Assembly: GCA_046095365.1 (NCBI GenBank)
Contig: JBJTJF010000077.1
Reading direction: 5' to 3' (one strand)
Source: Mycobacterium sp.
GTDB taxonomy: Bacteria > Actinomycetota > Actinomycetes > Mycobacteriales > Mycobacteriaceae
DNA: 64,000 nucleotides
A program made the position numbers and the translations under genes. This document shows, in pieces, positions 1 to 64,000 of the stretch. Positions within the stretch are counted from its first letter, which is position 1. Every line of letters starts with the position of its first letter. The notes beneath the pieces are model-generated. The model was not told the DNA's origin and made no database searches. It saw only the letters and a program-made list of their open reading frames with translations.

Positions 1-66
1 TCGGGCCACGCCGTCGAACATCGACGCGACGTCGCGAGGATCCTTGTCCAGGGACGCGCGGCTCAC
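1..66 (-). CDS. menG: Demethylmenaquinone methyltransferase, N-terminal 22 codons (runs off window)
   Basis: Minus strand from GTG at 66 reads [22 protein letters not shown], the recognisable N-terminus of mycobacterial MenG/MenH (Rv0558). A TAGCGT -10-like hexamer lies 7 nt upstream. Confidence 0.9.
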
Positions 67-79
67 CCGGCCGACGCTA

Positions 80-244
80 TCAAGCGCGGCGCTTGGAGAA
101 CTCCGCGGCCTGACGAGAGCGAGCGGCCATCCGCTCGCTGAGGTGGATCAGCCGGTCCTCGTGTCCGGCCGGCATGGTGTACGCCAACTGGCGCAGTTCT
201 ACGGCGAAACCCTGTAGATCATCCCGGAACGAGCTGTCACTCAT
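80..244 (-). CDS. Small hypothetical protein (54 aa)
   Basis: ATG at 244 with GGGAGG SD-like motif upstream. Sequence [45 protein letters not shown] looks helical and protein-like, and it is co-oriented with its neighbours. Confidence 0.6.
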
Positions 245-375
245 CTGTGAACACCTCCCCAATCATCAGAGCTGTGCGTGAAAGTGCTTGCACGTGTTGG
301 AATTTGATCGTCGTTGAGTTGTCTACCCATTGTGCGCCGGGCCACACCGTTGACGGAAGAGGTCTTAGCGGAATC

Positions 376-930
376 TCACGTGAACATTGTGTTTCGGCTC
401 TGTTGCGCGACGGGCCTCCCGCGCTCCAGACGAACCAGCCCCGCAAGTAGTCCCACGCCGATCAGCCAGCCGGCGACCGCGACCGAGCCGGCCGGGATGA
501 TCGCCAGGGTCGCGTTCCGGTTCTGCACCCGGACCATGTTCGGGTTGTTCCTGTCGTACTCGACGTAGATGCGCATCCCGGTCGCCAGCTCCGAGGGGTA
601 CAGCACCCCCAACTCGGGCCGGTAGGTGACGCGATCAGGTGTGACGAACTCGATGGTCGAGCGGCGCGGACCGGCGGAGAGCACCTCCGCCTCGGCAACT
701 GCGAGGTGCCGTTCGATCTGGCGATCGTTGCGCCAGGCGCCGACGACGAGCAGGACCGACTGCAGGGTGACGATCCCGATCAGGACCCAGACCGCCATCT
801 TGGCCCAGCGCAGCATCTTGCGGTCCAGCGGATCGGGCAGGTCGGGATCCCGGCTCGGCAGCGCTGCCTCCACCATGGCCCGAATCCGCGCGAGCACGGC
901 GCGGGCCGGAAGCCGGCCGGCACGGGTCAC
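376..930 (-). CDS. Membrane protein, Rv0556-like (DUF3592-type)
   Basis: TLQSVLLVVGAWRND, EVLSAGPRRSTIEFVTPDRVTYRPELGVLYPSEL match Rv0556 as recalled. Directly follows menD. Confidence 0.85.
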   Translation of the reverse strand: MTRAGRLPARAVLARIRAMVEAALPSRDPDLPDPLDRKMLRWAKMAVWVLIGIVTLQSVLLVVGAWRNDRQIERHLAVAEAEVLSAGPRRSTIEFVTPDRVTYRPELGVLYPSELATGMRIYVEYDRNNPNMVRVQNRNATLAIIPAGSVAVAGWLIGVGLLAGLVRLERGRPVAQQSRNTMFT

Positions 931-978
931 AGTGCCGCCCGGGTCACAGTGCCGCCCGGATCACAGTGCCGCCCGGAT
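927..978 (-). repeat. 3 x 17-bp tandem repeat of the menD stop/next-start junction
   Basis: Plus strand reads tcacagtgccgcccggg tcacagtgccgcccgga tcacagtgccgcccgga. Confidence 0.95.
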
Positions 979-2586
979 CGCGGCGTGCAACTGTCGCAGC
1001 GACGAGCGGTCCGCTTTGACCTCCAGCACCCGTATGCCGTCGTGCGGTTCCTCGAGGGCCGCACCCAGATCGCCGACCTCGATCTGGCGGGCGTCCACGT
1101 GGTATGCGCGACACAGCGCGCCGACGTCGACGTCGTGCGGAGTGCCGAACACCCGGGATGAGACGTCGGAGAACCGCGGGTCACCCTGCTCGAGGAGCTC
1201 GAAGATGCCGCCGCCGTTGTCGTTGGACACCACGATGGTCAGGTCGTGCGGGATGGGCTCGGTGGGGCCGATCAGCAGGCCGGAGGCGTCGTGGACGAAG
1301 GTCAGATCGCCCAGCAGGGCGACGGTTCGCCCGGTGTGCGCCAGCGCCGCGCCGATGGCCGTGGACACGGTGCCGTCGATGCCGGCCACCCCGCGATTGG
1401 ACCGCACCGTGACGCCCGCGGTGCACAGCCCGGCCAGGGCCGCGTCGCGAACCGGGTTCGAGGCGCCCAGCACCAGCTGGTCGCCGGGCCGCAGCGCGGC
1501 GGCAACCGCGGCGGCCACGTGCAGCCCGGTGGTCAGCGGGTGGGCTGCCAGTTGCTCGGCGACCACGGAGTTGACACGGGCGCCGGCCTCGGCGCAGCGG
1601 CGCAGCCAGTCCGGGTCGGGCGTGCCGACGGTCTCCGCGCGGGTGCCGGCGGCCATCGAATTCCCGGACACGTCCGGCCAGCGCGGACCGGTGGTCAGCG
1701 CGTAGACCGGCACCGCGGGGTCGGCCAGCAGGGCCGAGACCGGCCGGTGCAGGGTGGGCCGGCCCAGCATGATCACCTGCCGCGGCCGCAGCAGCGTCAG
1801 CGCCAGCGGATGCAGCGGAGTGGCCGGGTGCGGGGCCGTCGGCTCGGCGACGGTGGGCAGATGCGCCAGGTTCGGATGAGTTCCCGCCCCGTGGCCGGCG
1901 ATGACCACGGTGTCCTCGGTGAGGTCCACACAAACCGGTTCGTCGAAGCTGACCGGCGGGGTGGAGGTCCATGGTCGAGCGTCGGGTCGGCCCGCCGGGA
2001 AATCCTGCGGATCCGAATTCTCATCGGGCACAAGGGGTTCACGCAGCGGTATGTCGAATTGAACCGGCCCGGCGTTGGCCGTGCGAGCCCCGGTGGCGGC
2101 GGCGAGCACCCGGCAGGTGGCCGAACGCCACGACGCGTTCAACTCCGCCGTCCGCCCGGGGTCGTCCTCCGCCAGCCCCAGACTGATCGCGGCGCGCACC
2201 TGGCTGCCGAAGTAACCCAGCTGCTCCATGGTCTGGTTTGCGCCGGTGCCGAGCAACTCGTAGGGCCGGTTGGCGGACAGCACGATCAGTGGCACCCGGG
2301 CGTAGTTGGCCTCGACCACGGCCGGACCGAGGTTGGCCACCGCGGTGCCCGAGGTCATCGCTATCGGCACCGGCCGGCCGCTGCCGACCGCGAGCCCGAT
2401 GGCCAGGTAGCCTGCGGTGCGCTCGTCGATGCGCACGTGCAGCCGCAGCCGTCCCGCGCGGTCGGCGTCAGCCAGGGCGAAAGCAAGCGGGGCGTTGCGG
2501 GAGCCGGGGCATAGCACGACGTCACGGACGCCGCCGCGAATCAGTTCGTCGACGACGACCCGGGCCTGAGTCGTCGAGGGGTTCAC
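961..2586 (-). CDS. menD: SEPHCHC synthase (ThDP-dependent)
   Basis: Start GTG 2586: [77 protein letters not shown]. Confidence 0.97.
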
Positions 2587-2618
2587 CCCTACAGGGTGGC
2601 ACAGCCGGTGAACCGCGA

Positions 2619-3404
2619 CTAAATAAGCGTTCCGGCGAAGAAGTCCAGCATGGCCCGGTTGACCGCCTCGTAACGCTCCAGGAATCCGAGGTGTCCGGCG
2701 TTGGCGATCTGGACGTAGCGGCCGCGGGGGATCGCCTCCCCCACCTCCCTGCCCAGGGCCGGCGGGGTCACGACGTCGTCGGCGAAGCCGATTACGAGCA
2801 CCTCGGTCGGGATCGAGCGGTAGGCCGGCAGCCGGTTCTCCGTCGGCGCCACCGCCAGCTGCGCACGCCATCCGGGGGTCCGCTTGAGCGGGAACGCGGT
2901 GAACATCTGCAGCCACTCGTCGATCGCCGGGGAGTTGATGGTCTTGGGCGAGAAGTTCTCCAGGATGCGGATCTTGGCGGCGAAGGAGGCCGGCAGCTCG
3001 ACTCCGGCCTCGGCGAGTTCGAGGTCCGCGGTCCGGAACGCCAGACGAGTGGGATCCACCCGGCCCCGGGTGCCCATCAGCACCGCCTGGCGCACCAGGT
3101 CGGGCCGCACCAGCATCAACTCCTGGGCGATGAACGCGCCCATCGACATCGCCACCACCCGGGTGGGCCCGCCGATCACGGTCTCGATGATGTCGACGGT
3201 GTCGGCGACCATCTGAGCGGTGTCGAACCCGTCGGCGTTCTCGGTGGCCGCCACTCCGCGGTTGTCGAAGGTGACGCAGCGGTAGCCCGCCCGCTGGAAC
3301 ACCGGGACCTGATGGATGTGCCAGGTGCGGCCGGCCCCGCCGGTTCCGGCGATGAACAGCACCGGGTCACCCGAACCGGTGTCGTCGTAGAGCAGGTTCG
3401 TCAC
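2619..3404 (-). CDS. bpoC: Alpha/beta hydrolase, BpoC-like (Rv0554)
   Basis: [24 protein letters not shown], nucleophile [11 protein letters not shown]. Lies between menC and menD. Confidence 0.85.
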
Positions 3405-3446
3405 GGCGCGACGGTAGCAGTGCGCCGTTGAATTCCCGGCAACGGT

Positions 3447-4436
3447 CTATCCGGACGCCGTCTGCCCCGACGAGGACTGATCGATCAGAAGCGGATAGCA
3501 CTCCCGGACCCGGTCAACCCACCACCGGCGACGTTCGGCGGGGACGGCCAGACTTCTCAGGCGGTCCGGGTCCGGGGTGACGCCGACGACGGGAAGGTGA
3601 CCGTCGAGGACCTCGAGATCGGCGACGTCGGTGACGAACAGTCCTCCGGTGCCCAGGCCGCAGGCGTGCTCCAGACGGGGCAGCGCGGCAGCCGCCGCGA
3701 GTCCGGCCGCGATCCCGACCGCCGAGTCCAGGGCACTGGAGACGACCACCGGGATGTCGACCCGGGCGGCGATGTCGAGCACCGCGGCGATTCCGCCCAG
3801 CGGGGCGACCTTGAGCACGGCGACGTCGGCGGCTCCGGCCCGCACCACGGCCAGCGGGTCCTGCGCCCTGCGGATGCTCTCGTCGGCGGCCACCGCGACA
3901 TCGGTGCGGGCGCGGACCTCGGCCAGTTCCGGGACCGTGCGGCAGGGCTGCTCGACGTATTCCAGCGGCCCGTCGGCGGTCAGCGCACGCAGCGCGGCTG
4001 CCGCCTGATCGACGCTCCAGCCGCCGTTGGCGTCCACCCGCACCGTGGGCACCAGCGCCCGAACCTCGTTCACCCGTTCCACGTCGTCCCGCAGCGTCTG
4101 CCCGGCCTCGGCGACCTTGACCTTCGCCGTCGTCGCACCCGGGAACCGGGCCAACACGCCGGGCACCTCCGCCGGTCCGACCGCGGGCACGGTGGCGTTG
4201 ATCGGGATACGCTGCCTCAAGGCCAAAGGCTTTGGGCGATAGGCAGATTCGATAGCCGAGGCCAGCCAGTGCACCGCCTCGGCAGGCCCGTACTCGGGAA
4301 ACGCCCCGAACTCGCCCCAGCCGGCGGGCCCGTCGACGAGCGCCACTTCACGAACGGTGACTCCGCGGAACCGCACCCGCATGGGAAGCGCCAGGACATG
4401 CAGCCGGTCCAGCAGGTCCTCCAGCGCGGGACGCAT
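3447..4436 (-). CDS. menC: o-succinylbenzoate synthase
   Basis: ATG 4436: LPMRVRFRGVTVREVAL, KVKV, RVDANGGW, EYVEQP, ADESIR, LKVAPLGG enolase-family motifs. Confidence 0.95.
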   Translation of the reverse strand: MRPALEDLLDRLHVLALPMRVRFRGVTVREVALVDGPAGWGEFGAFPEYGPAEAVHWLASAIESAYRPKPLALRQRIPINATVPAVGPAEVPGVLARFPGATTAKVKVAEAGQTLRDDVERVNEVRALVPTVRVDANGGWSVDQAAAALRALTADGPLEYVEQPCRTVPELAEVRARTDVAVAADESIRRAQDPLAVVRAGAADVAVLKVAPLGGIAAVLDIAARVDIPVVVSSALDSAVGIAAGLAAAAALPRLEHACGLGTGGLFVTDVADLEVLDGHLPVVGVTPDPDRLRSLAVPAERRRWWVDRVRECYPLLIDQSSSGQTASG

Positions 4437-6004
4437 CAGATGGCGCGGTCGCGGTTCTCCCAGTAGGGCTTGCGCAGGTCCTTCTTCAGCAGCTTGCCGG
4501 TCGGGTTGCGGGGCAGCACGTCCATGATGTCGACGCTCTTGGGGCACTTGTAGTGCGCCAGCTTCTCCCGGCACCAGGCGATCAGCTCCTCGGAGGTGGT
4601 CTGCTGGCCCTCGGACAGTTCGACGACGGCCTTGACCGACTCACCCCACTTCTCGTCCGGGATCCCGAACACAGCGGCGTCCAGCACGGCCGGATGGTCG
4701 GTCAGCGCCCGCTCCACCTCGACGGAGTAGATGTTCTCCCCGCCGGAGATGATCATGTCCTTGAGCCTGTCCTCGACGAAGACGAAGCCCTCGTCGTCGA
4801 CCCGGCCGATGTCGCCGGTGCGGAACCAGCCGTCGGCCGTGATCACTTCTTTGGTGGCCTCCGGCTTGTTGTGGTAGCCGTCCATCAGCTGCGGAGTGCG
4901 GAACCACAGCTCCCCGGGCTGCCCGACCGGCACATCCTCGAGGGTGTCGGGGTTCACGACGCGGACCTCGACCTTCTGCGCGGGCTGGCCGGCACTGGTC
5001 AGCCGTTCGGGGTGGGACGGGTCGCGGTGGGCCTCAGGGGACAGCTGGGTGACCGCTCCGCACACCTCGGTCAGGCCGTAGACCTGCACGAAGTCGGTGT
5101 CGGGGAACGCTGCCAGTGCCTTGGCCAGCAGGGCCGGCGGCATCGGAGAGGCGCCGTAGACGAAGGTGCGCAACTTGTTGAAGATCTCGATGGCGCCGGG
5201 TCCGGCCTCCATCACCTTGCCCAGCACCGCGGGGACCAGGAAGGTCCGGGTGGCGCCCTGCAGTATCGCCGCGCCCAGCGTCGGGCCGTCCACCTCGCGG
5301 GTCACGATGCTGGGGATGCCGGCGTGGATGCCCAGCTGCGCATAGGAGGAGCCGCCCACGTGGAACAGTGGCATGGAGACCATGTTCATGTCATCGGCGT
5401 CGAACTGGAAGGTCGCGGCGTTGAGGGTGTGCGCCACCAGGTTGGCCTGGGAAAGCCTGACACCCTTGGGCTTTCCGGTCGTTCCGGAGGAATACATGAT
5501 CACGCACACGTCCTCGGGCTGCACGTCCGCGCCGCGTCCGCGCGGGGTGGCCTCGGCCAGCATGGCCTCGTACTCGTCGCCGTCGGCTCCGGACGGTGTG
5601 ACGCTGACGACGTGCTCGACGCCGGGGATGCGGTCACGGATCTTGTCGACCGAATCCCTGAGTTCCTCGCCGACGATGATGAGCTTGGCGCCGGAGTCGT
5701 TGAGGACGTAGTCCATCTCGTCGGCGGCAAGCCGGAAGTTGATGATCGCCGTCGCCGCGCCCAGGCTCGCCGCGGCCAGCGTGGTCTCCACGCAGGCCGG
5801 GTGGTTCTTGTCCAGGAAGGCCACCACGTCGCCGCGCCCGACGCCACGCTCGGACAGCGCGCCGGCCAGCCGGCGCACCCGGTCGTCGAACTTGGCCCAG
5901 GTGAAGCTGCGGCCCAGGTAACTGATCGCCTCCTCGTCCGGTTTCACCGTGGCCCAGTAGGACAGGCGGTCGTCGAGAAAGCGCGGTTCCGGGGCTTGTT
6001 CCAT
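4436..6004 (-). CDS. Long-chain fatty acid-CoA ligase (FadD family)
   Basis: YSSGTTGKPKG, YGLTE, GWFRTGDIG, DRLKDMIISGGENIYSVEVE, RNPTGK. Its stop overlaps the menC ATG (TGATG). Confidence 0.92.
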   Translation of the reverse strand: MEQAPEPRFLDDRLSYWATVKPDEEAISYLGRSFTWAKFDDRVRRLAGALSERGVGRGDVVAFLDKNHPACVETTLAAASLGAATAIINFRLAADEMDYVLNDSGAKLIIVGEELRDSVDKIRDRIPGVEHVVSVTPSGADGDEYEAMLAEATPRGRGADVQPEDVCVIMYSSGTTGKPKGVRLSQANLVAHTLNAATFQFDADDMNMVSMPLFHVGGSSYAQLGIHAGIPSIVTREVDGPTLGAAILQGATRTFLVPAVLGKVMEAGPGAIEIFNKLRTFVYGASPMPPALLAKALAAFPDTDFVQVYGLTEVCGAVTQLSPEAHRDPSHPERLTSAGQPAQKVEVRVVNPDTLEDVPVGQPGELWFRTPQLMDGYHNKPEATKEVITADGWFRTGDIGRVDDEGFVFVEDRLKDMIISGGENIYSVEVERALTDHPAVLDAAVFGIPDEKWGESVKAVVELSEGQQTTSEELIAWCREKLAHYKCPKSVDIMDVLPRNPTGKLLKKDLRKPYWENRDRAI

Positions 6005-6117
6005 ACGCATCAGCGTGCCACCAGCTGCCCTCCCGATCGACCGGTTTCCCGCAATCGGTGACCGTGCTTGTCCTCGCCGCTAACGGCCCGTCGACCCGCG
6101 GTTGCGGCGAACAACGC

Positions 6118-7656
6118 TCAGTCCGGCCGGGCCGCTGCCCGCGGCCGCAGCAACACCAGCGCGGCGACGATCGCGGCCGCCGGCACCACCGCCATGATCA
6201 GGCTCACGTCGTGGATCGCCGAGAGCCAGCTGCCGGTGGACTCCGAGACCACCCAGCGGGCCTGTTCGGGATCCAGCACCTCGCTGCCCGCCGCGGGGCT
6301 GGGCGCGCCGCCGTGCGCCACCCGCAGGGCGTCGCGGGCCTGCTCCTCGCTGATGCCGGAGCCCTCCAGCTTGCGGCGGCCGTCACGCAGGAACAGCGTG
6401 GTGCCCACCAGGGCGAACAGCGCCGGACCCAGCGAATAGGCGGCCTGTCCCACCGCCGGCTTGACCGCAGACACCACCCCGCCGAGTTCCGGCGGCGCAC
6501 TGGACATCATGATCGTCGACTGGGGTGTCTGCACCACGGCGCCGCCGATTGCGTTGAGCGCGACGGCGATTCCCAGGTAGGCGATCGGGGTGCGGGTGTC
6601 CAGCACCACCAGCATGAGCATGCTGGCCAGCAGGATCACCAAACCGGCCACCAGCACCGCCCGCTCGCCGAAGCGGACGACGGCCCGGCCGGCCAGCACC
6701 GCGGCCCCCGACGCGATCAGCATCGCGGGGATCAGGAGCAGCCCGAGGACTTCGGGAGACTTGCCGCGGAGGGTGACCAGGTAGTAGGCGAACAGGATGG
6801 TGCCGCCGCCGCCGAGGAAGTTGAAGGTGGCCCCGGCGATCAGCGCCGCGTTGAACCGGCCCGACCGGAAGATCCGCATGTCCAGGGCGGGGGTGTCGGT
6901 GTGCAACTCCCACAGCACGAACGCCACCCCCAGCGCCAGGCCGACCGCGATCAGGACCAGAGCCCCGGCGCTGACGCCGCCCTGCAGTTCGGTCAGTCCG
7001 TAGATGACGGTGACCAGAGCGACCGCGATCAGCGCGATCCCCGGAATGTCCAGCTTGCGTTGGTCTTTGACGGTCTCCGGCACGTAGCGGAGGGTGATGA
7101 CGAGGGTGAGCAGGGCCAGCGCCGGGGTGACAAGTAGGCATGTCCGCCAGCCGTAATGGCTTGCCAGCCAGCCCCCGAGGGCAGGCTGGAACACCGCAAG
7201 CGCATGGCCCGCACCCAGGTAGGCCGCGATCGCGGCGGCCCTGCGGCCGGGCGGGAAGACCGCGTTGATGATCGCCAGCGAGAGCCCGAGCACGAACGCG
7301 AACGCGATCCCGAGGCCGGCGCGGGCGATGATCAGCACGGCCACATGCGGGGCGACGGCGCCGAGCACGCCGAAAACGATGGAACCGTAGGTGCCGATGA
7401 CGAACATCCGCTTCATTCCGGCCAGATCCCCCAGCGCACCCGCACCGAGCACCGCGGCGGCCAGGGTCAGGGTGCACAGGCTGGCCAGGAAACTGGCTGT
7501 GGCAGGCGTGAATTGGAGGCCCTTGCGGACTTCGGCGAGGTTGGCCGACAGCGTGGTCGGGTCGGCGGCGGTGATGCTGTAACCCAGACCCATCGCGGCG
7601 ATGGTCATTGTCGCGGCAAGGCCGGACACCTCGGCCTTGGCAGGTGTCTCCGGCAT
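6118..7656 (-). CDS. MFS transporter, DHA2/EmrB-QacA-like
   Basis: About 14 hydrophobic segments, GALGDLAGMKR motif A variant, GWRTCLLV, DMRIFRSGRF. Confidence 0.85.
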   Translation of the reverse strand: MPETPAKAEVSGLAATMTIAAMGLGYSITAADPTTLSANLAEVRKGLQFTPATASFLASLCTLTLAAAVLGAGALGDLAGMKRMFVIGTYGSIVFGVLGAVAPHVAVLIIARAGLGIAFAFVLGLSLAIINAVFPPGRRAAAIAAYLGAGHALAVFQPALGGWLASHYGWRTCLLVTPALALLTLVITLRYVPETVKDQRKLDIPGIALIAVALVTVIYGLTELQGGVSAGALVLIAVGLALGVAFVLWELHTDTPALDMRIFRSGRFNAALIAGATFNFLGGGGTILFAYYLVTLRGKSPEVLGLLLIPAMLIASGAAVLAGRAVVRFGERAVLVAGLVILLASMLMLVVLDTRTPIAYLGIAVALNAIGGAVVQTPQSTIMMSSAPPELGGVVSAVKPAVGQAAYSLGPALFALVGTTLFLRDGRRKLEGSGISEEQARDALRVAHGGAPSPAAGSEVLDPEQARWVVSESTGSWLSAIHDVSLIMAVVPAAAIVAALVLLRPRAAARPD

Positions 7657-7665
7657 TGGTCGATG

Positions 7666-7926
7666 TTATGCCCGACGCGGCCGGATGCGGACCGGTCCGC
7701 GCCAGGTGCCGTCCGGGTCCAGCGCGGTGGTGCCCTGGGTGATTTCGACGACCCCGGCGCGGGCCAGGGCGCGGGCCGCCTGGCGGGCCGGCTCCATCAG
7801 ATCCCGCCAGCCCGCGCCCCCGACGGCACGGGCCGCCTCCGACGGGCAGATGCTGCCGGCACGTCGGGACAGCAGGTCGAGGATCGCCGCGCGCAGCGCG
7901 TCGTCCGGCGGTTCGCGGTCGGACAT
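7666..7926 (-). CDS. DUF3253 family small winged-helix-like protein
   Basis: SICPSEAARAVGG..WRDLMEPARQAARALARAGVVEITQG..GPVRIR signature. Confidence 0.85.
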   Translation of the reverse strand: MSDREPPDDALRAAILDLLSRRAGSICPSEAARAVGGAGWRDLMEPARQAARALARAGVVEITQGTTALDPDGTWRGPVRIRPRRA

Positions 7927-7938
7927 ACGCGCTCTACT

Positions 7939-7974
7939 GTGTCACTCATGACCGACGTGTCACTCATGACCGAC
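7939..7974 (+). repeat. 2 x 18-bp tandem duplication spanning the fadD8 start codon
   Basis: gtgtcactcatgaccgac occurs twice, giving MTDVSLMTDHL. Confidence 0.9.
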
Positions 7975-9573
7975 CATTTGCGCCATCCGCTGCATTCCGG
8001 CCACCTGACCGTCGGGGCGCTGCACCGCAACGCCACCCGGCCGGTGCTGTTCCTCGGCGAGACCACCCTCACCGGCGGCGAACTGGCCGGCCGCATCAGT
8101 CAGTTCATCCAGGCGTTCGAGGCGCTCGGGGCGGGCACCGGCGCGACCGTCGGGCTGCTGTCGCTCAACCGGCCCGAGGTGCTGATGATCATCGGCGCCG
8201 GACAGACCCAGGGCTACCGGCGCACCGCGCTGCATCCGCTGGGATCGCTCGACGACCACGCCTACGTGCTGGCCGACGCCGGCGCCACCGCGTTGATCAT
8301 CGACCCCAACCCGATGTTCGTCGAGCGGGCGGCCGGCCTGCTGGAGAAGGTCCCCTCGCTGCGGCAGGTGCTGACGCTCGGGCCGGTGCCGGCCGAACTG
8401 ACCGCGTCGAGGGCCGAGGCGGTGGACCTCATCGCCAAGGCCGCGCAGTACCCGCCGAAGCCGTTGGCGGCGGCCGATCTTCCACCCGACCACATCGGCG
8501 GTCTGACCTACACCGGCGGCACCACCGGCAAGCCCAAGGGCGTGATCGGCACGGTCAGTTCGATCATGACCATGACCACCGCGCAGCTGGCGGAGTGGGA
8601 GTGGCCGCAGCACCCCCGGTTCCTGATGTGCACCCCGCTGTCGCATGCGGGGGCGGCGTTCTTCACCCCGACGATCGTCAAGGGCGGCGAGATGATCGTG
8701 CTGCCGAAGTTCGATCCGGCCGAGGTGCTGCAGGTCATCGAGGAGCGCCGGATCACCGCAACCATGCTGGTGCCGTCGATGATCTACGCACTGATGGACC
8801 ATCCCGATTCGCACACCCGCGACCTGTCGTCGCTGGAGACGGTGTACTACGGCGCCTCGGCGATGAACCCGGTCCGGCTGGCCGAGGCGATCGAACGGTT
8901 CGGGCCGATCTTCGCGCAGTACTACGGGCAGTCCGAAGCCCCGATGGTGATCACCTACCTGGCCAGGGGCGACCACGACGCCAAACGGCTGACCTCGTGC
9001 GGTCGACCGACGCTGTTCGCGCGCACCGCGCTGCTGGACAGCGACGGAGGACCGGTGCCGCGCGGCGAGGTCGGCGAGATCTGCGTGTCGGGGCCGCTGC
9101 TGGCCGGCGGTTACTGGAACCTGCCGGATGAGACCGCAAAGACCTTCTCCGGTGGCTGGCTGCACACCGGCGACATGGCCCGGGAGGACGAGGACGGCTT
9201 CTGGCACATCGTCGACCGGGTCAAGGACATGATCGTCACCGGCGGGTTCAACGTGTTCCCCCGCGAGGTGGAGGACGTCGTCGCCGAGCATCCGGCGGTG
9301 GCGCAGGTCTGCGTGATCGGGACCCCGGACGACAGATGGGGCGAGGCGGTGACCGCGGTGATCGTGCTGCGGCCCGATCATCCCCGGGACGAGGCCGCGG
9401 TCGCGCGGGTGACCGCCGAGATCCAGGACGCGGTCAAACAGCGCAAGGGGGCGGTCCAGTCGCCCAAGCGGGTCGTCGTGGCCGACTCGGTGCCGGTGAC
9501 CGCCCTGGGCAAACCGGACAAGAAGGCGGTGCGGGCCCGGTTCTGGGAGGGTTCGGATCGTGCCGTCGGGTGA
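7948..9573 (+). CDS. fadD8: Acyl-CoA synthetase FadD8-like (Rv0551c)
   Basis: MTDHLRHPLHSGHL, YTGGTTGKPKG, QYYGQSE, GWLHTGD, KDMIVTGGFNVFPREVE. TACTGT -10 lies 7 nt before ATG 7948. Confidence 0.9.
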   Translation: MTDVSLMTDHLRHPLHSGHLTVGALHRNATRPVLFLGETTLTGGELAGRISQFIQAFEALGAGTGATVGLLSLNRPEVLMIIGAGQTQGYRRTALHPLGSLDDHAYVLADAGATALIIDPNPMFVERAAGLLEKVPSLRQVLTLGPVPAELTASRAEAVDLIAKAAQYPPKPLAAADLPPDHIGGLTYTGGTTGKPKGVIGTVSSIMTMTTAQLAEWEWPQHPRFLMCTPLSHAGAAFFTPTIVKGGEMIVLPKFDPAEVLQVIEERRITATMLVPSMIYALMDHPDSHTRDLSSLETVYYGASAMNPVRLAEAIERFGPIFAQYYGQSEAPMVITYLARGDHDAKRLTSCGRPTLFARTALLDSDGGPVPRGEVGEICVSGPLLAGGYWNLPDETAKTFSGGWLHTGDMAREDEDGFWHIVDRVKDMIVTGGFNVFPREVEDVVAEHPAVAQVCVIGTPDDRWGEAVTAVIVLRPDHPRDEAAVARVTAEIQDAVKQRKGAVQSPKRVVVADSVPVTALGKPDKKAVRARFWEGSDRAVG

Positions 9574-18728: not shown

Positions 18729-20374
18729 CCGTGCGCGGCCTCGAACACCTCGCCCCCGACCACGGTGCCCCACACCGTGATGTCGCGGATGGCCATCGGG
18801 TCGACGTCGAGCGGCGAGTCGCCCAGCACGGCGAAATCTGCGAACTTGCCGGCCTCGATGGAGCCGATCTCGTGATCCATGTGGATCTGGAAGGCCCCGC
18901 CGATGGTGGCCGCGTACAGCGCCTCGTACGGCGTGATCCTCTCCTGCTCGCCGAGCACCCGGCCGCTGGGGGTCACCCTGTTGACGGCGCACCACATGGT
19001 CATCAGGTGCCCGATCGGTGTGACACCGGAATCGGAGTGGAACGACAGCGGGACGCCGTTGTCCAATGCGGTGCGGCAGGCCCACATCCCTCGGGTGCGC
19101 TCCGGTCCCATGGTCTGTTCGAAGTGCTGGTCGCCCCAGTACCAGATGTGATTGGTGAAGATGTTGGCGCAGATGCCAAGTCGTCCCATCCTGCGGTACT
19201 GCGCCGCGGTGGTGGTCTGCGAGTGCTGGACGACATGACGGTGGTCCAGCCACGCGTCGCCGCGCAGCACCTCCTCGACGGTGTCGACGAAGAGCTGCCC
19301 GGCGCCGTTGCCGTTGCAGTGGCAGTGCACGTTGAGCTTGCGGGCATGGAACGCCTTGACCGCGGCGAGCAGATCCTCCGGGGAGAACAGCAGCAGACCG
19401 TGGTCCTCACCGGTGTAGTAGCCCGGTTCCAGCATCACCGCGGTCCAGCCCTGGATGGAGCCGTCGGCGACCAGTTTGATGCCCGGTGCGCGAAGCTTGT
19501 CGGTCTCGATCTCACGCAGTTTGACCGCTGCGTCGGCGACGGCGTCGTAGTCCGCGGTGGTGCCGGGCATGGCGGGCAGGTTGTAGAGCACCATCCGGGC
19601 CGGGAAGGCGGCGTCGTTGACGGTGTCCTGCCACACCCTGACCTGCCCGGCGTCGATCAGCAGCATGCCGATCAACTCGGTGGACGTCGTCACGCCGGCG
19701 TTGCGGCACATCGCGGCGTGGATCTGGATCGGCCTCGGGCCCGTGCCGGCCGCCATCAGTTTCGCGAACGCGGACTTGGCCAGCATCATCGCCGGCGCTT
19801 CCTGAAGTTCGCCGTTGGGTTCGCCGTCGGAATCCCTGCCGATGCCCGGCGTCGGGCTGTCCCCGGTGATGCCCTCGGCCTCGAGCATCGCGGTGTTCAC
19901 CGTGGCCAGGTGGCCACTGGCGTGGCGCACGAAGATCGGCCGGGTGGTCGACACCTGGTCGAGTTCGCGTCTGGACAGCCGCGGCAGGTCCGGGAAGTAG
20001 ATCGGGTCGAAACCGTTGGCCACCAGCGGCTCGGACGGCGGCAGTGTGGCGTCCTCGGCCTTGAGCTGCGCGATCAGGTCGTCATAGCTGCGGATCGGGG
20101 TGGTGGTCCGGCCGTCGGACAGCGGGTAGGGGTGGTAGCCGACGTAGGGCATCATCTCGCTGGCGCTGTCGGCGGTGTGACCGTGGGCCTCGACGAACCC
20201 GGGAACCAGCACATGATCGGCGAACCGGTCGTCGACCCTCGCCTCACCCCAGGACTGGCATTCCTCCAGCGTGCCGGCGCAGATGATGCGCCCGTCTCGC
20301 ACGGCCACTGCCTGGGCTTGCGGGTTCGCGGGGTTCATCGTGACGACGTGGCGCGCCGTGAAGATCGTGTTCAC
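18725..20374 (-). CDS. YtcJ-like amidohydrolase (Amidohydro_3)
   Basis: AVAVRDGRI, VPGFVEAHGH, GIKLVADGSIQGWTA, FHSD, GSIEAGKFADFAVL, TVVGGEV. Confidence 0.9.
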   Translation of the reverse strand: MNTIFTARHVVTMNPANPQAQAVAVRDGRIICAGTLEECQSWGEARVDDRFADHVLVPGFVEAHGHTADSASEMMPYVGYHPYPLSDGRTTTPIRSYDDLIAQLKAEDATLPPSEPLVANGFDPIYFPDLPRLSRRELDQVSTTRPIFVRHASGHLATVNTAMLEAEGITGDSPTPGIGRDSDGEPNGELQEAPAMMLAKSAFAKLMAAGTGPRPIQIHAAMCRNAGVTTSTELIGMLLIDAGQVRVWQDTVNDAAFPARMVLYNLPAMPGTTADYDAVADAAVKLREIETDKLRAPGIKLVADGSIQGWTAVMLEPGYYTGEDHGLLLFSPEDLLAAVKAFHARKLNVHCHCNGNGAGQLFVDTVEEVLRGDAWLDHRHVVQHSQTTTAAQYRRMGRLGICANIFTNHIWYWGDQHFEQTMGPERTRGMWACRTALDNGVPLSFHSDSGVTPIGHLMTMWCAVNRVTPSGRVLGEQERITPYEALYAATIGGAFQIHMDHEIGSIEAGKFADFAVLGDSPLDVDPMAIRDITVWGTVVGGEVFEAAHG

Positions 20375-20433
20375 GAGAACTCAATCTAGGTCAGCGCCCG
20401 TCGCCGACGGCGGTTCTTAGCAAAGTGGGCGGG

Positions 20434-21564
20434 TCAGTCGTCCAGCGTGCGGGACAACCGCTCGGCGGCGTTGACGTAGTCCTCGATGAACTCCAGCACG
20501 ACATCGCGGGCGGGCTTGATCTTGTTCATCAGGCCCACGCCCTGACCGACCCAGTACGTCGAGAGCGCCTGCGCCCCGGGGTGGCCGCCCTCGGCGAGTT
20601 TGTCGATGCGCCGCAGCGCCGGTTCGGCGATCATCGCCTGCAGCGGCAGCGGCAGCGGCTGGCGGCCCTTCGGGTTGGGCGCCCAGGCGTCGGTCCAGTC
20701 CGAGCGCAGCTGACGCGACGGCTTGCCGGTGCGGCCCGCCGAGCGGACGGTGTCACGCGAGGACGCCGACAGCATCTTCTGCTTGGTGTAGGGCGCGGTC
20801 TCGGCCTCCTCCGTCGTCAACCACACCGACCCGGTCCACGCGCCCGCGGCTCCCATCGCCACGCACGCGGCCATCTGCCGGCCGGTCACGATGCCGCCCG
20901 CGGCCAGCACGGGCACGTCCTTGCCGCCGGGGATCGCGGCGATGGCGTCCAGCACCTCTGGAATCAGCACCAGGGTGGTCACCTCGCCGCAGTGGCCGCC
21001 GGCCTCGGTTCCCTGTACGACGATCAGGTCGACCCCGGCCTGGACCTGTTTGATCGCGTGCTCCTTGGCGCCGACGAGGGCGGCCACCGGGATGCCGCGC
21101 TCCTTGCCCGCCTCGATCATGTAGTCCGGCGGGACGCCGAGCGCATTGGCCATCAGCGCGATCGGATGGTTCAGTGCGACGTCGAGAAGGCCCTTTCCGG
21201 TGTCGCCGGACAGCGCGGAGCCGGCGACCCGCAACTCCTCGACCTCGATGTCGTGGGCGGCCAACAGCTCGTTGATGAAGACGCGGTACTCATCCGGGAT
21301 GCGCTCGGCGAGCTGGTCGCGGGTGAGGTTCTCGCCCTTGCCCTCGTACTTGGCCGGCACGATGATGTCGACGCCGTAGGGCTTGCCGCCCACGTGGTCG
21401 TCGATCCAGGTCAGCTCCTGCTCGAGCTGGTCGGGCCGGAAGGCGACGCCGCCGAGGACGCCGAACCCGCCGGCGTTGGTGACAGCGGCGACGACGTCGC
21501 GGCAGTGGCTGAAGGCGAACAACGGGAACTCGATGCCGAACCGGTCGCAGATCTCTGTCTTCAC
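20434..21564 (-). CDS. Nitronate monooxygenase family flavoprotein
   Basis: GTG 21564: KTEICDRFGIEFPLFAFSHCRDVVAAVTNAGGFG, QGTEAGGHCG, AAGGI, GSVWLTTEE. Confidence 0.88.
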   Translation of the reverse strand: MKTEICDRFGIEFPLFAFSHCRDVVAAVTNAGGFGVLGGVAFRPDQLEQELTWIDDHVGGKPYGVDIIVPAKYEGKGENLTRDQLAERIPDEYRVFINELLAAHDIEVEELRVAGSALSGDTGKGLLDVALNHPIALMANALGVPPDYMIEAGKERGIPVAALVGAKEHAIKQVQAGVDLIVVQGTEAGGHCGEVTTLVLIPEVLDAIAAIPGGKDVPVLAAGGIVTGRQMAACVAMGAAGAWTGSVWLTTEEAETAPYTKQKMLSASSRDTVRSAGRTGKPSRQLRSDWTDAWAPNPKGRQPLPLPLQAMIAEPALRRIDKLAEGGHPGAQALSTYWVGQGVGLMNKIKPARDVVLEFIEDYVNAAERLSRTLDD

Positions 21565-21607
21565 CAGCCCAGTATGCGCGGGCGCGGAAAGTGGTTGACT
21601 CTGGCCT

Positions 21608-22267
21608 GTGATGCTGCGGACGCGGATCGGCGCCGAAGGGCCCGTCGCGCTGCGGGTGGGGACCGCCGGACTGGCCGGCGGAGCGATGGCGCTGGTGACC
21701 GGGGTCAACTCCCGCCTCGCCTACGCCTCGGCGGTCGGCTGGATCACCGCGGCGGTCGTGTACCTGGTGTGGACCTGGGTCGTGATCTTCCCGATGGATG
21801 CGGCGGCTACCCGGGACCACGCCCTCTTCCACGAACGCGACGGCAGCCGTCACGTCGCGCACGTGATCGTGGTGACCGCCAGCCTGGCCAGCCTGGCCGG
21901 CGTCGGCTACCTGCTCTACGCGACGTCCGGGCCGAAACCCGACGTGGCCGCCGGGGTGGTCGGGGTGCTCAGCGTGTTCGCGTCCTGGTTCACCATCCAC
22001 ACCGTCTATGCGCTGCGGTACGCGCGGCTGTACTACTCCGCGCCCGATCCCGGCGACCCGGGGATCGACTTCGCCGGGGATGAGCCCGGCTATCTCGACT
22101 TCGCCTACATCGCGTTCACCGTCGGCATGTGCTTCTCGGTCTCCGACAACGGCGTGAAGGGCCGCCGGTTGCGGCTGACCGTGTTGTCCCAGGCCCTGGT
22201 GTCCTACCTGCTCGGCACCGTCATCATCGCGATCACGCTCAACCTGGTGGGCGGGCTGACCGGCTGA
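21608..22267 (+). CDS. DUF1345 family membrane protein
   Basis: [39 protein letters not shown] signature. Confidence 0.85.
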
Positions 22268-22290
22268 GCGGCCATGCGACGATTACCCGC

Positions 22291-23163
22291 ATGGCAACCG
22301 TCGCGCAGTGGATCGAGGGTGCCCGTCCCCGCACGCTTCCCAACGCGGTCGCCCCGGTGATCGCGGGCACCGGCGCGGCGGCCTGGCTGGGTGCGGCGGT
22401 CTGGTGGAAAGCATTACTGGCACTTGCTGTTTCGCTGGCACTGATCGTCGGAGTCAACTACGCCAACGACTACTCCGACGGTATCCGCGGAACCGACGAC
22501 GAACGGGCGGGCCCGCTGCGGCTGGTGGGCTCGCGGCTGGCGGCCCCGCGGGCCGTCCTGGCGGCAGCCGTGGTGAGCCTGGGCATCGGGGCGGTGGCCG
22601 GGGTCGCATTGGCGATGCTCAGCGCCCCGTGGCTGGTCGCGGTCGGGGCGGCATGCATCGCCGGCGCCTGGCTCTACACCGGCGGATCGCGGCCTTACGG
22701 CTACGCCGGATTCGGCGAGGTCGCGGTGTTCGTGTTCTTCGGCCTGGTGGCGGTGCTGGGCACGCAGTACACCCAGGCGCTGCGGGTGGACTGGGTCGGC
22801 GCCGCGGCGGCGGTGGCGATCGGGGCGCTGTCGTCGGCGGTGCTGGTGGCCAACAACCTTCGCGATATCCCGACCGACCGAGTGGCCGGCAAGATGACCC
22901 TGGCCGTGCGCCTCGGGGATGCCCGGACAAGGCTGCTCTACCAGGGTCTGCTCGGAGTGGCCGCGGTGATGACCCTGGTGCTCACGCGGGCCACCCCGTG
23001 GTGCGCCCTGGGCCTCGTCGCGGCGCCGCTGGCGCTGCGGGCGGCCGGTCCGGTACGGGGCGGCGGCGGCGGCCGCGATCTCATCCCGGTGCTGCGCGAC
23101 ACCGGCCTGACCATGCTGCTGTGGTCGGTGGCGGTGGCGGGGGCGCTGGCGTTCGGGCGCTGA
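22291..23163 (+). CDS. menA: DHNA polyprenyltransferase
   Basis: [44 protein letters not shown]. Confidence 0.96.
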
Positions 23164-23166
23164 GGG

Positions 23167-23829
23167 CTACCGGAGGCGTTCGGCGACGAACTGCGCCGCC
23201 TGGTCGACCATGCCGTTGTCCACATAGGAGAAGTGCGCCGAAAGGCTCAGCCCCGGAGAACAGAAAACGTCGCCGGGTGCGCACAGGTCGATCGACTTGG
23301 GGCCGTAGAGGGTGCTCATCTCGGTCAGCGGTCCGGCTCCGGGGATCTTGCGCATCGGGTTTCCGAACACCGCCACCGCGGCGACGTGATCGGCCAGTCG
23401 CGGCGGCATCGGCGTCGGGGTGTACCGCCCGACCGGACCCGGGTTCACCGTGATGAGGTCGATCACACCCGCGCCCTGTGAAATACCGCCGAGCACCAGG
23501 CGGGTGGCCGGACAGGTGTCGGCCATCCACTGCACCCGGGCGGCCGCGTCGGCCGCTCCGATCGCGGCCGACTTCTCGAATTCGAAGCTCGCCGGGTAGT
23601 TCACCCCGTAGGAGGCGACCGAGCGCCCGCCGGCCTTCGAGCGCACCGCGTCGACGAATGCCCCGCCGACATTCCCGACGCCGGGCGCGCCGACCGTGCC
23701 CCTGGCGAAGATGACTTCGACGTCGGGGCACGGATCAGCCGCCGCCACGTGCGCCCCGGGTCCTGCAGCCACGACCGCGGACGTCAGCGCAGCGGCGCCG
23801 ATGATGCCGGCGAGGCGCCGTCCGCGCAC
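23167..23829 (-). CDS. Secreted cutinase family protein
   Basis: Signal peptide, CPDVEVIFARGT, nucleophile GGISQGA, AVFGNP, CAPGDVFC, H in AHFSY. Confidence 0.9.
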   Translation of the reverse strand: MRGRRLAGIIGAAALTSAVVAAGPGAHVAAADPCPDVEVIFARGTVGAPGVGNVGGAFVDAVRSKAGGRSVASYGVNYPASFEFEKSAAIGAADAAARVQWMADTCPATRLVLGGISQGAGVIDLITVNPGPVGRYTPTPMPPRLADHVAAVAVFGNPMRKIPGAGPLTEMSTLYGPKSIDLCAPGDVFCSPGLSLSAHFSYVDNGMVDQAAQFVAERLR

Positions 23830-23869
23830 GCGGCAATCCTGGCACACCCGCCGCGGCCGCCGACCCGAA

Positions 23870-24181
23870 CTATTCGCCCCGGTTCTCCCCGCGCAGCCGG
23901 GACTGCAATTGCGCGCGGTCGAGGCGGCGGGATTCGTCGACCTCGGCGATGGCGGCGGTCGCGCGCCGGCGCAACGGGGCCAGCAGCCACATCCCAAGCG
24001 GCAGCGCGACCACGATCGCGAACAGCATGGCCACCACGAGCGGTATCTGGACCTTGATCAGGCTGCCGGCGAGGAAGATGGCGGCGGTCAGAGCGCCGAC
24101 CAGGATCAGCCGGGCGAGGGTGTAGACGGCGACGTCGCGAACCAGGCGCCCGCCCGCGCCGCCCGACTGTTCGTCCGCCAC
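23870..24181 (-). CDS. DUF4229 membrane protein (Rv0531-like)
   Basis: VYTLARL, two TM helices, LAPLRRRAT..LQSRLRGE. Confidence 0.85.
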   Translation of the reverse strand: MADEQSGGAGGRLVRDVAVYTLARLILVGALTAAIFLAGSLIKVQIPLVVAMLFAIVVALPLGMWLLAPLRRRATAAIAEVDESRRLDRAQLQSRLRGENRGE

Positions 24182-24230
24182 GCCGGGAAGCCTACCCACG
24201 CGCGTATATTCGCTTCTAAGGAGGTTGGTC

Positions 24231-24389
24231 GTGATCTACCTGGTGCTCATCCTCGTCGTCGCCGCGTTGGGGTACGTGGCCCTTCGAGCGGCGCGCGAGA
24301 AGGCCCGCCGGCCGACGACCCGCGTCATCGGACCCGACGACGACCCGGATTTCCTCTGGCGACTGGGCCACGGGGACAACAAGCCTTAG
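24231..24389 (+). CDS. Small single-pass membrane protein (Rv0530A-like, 52 aa), below the ORF-track cutoff
   Basis: AAGGAGG SD, then GTG IYLVLILVVAALGYVALRAAREKARRPTTRVIGPDDDPDFLWRLGHGDNKP. Confidence 0.85.
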   Translation: MIYLVLILVVAALGYVALRAAREKARRPTTRVIGPDDDPDFLWRLGHGDNKP

Positions 24390-24425
24390 CCGTCCGGGCT
24401 TGAGTTCGTCGAGGTCCTCGAGGCT

Positions 24426-25409
24426 TCAGTTCACTCCCGCGTAGGAGTGCAGGCCGACGGTGACCAGGTTGATGAAGAACAGGTTGAACACCATCGCGAC
24501 GAAACCGGCGACGTTGATCCAGGCGGCCTTCTTGTCGCGCCACCCCGCGGTGGACCGGGCGTGCAGGTACGCCGCGTAGATCACCCAGGCGACGAAGGAC
24601 ACCGTCTCCTTGGGATCCCAGCCCCAGTAGCGGCCCCAGGCCTCCTCGGCCCAGATGGCGCCGAAGATCACGCCGAATCCGAAGACCGGGAACCCGAAGA
24701 TGGTGGTGCGATAGGCGATCCGGTCCAGCGTCTGGGCATCCGGAAGCTTCGCGGTGATGCGCGCAAGTGCCCCGTCCTGCCCGGGTTGAGCGTATTTCGA
24801 CGTCTTCAGCAGGAACAGCATGCTGGCCACGCCGGCGACCAGGAACACACCCGAACCGAGGCTGACCACCGAGACGTGGATGGGAAGCCAGTAGGACTGC
24901 AGCGCGGGCATCACCGGCGCGGCGTTGGTGTAGAGCCACTTGCCGGAGATGGTCAGCAAGACGAGCACCGGAACCAGCACGAACACCCACAGCGTGCGGT
25001 ACTGGGGCTTGCGCAACACCACAGCCGCGGCGAGCAGGCCGCAGAAGCTGGTCAAGTTGATGAACTCGTACATGTTGCCCCACGGCACCCGCGCGGTGGC
25101 CAGTCCGCGCAGCACGATGCAGGCGAAGAGCAGCGCGATGCCGAGGTACACCAGCGCGAGTCCGGCCTTACCCGCGCGCTCGGACAGAGCCGGCCCGGAC
25201 GTGTCGGTGACGATGCCGGGCCGGTCGGCGCCGAGGGACATCGCCCCGGCGCCGGCGGCGACCAGTTCGCGGTCCTCGGCGCGGCGTCCCCGGCTGGAGG
25301 CGAGTTCGACGGCCAGCAGCATCATCGCCAGGACCAGGACGATCACCGACGCGGTGAACGCCCAGTCGGAATAGCGGGCCAGGGAGATGTCGATGTGCTC
25401 GGTATTCAT
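24426..25409 (-). CDS. ccsA: Cytochrome c biogenesis protein CcsA/ResC
   Basis: RVPWGNMYEF, WLPIHV, WWD motif WAEEAWGRYWGWDPKET, GLHSY. Confidence 0.96.
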   Translation of the reverse strand: MNTEHIDISLARYSDWAFTASVIVLVLAMMLLAVELASSRGRRAEDRELVAAGAGAMSLGADRPGIVTDTSGPALSERAGKAGLALVYLGIALLFACIVLRGLATARVPWGNMYEFINLTSFCGLLAAAVVLRKPQYRTLWVFVLVPVLVLLTISGKWLYTNAAPVMPALQSYWLPIHVSVVSLGSGVFLVAGVASMLFLLKTSKYAQPGQDGALARITAKLPDAQTLDRIAYRTTIFGFPVFGFGVIFGAIWAEEAWGRYWGWDPKETVSFVAWVIYAAYLHARSTAGWRDKKAAWINVAGFVAMVFNLFFINLVTVGLHSYAGVN

Positions 25410-25509
25410 GCGCGATCCGCCTCCGCTACTCGCTGAGCCTTCATGCGCGATCCGCCTCCGCTACTCGCTGAGCATTCATGCGCGATCCGCCTCCGCTACT
25501 CGCTGAGCA
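25405..25509 (-). repeat. 3 x 35-bp tandem repeat of the resB stop/ccsA start junction (MIRU-like)
   Basis: ttcatgcgcgatccgcctccgctactcgctgagc[c/a] at 25405, 25440 and 25475. Confidence 0.97.
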
Positions 25510-27059
25510 AGCCTCTCCAGCTCTTCACCCCAACCCGAGTTGTCGGTGCGGGCCAGGCCGCCGAGTTCGACTTTCACCGTACCCGGGCCGGATCCTATCC
25601 CCGGGTCGCTTCTCCCCTGCGCGCCCGACGCGGTGATGCGGGCCCACACCCGCCGACGCCGCACGACCAGGGACACCAGCAGCCCGGCCATCATGGTCAG
25701 CGCGGAAACCAGTACCCATACCTGCCCGGGATCGTGGGAGACCTGCAGGTTGACGAAGGGCGTGGCGCCGTCGAAGCGCACCGAGGTGCCGTCGTCGAGG
25801 ACGACCTGCTGGCCGGGGTCGAGGTTGACCCGCTTGAGCTTGATCAGACGCTTTTGCTCGATGAGCCGGTGATCGAGGGCGAACAGCGACTGCGGCCGTC
25901 CGGTGTCCAGCCCGGCGTCGCCGCGATAGATGTCGACGGCGACGGCGGGGTCGTTCATCGCCGGAAAGCTCGACGACAGCAGCTTGCCGTCCATCTGCTT
26001 GGTCGGAGCGAACAGTCCGGTGATCGCCAGCTGGTGCTTGCGCCGCTCGTCTCCGGTGTACATGCCCGCGGGCGGATCGAACCGGATGGTGCCCGAGGAC
26101 AGCAGGGTCTGCGGGTTGTCGGGACTGAACTGGACGGTCTGGGTGCGCTTCTGTCCGTCCGGGAAGGTCACGGTGAAGGTGGGTGCGTAGCCGTGTCCCT
26201 GCAGATACACCCGATCGCCCCCGACCCGCAGCGGGTGGTTGACCTCAAGCCGGTACGGCCGCCAAGTCCCGGTGGTCAGGTCCTCGCCGGCCTGGTAGTC
26301 GATCTGGGCGGCGAATGAGGTGGCTTGCCCGCTGGGCAGGTACCGGGCCTGGAAGTCGTTGACCCGCATACAGATTGGGTAGAGCGAGGTGCCGTCAACC
26401 TTGTTGCCGGCCCGGAACGAGTCGAAGGCCGCCGGTGAGGCGGAGCAGAAGCCGGGTCCGCCGTTGGCGAGGACGATCACGTTGCCCTCGTATCCGAACA
26501 GCTTGCCGACGGCGACGGCGACCAGCAGACCCAGCAGCGAGAAGTGGAAGACGATGTTGCCGAACTCGCGCAGATAGCCCTTCTCGGCGGAGATCTCGGT
26601 GACCACGTCCCCCGTTCGGGTCATCCGCCGCCAGCCGCGCAACTGGCGATTGACGCGTTCAGCCGCCTGCCCGGGTGTGCCGTTGACCGTGGTCTCGAAG
26701 TGCCGGGGCAACCGGCTCAGGTTGCGCGGCGCCGGCACCGGCGCGGCCGTCAGACTGCGGATGTGTTCCACGGTGCGCGGCGTCAGGCAGCCCACCAGGG
26801 AGATGAACAGCAGCGCGTAGATGGCGGTGAACCAGAAGCTGGAGAAGACGTCGAAGAACTGCAGCCGGTCCAGCCATGGGCCGATGACCGGGTGCTGCTG
26901 CAGGTACTGCTGCACCTTGGACTCGTTGAGGCTGCGCTGGGGCAGCAGAGCGCCGGGGACGGCGGCGAGCGCGAGCAGGAACAACAGCACCAGGGCGGTG
27001 CCCATGGAGGTCAGCGCCCGCCACGGCCGGCGGACCCGGCCGGCCAGCAACCCGGTCAA
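25476..27059 (-). CDS. resB: Cytochrome c biogenesis protein ResB/Ccs1
   Basis: LTSMGTALVLLFLLALAAVPG, FDVFSSFWF, GNIVFHFSL, VNHPL, NLQVSHDPG. TTG start overlaps the ccdA TGA. Confidence 0.94.
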   Translation of the reverse strand: MTGLLAGRVRRPWRALTSMGTALVLLFLLALAAVPGALLPQRSLNESKVQQYLQQHPVIGPWLDRLQFFDVFSSFWFTAIYALLFISLVGCLTPRTVEHIRSLTAAPVPAPRNLSRLPRHFETTVNGTPGQAAERVNRQLRGWRRMTRTGDVVTEISAEKGYLREFGNIVFHFSLLGLLVAVAVGKLFGYEGNVIVLANGGPGFCSASPAAFDSFRAGNKVDGTSLYPICMRVNDFQARYLPSGQATSFAAQIDYQAGEDLTTGTWRPYRLEVNHPLRVGGDRVYLQGHGYAPTFTVTFPDGQKRTQTVQFSPDNPQTLLSSGTIRFDPPAGMYTGDERRKHQLAITGLFAPTKQMDGKLLSSSFPAMNDPAVAVDIYRGDAGLDTGRPQSLFALDHRLIEQKRLIKLKRVNLDPGQQVVLDDGTSVRFDGATPFVNLQVSHDPGQVWVLVSALTMMAGLLVSLVVRRRRVWARITASGAQGRSDPGIGSGPGTVKVELGGLARTDNSGWGEELERLAQRVAEADRA

Positions 27060-27823
27060 ATCGGCAACCTCACATCGCTGACGAAGGCGTCGCGAACCCA
27101 GGAGACGAAGTCGTTCCACACACCGGTCACCAGAGCCACGCCGACGGCGATCAGCAGCACGCCGCCGAACACCTGGATCGCGCGGCCGTGCCGGCGCAGC
27201 CAGCCGAAGGCCGACACCGCCCAGCCCGACCCGAGCGCGAGCAACACGAACGGGATGCCCAGCCCCAGGCAGTACGCGATCACCAGGGCCACACCGCGGG
27301 CCACACTGGCTCCGTCGGTCGCCGACGCCACGGCGATCACCCCGGTCAGGGTCGGCCCGAGGCACGGTGTCCAGCCCAGTCCGAAAACCGCTCCCAGCAG
27401 AGGAGCGCCGGCCAGGCCCGCCCACTGTCGGGGCGTGAACCGGGCCTGACGCTGCAACGCGGGAATGAAGCCGACGAAGACCAGGCCCATGATTATGGTC
27501 AGCACTCCGCCGATGCGCTGCAGCACAACCTGATTGGTGATCAGGGCGGTCGTCATTCCAAGGACGGCCACCGTGCCCAGCACGAAGACGGCGGTGAATC
27601 CGGCGACGAACAACACTGCCGAACCGGCCACCCGCCAGCGCCGCCGGGGTCCGGCGCCGTCCTGATCGGCCGGGCTGCCGACGACGGCGGCAAGGTAGGA
27701 CAGGTAGCCCGGAACCAACGGCACCACGCAGGGAGAGGCGAAGGAAATCAGCCCGGCCAGCACACAAAGGCCCAGGGCCGCGAAGAGTGGTCCGGCGGCA
27801 GCCGTCTCGGCCAGGCCGGTCAC
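27056..27823 (-). CDS. ccdA: Cytochrome c biogenesis protein CcdA (DsbD TM domain)
   Basis: GLISFASPCVVPLVPGYLSY, FGLGWTPCLGP, YCLGLGIPF. Confidence 0.95.
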   Translation of the reverse strand: MTGLAETAAAGPLFAALGLCVLAGLISFASPCVVPLVPGYLSYLAAVVGSPADQDGAGPRRRWRVAGSAVLFVAGFTAVFVLGTVAVLGMTTALITNQVVLQRIGGVLTIIMGLVFVGFIPALQRQARFTPRQWAGLAGAPLLGAVFGLGWTPCLGPTLTGVIAVASATDGASVARGVALVIAYCLGLGIPFVLLALGSGWAVSAFGWLRRHGRAIQVFGGVLLIAVGVALVTGVWNDFVSWVRDAFVSDVRLPI

Positions 27824-28419
27824 GGGAGTCTCGGTGCCGGCTCGGCGGAGAGCCGCTGCAGCAGGGGAATCAGGTCGTCGGCAAGCAACTCGCGCAGGAA
27901 GATCGCAGCGACCCGGTGCTGGCGGTCGAGGACCACCGTGGACGGGATGACGGTGGTGGGATATCGCCCGCCGAAGGCGATCATGGTGCGCATGGCCGGG
28001 TCGTAGATCGAGGGATAGCTGACGCGACGGTCTTTGACGAAGTCGCGTGGAGCGTCGATGTCGTTGTCCCGCACGTCGATTCCCAGAAAGGCCACGCCCT
28101 CGCCCCGGGTCGCGTCGTAGGCCCGCTGCAACTCCGAGACCTCGGCCCGGCACGGTCCGCACCACTGGCCCCAGATGTTGATCACCACCACCTGGCCGGC
28201 GAAGTCGTTGAGCGAGATGGTCCGGGCGGTGTCCATCAGATCCGGCCCGGCCAGTTCCCCGGGAGTGCCGCGGGCCTCCGGCGGGTCGTAGGTGATGTCG
28301 GTCCTGCCGCCCGGTGCGACGAACTCGAAGGTCCCGCCCTGGGCGACGGCATCATCACCGGTGGAGCATCCGGCCAGCAGAACCGCCGCCGCAGCCAGAG
28401 CAACCACCAGGCGTCTCAC
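27820..28419 (-). CDS. TlpA/ResA thioredoxin-like lipoprotein (Rv0526-like)
   Basis: Lipobox LLAGC, WGQWCGPCRAE, FLGIDVRD, PSTVVLD. Confidence 0.93.
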   Translation of the reverse strand: MRRLVVALAAAAVLLAGCSTGDDAVAQGGTFEFVAPGGRTDITYDPPEARGTPGELAGPDLMDTARTISLNDFAGQVVVINIWGQWCGPCRAEVSELQRAYDATRGEGVAFLGIDVRDNDIDAPRDFVKDRRVSYPSIYDPAMRTMIAFGGRYPTTVIPSTVVLDRQHRVAAIFLRELLADDLIPLLQRLSAEPAPRLP

Positions 28420-29021
28420 CGCCCGGCGAGCTCCGAGTATCCCCAGCCGACATAATCCTCGCCGTTGAAGTAGAACGACGTGACTGAGGCGAGGTTGCAC
28501 ATCCTCCGGGTCGGGAAGTGATGCAGCGGTTCGGAATTCATCGCCCGTCGCAATGTCTCCACTGGAAGCTGGTGGCTCACGGCGACCGCCTCGTGCCCGG
28601 CCCCCCGGTCCCTGGCCCGGGCCAGCGCCGAGCGCATCCGCTCGGCGATCTCGTGATAGGGCTCGCCCCAGGACGGCGAACGCGGGTTGCGCAGGTGCCA
28701 CCAGTTGCGGGGATCGCGCAGTGCGCCGTCTCCCGGGGAGACCCGCTGTCCCTGAAAGACGTTGTGCGACTCGATCAGTGAGTCGTCGACCTCGATCGGC
28801 AGTCCGTGGCGGACAGCGATCGGCGTTGCGGTCTCCTGCGCGCGCTCCAGGGGTGACGCGACGACGTGGACGATGTCGCGCTTGGCCAGCCACTCGGCGA
28901 CGGCCTCGGCCTGTGCGCGGCCCCGTTCGGAGAGGTGGTAGTCGGGCAGGCGTCCGTAGAGGACGCCCTCGGGATTGTGCACCTCGCCGTGCCGCATGAC
29001 GTGAACGATGGTCCGGGTCAT
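28416..29021 (-). CDS. Histidine phosphatase family protein (Rv0525-like)
   Basis: [25 protein letters not shown]. Confidence 0.92.
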
Positions 29022-30331
29022 GACGGCTGCGCCTCCGCGGCAGCGCGAGCGGCCGCGGGCAGGGCGGCTGCGATCCGGTCGAAGGCGTCGTCGTCGAGAG
29101 CAGCCGAGACGAACCAGGTCTCGAATGCGCTCGGCGGGGCGTACACCCCGGCATCGAGCAGGGCGTGGAAGAACGGCGGGAACCGGAACGTCTCGCCGGC
29201 CCGGGCGCCGGCGAAGTCGGTGACCGGTTCGGCGGTGAAGAACACCGACAGGAAGTTGCCCGCCCGCGCCACCTGGTGGGTCACCCCGGCCTCCGACAGC
29301 GCACCGGACAGCAGCCCGGCCAACCGGTCCGCGTTGTCGTCGAGTGCGGCGTACACCGCGTCATCGGCATGGCGCAGGGTGGCCAGCCCCGCCGCCACCG
29401 CGACCGGGTTACCCGACAGCGTCCCCGCCTGATACACCGGGCCGAGCGGGGCCAGCCGTTCCATCACCTCGGTGCGCCCACCGAAGGCCGCGGCCGGCAG
29501 GCCGCCGCTCATGACCTTGCCGAAGGTGAACAGATCGGCGTCGACCGGATCGACTCCGTACCAACCGGATCGGCTGATCCGGAAGCCCGTCATCACCTCG
29601 TCGATGATCAGCAGGGCCCCGTGCTCGGCGGTGACCCGGCGCAGCGCGGCGTTGAAGCCCGGCAGCGGCGCGACCGCGCCCATGTTTCCGGGGCAGGCCT
29701 CGGTGATCACCGCCGCGATGCTGTCGCCGAACCGGCCGAACGACTCCTCGACCGCGGCGACGTCGTTGTAGGCCAGGACGATGGTGTCCGCGGCGGTGGC
29801 GCCGGTGACCCCCGGCGAGGACGGCAGGCCCAGGGTCGCCACCCCGGAGCCGGCGTCGGCGAGCAGCGCGTCGACGTGGCCGTGGTAGCAGCCGGCGAAC
29901 TTGATGATCTTCGGCCGGCCGGTGAACCCGCGGGCCAGCCGTACCGCGCTCATGGTCGCCTCGGTGCCGGAGTTGACCAGCCGGACCCGCTGCACCGGCG
30001 CCACCCGGGCGACGATCTCGGCCGCCAGTTCGGTCTCCGCCGCCGTCGGCGCCCCGAAGGACAGTCCGCCGGCGGCGGCCCGCTGCACCGCGTCCACCAC
30101 CGCCGGGTGGGAATGGCCGAGGATCATCGGCCCCCAGGAGCACACCAGGTCGACGTAGCGGTTGCCGTCGGCGTCGGTGAGCCAGCACCCCTGTGCCGAG
30201 GCCATGTAGCGGGGGGTGCCACCGACGGCGTTGAACGCCCGCACCGGCGAGTTCACCCCGCCCGGAATCACCGCACAGGCCTCGGCGAAGAGCGTGGCCG
30301 AGGCGGTCGGGGGCGCCGCCTGCTCGATCAT
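29018..30331 (-). CDS. hemL: Glutamate-1-semialdehyde 2,1-aminomutase
   Basis: [49 protein letters not shown]. Confidence 0.98.
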
Positions 30332-30419
30332 GGGCTCCAGTGTTCCAGCCGGAATGGGCCGGTAGGAGACGGGGTGGGGACCAAGGTCCCTTTCTTCCCG
30401 GCCGGGGCGACTTACCAGG

Positions 30420-30438
30420 ATTGGTTATGCTACCCTAA
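30420..30438 (+). promoter_or_regulatory. Putative IdeR/DtxR iron box over the feoA promoter
   Basis: ATTGGTTATGCTACCCTAA matches TTAGGTTAGGCTAACCTAA at 15 of 19 positions and contains TANNNT hexamers just before ATG 30443. Confidence 0.8.
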
Positions 30439-30442
30439 CTTA

Positions 30443-30754
30443 ATGTCCTCGGTATCCGAGCGGATGCGCGCGCGTGCGCTGGCCGGCGGCCACGGCACCG
30501 CCGCCGGACCCACCCTCGCCGACCTCGGCCGCGGTCAGCGGGCCCGGGTCGTCGGGTACAGCGGCGCGGTGCCGCCCAGCGCGGCCCGCCGGCTTTTCGA
30601 CCTGGGCCTGGTGCCCGGCGTCGAGGTGACGATGGTGCGCCGCGCGCCGCTGCGCGACCCGGTGATCTTCCGGGTCGGCGACTACGAGATCGCCCTGCGC
30701 GCGGAGCAGTCCCGCAGTATCCACATCGAGGTCCTCGTCGAGGCACTCCGGTGA
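30443..30754 (+). CDS. feoA: Ferrous iron transport protein A
   Basis: TLADLGRGQRARVV, RRLFDLGLVPGVEV, RRAPLRDP, IALR. Alternative start ATG 30464. Confidence 0.92.
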   Translation: MSSVSERMRARALAGGHGTAAGPTLADLGRGQRARVVGYSGAVPPSAARRLFDLGLVPGVEVTMVRRAPLRDPVIFRVGDYEIALRAEQSRSIHIEVLVEALR

Positions 30755-32709
30755 GCGACGCGCACTGCGCGGGCGGCGGTGCGCCCACCGTCGAAGACGT
30801 CGGCCTGACCCGCTTCGCCGTCGTCGGCAGCCCCAACTCCGGCAAGACGACCCTGTTCAACGCACTGACCGGACTGCACGCCAAGACCGGCAACTACCCG
30901 GGGGTGACCGTCGCCCGCTACGAGGGCACGACCCGTCTCGGCGACGACGAGACCGTGGTCGTGGAGGATCTGCCCGGAACCTACAGCCTGGACCCGATCA
31001 GCCCCGACGAACAGATCGTCGTCGATGTCCTCGATGCCGACCATCACAACACCGGCGTCGATGTACCCGACGCCATGCTGGTGACCCTCAGCGCGACGTC
31101 GCTGCGGCGATCTCTGGGCCTGCTGGCCCAGCTGCAGCAGACCGGTCTTCCGATCTGCGTCGTGCTGACCTTCACCGACGACCTAGCGCGGCGCAACGGC
31201 CGGCTCGACATCCCGGCGTTCACCCGCGCGCTCGGGGTTCCGGTGGTGACCGTGGTGGCCGGACACCGCGACGGCCTGGCCGACCTTCGCCATGTGATGG
31301 CCCGCTTCGACTCCTGGACCGCGCCCGTCGTGCCACCACCCACCGAGCCCGCCGAGGTGACCGCCTGGGCCGACTCGGTGCTCGACGCCTCCGGATACCG
31401 GCTGCCCGAAATCGACAACCGCACCCACCGCATCGACTCCGTCGTGCTGCATCCGGTGCTGGGCACCGCGATCTTCCTGCTGACCATGTTCGTCTTCTTC
31501 CAGACCATCTTCGCGGTCGCGGCGCCCCTGCAGGACTACGTCGAGGCCTTCTTCGGCTGGCTGGGCGGGCTGGTGGCCGACCACGTCGGCATCGGCTGGC
31601 TCTCGGCGTTCCTGTCCCAGGCGGTGATCGGCGGGGTGGGCAGCGTGCTGGTGTTCGTACCGCAGATCGCGCTGCTGTTCGTGCTGATCGCACTGCTGGA
31701 GGGCACGGGTTACCTGGCCCGGGCGGCGTTCCTGATGGACCGGGTGATGTCGCGTGCCGGGCTGGAGGGTCGGGCCTTCGTGGCGCTGCTGTCGTCCTTC
31801 GCCTGCGCGATACCGGGCATCATGGCCACCCGCTCGCTGCCCTCGGCGCGCGACCGGCTGGCAACCATGATGGGCGCTCCGCTGATGACATGCTCCGCGC
31901 GGCTGCCGGTCTACATCCTGCTGATCAGCCTTCTGCTGCCCGGCCACGCCCGGGTCGGGCCGTTCAACGCCCGTGGCGTGGTGATGTTCGCGCTGTACCT
32001 GTTCGGCGCCCTGTCGGCGATGCTGACCGCCGCGCTGTTCAAGAAGATCACCTCCCGGGGCGGGCCGATGCTTCCGTTCTACATGGAGATGCCGCCCTAT
32101 CAGGTGCCGCGGGCGCGCAACGTGACCGCCGAGGTGTGGACGGCGACCGCGGCCTTCCTGCGCAAGGTCACCTCGATAATCCTGGCCACCACGGTGGTGT
32201 TGTGGGTGCTGCTGAACCTGCCGATGCGCGGCGACGCGGAGCTGGCAGCGGCCGGCGTCGACACCGGCGACGACGCCGCCGTCGCCGCCTATGTGATCGA
32301 CCATTCCTATGCGGCGAAAGTGGGCCGCGCCGTCGAACCCGTCTTCGAGCCGCTGGGCTTCGACTGGCGGATCAACATAGGCATCCTGTCGTCCCTGGCG
32401 GCACGCGAGGTCTTCGTCGCCACCCTCGGCCAGGTCGCCGCCGCCGAGAACCCGGAGGAGCCCGCACAGGCGCTTCGGGACATGACCGTGCAGAGCGGAC
32501 CGCAGGCCGGGCGCACCCTGTTCGACGCCCCAACCATCGCCGCGCTGCTGGTCTTCTTCATGTACGCCCTGCAGTGCATGTCGACGGTCGCCGTGCTGCG
32601 CCGGGAGAGCGGCTCGTGGAAGTGGCCGGCCGTGGCGTTCGGCTACATGTTCGCCCTGGCGTGGACGCTGGCGTTCGTGGCCAGGACCGTCGTGGCGGCG
32701 CTGGTGTGA
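30751..32709 (+). CDS. feoB: Ferrous iron transporter B
   Basis: G1 GSPNSGKT, G2 NYPGVT, G3 DLPG, YLARAAFLMD, gate motifs SFACAIPGIM, MTCSARLPVY, LQCMST. Confidence 0.95.
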   Translation: MSDAHCAGGGAPTVEDVGLTRFAVVGSPNSGKTTLFNALTGLHAKTGNYPGVTVARYEGTTRLGDDETVVVEDLPGTYSLDPISPDEQIVVDVLDADHHNTGVDVPDAMLVTLSATSLRRSLGLLAQLQQTGLPICVVLTFTDDLARRNGRLDIPAFTRALGVPVVTVVAGHRDGLADLRHVMARFDSWTAPVVPPPTEPAEVTAWADSVLDASGYRLPEIDNRTHRIDSVVLHPVLGTAIFLLTMFVFFQTIFAVAAPLQDYVEAFFGWLGGLVADHVGIGWLSAFLSQAVIGGVGSVLVFVPQIALLFVLIALLEGTGYLARAAFLMDRVMSRAGLEGRAFVALLSSFACAIPGIMATRSLPSARDRLATMMGAPLMTCSARLPVYILLISLLLPGHARVGPFNARGVVMFALYLFGALSAMLTAALFKKITSRGGPMLPFYMEMPPYQVPRARNVTAEVWTATAAFLRKVTSIILATTVVLWVLLNLPMRGDAELAAAGVDTGDDAAVAAYVIDHSYAAKVGRAVEPVFEPLGFDWRINIGILSSLAAREVFVATLGQVAAAENPEEPAQALRDMTVQSGPQAGRTLFDAPTIAALLVFFMYALQCMSTVAVLRRESGSWKWPAVAFGYMFALAWTLAFVARTVVAALV

Positions 32710-32710
32710 T

Positions 32711-33277
32711 GTGATCGGCATCCACGCCGAACGGGTGGCCGGTCACGATCAGGTCGTCCGCTGGGTGGTTCCGCCGGGAATCCTGCCAGTCGGCCGGGTG
32801 CGCCGTGCCCCGGGCCGGATCGGTGAGATGCTCTGCGCGGGAACGTTTTCCGAAGCTCTGACTGAGCACGGCGCAGTGTGGCTCTGGCTGCGCGAGGACC
32901 TGTCCTGGGCGCGCGAGGGCCCGGCCGTCCAAACCGCCCTGCGCCAGGCGCTGGCCGAGCCATCCGGTTGGCTGGTGGAACCGGCCCCCGGCGAGGTGCT
33001 GGCGCACGTGACCGAGGACCTGCTGGCCGGATCGGTCGGGGACTTCGTGCGCTCGCACGGCGGGTCGGTGACGGCCCGCCCGGCCGGCGGCGAGGAGGTG
33101 GCGGTCCAGCTCGGCGGGGCATGCGAGCACTGTCCGGCCGCCGAGCACACTCTTCGACTGCGACTCCTGGGGGAACTGCGGCGACGCTGCCCCGATCTGG
33201 TGGAGTCCGGCGCCGGACGCGGCCAGCTACGGCTCCGACTCGAGCGGTCGGTTGGCCGGGGCGGCTCGGATACCTAG
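32711..33277 (+). CDS. NifU C-terminal-domain protein
   Basis: C-terminal [26 protein letters not shown] (Nfu CxxC domain). Starts 1 nt after feoB. Confidence 0.8.
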
Positions 33278-33888
33278 TTCGCCGGCCCGGCTGGAGCGCC
33301 GACCAGCCGATCGGTCCGCAATGCCTCGGGCAGGCTGGGGAGAAAGTGCTTCGTGGCGAAGGCCCTGATGTCGTCGGGCGTCTCGACCGGGTCGGCGCTG
33401 GGCAGCAGGAGCAGCATCATCGCGTAGCGCCAGATGCACTCGGCGAGCTCGCGAACGGCCTGCGGGCCGATCCGGCCGGCGAACCCCGGCGGGAAGATGA
33501 CCTGCAGGGCCTGCTCGATCCGGGCCACCGCCGGGCGATAGTGCCGGCCTGCCAGTTGCAGGCTCAGAGCGGGCTCGTCGACGATCATCCGGTTGAGCAC
33601 CCGGTGCCGGCGGGTGCGCAGCATGGCGGCGGTGAACGCCTCGACGTAGAAATTGGACTGCGGTCGTGTGGTTTTCAGCTCCTCGGCGATCTCGGAGAAC
33701 AGCCGGGCGTTCTCCCGGTCCATGACGGCGGCGACCAGTTCGTCGCGATTGGCGAACCGGCGGTAGATGGTCGTCCGGCTGACACCCGCGCGTCGGGCCA
33801 CGTCGTCCAGAGCCACCCGGCGGATGCCGTGCCGGTCGAACTCGGCCAGCGCGGCGTCGAGGATGGCCTCGGTCGCACCGTCAGGCAT
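33274..33888 (-). CDS. TetR family transcriptional regulator
   Basis: [37 protein letters not shown]. Confidence 0.93.
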
Positions 33889-34750
33889 ATCGGGCGAAGC
33901 CCTCACGGGCGTAGGGCACGTAGCGCAGCCTGACCGGCACGCGCCGCCATAGCCAATTCACCAACGGAGTGCGGCACAGCGCCGCGAAACGCTGATAGCG
34001 GCGCTCCCGGCGATGGTCCCAGGGCAAGTCCAGGATCGCGCGGGTGCGCGGCGGCATGCCACCGGTGGTCAGGAAAGCGGCCAGCGGATTGAACACCGGC
34101 GCAACGACTTTCCACAGATACGGCGGAACACCCTTGGGCGCCGGGAAGCCCCTGGTGACGTACCCGACGCCGTACCTGGCGGTCCGGTGAGCAACGAGGA
34201 CCTCGCCGATCATGTGGTCCCAGTACTTCTCGAACGCCGCGTAGTCCGCGGGCATCGGTCGCTCGCTGACGCCGTAGCGGCGGTACCAGGTCTTGGACTC
34301 CAGGTACATCTGCTCCTTCTCCGCGCGGGAGAGCCGGCGCACGAAGGTGTCGGTGAAGTACAGCACCTGGTCGAAGAACGTCGCGTGCGCCCAGAAGTAG
34401 GTGTCGGGGTCCAGCGCGTGGTAGCGGCCTCCACCGAACTCGGCGGGCATCTCGCCCTTGATGCCGGTGTGGAACGCGCGCACCATCTCCCCGGCGTTGT
34501 CGTCGTCGCTGCCGTAGACGGTCCGGTAGATCGGCGGAAGTGACCGTCGGATGCGCGCGGAGGTGTCGGCGAAGAACACCGAGTGGTCCACCACCCCCTG
34601 GCCGAGTTCGGCGAGCATGTTCTGCAGAACCGCCGGCCGGGGCCCGACCAGCGCGATCCGGCGGTCGCCGAAGTACTGCCACACCAGCGAGCCGGGGCCC
34701 AACGGGAGGGCGTCGGGGCCGCTGGCGGGGCGGTGGGCCAGATCGGTCAT
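33881..34750 (-). CDS. Oxygenase MpaB/DUF2236 family protein
   Basis: [43 protein letters not shown]. Confidence 0.88.
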
Positions 34751-34760
34751 GCGGAACAGT

Positions 34761-34784
34761 GTTACAGATTATGAACTTTGTACC
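34761..34784. promoter_or_regulatory. Possible TetR operator (imperfect palindrome)
   Basis: gtTACAgattatgaacttTGTAcc is AT-rich and overlaps a CATAAT -10 on the minus strand upstream of the DUF2236-TetR pair. Confidence 0.4.
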
Positions 34785-34790
34785 AAATGC

Positions 34791-35078
34791 TCAGCCGCCG
34801 TGCCCGCATGCACCCCCGGGGGCAGCCCGCCTGAGTCGAGGCCCCCGGCGCAGCCCCGCCACCCCCAACACGGCCAGCACCCCGGCCGTCGTCGCCAGCA
34901 CCCAGGCCAGGAACATCAGGGGCGGGTCGTAGGCAACCGAGACGGTGGCCGGCTGGCCGTCGATGACCGGGGCGACATCGACCAGACTCGTGACGTTCAG
35001 CCAGCACAGCAGTGCCCCGGCCGCCGCCACCGCAGCCCCGGCCAGTTGGACGGCATGCTTGCGGACCGGGCGTCTCAC
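34791..35078 (-). CDS. Membrane protein (Rv0514-like)
   Basis: VAPVIDGQPATVSVAYDPPL flanked by two TM helices. Confidence 0.8.
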   Translation of the reverse strand: MRRPVRKHAVQLAGAAVAAAGALLCWLNVTSLVDVAPVIDGQPATVSVAYDPPLMFLAWVLATTAGVLAVLGVAGLRRGPRLRRAAPGGACGHGG

Positions 35079-35584
35079 CTCGACTCCACCAGCCGGGTCA
35101 ACGCGGCCCGCAGTCCCTCGTGGTCGCGCGCCCAGGCCTGGGCCGTGCGGTCACCGGCCAGCTTCAGGCCGATCGCGGTGCGGCCCCTGGGCACCCCGGA
35201 CAGCTCGCCGAGGGTCCGGGCGGACTGCCACCCCTCCGTCGGCGGGCTGGCCCGCAACCGCCAGTTCTGGGTCGGTCCGGCGGACTTCGCCTGCTCCTCG
35301 GGTTCGGGGTACAAACCGACGATCTGCTGTACGGGCAGGACCTCGGTGCCCTCACGCAGCGCGTCGGCCGTCAACTCCACACTGGTGTGGATCCGGGCGG
35401 CCTTGATCTGCAACCCGAGAAAACCGGACACCAGCACCAGGAACAGCACCGGCACCGTCAGTGGAAAACCCAGCCCGGCCCGGTACTGCACGAACACCAT
35501 CGCCAGCGCCGCGGCCGGACCGGCCAGCAACCACAGCCAGCTGGCTCCGGCCTCGGCGAACAGCGGCTCGGCGTGCTCATCCAC
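35075..35584 (-). CDS. Membrane protein (Rv0513-like)
   Basis: KAARIHTSVELT, WQSARTLGELSGVPRGRTAIGLKL, AQAWAR. Confidence 0.85.
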   Translation of the reverse strand: MDEHAEPLFAEAGASWLWLLAGPAAALAMVFVQYRAGLGFPLTVPVLFLVLVSGFLGLQIKAARIHTSVELTADALREGTEVLPVQQIVGLYPEPEEQAKSAGPTQNWRLRASPPTEGWQSARTLGELSGVPRGRTAIGLKLAGDRTAQAWARDHEGLRAALTRLVESR

Positions 35585-36005
35585 CGGCGTACCACTCGAC
35601 CACGCCGGGCCGGCTCAGCAGCAGTGTGCCGAGGATTATCGCCAGCAGGCTCAGCAGCGAAAGAATGTGCGTGCCGGAGAACACGGCGGCCACCGCGACC
35701 AGGACCACGATCGCCAGCCCCAGTGTCATCGCGGCCCGGCGCGACCGCGGGTCACGGTTGCGCGCGCGGGCGGCGAACCAGGCCAGCGCGCCTCCGGCGA
35801 CGGCGAACAGGACGCCCCCGCCCCGGTATATCCGCGCGTAGGAGCGGACCGCCTCGTCGGAAACGGTCGGCGGGGCGGCCTGGCGCAGGGAGTCGAAACT
35901 CATGAACAGGGCCAGCAGTCCGCCGGCTATCAACAGGACCGCGGCCGCGGTCAGCAGCCAGCACCCGGCCGTGACGGCGCTGGGCCGGTATTCGGTCGTG
36001 GACAT
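35577..36005 (-). CDS. Hypothetical membrane protein
   Basis: Four hydrophobic segments, co-oriented and overlapping within the hemB-distal operon. Confidence 0.7.
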   Translation of the reverse strand: MSTTEYRPSAVTAGCWLLTAAAVLLIAGGLLALFMSFDSLRQAAPPTVSDEAVRSYARIYRGGGVLFAVAGGALAWFAARARNRDPRSRRAAMTLGLAIVVLVAVAAVFSGTHILSLLSLLAIILGTLLLSRPGVVEWYAGG

Positions 36006-36050
36006 GGTCTCCAAGCCTATCGGGGTCGGACGGGTTCGGGCCGGGCCGGC

Positions 36051-36479
36051 TCAGCGAACGAAGAACCGCTGCGAATCCGCGCGGTGCAGCAGGTAGATCC
36101 CGCCCGCGATGAACACCGAGCCGAATATGCCGGTCACCGCGTAGACCACCGCGGGAACCAGCGGGCGCGAGGTGCTCAGCAGGTTGGCCGTGGTCAGGAA
36201 AATAGTGATCAGGCCGCCGGTGGTCAGCAGCGTGCGCGCCCAGCGGTAACCCGACCGCAGCAGCGCCATCAGCCCGACCACCACGCCGCCGAGGATGGTG
36301 GCGATGAAAGCCGTCATCACGAATACGTGCGAGTTGCCGGCCGTCTCGGCCGCGACGTAGGCATCGGCCAGTTGACCGATCACCATCAGCGGAACAGCGG
36401 CCAGCCAGAGCCAGAAGCCGGTGTCGACGTCGGCCGGACGCGATGGCGCGCCGGTGGGCGGCTGAGGGCCGGTGGTCAT
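36051..36479 (-). CDS. Hypothetical membrane protein
   Basis: RPADVDTGFWLW, RSGYRWART, four TM segments. ATG overlaps the hemB TGA. Confidence 0.75.
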   Translation of the reverse strand: MTTGPQPPTGAPSRPADVDTGFWLWLAAVPLMVIGQLADAYVAAETAGNSHVFVMTAFIATILGGVVVGLMALLRSGYRWARTLLTTGGLITIFLTTANLLSTSRPLVPAVVYAVTGIFGSVFIAGGIYLLHRADSQRFFVR

Positions 36480-37453
36480 GCCAGCCAGCCCGCAGCCTCG
36501 GCCGCCCAGTAGGTCAGCACGATGTCGGCTCCGGCGCGCCGGATGCAATTCAGCGACTCCAGCGCGGCGGCCCGGCCGTCCACCCAGCCGTTGGCGGCCG
36601 CGGCGCTGATCATCGCGTACTCCCCCGACACCTGATAGGCCGCCACCGGAACCGGGGAGACCTCCGCGGCCGCCGCAACGACGTCCAGATAGCCCATCGC
36701 CGGCTTGACCATCACGATGTCGGCGCCCTCCCCGATATCGAGCAGTATCTCCCGCACCGCTTCGCGCCCGTTGCCGCTGTCCTGCTGGTAGGTGCGGCGG
36801 TCCCCGGTCAGCGTGGAGGCGACCGCTTCGCGGAACGGACCGTAGAACGACGAGGCGAACTTCGCGGCGTAGGCGAGGATGGCGACGTCGGGAAAACCCG
36901 CGGCGTCCAGCCCGTCGCGGATGGCGGCCACCTGTCCGTCCATCATGCCGCTCGGACCGACCACCTGCGCACCGGATTTAGCCTGCGCCACAGCGAGTTT
37001 CACGTATTGGGCATTAGTGGCGTCATTGTCGATACGGCCCGAGGCGTCCAGTACCCCGCAGTGGCCGTGGTCGGTGAACTCGTCAAGACAGGTGTCGGCC
37101 ATAAGCACCGTCGCATCGCCGAGATCATCGGCCAGGTCGCGAAGCGCGACGTTGAGAATGCCGTCGGGGCGGATGCCGAACGAGCCGGTGGCGTCCCTGT
37201 CCCCGTCGCGGGGCACTCCGAAGACCATCAGGCCGCCCACACCGGCCCGCACCGCCTCGTCGGCAGCGCGGCGCAGCGAGTCGCGGGTGTGCTGGCAGAC
37301 CCCCGGCATGGAGGCTATCGGGCGGGCCTCGGAGATCCCGTCGGCGACGAACATCGGCAAAACCAGATGCCGGGGCTCCAGGGCGGTCTCGGCCACCAGC
37401 CGGCGCAGGGCGGGTGTGGAGCGCAGCCGACGCGGGCGTTGCCGGGGAAACAT
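36476..37453 (-). CDS. hemB: Porphobilinogen synthase
   Basis: RPRRLR, DTCLDEFTDHGHCG, PSGMMDG, YAAKFASSFYGPFREA, MVKPA, YQVSGEY. Confidence 0.98.
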   Translation of the reverse strand: MFPRQRPRRLRSTPALRRLVAETALEPRHLVLPMFVADGISEARPIASMPGVCQHTRDSLRRAADEAVRAGVGGLMVFGVPRDGDRDATGSFGIRPDGILNVALRDLADDLGDATVLMADTCLDEFTDHGHCGVLDASGRIDNDATNAQYVKLAVAQAKSGAQVVGPSGMMDGQVAAIRDGLDAAGFPDVAILAYAAKFASSFYGPFREAVASTLTGDRRTYQQDSGNGREAVREILLDIGEGADIVMVKPAMGYLDVVAAAAEVSPVPVAAYQVSGEYAMISAAAANGWVDGRAAALESLNCIRRAGADIVLTYWAAEAAGWLA

Positions 37454-37464
37454 CGACCTGTCCG

Positions 37465-39108
37465 CTATCGGCGGCGGCTCTTCTTGCGCGGCGGCGGCAG
37501 TGCTCCCTCTGCGCGCAACCGGGCGGCGTGCTCGGCCAGCGCGTCCACCAGCGGACCGACAGCGGCGGTCTCCGGCTGGACGTCGACCCGCAGACCGAAC
37601 TCGGCCGCGGTCTCGGCGGTCTTGGGGCCGATGCAGGCGACGATGGTGCGGGCATGTGGCTTGCCGGCGATACCGACCAGGTTGCGCACCGTGGAACTCG
37701 ACGTGAAGCAGACCGCGTCGAACCCGCCGGTCTTGATCATCTCCCGCGTCTCCGCCGGCGGCGGAGCGGCGCGCACCGTCCGGTATGCGGTGACGTCCTC
37801 GATCTCCCAGCCGCGCTCCCGCAGGCCCTCGGCCAGGGTCTCGGTCGCGATGTCCGCCCGCGGCAGCAGGACCCGGTTCACGGGATCGAAGACCTCGTCG
37901 TACTCCGGGAACTCGTCAAGCAGCCCCAGTGAGGACTGCTCGCCGGAGGGCACCAGCTCCGGGCTGATCCCGAAGGCACGCACCCGGTCGGCGGTCGACT
38001 CGCCGACGCAGGCGATCTTGACCCCGGAGAAGGCCCGGGCGTCCAGCCCGAACTCACCGAACTTCTCCCACACCGCACGGACCGCGTTGGTGGAGGTGAA
38101 GACCACCCACTGGTAGCGGCCGTCGACCAGGCCCTTGACGGCCCGCTCCATCTGGGCGGGGCTGCGGGGGGGTTCCACGGCGATGGTCGGGACCTCGATG
38201 GGCACGGCGCCATGAGCGACCAGGCGGTCACTCATGTCCGCGGCCTGCTCCTTGGTGCGCGGCACCAGTACCGTCCAGCCGTACAGCGCACGGCTCTCCC
38301 ACCAGTTCAGTTTCGCCCTCGCGGTGACGGTTCGCCCGATGGTGACCACCAGCGGACCGGCCAGCGGCCCGGCGGCGTCTCCGGCGCCCAGACCACGGTC
38401 GGTAAGACCGACCAGGGTCGACTCCACCGATCGCTGGCCGCAGGTGCTGCCCTGCGCGGTAACCACGCACGGCGTCCCCTCGGCCAGCCCCTGCTCCATC
38501 AGCGAGCGGGCGGCGTCGGCCAGATGCGACGCGGTCGCGGTGAGGATGAGCGGTCCCGGCGCCGCGGCCAGCGCCGCCCAGTCCACCTCCCCGCGCACGT
38601 CGGCAACGGTGTGGGTGGAGCCAACCGGCAGGCCGGCGTAGGTAGGCACCGCCGCCGTGGCCGGCAGGCCCGGCACGATCTCGAAGGGCAGGTGGGTCTT
38701 GGCCACGGCCGTCACCTCGGTGGTCACCGAGTCCATCGAGAGCGGATCGCCGGCAACCAGGCGCACCACGTCGGACCCGGTCTTGGCAACGGCGGCCAGC
38801 GTCTTGGCCACTTCGGCCGGTTCGCCCAGTGCCGGCCGGATGTCGGGCCCGACCCAGACCACCGGGGGCGCGGTCTGGTCGTCGGTGGGGGCTCCGTCGG
38901 GCGCAGGGCCCGCGGCCGGGGGGAGGTCGGTCCCGATCAGCTTGAGCACCGCCTCGGGAACGTCGGGGTCGGTGAACACGCAAGCGGCATTGGCAAGGAC
39001 GGTGCGGGCGCGCACCGTCAGCAGACCCGGGTCGCCCGGGCCGGAGCCGACGAACGTGATGCGCCCCGGCTTCGGCTTGCGCCCTCGCGCGGTTGCGTGA
39101 CCAGACAT
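37465..39108 (-). CDS. hemD: Bifunctional uroporphyrinogen-III C-methyltransferase-like/synthase
   Basis: FVGSGPGDPGLLT N-terminal domain, then WWESRALYGWTVLVPRT, FTSTNAV, FTSSSTVRN. Confidence 0.95.
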   Translation of the reverse strand: MSGHATARGRKPKPGRITFVGSGPGDPGLLTVRARTVLANAACVFTDPDVPEAVLKLIGTDLPPAAGPAPDGAPTDDQTAPPVVWVGPDIRPALGEPAEVAKTLAAVAKTGSDVVRLVAGDPLSMDSVTTEVTAVAKTHLPFEIVPGLPATAAVPTYAGLPVGSTHTVADVRGEVDWAALAAAPGPLILTATASHLADAARSLMEQGLAEGTPCVVTAQGSTCGQRSVESTLVGLTDRGLGAGDAAGPLAGPLVVTIGRTVTARAKLNWWESRALYGWTVLVPRTKEQAADMSDRLVAHGAVPIEVPTIAVEPPRSPAQMERAVKGLVDGRYQWVVFTSTNAVRAVWEKFGEFGLDARAFSGVKIACVGESTADRVRAFGISPELVPSGEQSSLGLLDEFPEYDEVFDPVNRVLLPRADIATETLAEGLRERGWEIEDVTAYRTVRAAPPPAETREMIKTGGFDAVCFTSSSTVRNLVGIAGKPHARTIVACIGPKTAETAAEFGLRVDVQPETAAVGPLVDALAEHAARLRAEGALPPPRKKSRRR

Positions 39109-39114
39109 ACTCTC

Positions 39115-39185
39115 TCCCGCCTGCCGCTGCCGCGGCAGTCTCCCGCTTCCGCCGCTATCGCGGCAGTTCCCGCTCCGCCGCCATG
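39115..39185 (-). repeat. Degenerate ~27-bp triple repeat at the hemC 3' end/hemD leader
   Basis: Units begin tcccgc at 39115, 39141 and 39168. The first two share cgcggcagt; the third is partial. Confidence 0.6.
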
Positions 39186-40117
39186 ACCTCGCGCGCACCG
39201 AGATCGAACAGTTCCGCGGCGACCGAGAGCCCAAGCTCTGCGGCCCGGCCGGGAGTGCCGATACCGGACACACGGATCACGTCGGATCCGTCCACCGCCG
39301 CTACGCAGGCGCGAAGCGACAGCTCCTCGAAGACCAGGCCGTCCTCATCAATGGACTCGACCACCTCGGCGATCGCGCCCACCGGTGCGGAACAACCGGC
39401 CTCCAGGTCGGCGAGCAGGGTTCGCTCCGCGGTGACCGCCGCGCGGGAGTCGGTGTCGTCCAACTCCGCCAGCAGTTCGGCCAGCGCAGTGTCGCCGGCG
39501 CGGCATTCCACCGCGAGCGCTCCCTGCGCCGGTGCCGGCAGCATCTGCACCGGCTCCAGAGTCTCGGTGACATCACTGAGTCGTCCCAGTCGGGCCAGGC
39601 CCGCCCGGGCAACCACGATGGCGTCGAGATCACCGCTGCTTACCCTGTTCAACCTGGTGTCAAGGTTGCCCCTTAGGGGGCGGATTTCCAAACCGAGACC
39701 CAGTGCTCTAAGCTGCGCGGCCCTTCGGACGGATGAAGTACCGACGATGGATCCGGCCGGCAACTCGCCCAGCACCAGCCCGTCCCGGGCGACCAGGGCG
39801 TCGCGCGGGTCCTCACGCCTCGGAACTGCGGCGATGACGAATCTGTCGTCCGCCGCGGTGGGCAGGTCCTTGTAGGAGTGCACCGCCATGTCGACCCGTC
39901 CGTCGGCGATCGCCTCGCGCAGCGCGGCGGTGAACACCCCGACCCCGATCTCGGCGACCGGTTGGTCGGAGCGGTCGCCGGGGGTGCTGATGATGACCAG
40001 TTCGGCTGCCCGCCCCCGCGCGATCAGCTGATCTCGGATCGTCCCGGCCTGCGTGGTGGCAAGCAGGCTGCCGCGGGTGCCGATCCGAATCGCCGGGGAG
40101 CTGGCCATGTCGATCAC
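39155..40117 (-). CDS. hemC: Hydroxymethylbilane synthase
   Basis: [61 protein letters not shown]. Start GTG 40117 or ATG 40108. Confidence 0.98.
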
Positions 40118-41088
40118 GCCTCCAACTGCGAGACGATGCGGTGGAAGACGTCTTTCACCGAGTCGTACTGCGGACTTGTCTCGACGATGTACTTTCCCCT
40201 CAGCAACGTGGTGCGAACCAGGTCGTAGTAGGCGTGGCGGGGATTGTTCTGGTGCTTCTTTGCGCCCCACAGGTGGTAGAAGGTGTTCTGCAGTTCGGCC
40301 GCGACGGCCCCCGGACCTGGACCCAGATCCATGTCGAGCGGGCAGAAGTCATTGGAGGCCCACAGCGCCTTGACCATCGCCCTGGTCTTGATCGGGGTGT
40401 TCGCCACCATCGCCCAGTAGTACGCCAGGGCCGCAAGCAACCACTGCTCGGTCACGATCTGGGCCGAGGACCACGGGTACATCAGGTGCGAGTTCGGGTT
40501 GGCATATTGCACGTCACCGGGGGCGTCAAGGGCGAACCCGAAGTACTTCTCCACATAGTCGTTCTTGAACGCCTCGTTGAACATGCCGACGACCGCGCAA
40601 TTCATCGGCAAGGTTCCCCGGAAGCACCTGACCATCTCCTCATCCCACAGGAACCCCGGGGGGCCGGTGATGTCGAAGACGTTCGGGTAGATGGCGGTGG
40701 TCTCGCGGTGCAGATAGAGCAGATCGCAATCGGTGAAGTCGGTCAGGCGCCGGTGCACGATGATGTCGGTGTCGAAGATCACGAACGGAGCGTGCAGCTT
40801 GGACATCGCCCAGATCTTGGGCGATGCCCAGAAATTCCTCGAGATCCGCTCACGCGGGTAGTCGTCGTGGATATGGGTGATCACCTCGTCGTACAGTCCG
40901 GTCAGCTGCCAGTCGTCGTAATACCTGACGGTGTTCGGGTCGGTGATCAGGACCAACGGGATGTCGGGGTTGACGGCCTTGTGGTTGATGCAGGAGTAGA
41001 TGTGGGTGAGCAACTCGAACTTGCGCCGCTCGATGTCCGAGTCGGTCGGATAGGGCGTATCGATGAGGTAGACGTGGCACGCCTTCAT
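40114..41088 (-). CDS. Uncharacterised GT-A-fold / DUF6734-like putative glycosyltransferase
   Basis: 324-aa ORF with [22 protein letters not shown] (DxD), NCAVVG, TEQW, YHLWG. ATG 41088 overlaps the hemA TGA. Confidence 0.75.
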
Positions 41089-42455
41089 CAAGAATTTTTG
41101 TCCGGCAGCGGGAACTCACCTGCAGCCAGCGCGTCGACGGCCTGCGGGTCGAGCTCGAACAGCTCCCGCAGCGCCTCGGCATAGGTGTCGGCCCCCGGAG
41201 CGCCGGCCAGCTGCTTGACCCGTACCGTCGGCGCGTGCAGCAGCTTGTCGACCACCCGGCGCACGGTCCGGGCGATCTCGTCGCGGTGGGCGGCGTCCAG
41301 CCCGGGCAACCGGTGGTCCAGCCGCAGCAGCTCGGCCTCGACGACATCGGCGGCGCGCTGGCGCAGAGCGGTCACGGTGGGGGTTACCTCGGCCATCCGC
41401 TGGTTGGCCAGATAGGCGCCGACCTCGGCGGCGACGATACGGCGGGCGGACTCGGCGTCGGCGGCGGCGGCTCGGGCCGAGGGCTCCCGCTGCACCCGCT
41501 CCATGTCGACGACCCAGACCCCGGGCAGTCCGGCGACGGCCGGGTCGATGTCGCGCGGCATGCCCAGGTCGCACAGAACCAGCGGCTCGCCCAGCTCGTC
41601 GCGGGTCGTGGCGGCCAGCGCATGGTGGACATCGGCCAGTGTGACGACCGGCCGCACCGCGCCGGTGCAGCTGACCACCAGGTCGGCCCCGGCCAGCGCG
41701 GTCTGCAGCCCGTCGAGAGTCATGGCCTGCGCGACGATGCCCTGCTCGTCGAGGTTTCGCGCCAGCCGTTCGGCCCGCGGGAGTGACCGGTTGACCACGT
41801 TGATGCGGCCGACGCCGGCCCGGACCAGGTGGGCCGCGGTCAGGCTGCCCATCGAACCGGCGCCGATCACGGTGGCCGTGCGCCCGGCCAGGGCGGTGTA
41901 GGAGGGGCCCAGTTCCGGCCGGTAGAGCCGCTCGGCGGCCACGTGCAGCGCGACGGAGACGACGCTGCCGCCGGCGGCGTCGATCGAGGTCTCGGCGTGC
42001 ACGCGCTTGCCCACCGCCAGCGCTCGCTGGGCCAGGTCGTGCAGCACCCGTCCGACGGTCCGGTTGGCCTCCGCCGTCGCGTAGGCGCGGCGGACCTGAC
42101 CGAGCACCTGCTGCTCGCCGACCACGGCGCTGTCCAGTCCGCTGGCCACCGCGAAGATGTGCTCGACCGCGGCCTCGCTGTAGCGGACGTAGGCGTGCCT
42201 GGTGAGGTCGCCCATCGACAGACCGGAATGCTCGGAGAGAACCTGGCCGATCGCCGCCAGGCCGCCGTGGAAGGCGTCGACCACGGCGTACACCTCGACC
42301 CGATTGCAGGTCGACAGGATCATGGCCTCGGTCACCAGCGGGGATTGCAACACCTGCTGGATGATCTTCACCTGATCGGCTTCGTCGGTCGAGAGTTGCT
42401 CGATGACCGAGACCGGTGCGCTGCGGTGAGACACCCCGAACAGCAGGACGCTCAC
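41088..42455 (-). CDS. hemA: Glutamyl-tRNA reductase
   Basis: [47 protein letters not shown]. Confidence 0.98.
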
Positions 42456-42580
42456 GGCACGATCACCTGACCTACTCCTATGCGCGGCGACGTCTGGAGG
42501 ACTGTTGACAGTGTTCCGGGTGAGAAACTACCGAAACCGTAATAGCTCCGCAGCGGGCTGAACAAATTCCATCCCGGCCG

Positions 42581-42841
42581 TCACCGGTTCGTGACGTCGG
42601 CCCGCAAACGGGGCTCGTCGACGTCCCAGTAACTGTGTTCGCGGCCGTCCAGGAGAACCACCGGCAGCCGGTCGCCGAACTCCGCGCGCAGGGCGGGTTC
42701 GCCGGCGGCCGCCGCGGCGTCGACGTCGGTGCTGGACAACTCGAAGTCCAGTTCAGCGGCCAATTCCGCCAACCGCCGATGGACCCGTTCGCAGAGCCCG
42801 CAGCCCGCCCGGGTGAGCAGTTCGACGCGAGCCCGACTCAT
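42581..42841 (-). CDS. Glutaredoxin-like protein (Rv0508-like)
   Basis: [28 protein letters not shown]. Confidence 0.9.
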
Positions 42842-42937
42842 GACCGGCAGTCTGGCACCCCGGGGTTTCAGATCGACACGGGGTGGCATTCCCGCCGACA
42901 GGGTGGCGGTGGCACCCCCACCGATAGGCTGGTCGGC

Positions 42938-43819
42938 ATGGGTTCCGGGGACGAGCAGGCTCGCGCCGGCGACGCCAGTGCCGAGCGCGCGGTCGAGGGA
43001 CTGACCGCGGAGTCCGGCGAGGGACCCGAAGCGGGGGTGCCGCCGCGGGATCTGACCGCCGCCGCGTTCTTCGACGTCGACAACACGCTGGTGCAGGGAT
43101 CATCGCTGGTGCATTTCGGCCGCGGCCTGGCCGCCCGCAAGTACTTCCGCTACAGCGAGGTCTGGAAGTTCATCTACGCCCAGGCCAAGTTCCAGCTGAC
43201 CGGGCGGGAGAACAGCGACGACGTCGCCGAGGGCCGACGCAAAGCGCTGGCCTTCATCGAGGGCCGGACGACCGCCGAACTCAGCGAGCTGGGCGAGGAG
43301 ATCTACGACGAGATCATCGCCGACAAGATCTGGCCGGGCACCCGGGCCCTGGCCCAGGCGCACCTCGACGCCGGCCAGCAGGTCTGGCTGGTGACGGCCA
43401 CGCCCTATGAACTGGCCGAGGTGATCGCCAGACGGCTCGGCCTGACCGGCGCGATGGGCACGGTCGCCGAGTCCGAGGACGGCGTGTTCACCGGACGGCT
43501 GGTCGGCGACATCCTGCACGGGCTGGGCAAGGCCCATGCGGTGCGGGCGCTGGCGATCCGCGAGGGGCTCAACCTCAGGCGCTGCACCGCCTACTCGGAC
43601 AGCTTCAACGACGTTCCGATGCTGTCGCTGGTCGGGACGGCGGTCGCGATCAACCCCGACGCCGACCTTCGCGAGCTGGCCCGCGAGCGGGGCTGGGAGA
43701 TCCGCGATTTCCGCACCGCCCGCAAGGCGGCGAAGATCGGGGTGCCCTCGGCGCTGGTGGTGGGAGCCGTCGGCGGCGCCGTGGCCGCGGCCGTGTCACG
43801 CCGCCAGGAGCACGACTGA
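42938..43819 (+). CDS. serB1: HAD-IB family hydrolase (Rv0505c/SerB1-like)
   Basis: [31 protein letters not shown]. Confidence 0.9.
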
Positions 43820-43854
43820 CTCTCGGCGCCGGGCGGGCGCGATAAGCTCGCCCA

Positions 43855-44358
43855 ATGTCCATCGCCAGCGACATCATCGGCACCCACTACCGCTACCCGG
43901 ACTACTACCTGGTCGGACGCGAGAAGATCCGGGAGTACGCCAAGGCGATCCAGTGCCAGGACCCGATCAGCCACAGCGAGGAGGCCGCCCGCGCGGCCGG
44001 CTATCCCGACGTCGTCGCCCCGCTGACCTTCATCGCGATCCCGGGGCGTCAGGTGCAGCTGGACATCTTCCGCAACTTCGACGTCGGCATCAATCTGGCC
44101 CGGGTCATCCACCGCGACCAGAAGATCACCTACCACCGGCCGATCTGCGCCGGGGACAAACTGTATTTCGACTCCTGGCTGGACTCGGTGATCGAGTCGC
44201 ACGGAACGATCATCAGCACCCTGCGCAGCGAGGTCACCGACGACGACGACAAGCCGGTGATGACGACCATCGTCACCATGATCGGCGAAGCCGCCGGGGC
44301 CGAGGAGACCAACGAGCAGATCGCCGCCATCGCGGCGGCAGCCCTCGGCCGAAACTGA
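43855..44358 (+). CDS. MaoC/FAS1-like dehydratase N-domain protein (Rv0504c-like)
   Basis: [29 protein letters not shown]. Confidence 0.88.
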
Positions 44359-44386
44359 TCAGCGCTTAAACCGGCGGCTGCCCGGA

Positions 44387-45412
44387 CTAGCCGAGGAACG
44401 TGTTGCGACGCTGGCTCAGCAGACCGAACAGCGTCTGCTGGATGGTCTCGCGGACCTGGTCGGTGATCTCGAAGGTGACCATCGGGTCGTCCGCGGCGGC
44501 TGCGTCGTAGCCGGTGGTGTCGATCGGTTCGCCGAAGGCGATATGCCACTTCGACGGCAGCGGTACCAGTCCGGCCGGGCCGGCGAGCGGGAACAGCGGA
44601 GTGATCGGGACGTACGGCACGCCGAGCACCCGGGCCAGCAACTTGACGTCGGCCAGCATGGGGTAGATCTCCTCCGAGCCGACGATCGAGCACGGGATGA
44701 TCGGCGCCTTCGCGTGCAGTGCCGCCGACACGAAACCGCCGCGGCCGAAACGCTGCAGCTTGTAGCGGTCCCGGAACGGCTTGCCCAGACCCTTGTAGCC
44801 CTCGGGGAAGACGGCGGTCAGTTCGCCGCTTCCCAGCAGTCGGCCGGCGTCGACGTTGCAGGCCATGGTGTGACCCGCCTTGCGGGCGATCGGACCGAGC
44901 ACCGGCATGTCGAAGAGGATGTCGGCGGCCAGCAGGCGCAGATCGCGATGCGCCGGGTGATGGTCACGCACCGCCACCGAGAGCATCGGGCCGTCGAAGG
45001 GCAGGGTGCCGGCGTGGTTGGCCACCACCAGTCCGGCGCCGGTGTCGGGCAGGTTCTCGATGCCGCTGACCTCGACCCGGAACCACTTGTCGTAGAAGAA
45101 CCTCAGGGCCGGCAGCACCACGGCATCGTTGTACTGCGGATCGAAGCCGAACTCGTCGACGGTGTAGTCCCCGGTGAGGCGCTTGCGCAGGAAGTCGGCC
45201 GCGCCCGCGATCCGGGCGACGAGGTCATTGGAGGCCGATTCCCCGCGGTGCTGGTCGAACTCCCGGATGACGGCCTCGACGCTCTCGTCCGAAGCCGGCG
45301 GCGGAGTGGCCGAGGGTTTGCGACGCGGCGTGCCCGCGCGTTGCGCGGAACGGGTGGCCGCACGAACCGAATCGCCATGCAGCGGAATGACTTTCGCTTT
45401 CTCCCCGGCCAC
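44387..45412 (-). CDS. Lysophospholipid acyltransferase family (Rv0502-like)
   Basis: YTVDEFGFD, VANHAG (HxxxxD region), VFPEGYKG, FGRGGF. Confidence 0.92.
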   Translation of the reverse strand: MAGEKAKVIPLHGDSVRAATRSAQRAGTPRRKPSATPPPASDESVEAVIREFDQHRGESASNDLVARIAGAADFLRKRLTGDYTVDEFGFDPQYNDAVVLPALRFFYDKWFRVEVSGIENLPDTGAGLVVANHAGTLPFDGPMLSVAVRDHHPAHRDLRLLAADILFDMPVLGPIARKAGHTMACNVDAGRLLGSGELTAVFPEGYKGLGKPFRDRYKLQRFGRGGFVSAALHAKAPIIPCSIVGSEEIYPMLADVKLLARVLGVPYVPITPLFPLAGPAGLVPLPSKWHIAFGEPIDTTGYDAAAADDPMVTFEITDQVRETIQQTLFGLLSQRRNTFLG

Positions 45413-46509
45413 TAGAACCCCCCTCTTTCACCTGCTGCGCCGCCCCACCGCTGTGCCAGGAGCAGGGCACGGCTCTCCACAGATCGTACCCATCCCGGGT
45501 CGATGATCGGCGTCAGGCCCCGGCCGCGGACGAAATCGTCGAAGGCCTCCAGCGTGGTCCACTTGGGCTCGAAACCCAATTCGGAGCGCATCCGGGTGGT
45601 GTCCATCACCCTTCCGTAGCTCAGGTAGTCGAGCTGGTCGCGATTGACCTCGCTGTTCGCCGTCGCTTTGCGCAGCGAGTCCACCACTCGAACACCGAAG
45701 GCCGGCACCGCCAGCGGCAGCCGGCCGGCCCGACGGATGGCCTGGGACATCATGATGACGCCATCGGCGCCGACGTTGAAGGTGCCAGCCCGGCCGGCCA
45801 TGGTGGCCCGCTCCAGGGCGCCCAGCGCGTCCTGCTCGTGCAGCAGCTGGAGGCGGGCGTCACGGCCGAAGACGGTGGGCACGACCGGTCCGGACAGGTA
45901 GCGGGCCAGAACGGTGTCCATCGCCGGGCCGATCATGTTGGCCAGCCGAAGGATGGTCACCGCGATGTCGGGCCGCCGCCGGCCCAGGCCGCGCGCGTAG
46001 CCCTCGATGTCGATGCTGTCGCGGGCGAAACCCTCATCGGGCGGGCGCAAACTGCTGCTGTCCTCGGTATGCACCACCGGATCGTGCGGGTGCGACCCGT
46101 AGATCTCCGAGGTGGACTTCAGGACGACCCGCCTGACGGTGGGGGCCTTCTGGCAGGCCGCAAACAGCTGCATGGCCCCCATCACGTTGAGTTCCTTGAG
46201 GGTGGCGCGACCACCGGACCGCGGCGCGAACGACGCAGCCGCCGCGTGCACCACGGTGTCGACGTCGCTGTTGCGGATCACCTTGGCGATGAACGGGTTG
46301 CGGATATCGGCGCGGACGAACTCCGCGCGTCCCATCCGCCGCTGCAGATCCTTGCTCGGGGCGATCGCGTCGACGGCGATGACCTTGTTGATCAGCGGGT
46401 TCTGCGCCAGCCGCGAGGTCAGGTAGCCGCCTAGAAACCGGCAGGCACCGGTGACCAACACCACCTTCGGGTAGTGCGGCGCGTCTGCGCCCGGGCGACC
46501 GGAATCCAT
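45412..46509 (-). CDS. galE2: NAD-dependent epimerase/dehydratase (Rv0501-like)
   Basis: VLVTGACRFLGG, DTVVHAA, KELNVMGAMQL. Syntenic position. Confidence 0.85.
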   Translation of the reverse strand: MDSGRPGADAPHYPKVVLVTGACRFLGGYLTSRLAQNPLINKVIAVDAIAPSKDLQRRMGRAEFVRADIRNPFIAKVIRNSDVDTVVHAAAASFAPRSGGRATLKELNVMGAMQLFAACQKAPTVRRVVLKSTSEIYGSHPHDPVVHTEDSSSLRPPDEGFARDSIDIEGYARGLGRRRPDIAVTILRLANMIGPAMDTVLARYLSGPVVPTVFGRDARLQLLHEQDALGALERATMAGRAGTFNVGADGVIMMSQAIRRAGRLPLAVPAFGVRVVDSLRKATANSEVNRDQLDYLSYGRVMDTTRMRSELGFEPKWTTLEAFDDFVRGRGLTPIIDPGWVRSVESRALLLAQRWGGAAGERGGF

Positions 46510-46577
46510 GTCTGCATAGCCTATCGGCGATTACCCCGACCGGCGCGACGACGCGGGGGCGGAGCGAGAGCGGAGTG

Positions 46578-46679
46578 TTACTTACCGAGTTTTCTGCGCT
46601 GGACCCGGGTGCGACGCAGCAGCTTGCGGTGCTTCTTCTTGGACATGCGCTTGCGCCGCTTCTTGATGACTGAACCCAT
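46578..46679 (-). CDS. 30S ribosomal protein bS22 (Rv0500B-like, 33 aa), below the ORF-track cutoff
   Basis: [33 protein letters not shown]. Confidence 0.95.
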
Positions 46680-46763
46680 GAACTCCGCTACCTAAGTGCC
46701 AAAAGCCCGTGCCGGGCCCGCCTGTGTCGGGACCCCACCTTACCCAACCGGCCGCGGCGACCG

Positions 46764-47027
46764 TTAGCCGGCGTCGAAGTAGGACGTCTCCAGCAGATCG
46801 TGGACCGCTTTCGCGTGCACGCGGAACGAGCGGCCGACCCGCACGGCCGGCAACTCGCCGTTGTGCACCAACCGGTAGACCGTCATCTTGCTGACCCGCA
46901 TGAGGGCTGCGACTTCGGCGACGGTCAGGAACTGCGTTCTGACCGGCTGTCCTTCCATCGGACCGGCGTCGCGCGCCGACTTCCCGCCGGTGGAGTCCCG
47001 TCCCGAAGGCCCGTTCACAGACGTCAT
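46764..47027 (-). CDS. Excisionase-type HTH DNA-binding protein (Rv0500A-like)
   Basis: FLTVAEVAALMRVSKMTVYRLVHNGELPAVRVGRSFRV. Confidence 0.93.
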   Translation of the reverse strand: MTSVNGPSGRDSTGGKSARDAGPMEGQPVRTQFLTVAEVAALMRVSKMTVYRLVHNGELPAVRVGRSFRVHAKAVHDLLETSYFDAG

Positions 47028-47167
47028 CGCAACCCAATCCGTCGGGCACGGGCAGTTCCAGCGGCTTCCCCACCGCTGGCACCGAAACCCGTGCGTTAGG
47101 AGGAGAATAGCGTGGCCAATGGGGTTACTGCGACGGGAGTTCGTTAATCCGCCAGAGTTTTCTCAAA

Positions 47168-48028
47168 CTACCCTGATGTAACTCCCAGCTGCTCAGAGCG
47201 GGTTTTGGCGGCCTCCACCGCCGCGGCGACGGCGGCACGCAGGCCGTTGCGCTCCAGTTCACGCAGGCCAGCGGCGGTTGTGCCGCCCGGGGAGGTCACC
47301 AGCGCACGCAGCTGGGCTGCGCTGGTGTCAGGGCGGCCGGCGGGGTCGGACCGCTCATCCGCGACCCGCGCGGACAGCATCGCCGCCGAGCCGGCCAGGG
47401 TCTGCACCGCCAGATCGGTGGCCACGGCACGACTCAGCCCGTTGGCCACTCCGGCGTCTACCAGCGCCTCGAGGAACAGGAAGAAGTAGGCCGGACCCGA
47501 ACCCGACACCGCGGTGACGGCGTCGATCTGGCTCTCTGCAACGGTCAGCACCTCACCTACGCCGCGGAACAGCTCAGCCGCCTGCGCCAGCTGCTCGGCG
47601 GACGCGAACCGGCCCGCCGCCAGCGCACTGACGCCGGCTCCGACCAGGGCCGGCGCATTCGGCATCGCGCGGATCACCGGTGAACCGGCCGGCAGGCGGG
47701 ACTCGTAGAAACCGGTGGTCACACCGGCGATCACGCTGACCAGGACTTGTTCGGGGGTGTCGCCGGGGGCCCCGGTCACGGCCGCGGCGACCTCGCCGAT
47801 CACCGCTCCGGCGTCGCCGGGCTTGACCGCCAGGATGATGAAACCGGCGTTTTCCACGGCATCGGCCAGCGGGGCAACCCGCACCCCGTAGCTCTGCGCG
47901 AGGTATTCGGCACGTCCGGCCGCTTTCTCGGCGACCACCACGTGGCGGGCCGCGTGCCCGGACTTGAGCAGTCCGGCAAGCAGTGCCTCGCCCATGTTGC
48001 CGCCACCGATGATCGCGATCCTGGCCAT
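47168..48028 (-). CDS. proC: Pyrroline-5-carboxylate reductase
   Basis: IIGGGNMG, LAVKP, RAMPN, SGSGPAY, VTSPGGTT. Confidence 0.97.
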   Translation of the reverse strand: MARIAIIGGGNMGEALLAGLLKSGHAARHVVVAEKAAGRAEYLAQSYGVRVAPLADAVENAGFIILAVKPGDAGAVIGEVAAAVTGAPGDTPEQVLVSVIAGVTTGFYESRLPAGSPVIRAMPNAPALVGAGVSALAAGRFASAEQLAQAAELFRGVGEVLTVAESQIDAVTAVSGSGPAYFFLFLEALVDAGVANGLSRAVATDLAVQTLAGSAAMLSARVADERSDPAGRPDTSAAQLRALVTSPGGTTAAGLRELERNGLRAAVAAAVEAAKTRSEQLGVTSG

Positions 48029-48039
48029 AGCCGGAAACC

Positions 48040-48870
48040 CTACAGACCGGGGACCAGCGCAAGCTGGCGCGTTTGCACGACGATGCGCCCGGTGCTGTCG
48101 ACCACGGTGTGGTCCTCGTCGAACCAGTCCCGGCCGATCTCGGTGGTGGTGCACACCACCCGGAGCCACCCGTCGGCCGGCACTCCACGCAGGTAGGCGG
48201 TCAGCTGAACGGTCGGTGCCCAGCCCCGGCGGCCGACGGCGTAGGGCACCGGGAGCGAGATGTCGCCGCACATCAGCGCGAACAACTCGTCGACCCGACC
48301 CACCTTCGGGCGGACCCAGATCTGGAACGTCGGGGCGACGCCGGCCGACACCGACTCCACGACGAGCGGACGGATGTCACACCCGCGGGAGAGGTTGTTG
48401 ATCTCCGCCGCCGGATGCCCCGGGCCGATGGCAACCACGCCGGCCGGGGGGTCCGGGCTCATCAGCTCGGTCACCGGGGTGTGCGAGAACAGCGGCGGGG
48501 CGTTGTGCTCGGGCTCGCCGAGGGTTACCACCGCATGCACGCAGGCCCGGTCACCCTGGATCAGTTCGACGTCGACCAGGCCGATCCGGCGACCGCGCTT
48601 GCGCACGCCGGTGACCAGACGGACGGCGCCCGGGTCGGGGGCGGACAGGTAGTTCGCCGAGACCGCGATCGGGTACGCCGCCGGATCGGCGCCGCCCTCG
48701 GAGTAGGCCGAACGGGCGGCGTTGGCGCACAGCGCGATCATCACCCCGCCGTGCGGCTTGGGTCCGATGGTCCAGTGTTCGCCGAGTTCGGCATCGAAGT
48801 GACCCGCCGAACCGGGAACAGGACGCAGCGTCATCACCTCGGAGAACAACGGGGGCGCCTCGAATGTCAT
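48040..48870 (-). CDS. Thioesterase family protein (Rv0499-like)
   Basis: WTIGPKPHGG, WAPTVQLT, WFDED, double hot-dog pattern. Confidence 0.88.
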   Translation of the reverse strand: MTFEAPPLFSEVMTLRPVPGSAGHFDAELGEHWTIGPKPHGGVMIALCANAARSAYSEGGADPAAYPIAVSANYLSAPDPGAVRLVTGVRKRGRRIGLVDVELIQGDRACVHAVVTLGEPEHNAPPLFSHTPVTELMSPDPPAGVVAIGPGHPAAEINNLSRGCDIRPLVVESVSAGVAPTFQIWVRPKVGRVDELFALMCGDISLPVPYAVGRRGWAPTVQLTAYLRGVPADGWLRVVCTTTEIGRDWFDEDHTVVDSTGRIVVQTRQLALVPGL

Positions 48871-48881
48871 CGCCGGCCCTT

Positions 48882-49727
48882 CTAGCGGAGCAGGTGGGTG
48901 CGGGCGAACTCTAGCGACTCGGCGAGCAGGCCGTCGCGCTCGGCCTTGGAGCGCGCCCCCGACGTCGTGACCTCCAGGACCACGTGACCGGAGAAGTCGC
49001 TGCCGGCCAGCATCTGGCAGATCTCATGGGTGGGCTGGGTTCCGCGCCCCGGCGGCAGATGTTCGTCGGTGGAGGCGCCGTTGCCGTCGCACAGATGCAG
49101 GTGGACCAGTCCGTCCCCCATCCGTCGGGCCATGTCCAGCGCGTCGGTTCCGGCGGTAGCGGTGTGCGAGAGATCCAGGGTGTAGTGCGCGTGGTTGCCG
49201 TCCAGCGGGTCGTAGGACGGCGCGAAGGCCGATACGGCCGCCCCCGGACGGCCGCCCCGCCGGCGCATCCGCTCGATGGAGGGCTGACCGGAGCCGAAGA
49301 AGCGGTCGGCCCGGAACGGGAACATGTTCTCCACCGCGACCATGACCTCGCTGCGCTCCTCCAGCCAGGCGACCTGCTCGCTGAAACCCTCGGCGTACCG
49401 GCGCTGCCATCGGAAGGGCGGATGGACCACCACGGTCTGCGCACCGAGTCGTTCGGCGGCCTGCACGCTGCGGTTCAGCTTGGGGATCGGGTCAGGGCCC
49501 CATACCCGCTGGGAGATCAGCAGGCAGGGCGCGTGCACCGAGAGGACCGGAACGCCGTAGCGGCGCGACAGTTGCGAGATCGCGCCGACGTCCTGACTGA
49601 CGGTCTCCGCCCACACCATCAGCTCGACGCCGTCGTAGCCGAGTTCGGCCGCACACTCGAATGCGGCTTCAGTCTTCAGCGGGTAGACCGAAGCCGTCGA
49701 CAGGCCGACCTTGATCGCTGGGCGCAC
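48882..49727 (-). CDS. Sugar phosphate isomerase/epimerase (Rv0498-like)
   Basis: GLSTASVYP, LSVHAP, VVHPP, AVENMF, LDLSH, HLHLCDG, DEHL. Confidence 0.92.
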   Translation of the reverse strand: MRPAIKVGLSTASVYPLKTEAAFECAAELGYDGVELMVWAETVSQDVGAISQLSRRYGVPVLSVHAPCLLISQRVWGPDPIPKLNRSVQAAERLGAQTVVVHPPFRWQRRYAEGFSEQVAWLEERSEVMVAVENMFPFRADRFFGSGQPSIERMRRRGGRPGAAVSAFAPSYDPLDGNHAHYTLDLSHTATAGTDALDMARRMGDGLVHLHLCDGNGASTDEHLPPGRGTQPTHEICQMLAGSDFSGHVVLEVTTSGARSKAERDGLLAESLEFARTHLLR

Positions 49728-49731
49728 CGGG

Positions 49732-50949
49732 TCAGGTCTGCAGTGCGAGCGGACCCAGCGTCACCAGCAGCCCGACTGCCACCGCGGTGAGGGTGCTGAC
49801 GATGTCCTCGGTCTTACGGAGGATCCGTACGGCGGCCGCCAGCGCCACCACGACGATGACCGTAAGAACAAGGGCGACAAGGTGATTCCAGCGCCACAGC
49901 TGATCGAAGGCGATGAACAGCCCGGCGCCGAATACAACAGCCAGCAGCGACTGCAGGACCGCCAGTAACCCGTTCCCGAGCGCATTGGCCAACCGGCGCG
50001 GCTCGTGCCCGGCCGGGCCCTCGGCGTCCTCGCCGTCATAGTCAAGGACGGCTTCGGTGTCCGCATCGCCGGACTCCGCGACCACACCGCGACGGGCGAG
50101 GTCGTCGGCGACGGTGCCACCGGAGAACAGCGTGCCTTCCGACGCTCGCAAGTACGTTCGCAGCTCCTCGGCGTCGACGGCGTGTTCCTCGACGAGGTCG
50201 GCCAGGCTCACCGACCCGTCGACCGGGTCGTAGGCCATCTGCTCGGCGTCGGAGGACAACCGCTGCGGCCGCGGGTCGTGGCTGAGTTCGGGGCCGCCGC
50301 CGCGGCGGGGCAGCGGGCTGCTCGACCGCGGCGGCTGCGGGTGCGCCTCGGATTCCCCGGCCAACTCGGAGTAGCCGACGACATCGGACTCCACCACCAC
50401 CTCGGAGAAGCCGACAACATCGGACTCCTCGACCACTTCGGGGTGGACGACCGGCTCGGTGAACTCGTGGATGACCGGCGTCTGCTCTTCCGCTGCGGTG
50501 TAGACGATCACCATCTCCGACGACTCGGGCTCGAGAGCCGCGGCGGGATATTCGGCGGCCACCTCCTCGCCGGCTGAGTAGGTGTACTCCTCGCCTGCGT
50601 ACTCGGCAGCGGCCACCGCCTCGTCGGCGTGCTCGCCGTCCGCGTATTCCCCGTCGTATTCGTCCTCTGCGTACTCCCCGTCGTACTCCCCGTCGTACTC
50701 CCCCTCCGCGTACTCCCCCTCCGCGTACTCAACGTCGTCGCCGTCCTCGTCGACGTATTCGTCGTCACCGACGACCGGGATCTCCCCGGTCCGGACCACC
50801 GGGATCTCCCCGGTCAGTTCGGCCACCGAAACACCGTCGCTGTTGCGGCGCTTACGCCTGCGCCGGCCGCCGATCGGCGGTGCGCCGATGGTTCCGTTCC
50901 GGGCAAGCAGCTCGGCGACCGACAACGGCCGTTCCTCTGGTGCGCTCAT
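49732..50949 (-). CDS. Acidic membrane-anchored protein (Rv0497-like)
   Basis: LSVAELLARNGTIG, VAELTGEIP, TLFSGGTVADDLARR, three C-terminal TM helices with FDQLWRWN. Confidence 0.85.
   Translation of the reverse strand: MSAPEERPLSVAELLARNGTIGAPPIGGRRRRKRRNSDGVSVAELTGEIPVVRTGEIPVVGDDEYVDEDGDDVEYAEGEYAEGEYDGEYDGEYAEDEYDGEYADGEHADEAVAAAEYAGEEYTYSAGEEVAAEYPAAALEPESSEMVIVYTAAEEQTPVIHEFTEPVVHPEVVEESDVVGFSEVVVESDVVGYSELAGESEAHPQPPRSSSPLPRRGGGPELSHDPRPQRLSSDAEQMAYDPVDGSVSLADLVEEHAVDAEELRTYLRASEGTLFSGGTVADDLARRGVVAESGDADTEAVLDYDGEDAEGPAGHEPRRLANALGNGLLAVLQSLLAVVFGAGLFIAFDQLWRWNHLVALVLTVIVVVALAAAVRILRKTEDIVSTLTAVAVGLLVTLGPLALQT
50335..50820 (-). repeat. Intragenic tandem duplications in the Rv0497-like gene
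   Basis: TGEIPVV x2, EYAEG x2 and EYDG x3, ESDVVG(F/Y)SE x2, all visible at DNA level. Confidence 0.8.
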
Positions 50950-50962
50950 CGTGTCTCGCCTC

Positions 50963-51925
50963 TCAGTCGGCCTGCGCGGCCTGCACGAACGCGGTCCCGT
51001 CCGCCTCACTGTCCAACCGGCGCAGGATGATGCCCTCCCGCAGCGCCCACGGGCAGATCTGCACCGACTCCAGGGACAGTGCTCTCATACTCGCCTCCGC
51101 TACCAGGGCGCCGGCCACGATCTGCGGCGCCCGTTCGGCGCTGACCCCTTCCAGGTCAGCGCGATCCGCTGTGGTCATCCTAGAGATGAACGCTATGAGT
51201 TGCCGAAGGCCGTTGGCGGTGAGGACCCGCTGAACCCGCGGCCCGGCGGCCGAGGGCGCGGCGCCGGTCAGTCTGGCCAGCGAACGGAACGTCTTGGATG
51301 TGCCCACCGCCAGATCCGGCGGACCCACGTCCTGCACCGCCCGGGCAGCCTCGGCCAGCTCGCTGTCCAGCCAGTCCCGCAGCATGTCCACCCGCCTCCG
51401 GCCCGGCGGGTCCTTGGTCAGCCACTCGCGCGTCAGCCGGCCGGCGCCCAGTGGCAACGACAGCGCGACGTCGGGCGCCTCGTCAACCCCTGATGACATC
51501 TCCAGCGAACCGCCGCCGATATCGAGGCCGGTGATGCGCCCCGCGCTCCACCCGTACCAGCGCCGCACCGCAAGGAAGGTCAGCCGGGACTCGTCGGCTC
51601 CGGAGAGCACCTGGAGGTCGACTCCGGTCTCGGCGCGGACCTGAGCGAGCACCTGGTCGGAGTTGGTGGCGTCGCGGACCGCCGAGGTGGCGAATGCCAT
51701 CAGATCCTCACAACCGGAACTGCGGGCGATCTTGGCGAACTCGTCCACGGTCTCGGTGAGCTTGTCCGCACCGCGGCGGGTGAGCTTGCCGGAGTCGTCG
51801 ATCGCCTCGGCGAGCCGCAGCGGGGCCTTGGTGGAACTCATCGGCGTCGGGTGGCCACCGCGGTGAGCATCGACCACAAGCAGATGAACCGTGTTGCTGC
51901 CCACGTCGAGCACGCCGAGTCTCAC
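50963..51925 (-). CDS. ppx: Exopolyphosphatase Ppx/GppA (Rv0496-like)
   Basis: [37 protein letters not shown]. Confidence 0.95.
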
Positions 51926-51966
51926 GTGTTCAACCTAGCGGCCTGCGTGGTCTACCGTTTAGTTCC

Positions 51967-52755
51967 GTGACTCCCAGTAATCCCGGCGAGGTCGAACTGG
52001 ACTTCCCACGCGAGTGGGTGGAGTTCTACGACCCGGCCAACCCCGAGCACCTGATCGCCGCGGACCTGACCTGGCTGCTGTCGAACTGGACGTGCGTGTA
52101 CGGCACGCCGGCATGCCAGGGCACCGTCGAGGGTCGCCCCGACGACGGGTGCTGTTCGCACGGAGCCTTCCTCTCCGACGACGACGACCGCGCGAAACTC
52201 GACGACGCCGTCAAGACGCTGAGCGACAAGGACTGGCAGTTCCGCGACAAAGGCCTCGGCCCGAAGGGCTACCTGGAGATGGACGAATACGAGGACAAGC
52301 CCAACCTGCGGACCCGAAAGTACAAGGGCGCCTGCATTTTCCTGAATCGCCAGGGATTCGCCGGGGGTATCGGCTGCGCCCTGCACAGCAAGGCGCTCAA
52401 GCTGGGCGTGGAGCCGCTGACCATGAAGCCCGAGGTGTGCTGGCAGCTCCCGATCCGGCGCGTTCAGGAGTGGGTGACCCGCCCCGACGGCAGCGAGATC
52501 CTCAAGACCACGATCTCCGAGTACGACCGGCGGGGCTGGGGCGAGGGCGGTGAGGACCTGCACTGGTACTGCAGTGGCGACCCGGCCGCGCACGTCGGGA
52601 AGAAGCCGGTATGGCAGTCCTATGCCGCCGAGCTCACCGAGCTGCTCGGCGAGAAGACCTATGCCGAGCTGGCCGCTATGTGCAAGCGGCGCAGCGGATT
52701 CCCATTGATCGCCGTTCACCCCGCCACCCGCGCCGCGGCCGGCAGCGGGCGCTAG
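51967..52755 (+). CDS. Conserved Cys-rich protein (Rv0495c-like)
   Basis: [43 protein letters not shown]. Confidence 0.9.
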
Positions 52756-52779
52756 CCAGACTACGGAGGGACTCAGGAC

Positions 52780-55194
52780 ATGACAGCTGCGCAATTCGTC
52801 GGTCGGGTCGGCGGTCTGGCGTTCGCGTTGGGTGTCAGCGCCGCGGTGTTCTCCGGCACCCCGGTCGCGTGGGCCGAGGGGCCGGCTGACACCGCGGCAT
52901 CGAGCGGCGACTCGGCCCGGGCCGGGCGCGCCACCGGTGCCGCGGTCGGCTCCCCGCACCGGACGCGGCGTGCACCCGACCGCGACGTGGCCCGGATCGG
53001 ACCGGCCGCGGCGAACCCGCCCGCAGGCCGGCGCCACCGCCCGGGCCAGGTCGCACGACCGGCGCCGATTGCCGCCCCGGCCGCCGGCAAGGACGGCGGG
53101 CCGACCCGGCCGGCCGGCAGCGCCCGCGCCGTCCGGCCGGGATCGCCGTCGCAGTCCCCGCTGGCCTGGGCGGCGCTGGCGATCACCCGCCGGCAGGCCG
53201 CAAGCACGGCCACCGGCCCGATCACGGTGAACCCCGAGGTCCGGTGGAGCGACGGGATCTTGTTCGGCACCCTCAACGCCACCTCCCGCCGAGGCCTGCC
53301 GCTGTCCTACTCCGTGGTGAGCGAGCCGAGCCTGGGCGGAAAGATCTCCTGGGCGCCCGACTCGGACGGGACCAGAACCGACCAGTTCTCCTATCTGCCC
53401 TATATGACCTCACTGACCGACCCGGGGCAGAACGAACAGTTCCGCGTGCTCGTCGCCGAGGTCACGCGGTTCGACAGCTTCATCGGCGGCATCCCGTTGA
53501 TCGGGGACCTGTGGGAGCCCGTTCAGAAAACCCTGCACCGACTTCCTCTCGTCAGCACGCTGCTGACACCGCTCATCGGCGCCGCACAGATCGCCAGGTT
53601 CGACGAGAACCCCTCGACGCTGGCCGCCGGGCGTCCGGTCGGGTTCACCTACCTCATGCCGTCCTTCGACGGCACCCCGATCAGCGTCAACTACTTCCCG
53701 GCCGCCGAGGTCGCCAGCGGAGCGGTCGCCTCGGCGCCCACCGTCCTCAACGGACCGGATCTGGGCTTCCCCGGCAACACCGACGTCTATGCGGTCTGGG
53801 CTCCCAGCCTTGTCGGGATCGTCCCGGGAATACCGACACTGCGCTCGGGTGCGAGCCCGTTCGCCGGGGGCTACTCCGCCAGCACCGGATTCAACGTCAT
53901 CACCTGGGACCCCCGCGGCGAGTGGGCTTCCGGCGGTGTCCTGCAACTCGACAGCCCCTTCTACGAGGGGCGCGACGTCTCCTCGATCATCTCCTGGTCC
54001 GCGAGCCCGTCGAACGTCGCCCAGGGCCAGGTGGCAACCGACAGCGGTGACCCGCTCGTCGGGATGGTCGGAGGTTCCTACGGAGGCGGCATCCAACTCA
54101 CCAGCGCCGCAACGGATCCCCGTATCGACGCGATCGTTCCGGGCATCGCGTGGAACACGCTCAACGAGTCGCTCTACCCCAGCAACACCTTCAAGACCGT
54201 CATCGGGACGGAATTGCTGCTGGCCCTCGTGGGCACCGGGGCGCGAATCAACTCCCAGATCTATCCCGCCATCGTCACGGGCGATCTTTTCAGCCGCTTG
54301 AGCCAGAGCGCGCAGGCACTGCTGACCAGCGCCGGTCCGGGAATCCTGGCCGGGAACATCACCGCGCCAAGCCTTTTCCTGCAGGGGACGGTAGACATCC
54401 TCTTCGAACTCGACGCGGCAAGCACCAACGCCCAGGCCATCCTCGGCGGCGATCCCCGCACGCCGGTCAAGATCACCTGGTTCTGCGGCGGCCACGGAGT
54501 CTGCCTGCTGCCCGCGCAGAACCAGGAGACCCAGGGCCTGCTGAACATGAACGACAGCCTGCGCTGGCTGGATCAGTACGTCGCCGGCAACCCTTCGGCC
54601 GGCGCCGACACCATTCCGGCCTTCCAGTGGTACGACCAGGCCGGCGCCTACCACAGCTCGGACCGCAGCCCCTTCGACCCGCTGTTCAACAAGCCGGCCC
54701 CGCTGGGCTACACCGGCGCCGGCGGTCCCCTCCTCCTGGTCCCGCTGCTCGGCGGGTCGGGTCCCTCCCAGGCGGCAGTCCCGCCGGCGAAACCGACGTT
54801 GTTCAGCACCGCCTTCGCGCTCGCCAGCGGCAGCAAGGCACGGAACGCGCTGAACCTCGAGGTCGATCCACCGGTCGGGACGGTCATCGCGGGGGCGCCG
54901 ACCCTGAGCTTCGGCTACAGCGGGATCGGCACCAGCCGCGCCGTCTACGCCCAGCTGGTGGACGAGGCCACCGGACAGGTGGTGGGTAACATCGTCACGC
55001 CTGTCCCGGTCACCCTCGACGGCCGGGAGCGCACGGTGTCGGTTCCGATGGCCGACATCGCCTACACCGTCGGAAATCCCGCCGACTCGATGACACTTCA
55101 GATCACCAGCTCGGCCCTGCCGTACGCCAACGCCTTCGCCTGGGGCTTCATCAACGTCGGCGACGTCGAGCTTGAAGTGCCGACGGTAGCCTGA
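52780..55194 (+). CDS. Secreted CocE/NonD (S15)-family alpha/beta hydrolase
   Basis: Signal GRVGGLAFALGV..AWA, low-complexity linker, TWDPRG, nucleophile GGSYGG, GTVD, GGHG, C-terminal beta-rich domain. Confidence 0.85.
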   Translation: MTAAQFVGRVGGLAFALGVSAAVFSGTPVAWAEGPADTAASSGDSARAGRATGAAVGSPHRTRRAPDRDVARIGPAAANPPAGRRHRPGQVARPAPIAAPAAGKDGGPTRPAGSARAVRPGSPSQSPLAWAALAITRRQAASTATGPITVNPEVRWSDGILFGTLNATSRRGLPLSYSVVSEPSLGGKISWAPDSDGTRTDQFSYLPYMTSLTDPGQNEQFRVLVAEVTRFDSFIGGIPLIGDLWEPVQKTLHRLPLVSTLLTPLIGAAQIARFDENPSTLAAGRPVGFTYLMPSFDGTPISVNYFPAAEVASGAVASAPTVLNGPDLGFPGNTDVYAVWAPSLVGIVPGIPTLRSGASPFAGGYSASTGFNVITWDPRGEWASGGVLQLDSPFYEGRDVSSIISWSASPSNVAQGQVATDSGDPLVGMVGGSYGGGIQLTSAATDPRIDAIVPGIAWNTLNESLYPSNTFKTVIGTELLLALVGTGARINSQIYPAIVTGDLFSRLSQSAQALLTSAGPGILAGNITAPSLFLQGTVDILFELDAASTNAQAILGGDPRTPVKITWFCGGHGVCLLPAQNQETQGLLNMNDSLRWLDQYVAGNPSAGADTIPAFQWYDQAGAYHSSDRSPFDPLFNKPAPLGYTGAGGPLLLVPLLGGSGPSQAAVPPAKPTLFSTAFALASGSKARNALNLEVDPPVGTVIAGAPTLSFGYSGIGTSRAVYAQLVDEATGQVVGNIVTPVPVTLDGRERTVSVPMADIAYTVGNPADSMTLQITSSALPYANAFAWGFINVGDVELEVPTVA

Positions 55195-55195
55195 G

Positions 55196-55876
55196 CTAAC
55201 CTTCCAGCTTGTAACCAAGCCCCCGCACGGTGAGGAGCCGCATCGGGTTGGCCGGGTCTTCCTCGATCTTGGACCGCAGCCGCTTGACGTGGACGTCCAG
55301 GGTCTTGGTGTCCCCGACGTAGTCCGAACCCCATACCCGGTCGATGAGCTGCCCGCGGGTGAGCACCCGGCCCTTGTTGCGCATCAGGAACTCGAGGAGG
55401 TCGAACTCCTTGAGCGGCAGGGATATCTGCTCGCCACCGACACTGACGGTGTGCCGCTCGATGTCCATGCGCACCGGACCGGCCTCCAGCACCGTGTCGC
55501 CGACATCGTCTCCTTCGCTCCCGCGGCGCAGCACCGCGCGAATACGCGCGATCAGTTCTCGTGCCGAGTAGGGCTTGGTGACGTAGTCGTCGGCGCCGAG
55601 TTCCAGGCCGACCACCTTGTCAATTTCACTGTCGCGGGCGGTCACCATGATGACCGGGACGCTGGAACGGGCCCGCAACTGCTTGCACACCTCGGTGCCG
55701 CTCATCCCGGGCAGCATCAGGTCCAGCAGGACGATGTCGGCTCCGGTCCGGTCGAACTCGGCCAGGGCGGCGGCACCATCCTGGACGACGGTGGTCTCGA
55801 AACCCTCCTTGCGCAGCAGAAAGGCAAGCGGGTCGGCCAGCGACTCCTCGTCCTCAACCACCAGCACCCGAATCAC
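55196..55876 (-). CDS. regX3: Response regulator RegX3
   Basis: [61 protein letters not shown]. Confidence 0.97.
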
Positions 55877-57024
55877 TGCGCCTCCTGCGTCTCATAGGCC
55901 GGGATGGACAACGTGAAGGTCGAACCGGTGCCGCGCCTGCTCCACAACCGGATGCTGCCGTTGTGGTTGGCCGCGACGTGCTTGACGATGGCAAGCCCGA
56001 GGCCGGTGCCGCCGGTCTCCCGGGACCTCGCCTTGTCCACCCTGAAGAACCGCTCGAAGACCCGCTCCTGGTCGGCCTGGGCAATTCCGATACCGCGGTC
56101 GGTGACCGCGATCTCCACCATGTCACCGCGGCGGCGCCGGCTGATCGACACCGTCGAGCCGTCGGGCGAGTACGCGATCGCGTTGGAGACGAGGTTGGAG
56201 ACTGCGGTGACCAGCAGGGTCTCGTCACCGAGAACTTTGAAACCGGAGGGCTCGTCGGTCGTGATCAGGATGTTCGCATTCTCAGCCGCAACCTTGTAGC
56301 GCGAAATCGCCTCCTGCACAACGGTGTCCACGTCCACCGCGACCAGATCAGGCAGCGGTTCGGCGCCCTGCAGCCGGGACAGCTCGATCAGTTCGCCGAC
56401 CATGTTGCCCAGCCGCCGAGCCTCGGTGTTGAGCCTGCGCCCGAACCGCTCGGTGGTCGCTGGATCGTTGATCGACTCCAGCAGCGCCTCGGAGAGGACC
56501 GACATCGCCGCGACCGGTGTCTTGAGCTCATGGCTGACATTGGCGACGAAGTCGCGGCGGGTGGCCTCCATCCGGGCCTGCTCGGACTGGTCGTCGAGGT
56601 AGATGACCGCCAGCCGGGGCGACTGGCGGTCCAACTGCCTGATCCTGGCGTGAACGGCGATCCCGGCGCGCCGGCCGGCCAGCCCGCGCGGCGCCGACAG
56701 GTCCACCTCGACGTCGGCGCCGGTGCTCAACGTTCGCTGGGTGGCGGCCCAGAGGCGCTCGTCCAGGCCGGTCTCCCGGATCATGCCCATGTCCGCGGCG
56801 CGCTCGTTGCTGACCAGCACGTCCCGGCCGGAGTCGACTACAAGCACACCGATCGGGGCGTTGGCGACCGCGCGCTGCAGAAGTTCGGAGGCGGTCATGG
56901 TGCCTTGGGTGGCGGTTGGCCGGCCCCGCCGGGACCGGGCCGCCAGAAGCGAGGCGGCCGAGGACCCGAGTACACAGCCCCCCAGGCCCGCGACGACCGC
57001 GAGCGCCACCGCGCTGAAACTCAC
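55873..57024 (-). CDS. senX3: Sensor kinase SenX3
   Basis: [48 protein letters not shown]. Confidence 0.96.
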
Positions 57025-57084
57025 CCTCGAAGCGTACGCAGTGCCGGAGTACCTGGGGAACCCGGCATGACCGCCGAAATGCTA

Positions 57085-57117
57085 GTTCAGCGGTCGTTTA
57101 CCGAATGTTCTATTTCG
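57085..57117 (+). promoter_or_regulatory. Putative RegX3 PHO-box repeats upstream of senX3
   Basis: GTTCAGCGGTC GTTTACCGAAT GTTCTATTTCG in 11-nt register, 61-93 nt upstream of the senX3 GTG. Confidence 0.7.
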
Positions 57118-57862
57118 AACCCTGGCTGGCGACCGCCGCCGCGCCGGCGGCGGCGGCCTCGGGGTCGAGGTAGGTCCCACCGGCCACCTTCGGCTTGAGG
57201 TTGGCGTCGAGGTCGTAGCGCAGCGGAATCCCGGTCGGGATGTTCAATGCCACCACCGCCTCGTCGGACATGCCGTCGAGATACTTCACCAGCGCCCGCA
57301 GCGAGTTGCCGTGCGCGGCGATCAGCACCGTCTTGCCCGCGCGCAGATCCGGGGCGATGGTGTTCTCGAAGTACGGAACGAACCGGGCCACGACGTCGGC
57401 GAGGCATTCAGTCAGCGGGCCTCCGTCGATGTCGGCGTAGCGCGGGTCGGCGTCCTGGCTGAACTTGCTGCCCCGCTCGATCGGCGGCGGCGGGGTGTCG
57501 TAGCTGCGCCGCCAGGCCATGAACTGTTCCTCGCCGTACTTGGCCTTCGTCTCGGCCTTGTCCAGTCCCTGCAGCGCCCCGTAGTGCCGCTCGTTGAGCC
57601 GCCAGTTGCGGTGCACCGGAATCCAGTGCCGGTCCGCCTTGTCCAGCGCCAGGTTCGCGGTGTTGATCGCGCGGCGCAGCAGCGAGGTGTACACCACGTC
57701 GGGCAGCTCGTCGAGAGCTCCGATCAGTTCACCGGCGCGTGCCGCCTCGGCGCGGCCCTTGTCGGTCAGGTCCACGTCCACCCAGCCGGTGAACAGGTTG
57801 AGTGCGTTCCACTGGCTCTCGCCGTGGCGGAGCAGGATCAGAGTGCAGTCACCGTCAGCCAT
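57110..57862 (-). CDS. gpmA: 2,3-BPG-dependent phosphoglycerate mutase
   Basis: [34 protein letters not shown]. Confidence 0.98.
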
Positions 57863-57886
57863 AGCCGAAGTGTCTCACGCTGGCGC

Positions 57887-58435
57887 TCAGCGTTTGCCGT
57901 CTTCGCCTCGGTTGCCGTGCTCGCCGGGATCCTCGTCGATGAGATGTTTGAAGGCCCTCAGGTTCTTGAGCGATTCGCCGCGAGCCACCCGCCAGGCCCA
58001 TTCCTTGCGGATCGAGGATGCGAATCCGAGTTCGAGCAGGGTGTTGAAGTCGTTGTTGACCGCCTCGAGCACCTGCCCGAGCACCCGGTCGATCTCGGCC
58101 GGGCTGACGATGTCCAGAGCCATCCGGCCGACCAGGTAGATGTCGCCGATGTTGTCCAGGGTGTAGGCCACCCCGTAGAGCCGTCGATTACGTCTGAGCA
58201 GGAAGTGGTAGACGTTCGCGTGGTTCTCGTCGGGCCGGCGGCAGACGAAGGCCTCCACCCTGACCGAGTGGTCACCGACCGTCAGCAGGGTGTTGGTCAC
58301 CAGTTTGCGCTCGCCGGGCAGTTCGACGATCAGTCCGGGAGCGCCGACGTGGGCGCCTTCGTAGCGGGTGTAGTTCAGACCGTGCTCGGCGAGTGTCTGC
58401 TCGATCTCCCGGCAGATCCGTTCCTCGGTGCTCAT
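57887..58435 (-). CDS. YbjN-domain protein (Rv0487-like)
   Basis: [36 protein letters not shown]. Confidence 0.9.
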
Positions 58436-59757
58436 GCGCGCACACCTCTCCGCATCGTCCACCGACGCCCGGGACGGCGGGCGGTGAGGCCCCTGTGGTG
58501 GGTGCGGCCGTAGTCGACGATGGCCCGGCCGTAGCCGGCCAGCAACCCGTCCACCGTGTGGTCCCAGGAGAATCCGCGGGCATGCGCGCGTGCAGCCGCG
58601 CTCAGGGCGGCGGTGTCGGAGTCGAGCACCGCGCTGATCGCCTCGGCCCACCGATGCGGCTGGTGGCCGTCGACCAGGGCGCCGCTGCGGCCGTCGGCGA
58701 CGGCCACCGGCAGACCGCCGACCGCCGCCGCGATAACGGGGGTCCCGCAGGCCTGTGCCTCCACCGCGACCAGGCCGAAGGACTCCGAGTAGCTGGGCAC
58801 CGCAACCAGGTCGGCGGCCCGGTAGAGGTCGACCAATCGCTCACGCGGCTGGGGCGGCAGGAACGTCACCCGATCGGCGATGCCGAGGCCGACGGCCAGC
58901 CTGGCCAGGCCGTCCGGCGCGGCCAGCCCCGTTCCCGACGCCCCGCCGGCGATGACCACCCGGACGTCCCGGTCAGGGGGCAGCAGTGCCGCCGCGCGCA
59001 ACAGCACGTCGGGCGCCTTCAGCGGCTGGATGCGGCCGACGAAGGCCACGATCGGCTGGTCGGCCGGGAGTCCGAGCGCGGCCCGGGCCGCAGCCCGATC
59101 CCCCGGGCTGAACATCTGCAGGTCCACCCCGGGGTGCACCACGTCGATCCTTGACGGGTCGGCGTTGTGCAACGAAACCAGCTGGTGCGCTTCGGATTCG
59201 GTGTTGACGATCAGTCTGTCGGCCTCGTCGACCACCTGCTGCTCGCCGACCGAGCGCAAGGGAGGTTCCGGTGAGTCTCCGTCGGCCAGCGCGGCGTTCT
59301 TCACCGCGGCCAGGGTGTGGGCGGTGTGAACCAGCGGGACCGCCCACCGTTCCCGGGCAAGCCAGCCCACCTGACCGGAGAGCCAGTAGTGCGAATGCAC
59401 GATGTCGTAGTGGCCGGGGTCGTGGGTGGCCTCGGCCCGCAGCACCCCGGCGGTGAACGCACACAGCTGGGTGGGCAGGTCGTACTTGTCGAGGCCCTCG
59501 AACGGGCCGGCCACCACGTTGCGCACCTGCACCCCGGGCGCCACCCGGACCACCGGCGGGTCGGCCGAGGAGGTCGCCCGGGTGAAGATCTCGACGTCCA
59601 CACCCCGTGCCGCCATGTGCAGTGCGGTCTGCAGCACGTAGACATTCATGCCCCCGGCGTCGCCGGTACCGGGCTGGGCCAGCGGCGAGGTGTGCACCGA
59701 CAGCACCGCAACGCGCTGAGGCAGCAAACCGTCGGTCAGATCCCGCAGTTGCCGCAC
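58432..59757 (-). CDS. mshA: D-inositol-3-phosphate glycosyltransferase
   Basis: [48 protein letters not shown]. Start GTG 59757 (CATGAT -10 6 nt upstream) or 59772. Confidence 0.97.
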
Positions 59758-59849
59758 CAGACCATCATGCACGAAAGCCGGACAGGGTGGTCAGGCGGTG
59801 AGCGCGGCCACAGCCGGACCGGCCTGCCCGGCTGGATAGAGTCGAGCCG

Positions 59850-60602
59850 ATGACAGCACATCCCAGCGCGCACACGCCGGTCGCCGTGGTGACCGGCGCC
59901 AGCTCGGGCATCGGGGAGGCGACCGCGCGCACCCTCGCCGCCCTCGGCTACCACGTCGTCGCGGTGGCCCGCCGCGCCGATCGCCTTGCCCGCCTGGCCG
60001 GGGAGATCGGCGGCACGGCGGTGGCCGCCGACGTCACCGACGACGCCGCCGTCCGGTCGCTGGCCGATCGGCTGGATCGGGTCGACGTTCTCGTCAACAA
60101 CGCCGGCGGAGCCCGGGGCCTGCAGCCGGTGGCCGAAGCGGATTTCGACGACTGGCGCTGGATGTGGGAGACCAACGTGATGGGAACGCTGCGGGTCACC
60201 CGGGCGCTGCTTCCCGCCCTGATCGCCTCCGGTGACGGTCTGATCGTCACCGTCACCTCGATCGCCGCACTGGAGGTCTACGACGGCGGCGCCGGATACA
60301 CCGCGGCCAAGCACGCCCAGGGTGCGCTGCACCGCACCCTGCGCGGCGAGCTGCTGGGAAAGCCGGTGCGGCTCACCGAGATAGCACCCGGGGCCGTGCA
60401 GACGGAGTTCTCCCTGGTTCGCTTCGGCGGCGACGCGCAGCGCGCCGAGGCCGTCTACGCCGGAATCACGCCGTTGACCGCCGAGGACGTAGCCGGGGTG
60501 ATCGGATTCGTCGCCTCCCGGCCGTCACACGTCAACATCGACCAGGTCGTGATCCGCCCGCGCGACCAGGCCAGCGCCAGCCGGTTCAACCGACGGCTCT
60601 AG
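59850..60602 (+). CDS. SDR oxidoreductase (Rv0484c-like)
   Basis: TGASSGIG, NNAGG, YTAAK, PGAVQTEF, PSHVNID. Confidence 0.92.
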   Translation: MTAHPSAHTPVAVVTGASSGIGEATARTLAALGYHVVAVARRADRLARLAGEIGGTAVAADVTDDAAVRSLADRLDRVDVLVNNAGGARGLQPVAEADFDDWRWMWETNVMGTLRVTRALLPALIASGDGLIVTVTSIAALEVYDGGAGYTAAKHAQGALHRTLRGELLGKPVRLTEIAPGAVQTEFSLVRFGGDAQRAEAVYAGITPLTAEDVAGVIGFVASRPSHVNIDQVVIRPRDQASASRFNRRL

Positions 60603-60618
60603 CCCGGCGCAGACCGGA

Positions 60619-61677
60619 TCACAGCGTGCAGCCCACCAGTACCGGCTCGGGAACAAGGGTCACGCCGAAAGCCTCACGAACCCCGTCCCGCACAGTGCGG
60701 GCCAGTTGCAGCACGTCGGCACTGGCCGACCCGCCCCGGTTGGTCAGCGCGAGCGCGTGCTTGGTGGACAGCCGGCAAGGACCAGTGCCCGGGTAACCCT
60801 TGCCGAAGCCGGCCTGCTCGACCAGCCAGCCCGCCGCGAGCTTGACACCGCCGTCCGCCGGGTAGTGCGGAACAGGCACCCGGGAGACCTCCCGCAGCCG
60901 CTCATAGAGCCCGACCGGAACCACCGGATTGGTGAAAAACGAACCGACACTCCAGGTGTCGTGGTCGCCGGCGTCCAGAACCATCCCCTTGGCCGCGCGC
61001 AGCGCCAGCACCGCCGAACGCACCCGCGCCGGATCCGTCCGCTCCCCCGCCGCGATGCCGAGGGCCGCGGCCAGTTCGGCGTAGCGCACCGGCGCCGAAC
61101 GCCCGGCCGGGTCGAGTGCGAACTCGACCTCGAGGACGATGGCCGCTGTGGAGTTCTTGAGCACGCTGTGCCGGTAGCCGAACCCCAGTTCCGCGGCGGG
61201 AACCCAGTTCACCTCGCCGGTGCGGCGATCCAACAGCCGGACCCGGGTCAGGACGTCGGACACCTCGACACCGTAGGCGCCGACGTTCTGGACCGGGGTG
61301 GCCCCGGCCGAGCCGGGTATTCCCGAAAGACATTCCAGCCCACCGAGACCGGCCCCCACCGCCGCCGCGACCACTGAGTCCCAGTCCGCGCCCGCCTCGG
61401 CCCGCATCAGCGGCGCTTCGACGGTGATCGCGGCACTGGCCAGTCGAACGACGGTGAGATCGGTCAACTCATCCGCGACGACCACGTTGGAACCACCGCC
61501 GAGCACCAGAACGGGATCATCGGCCGGGGTGAGCGCGCGCAGGGTGGCCACGATCTGGCCGGTGCCGGCACACGTGATCATCCGGCGCACGACCGGACCG
61601 ACCCGCAGGGTGGTGAGCGACGCCAAAGGCACGTTCTCGGTGACCTGCGCTCCCCCGTAGTCCTGGGCTGTGTGCAT
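60619..61677 (-). CDS. murB: UDP-N-acetylmuramate dehydrogenase
   Basis: [52 protein letters not shown]. Confidence 0.97.
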
Positions 61678-61758
61678 TTCGCGAGTCGCTCCGCTCCGCC
61701 CTGTGGCCGTATCCCGAGACGCTTCGGCTTTCGCCCGCTAACGGTAGCCTCACCAGCT

Positions 61759-62268
61759 ATGCCGCGTTCGTTCGACATGGCCACCGACTACGCCGGCACG
61801 GTGCAGCAGGTGCATGACGCTCTCCGCGACAAGCAGTACTGGCTGGCCCGGCTGGCCGCCTCGGGCGCCGACGAATGGACGCTGGACGATTTCCAGGCCG
61901 GGCACGACGGCGGTGTGGACGTTGTGACCACCCAGGTGCTGCGGGCCGAGCGTCTGCCCGGCATCATCCATCAGTTCCACCACGGCGATCTGGAGATCCG
62001 GCGGGCCGAGACCTGGACCGCGCTGTTCGACGGAGCCGCGGAGGCCGCGGTCGCCAGTTCGATCGTGCGGGCCCCGGTCGCCCTGGACGGTCAGGCCCGG
62101 CTCACCGGCGAGGGCAGCGGGTCCCGGCTGGCCTTCAGCGCCACCGTCGACGTCCGCATCCCGCTGGTGGGCGGCAAGATGGAGAAGTTCATCGCCAATC
62201 AGTTGATCCACCTGCTCAACGACGAGCAGAGGTTCACCTCCGAGTGGATCACCGGCACGCGCCGGTAG
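61759..62268 (+). CDS. DUF2505 protein (Rv0481c-like)
   Basis: MPRSFDM, YWLARL, VRIPLVGGKMEK. Confidence 0.9.
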   Translation: MPRSFDMATDYAGTVQQVHDALRDKQYWLARLAASGADEWTLDDFQAGHDGGVDVVTTQVLRAERLPGIIHQFHHGDLEIRRAETWTALFDGAAEAAVASSIVRAPVALDGQARLTGEGSGSRLAFSATVDVRIPLVGGKMEKFIANQLIHLLNDEQRFTSEWITGTRR

Positions 62269-62277
62269 TTTGGACCC

Positions 62278-62790
62278 GTGCCCCGCAGCATGGTGTTCGA
62301 CATCGACGTCGACGTGGCCGCAGCCGACATGTATCGCGACTTCACCACCATCAGCTATTGGGAGGATCTGGTCGTCTTCTACCGAGAGCACATGGGGTCG
62401 CGTACCGAGATCGCCCACTTCTCCACAGACGCCGACGGCACCGACGTCTCCTTCTCTCACATCCTGTCCGCCAAGGACTTCCCGGCCATCGTCGGCAAGG
62501 TGGTGCCGGGCACCTTCGTCGTCACCCGGGAACAGCACTTCGAGCCGTTCGACGCCGGCGCCAACCAGGTGACCGGCCGTTACCGCGCGCTCGTACCGGC
62601 GCCGGTCGAGGTGACCGGTGATTACCTTTTGCACGACACCGACCGCGGCAGCCGGATGAGGCTGCAAAGCACCTGCCGCGCCCGGGTTCCGCTGCTCGGC
62701 GGGCAGATCGAGCAGCTGATGGTCAGCGGGCTGAAGGTGCTGTTCACCGAGGAGGGCAAGTTCACCGCCGAATGGCTCAACCGCCATTAG
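62278..62790 (+). CDS. DUF2505 protein, paralog
   Basis: Similar N-terminus PRSM and C-terminus RVPLLGGQIE. Confidence 0.85.
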   Translation: MPRSMVFDIDVDVAAADMYRDFTTISYWEDLVVFYREHMGSRTEIAHFSTDADGTDVSFSHILSAKDFPAIVGKVVPGTFVVTREQHFEPFDAGANQVTGRYRALVPAPVEVTGDYLLHDTDRGSRMRLQSTCRARVPLLGGQIEQLMVSGLKVLFTEEGKFTAEWLNRH

Positions 62791-62809
62791 GCCGTCACGA
62801 CCGGTCGGC

Positions 62810-63598
62810 ATGCCGACCCGGGGAACCACCGGCGCAGCCGGTTGGCGCCGGGCCGACCGCTGGCTCACACGCTCTCCGCGGGTTCTGGCTGCGCTGAGCG
62901 CGGCTGATGCGCCGGTCGCCGTCGACCTCGGCTACGGTCGCTCGCCGGTCACGACGGTGGAGTTGGCATCCAGGCTGCGCACGGTGTGTCCCGGCGTCCG
63001 GGTGGTCGGTGTGGAGATCGACCCGGAACGGGTCGCCACCGGCCGGGCCACCGCCGGCGATGTGGAATTCCGCATCGGCGGGTTCGAACTCGCGGGCCTG
63101 CGCCCCAATCTGGTCCGCGCCTTCAACGTGCTTCGCCAGTATCCCGAGGACGCCGTCGCGGCCGCGTGGCACGACATGCGGTCCAGACTGGCTCCCGGCG
63201 GCGTGCTGATAGAAGGCACCTGCGACGAACTAGGCCGGCACTGCTGCTGGGTTCTGCTGAACCGCGACGGACCGGTGAGCCTGACTCTGGCGTGTGATGC
63301 CCGGGCAATCGAGCGGCCTTCGGATCTGGCCGAGCGCCTGCCGAAAGCGCTTATCCACCAGAATGTTCCGGGCCAGCCGATTCACGCCCTGCTCGACGCG
63401 GCCGACCGTGCCTGGGCGGCGGCGGCCGGGCAGTCGGTGTTCGGTCCGAGAGCGCGATGGCGGGCGATGCTGGCCGGGTTGCGCTCCGCCGGGGTGCCTA
63501 TCGAGGCCCAGCGGCGCAACCCCCGCGACGCGGTGCTGACCGTCCCCTGGCAGACGGTGGCTCCGCGGTCCGACTCCACGGGTGCACCGCTACCCTGA
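62810..63598 (+). CDS. Class I SAM-dependent methyltransferase-like protein
   Basis: PTRGTT, VDLGYG, VGVEID, GGFE, RAFNVLRQY, EGTCDELGR. Confidence 0.85.
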   Translation: MPTRGTTGAAGWRRADRWLTRSPRVLAALSAADAPVAVDLGYGRSPVTTVELASRLRTVCPGVRVVGVEIDPERVATGRATAGDVEFRIGGFELAGLRPNLVRAFNVLRQYPEDAVAAAWHDMRSRLAPGGVLIEGTCDELGRHCCWVLLNRDGPVSLTLACDARAIERPSDLAERLPKALIHQNVPGQPIHALLDAADRAWAAAAGQSVFGPRARWRAMLAGLRSAGVPIEAQRRNPRDAVLTVPWQTVAPRSDSTGAPLP

Positions 63599-63602
63599 CG
63601 CC

Positions 63603-64000
63603 ATGCGGATCGCTCTGGCGCAGATCCTGTCCGACACCGACCCGGCCGCCAATCTGGCGACCGTCGCCGATTACACCCGGCGAGCCGCCGAGTCCGGCGC
63701 GCGACTGGTGGTGTTCCCGGAGGCGACCATGTGCCGGTTCGGCGTTCCGCTCGCCCCGATCGCCGAGCCGATCGACGGACCGTGGGCCGACGCGGTGCGC
63801 AGGATCGCCGCCGACGCCGGAATCTCGGTGATCGCCGGGATGTTCACCCCCGCCCCGGACGGGCGGGTGACCAACACGCTGTTGGCCACCGGCGCCGGCG
63901 TAGAGGCCCGCTACGACAAGATCCACCTCTACGACGCGTTCGGCTTCACCGAATCGGAGACCATCGCACCCGGCGACGAACCGGTGGTCGTCGAGGTCGA
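63603..64000 (+). CDS. Carbon-nitrogen hydrolase (Rv0480c-like), runs off window
   Basis: MRIALAQI, LVVFPEATM, NTLL, YDKIHLYDAFGFTES. Confidence 0.93.
   Translation, partial: MRIALAQILSDTDPAANLATVADYTRRAAESGARLVVFPEATMCRFGVPLAPIAEPIDGPWADAVRRIAADAGISVIAGMFTPAPDGRVTNTLLATGAGVEARYDKIHLYDAFGFTESETIAPGDEPVVVEV

Follow-up and report, generated by a model that had tools for sequence, protein, structure and literature searches.

The window analysed here, that is, the whole stretch of 64,000 nucleotides from a Mycobacterium sp., carries on its minus strand a hem operon in which an additional gene is placed exactly between hemA and hemC (as shown in Table 1). The presence of this 324-aa ORF in the hemA-hemC slot, which had been reported in a preliminary description of the DNA, was confirmed; the ORF listing of 40114..41091 also takes in an in-frame TTG located one codon 5′ of the ATG. 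A 347-aa antisense ORF (40141..41184, plus strand) was rejected as a gene, as it has no family match and is an expected by-product of high GC3. The glutaredoxin-like gene upstream of hemA keeps its position in the related assemblies L004, L008 and L011 (conserved synteny), and the uroporphyrinogen-III methyltransferase/synthase gene also follows hemC in L008 and L011. In the window, the listed GTG of the latter gene overlaps hemC, and the true start is probably downstream of it.

Table 1. Genes, junctions and key protein positions at the hemA-hemC locus of the window.
Feature	Position	Strand	Basis and details
Glutaredoxin-like gene, upstream of hemA	42581..42889	-	Pfam PF05768
hemA (glutamyl-tRNA reductase), 455 aa	41088..42455	-	NCBIfam NF000744 616 bits, TIGR01035 449 bits; Pfam GlutR_N, Shikimate_DH, GlutR_dimer
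5′ junction TGATG	41086..41090	-	hemA TGA (41090-41088) and DUF6734 ATG overlap by 1 nt; termination-reinitiation type coupling
DUF6734-family gene, putative GT-A/GT8-like glycosyltransferase, 324 aa, soluble	40114..41088	-	ATG 41088-41086, TGA 40116-40114; Pfam PF20508, AF2 model, Foldseek
Key positions of the DUF6734 protein			K91, DxD D106/D108, N163, E214-Q215, H272, K277
3′ junction	40106..40123	-	GGAGG 40123-40119; GTG 40117-40115; DUF6734 TGA 40116-40114 (GTGA); in-frame ATG 40108-40106
hemC (hydroxymethylbilane synthase)	39155..40108 (ATG) or ..40117 (GTG)	-	TIGR00212 294 bits; Pfam Porphobil_deam, Porphobil_deamC
Uroporphyrinogen-III methyltransferase/synthase fusion (TP_methylase + HEM4), next operon gene	37465..39273	-	Pfam PF00590, PF02602

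The inserted gene had been described as coupled to its neighbours at both ends. At the 5′ end this holds as stated, with the hemA stop codon sharing its A with the ATG of the ORF. At the 3′ end, both the GTGA and the upstream GGAGG are present, but the GGAGG stands only 1 nt before the hemC GTG, as against 10 nt for the in-frame ATG at 40108; because of this spacing, the ATG is at least as likely a start as the GTG. Under either start, the gap between the inserted gene and hemC is no more than 5 nt. Moreover, no terminator-like or promoter-like site was found between hemA, the DUF6734 gene and hemC, which is in line with the seamless coupling described earlier; without a promoter or terminator of its own, the gene would therefore be transcribed together with the hem operon. 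An Rfam search gave no family match. As the preliminary description had noted, IS elements and integrases are absent, and the only repeat at the edges of the insert is the 4-nt TGAT of both stop/start overlaps.

The encoded protein belongs to Pfam family DUF6734 (PF20508), with an E value of 8.1e-8 and a score of 32.4 bits against a curated cut-off of 27; residues 22–224 are aligned on profile positions 25–218 of 286, and PF20508 matches are precomputed for nearly all close homologs. The motifs picked out earlier from the single sequence (W-A-x-P-K-I, DTD, TEQ and HLWG) proved to be the conserved ones, since the following residues do not vary among 42 close homologs: W87, A88, P90, K91, D106, D108, E214, Q215, H272, L273, W274 and K277. 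In the family-wide alignment of 66 sequences, D108 and H272 are invariant, and a conservation of 90% or more is reached by S32, K91, D106, H127, E129, Y134, N163, E214, Q215, W274 and K277, all of which are found in the window protein. The subfamily containing the window protein is sharply set apart (23 of 713 representative clusters fall below 1e-30, followed by a drop to ~1e-26), and it is confined to AT-rich aquatic phages and a few actinobacterial MAGs. No match was obtained in NCBIfam, and literature searches for DUF6734 and PF20508 returned no paper mentioning either name. The gene can be called the strongest candidate for an undescribed function in the window only inasmuch as no part of the DUF6734 family has been characterised.

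The AF2 model of the protein (pLDDT 92.9, pTM 0.91) consists of alternating strand and helix elements, in which a strand at residues 102–105 leads directly into D106-T-D108. When the model was compared with the PDB by Foldseek, the best 50 matches listed were all sugar transferases of one structural group, the GT8 type, including glycogenin (E 2e-6, TM 0.43–0.55), UGGT, Skp1 alpha-galactosyltransferase, XXYLT1 and the GT8 protein 3tzt, and a probability of 1.00 was reached to many GT-A enzymes; in BFVD, the top matches were viral GT8/DXD glycosyltransferases (E 3e-7 to 1e-4). The fold predicted by this confident model is GT-A, and its nearest counterparts are retaining glycosyltransferases of GT8, such as glycogenin. 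The earlier assignment to GT-A-like enzymes and DUF6734 is upheld by the Pfam score, the model and the structural neighbours together.

At the level of sequence, Pfam PF01501 (Glyco_transf_8) gave no match at E<=1, and sequence searches of the PDB with the single sequence and with two profiles found nothing. An hhalign comparison with human glycogenin-1 was in register, placing DTD on the DAD of glycogenin and K91 on a lysine of the preceding helix, with E values of 0.24 and 0.11 that are not significant. The GT8 C-terminal motif is H-x-x-G-x-x-K-P-W; in the DUF6734 protein, D106/D108, H272 and K277 are conserved in the order of the GT8 motifs, with the spacing H-x4-K and no P-W. The want of a significant sequence link to GT8, together with the modest TM values, counts against the explanation preferred below. 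It could also mean that the GT-A fold here serves something other than glycosyl transfer, as in a transferase or hydrolase of another nucleotide-dependent kind or in a binding protein with the metal site retained. Such a reading would suit the fact that no characterised GT family is matched significantly in sequence, the moderate structural similarity, and the methyltransferase-fused relatives, which persist although H272 is replaced by R in them and one of them also lacks N163, E214 and K277; not every member of the family need therefore be a transferase. However, the uniform character of the 50 best PDB neighbours listed, and the conservation of the DxD, the C-terminal His, two Lys, Asn and Glu-Gln in the order of the GT8 catalytic motifs, make it quite improbable for the window protein.

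On the analogy of GT-A enzymes, we infer the following correspondence between residues and functions. K91 and K277 would assist a divalent metal, held by D106/D108 (the DxD) and H272, in binding the diphosphate of an NDP-sugar, while N163 and E214-Q215 may line the site of the sugar or acceptor. The protein has neither a hydrophobic segment (the maximum 19-residue Kyte-Doolittle mean is 1.2) nor a signal peptide, and is predicted to be soluble. The sugar would be passed to a cytoplasmic acceptor, most likely a protein, peptide or small metabolite common to phage-infected cells and mycobacteria. The suggestion in the preliminary description that the enzyme could offset mgtA, which is missing from the window, is unsupported; MgtA is a GT-B enzyme, whose fold is different from GT-A.

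The base composition of the gene had been read as foreign. The drop in GC is real (0.57–0.63 in the ORF versus 0.72–0.76 in the flanks, in 300-nt windows), but GC1/2/3 is 0.537/0.380/0.895, compared with 0.782/0.475/0.912 in hemA, so that the third positions are fully host-like. That is to say, the "foreign" signal sits in the amino-acid composition (codon positions 1 and 2) and not in codon usage. The FYMINK content agrees with this, amounting to 28% in the DUF6734 protein, 9–10% in the flanking proteins and 34% in one phage homolog. From the host-like GC3 it follows that the transfer is old and ameliorated, with an AT-type amino-acid make-up left behind, and low GC as a sign of recent transfer was rejected on the same ground. 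The idea of a recent or private insertion also fails on distribution, as at least eight independent assemblies, all of one clade, share the arrangement.

As for the origin of the gene, horizontal acquisition, as had been proposed, is borne out by the phage relatives. Homologs were found at 67 IMG/VR loci with 31–36% GC, on contigs of up to 187 kb, and the gene order is conserved there, with terminase and portal genes lying 1–2 kb downstream; in these uncultured large phages, the DUF6734 gene is a fixed neighbour of the packaging module and not a variable moron. The window protein is 55–57% identical to the phage proteins. In an outgroup-rooted tree, the actinobacterial sequences form one clade (90/93) that lies within the diversity of the phages, with one phage clade as its sister group (91/97), and the phages are monophyletic in 0% of the bootstrap trees. 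No match was found in PHROGs, and no homolog by tblastn of the window protein and a distant phage homolog against 50,697 deposited phage genomes, among them Microcystis phage Mel-JY01 and the Flavobacterium "immuto" phages, whose terminases are the nearest. Two further ideas were tried and rejected: the upstream neighbours in the phages, modular proteins rich in Lys and Glu, lack fibre-like features and match no family, and are not taken for tail fibres to be glycosylated; and the mycobacterial genome holds no other genes of that phage type, neither a homolog of the upstream protein nor Terminase_6N.

In the genus, the gene is carried by only 3 of 401 genomes, whose sizes are 2.8–4.0 Mb, a rarity that also speaks for horizontal acquisition, and the arrangement hemA-DUF6734-hemC is seen in at least eight independent assemblies (the window, L004, L008/L033, L011, L035, L038, L039 and L040); only within this small clade is the gene routinely present at the site. 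In the HemA+HemC tree, the carriers of the insert form one clade (97/96), which also includes the uninserted G006, the sister of the window (100/99), in which the overlap of hemA and hemC is intact and the DUF6734 gene absent; the pattern therefore fits one gain and one loss. The 5′ junction reads TGATG in L004, L008, L035 and L040, ATGA in L011 and TTGA in L038, while L039 has a 1-nt gap, the overlap with the hemA stop thus being kept in 7 of 8 junctions. In L038, the GTGA overlap runs straight into the conserved hemC N-terminus MIRIGTRG. Outside the operon, the relocated copies in L034 and L036 are still intact ORFs, no hem remnants were found beside the relocated copies in L034, L036 and L014, and the relocated copy in L037 keeps hemA and hemC fragments. 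Other close homologs occur in a methyltransferase fusion at the side of dnaG, in acyl-CoA or epimerase neighbourhoods, and in phages without hem genes. In G042, weak tandem paralogs adjoin a radical-SAM/SPASM gene and an MFS transporter, which gave no clear lead, and a literature search on freshwater mycobacterial MAGs returned nothing specific.

This distribution bears on whether the enzyme is tied to tetrapyrrole synthesis, either by modifying or regulating HemA or HemC or, as the preliminary description had considered, by glycosylating a tetrapyrrole-related molecule; such a tie would make its operon position adaptive. The same junction is held in at least eight lineages whose HemA proteins differ by 13–18%, the overlap with the hemA stop is nearly always retained, the relocated L037 copy still has pieces of hemA and hemC beside it, and in B. 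subtilis the regulator gene hemX occupies the same slot. All of this speaks for a functional tie. However, close homologs live in contexts free of hem genes, the sister G006 has lost the gene with the hemA/hemC overlap unharmed, the gene is absent from 398 of the 401 genus genomes, and the identity to the phage proteins suggests that the activity has not changed and that phage-infected cells have its target as well. No evidence for the link was found, and it appears distinctly unlikely. The methyltransferase domain of the fused relatives was also rejected as a tetrapyrrole pointer, for its BchM/ChlM match of 15.6 bits against a cut-off of 158.9 is noise.

The dN/dS of the DUF6734 gene is 0.13–0.36 over saturating dS, which indicates that the gene is maintained by purifying selection, and the constraint on it is looser than that on its neighbours. 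A neutral or selfish passenger, whose product has no useful role and which persists only because it is wedged between essential, translationally coupled genes and could mostly be deleted only with polar effects, could be recognised by just such a relaxed constraint and by the seamless position with overlaps at both ends; clean loss is possible and yet was seen only once. Against this stand the dN/dS values, which are not neutral, the residues of catalytic type, all intact, the absence of frameshifts in the 8 lineages, and the open reading frames that survive in L034 and L036 without the protection of the operon, so that a mere passenger is very improbable. Between L011 and L040, dS is 0.66 for the DUF6734 gene, 0.28 for hemA and 0.07 for hemC, and this faster evolution than the flanks suggests allele replacement or an arms race. 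It would agree with a domesticated anti-phage gene (superinfection exclusion or defence-like) that glycosylates a receptor precursor, host factor or nucleic acid needed by phages, as would the phage origin of the gene and its patchy distribution with loss and relocation. On the other hand, the window protein and two phage homologs match no PADLOC-DB model (E<=0.01), there are no partner genes, membrane segment or signal peptide, the gene holds a fixed place in phages, and dN/dS is well under 1; an anti-phage role is accordingly considered unlikely.

In summary, the explanation preferred here, to which a probability of roughly 0.6 is given, is that the gene encodes a soluble DUF6734 enzyme of GT-A/GT8 type, derived from a phage, inserted once and kept by selection, for which the hem operon is a permissive site. 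One copy from large phages of 31–36% GC entered the ancestor of a small-genome environmental mycobacterial clade and was inserted exactly at the overlap of the hemA stop and the hemC start; landing there, it recreated both overlaps, TGATG upstream and GTGA downstream. Vertical inheritance at that site followed, with a single loss, in G006, and a few relocations or fusions elsewhere. Translation of the gene may be coupled to that of hemA, with hemC translation following in turn, and the location in the hem operon would be explained by constitutive expression at a permissive docking site, not by a part played in heme synthesis. It counts against this explanation that the exact position has been kept over long divergence with few relocations, as a functional hem tie would predict the same. 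A more far-reaching proposal is that DUF6734 is a new GT8-like glycosyltransferase family whose target in the cytoplasm, either a common metabolite or a core-machinery protein, is conserved universally. Such an enzyme would serve large aquatic phages, through a fixed late-region gene, in remodelling the infected cell; captured by a freshwater mycobacterial lineage and built into the heme operon, its dose would follow hemA translation and give a new constitutive glycosylation of that target. This is speculative and unlikely.

For heme biology and for pathogenic mycobacteria, the finding has at present no consequences. Its interest is that of an evolutionary case with an uncharacterised enzyme, and not of a new kind of system. 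What is new here is the confinement of the GC drop to codon positions 1 and 2, the clade-wide arrangement, and the nesting within phage homologs. The gene can also serve as a natural marker of a clade of environmental mycobacteria that is little known and has small genomes, and DUF6734 can be flagged, from its conserved residues, as an apparently catalytically intact GT-A family that a large group of myophage-like phages, aquatic and uncultured, carries as a fixed gene.

Compared with known systems, the window protein lies above the Pfam cut-off of DUF6734 and has all the positions conserved across that family, among them D108 and H272, but it falls in a sharply separated subfamily, and the Pfam model spans only residues 22–224 of it. 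With its best structural neighbours, that is, GT8 (glycogenin GYG1/GYG2, XXYLT1 and bacterial GT8), GT24 (UGGT) and GT77 (Skp1 AgtA), it shares the predicted GT-A fold, the DxD directly after the central strand and the order of the conserved residues, and its C-terminal H-x4-K resembles the GT8 motif; it differs in an identity of only 13–16% with no significant sequence similarity, in the TM range given above, in longer spacers between the motifs, and in an extra helical C-terminal region (residues 286–323). The viral glycosyltransferases found in BFVD (GT8 and "DXD sugar-binding motif" proteins from uncultured Caudovirales, Synechococcus phage S-SCSM1 and Mimiviridae) have the fold in common with it, and the closest relatives of the window gene are likewise phage-borne and adjoin packaging and structural genes, whereas it has no PHROG match and no homolog among the deposited phages. 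In the hemAXCDBL operon of B. subtilis, hemX lies between hemA and hemC and encodes an integral membrane protein; the likeness is one of position only, an extra non-biosynthetic gene in the hemA-hemC slot, while the window protein is soluble, predicted to have the GT-A fold, and phage-derived. Beside these systems, the locus is a well-documented instance in which one phage gene came to lie in the 4-nt stop/start overlap between two genes of a conserved biosynthetic operon, with translational coupling recreated on both sides; after long inheritance, only the amino-acid composition still betrays an AT-rich origin.

The gene of interest is inserted between hemA and hemC on the minus strand and, as the preliminary description had stated, it overlaps both neighbours: in TGATG the last base of the hemA TGA is the first base of the ORF's ATG, and in GTGA the TGA of the ORF overlaps a GTG in the hemC frame. 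An ORF listed at 325 aa (40114-41091) is explained by an in-frame TTG one codon 5′ of the ATG. A GGAGG at 40123-40119 is located 1 nt before the hemC-frame GTG and 10 nt before an in-frame ATG at 40108, so that by spacing this ATG is at least as good a start for hemC. Between hemA, the ORF and hemC, no terminator-like or promoter-like site was found, and the Rfam search returned no family.

Genes of the hem locus in the window, with GC content by codon position
Feature	Position	Strand	Annotation or location	GC1	GC2	GC3
DUF6734 ORF, 324 aa	ATG 41088 to TGA 40114	minus	Pfam PF20508 match	0.537	0.380	0.895
hemA	41088..42455	minus	upstream of ORF; glutamyl-tRNA reductase equivalog, 616 bits	0.782	0.475	0.912
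hemC	39155..40108/40117	minus	downstream of ORF; TIGR00212, 294 bits	0.757	0.524	0.814
TP_methylase+HEM4 fusion gene			next after hemC
glutaredoxin-like gene			before hemA

The protein is assigned by sequence to DUF6734 (32.4 bits against a curated cut-off of 27), and is one more member of this catalogued but uncharacterised family; no match was found in NCBIfam, PHROGs or PADLOC, nor by sequence in PDB. An AlphaFold model built from a 42-sequence alignment (mean pLDDT 92.9, pTM 0.91) predicts a GT-A fold. The best 50 PDB neighbours listed by Foldseek all belong to a single structural group of sugar transferases (GT8-like GT-A fold), including glycogenin (E 2e-6, TM 0.43-0.55), UGGT, Skp1 alpha-galactosyltransferase, XXYLT1 and a bacterial GT8, and those in the viral library are GT8 and 'DXD' glycosyltransferases from phages and giant viruses; by sequence, the protein was not placed in GT8. 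D108 and H272 do not vary across 66 sequences spanning the family, K91, D106, N163, E214, Q215, W274 and K277 reach at least 90% conservation there, and the motifs singled out by the preliminary description are these conserved ones. In the model the DxD comes directly after the central strand (102-105), as it does in GT-A enzymes; in profile alignments to a glycogenin sequence, DTD falls opposite DAD and the lysine of WASPK on the corresponding helix, at non-significant E-values of 0.24 and 0.11. The protein contains no hydrophobic segment, and it is regarded as a putative metal-dependent NDP-sugar transferase of the cytoplasm. That the scaffold carries some other, non-glycosyltransferase activity is improbable, despite the replacement of the otherwise invariant H272 by Arg in methyltransferase-fused relatives (P0029, P0012 and P0019), the first of which also lacks N163, E214 and K277; in these fusions the transferase domain may, judging from its residues, be inactive or repurposed.

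The foreign look of the gene comes from a GC content of 0.57-0.63 per 300-nt window, versus 0.72-0.76 in the flanks. This dip arises because the protein is rich in F, Y, M, I, N and K, which make up 28% of it, 9-10% of HemA and HemC and 34% of a phage homolog, while the GC3 values show third positions that are fully host-like. The foreign look is therefore a relic kept by protein constraint and no sign of recent arrival. On the plus strand opposite the gene there is also a 347-aa open frame (40141-41184) with no Pfam match; it was rejected as a gene, being best explained as a side effect of the GC3 (0.895) of the DUF6734 gene itself.

In the insert-free genomes of the same genus that were compared (G001, G002, G003, G005, G006, G007 and G008), hemC directly follows hemA, as it does in M. 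tuberculosis H37Rv. The insert is carried by the window and by loci L004, L008/L033, L011, L035, L038, L039 and L040, with protein identities to the window's copy of 75% (L004), 68% (L008/L033) and 59% (L011). Of the eight lineages, seven have a DUF6734 start that overlaps the hemA stop (five with TGATG, L011 with ATGA, L038 with TTGA), and L039 has a 1-nt gap instead; at the 3′ junction of L038, GTGA runs directly into the conserved hemC N-terminus MIRIGTRG. On the HemA+HemC tree the carriers form one clade (97/96), and this breadth of lineages, together with the host-like GC3, shows that the ORF is neither a recent nor a unique arrival. Inside the clade, the sister of the window (100/99) is the insert-free G006, whose hemA TGA directly overlaps a hemC TTG (cTTGATCCGGATCGG). 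Its hem locus, L024 (G006:C246), has at 2860-2890 a clean TTGA overlap with no trace of an insert, and its HemA, 91% identical, is that of the closest species-level relative. L024 points to precise loss or to replacement via homologous recombination. The DUF6734 and Hem topologies agree in outline. The simplest history, as read from the trees, would be a single gain followed by vertical descent and a single loss. TGAT, the core of the ancestral overlap, flanks the insert on both sides and is the only candidate microhomology or duplication for insertion.

The gene is carried by 3 of 401 sampled genomes of the genus, with sizes of 2.8-4.0 Mb. These are G000, the window's own genome (3.57 Mb, 98.65% estimated completeness), G079 and G233; most other listed genomes of the genus measure 4.3-6.7 Mb, and the three appear to be a reduced-genome environmental mycobacterial lineage.

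Copies outside the hem locus are derived. The L034 copy is located between a methyltransferase gene and SnoaL/epimerase genes, and that of L036 among AT3-SGNH acyltransferase, enoyl-CoA hydratase, acyl-CoA synthetase and cutinase genes, while in some copies, located beside dnaG, a class I methyltransferase is fused at the C-terminus. The three fusion proteins named earlier are 540-555 aa long with a C-terminal class I SAM methyltransferase (locus L014, 6001-7665). L037 (CAMCWJ010000297.1, 207-1493) is a relocated, truncated copy comprising a hemA 3′ fragment (the last ~35 codons), DUF6734 from residue 32 and, of hemC, no more than the initial ~50 codons; pieces of the hem flanks seem to have travelled with the cassette on its relocation or transfer, and the 'Bifidobacterium breve' label of this MAG of 61% GC looks wrong. 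A role in which the ORF regulates or modifies HemA or HemC would suit the long positional stability at this junction, but close homologs in unrelated contexts and the loss in G006 make it unlikely; the same two observations leave the proposed glycosylation of a tetrapyrrole unsupported.

Beyond these lineages, a profile search of 1.84 billion representative proteins found 713, only 23 of them below 1e-30; scores then fall to about 1e-26, so the ORF's group is a tight subfamily. GTDB species genomes hold 9 loci, every one in a MAG, and several isolate names (Loclat, ELA, ME-, Baikal) suggest lakes. IMG/VR holds 67. The phage loci, all at 31-36% GC on contigs of up to 187 kb, keep their gene order even where the DUF6734 copies share just 30% identity: two conserved genes, variable-length Lys/Glu-rich proteins, DUF6734, one to three small genes, large terminase and T4-type portal. 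The Lys/Glu-rich proteins are modular, 156-840 aa long and always directly 5′ of DUF6734 (e.g., L020 1836-3965, L017 3130-5959); they share the motifs PSAYANAWAAKQYK..GGGW and a C-terminal EAEYQG...YWSC module, and have no family match. The large terminase is nearest to Microcystis phage Mel-JY01 (59%) and Flavobacterium 'immuto' phages (56.5%), and tblastn with the window protein and a distant phage homolog found DUF6734 in none of 50,697 deposited phage genomes. In viral contigs L060, L062 and L084 a 246-aa ORF splits the terminase gene into pieces of 274 aa and ~396 aa, which resembles an insertion of the mobile-intron or homing-endonuclease kind; in sister phages the terminase gene is intact (524-528 aa). 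At L109 (G042:C279, 8451-10354, minus) two tandem weak paralogs, 30% identical to the window protein and found in a genome from another family of the same order, adjoin genes for a radical-SAM/SPASM protein and for an MFS transporter, and may belong to a modified-peptide or small-molecule cluster.

When the tree is rooted on ten distant members of DUF6734, all 12 actinobacterial sequences fall in one clade (90/93), sister to a single phage clade (91/97), and both are several nodes deep within phage sequences; phage monophyly occurs in 0% of bootstrap trees, and a quick tree agrees. A search of the window's genome for further genes of that phage type, as represented by the upstream phage protein and Terminase_6N, found none. 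These results are best read as the transfer of one gene out of the phage gene pool into Actinobacteria.

Pairwise dN/dS is 0.13-0.36 for the DUF6734 gene versus 0.06-0.21 for hemA and hemC, and all eight hem-locus copies are open with conserved residues kept; the gene is maintained, under looser constraint than its neighbours. Because of these dN/dS values, a purely selfish passenger is very improbable. Between L011 and L040, dS reaches 0.66 in the DUF6734 gene but is 0.07 for neighbouring hemC and 0.28 for hemA, which suggests recombinational allele replacement or a very different mutation/selection regime in the inserted gene only. Such striking local divergence, like the phage origin, would suit a role in phage exclusion; PADLOC gave this no support, and it is considered unlikely.

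With a probability of roughly 60%, the ORF is a domesticated phage glycosyltransferase-like enzyme, for which the hem operon would serve as a constitutive expression site and whose putative target would lie outside the heme pathway. Horizontal acquisition, the GT-A-like DUF6734 assignment and operon coupling are retained from the preliminary description, its heme-related component is dropped, and compensation for the missing mgtA found no support. For a member of DUF6734, the evolutionary story is unusually clean. The same slot between hemA and hemC is occupied by hemX in B. subtilis; the likeness is one of operon position, the two genes being unrelated.
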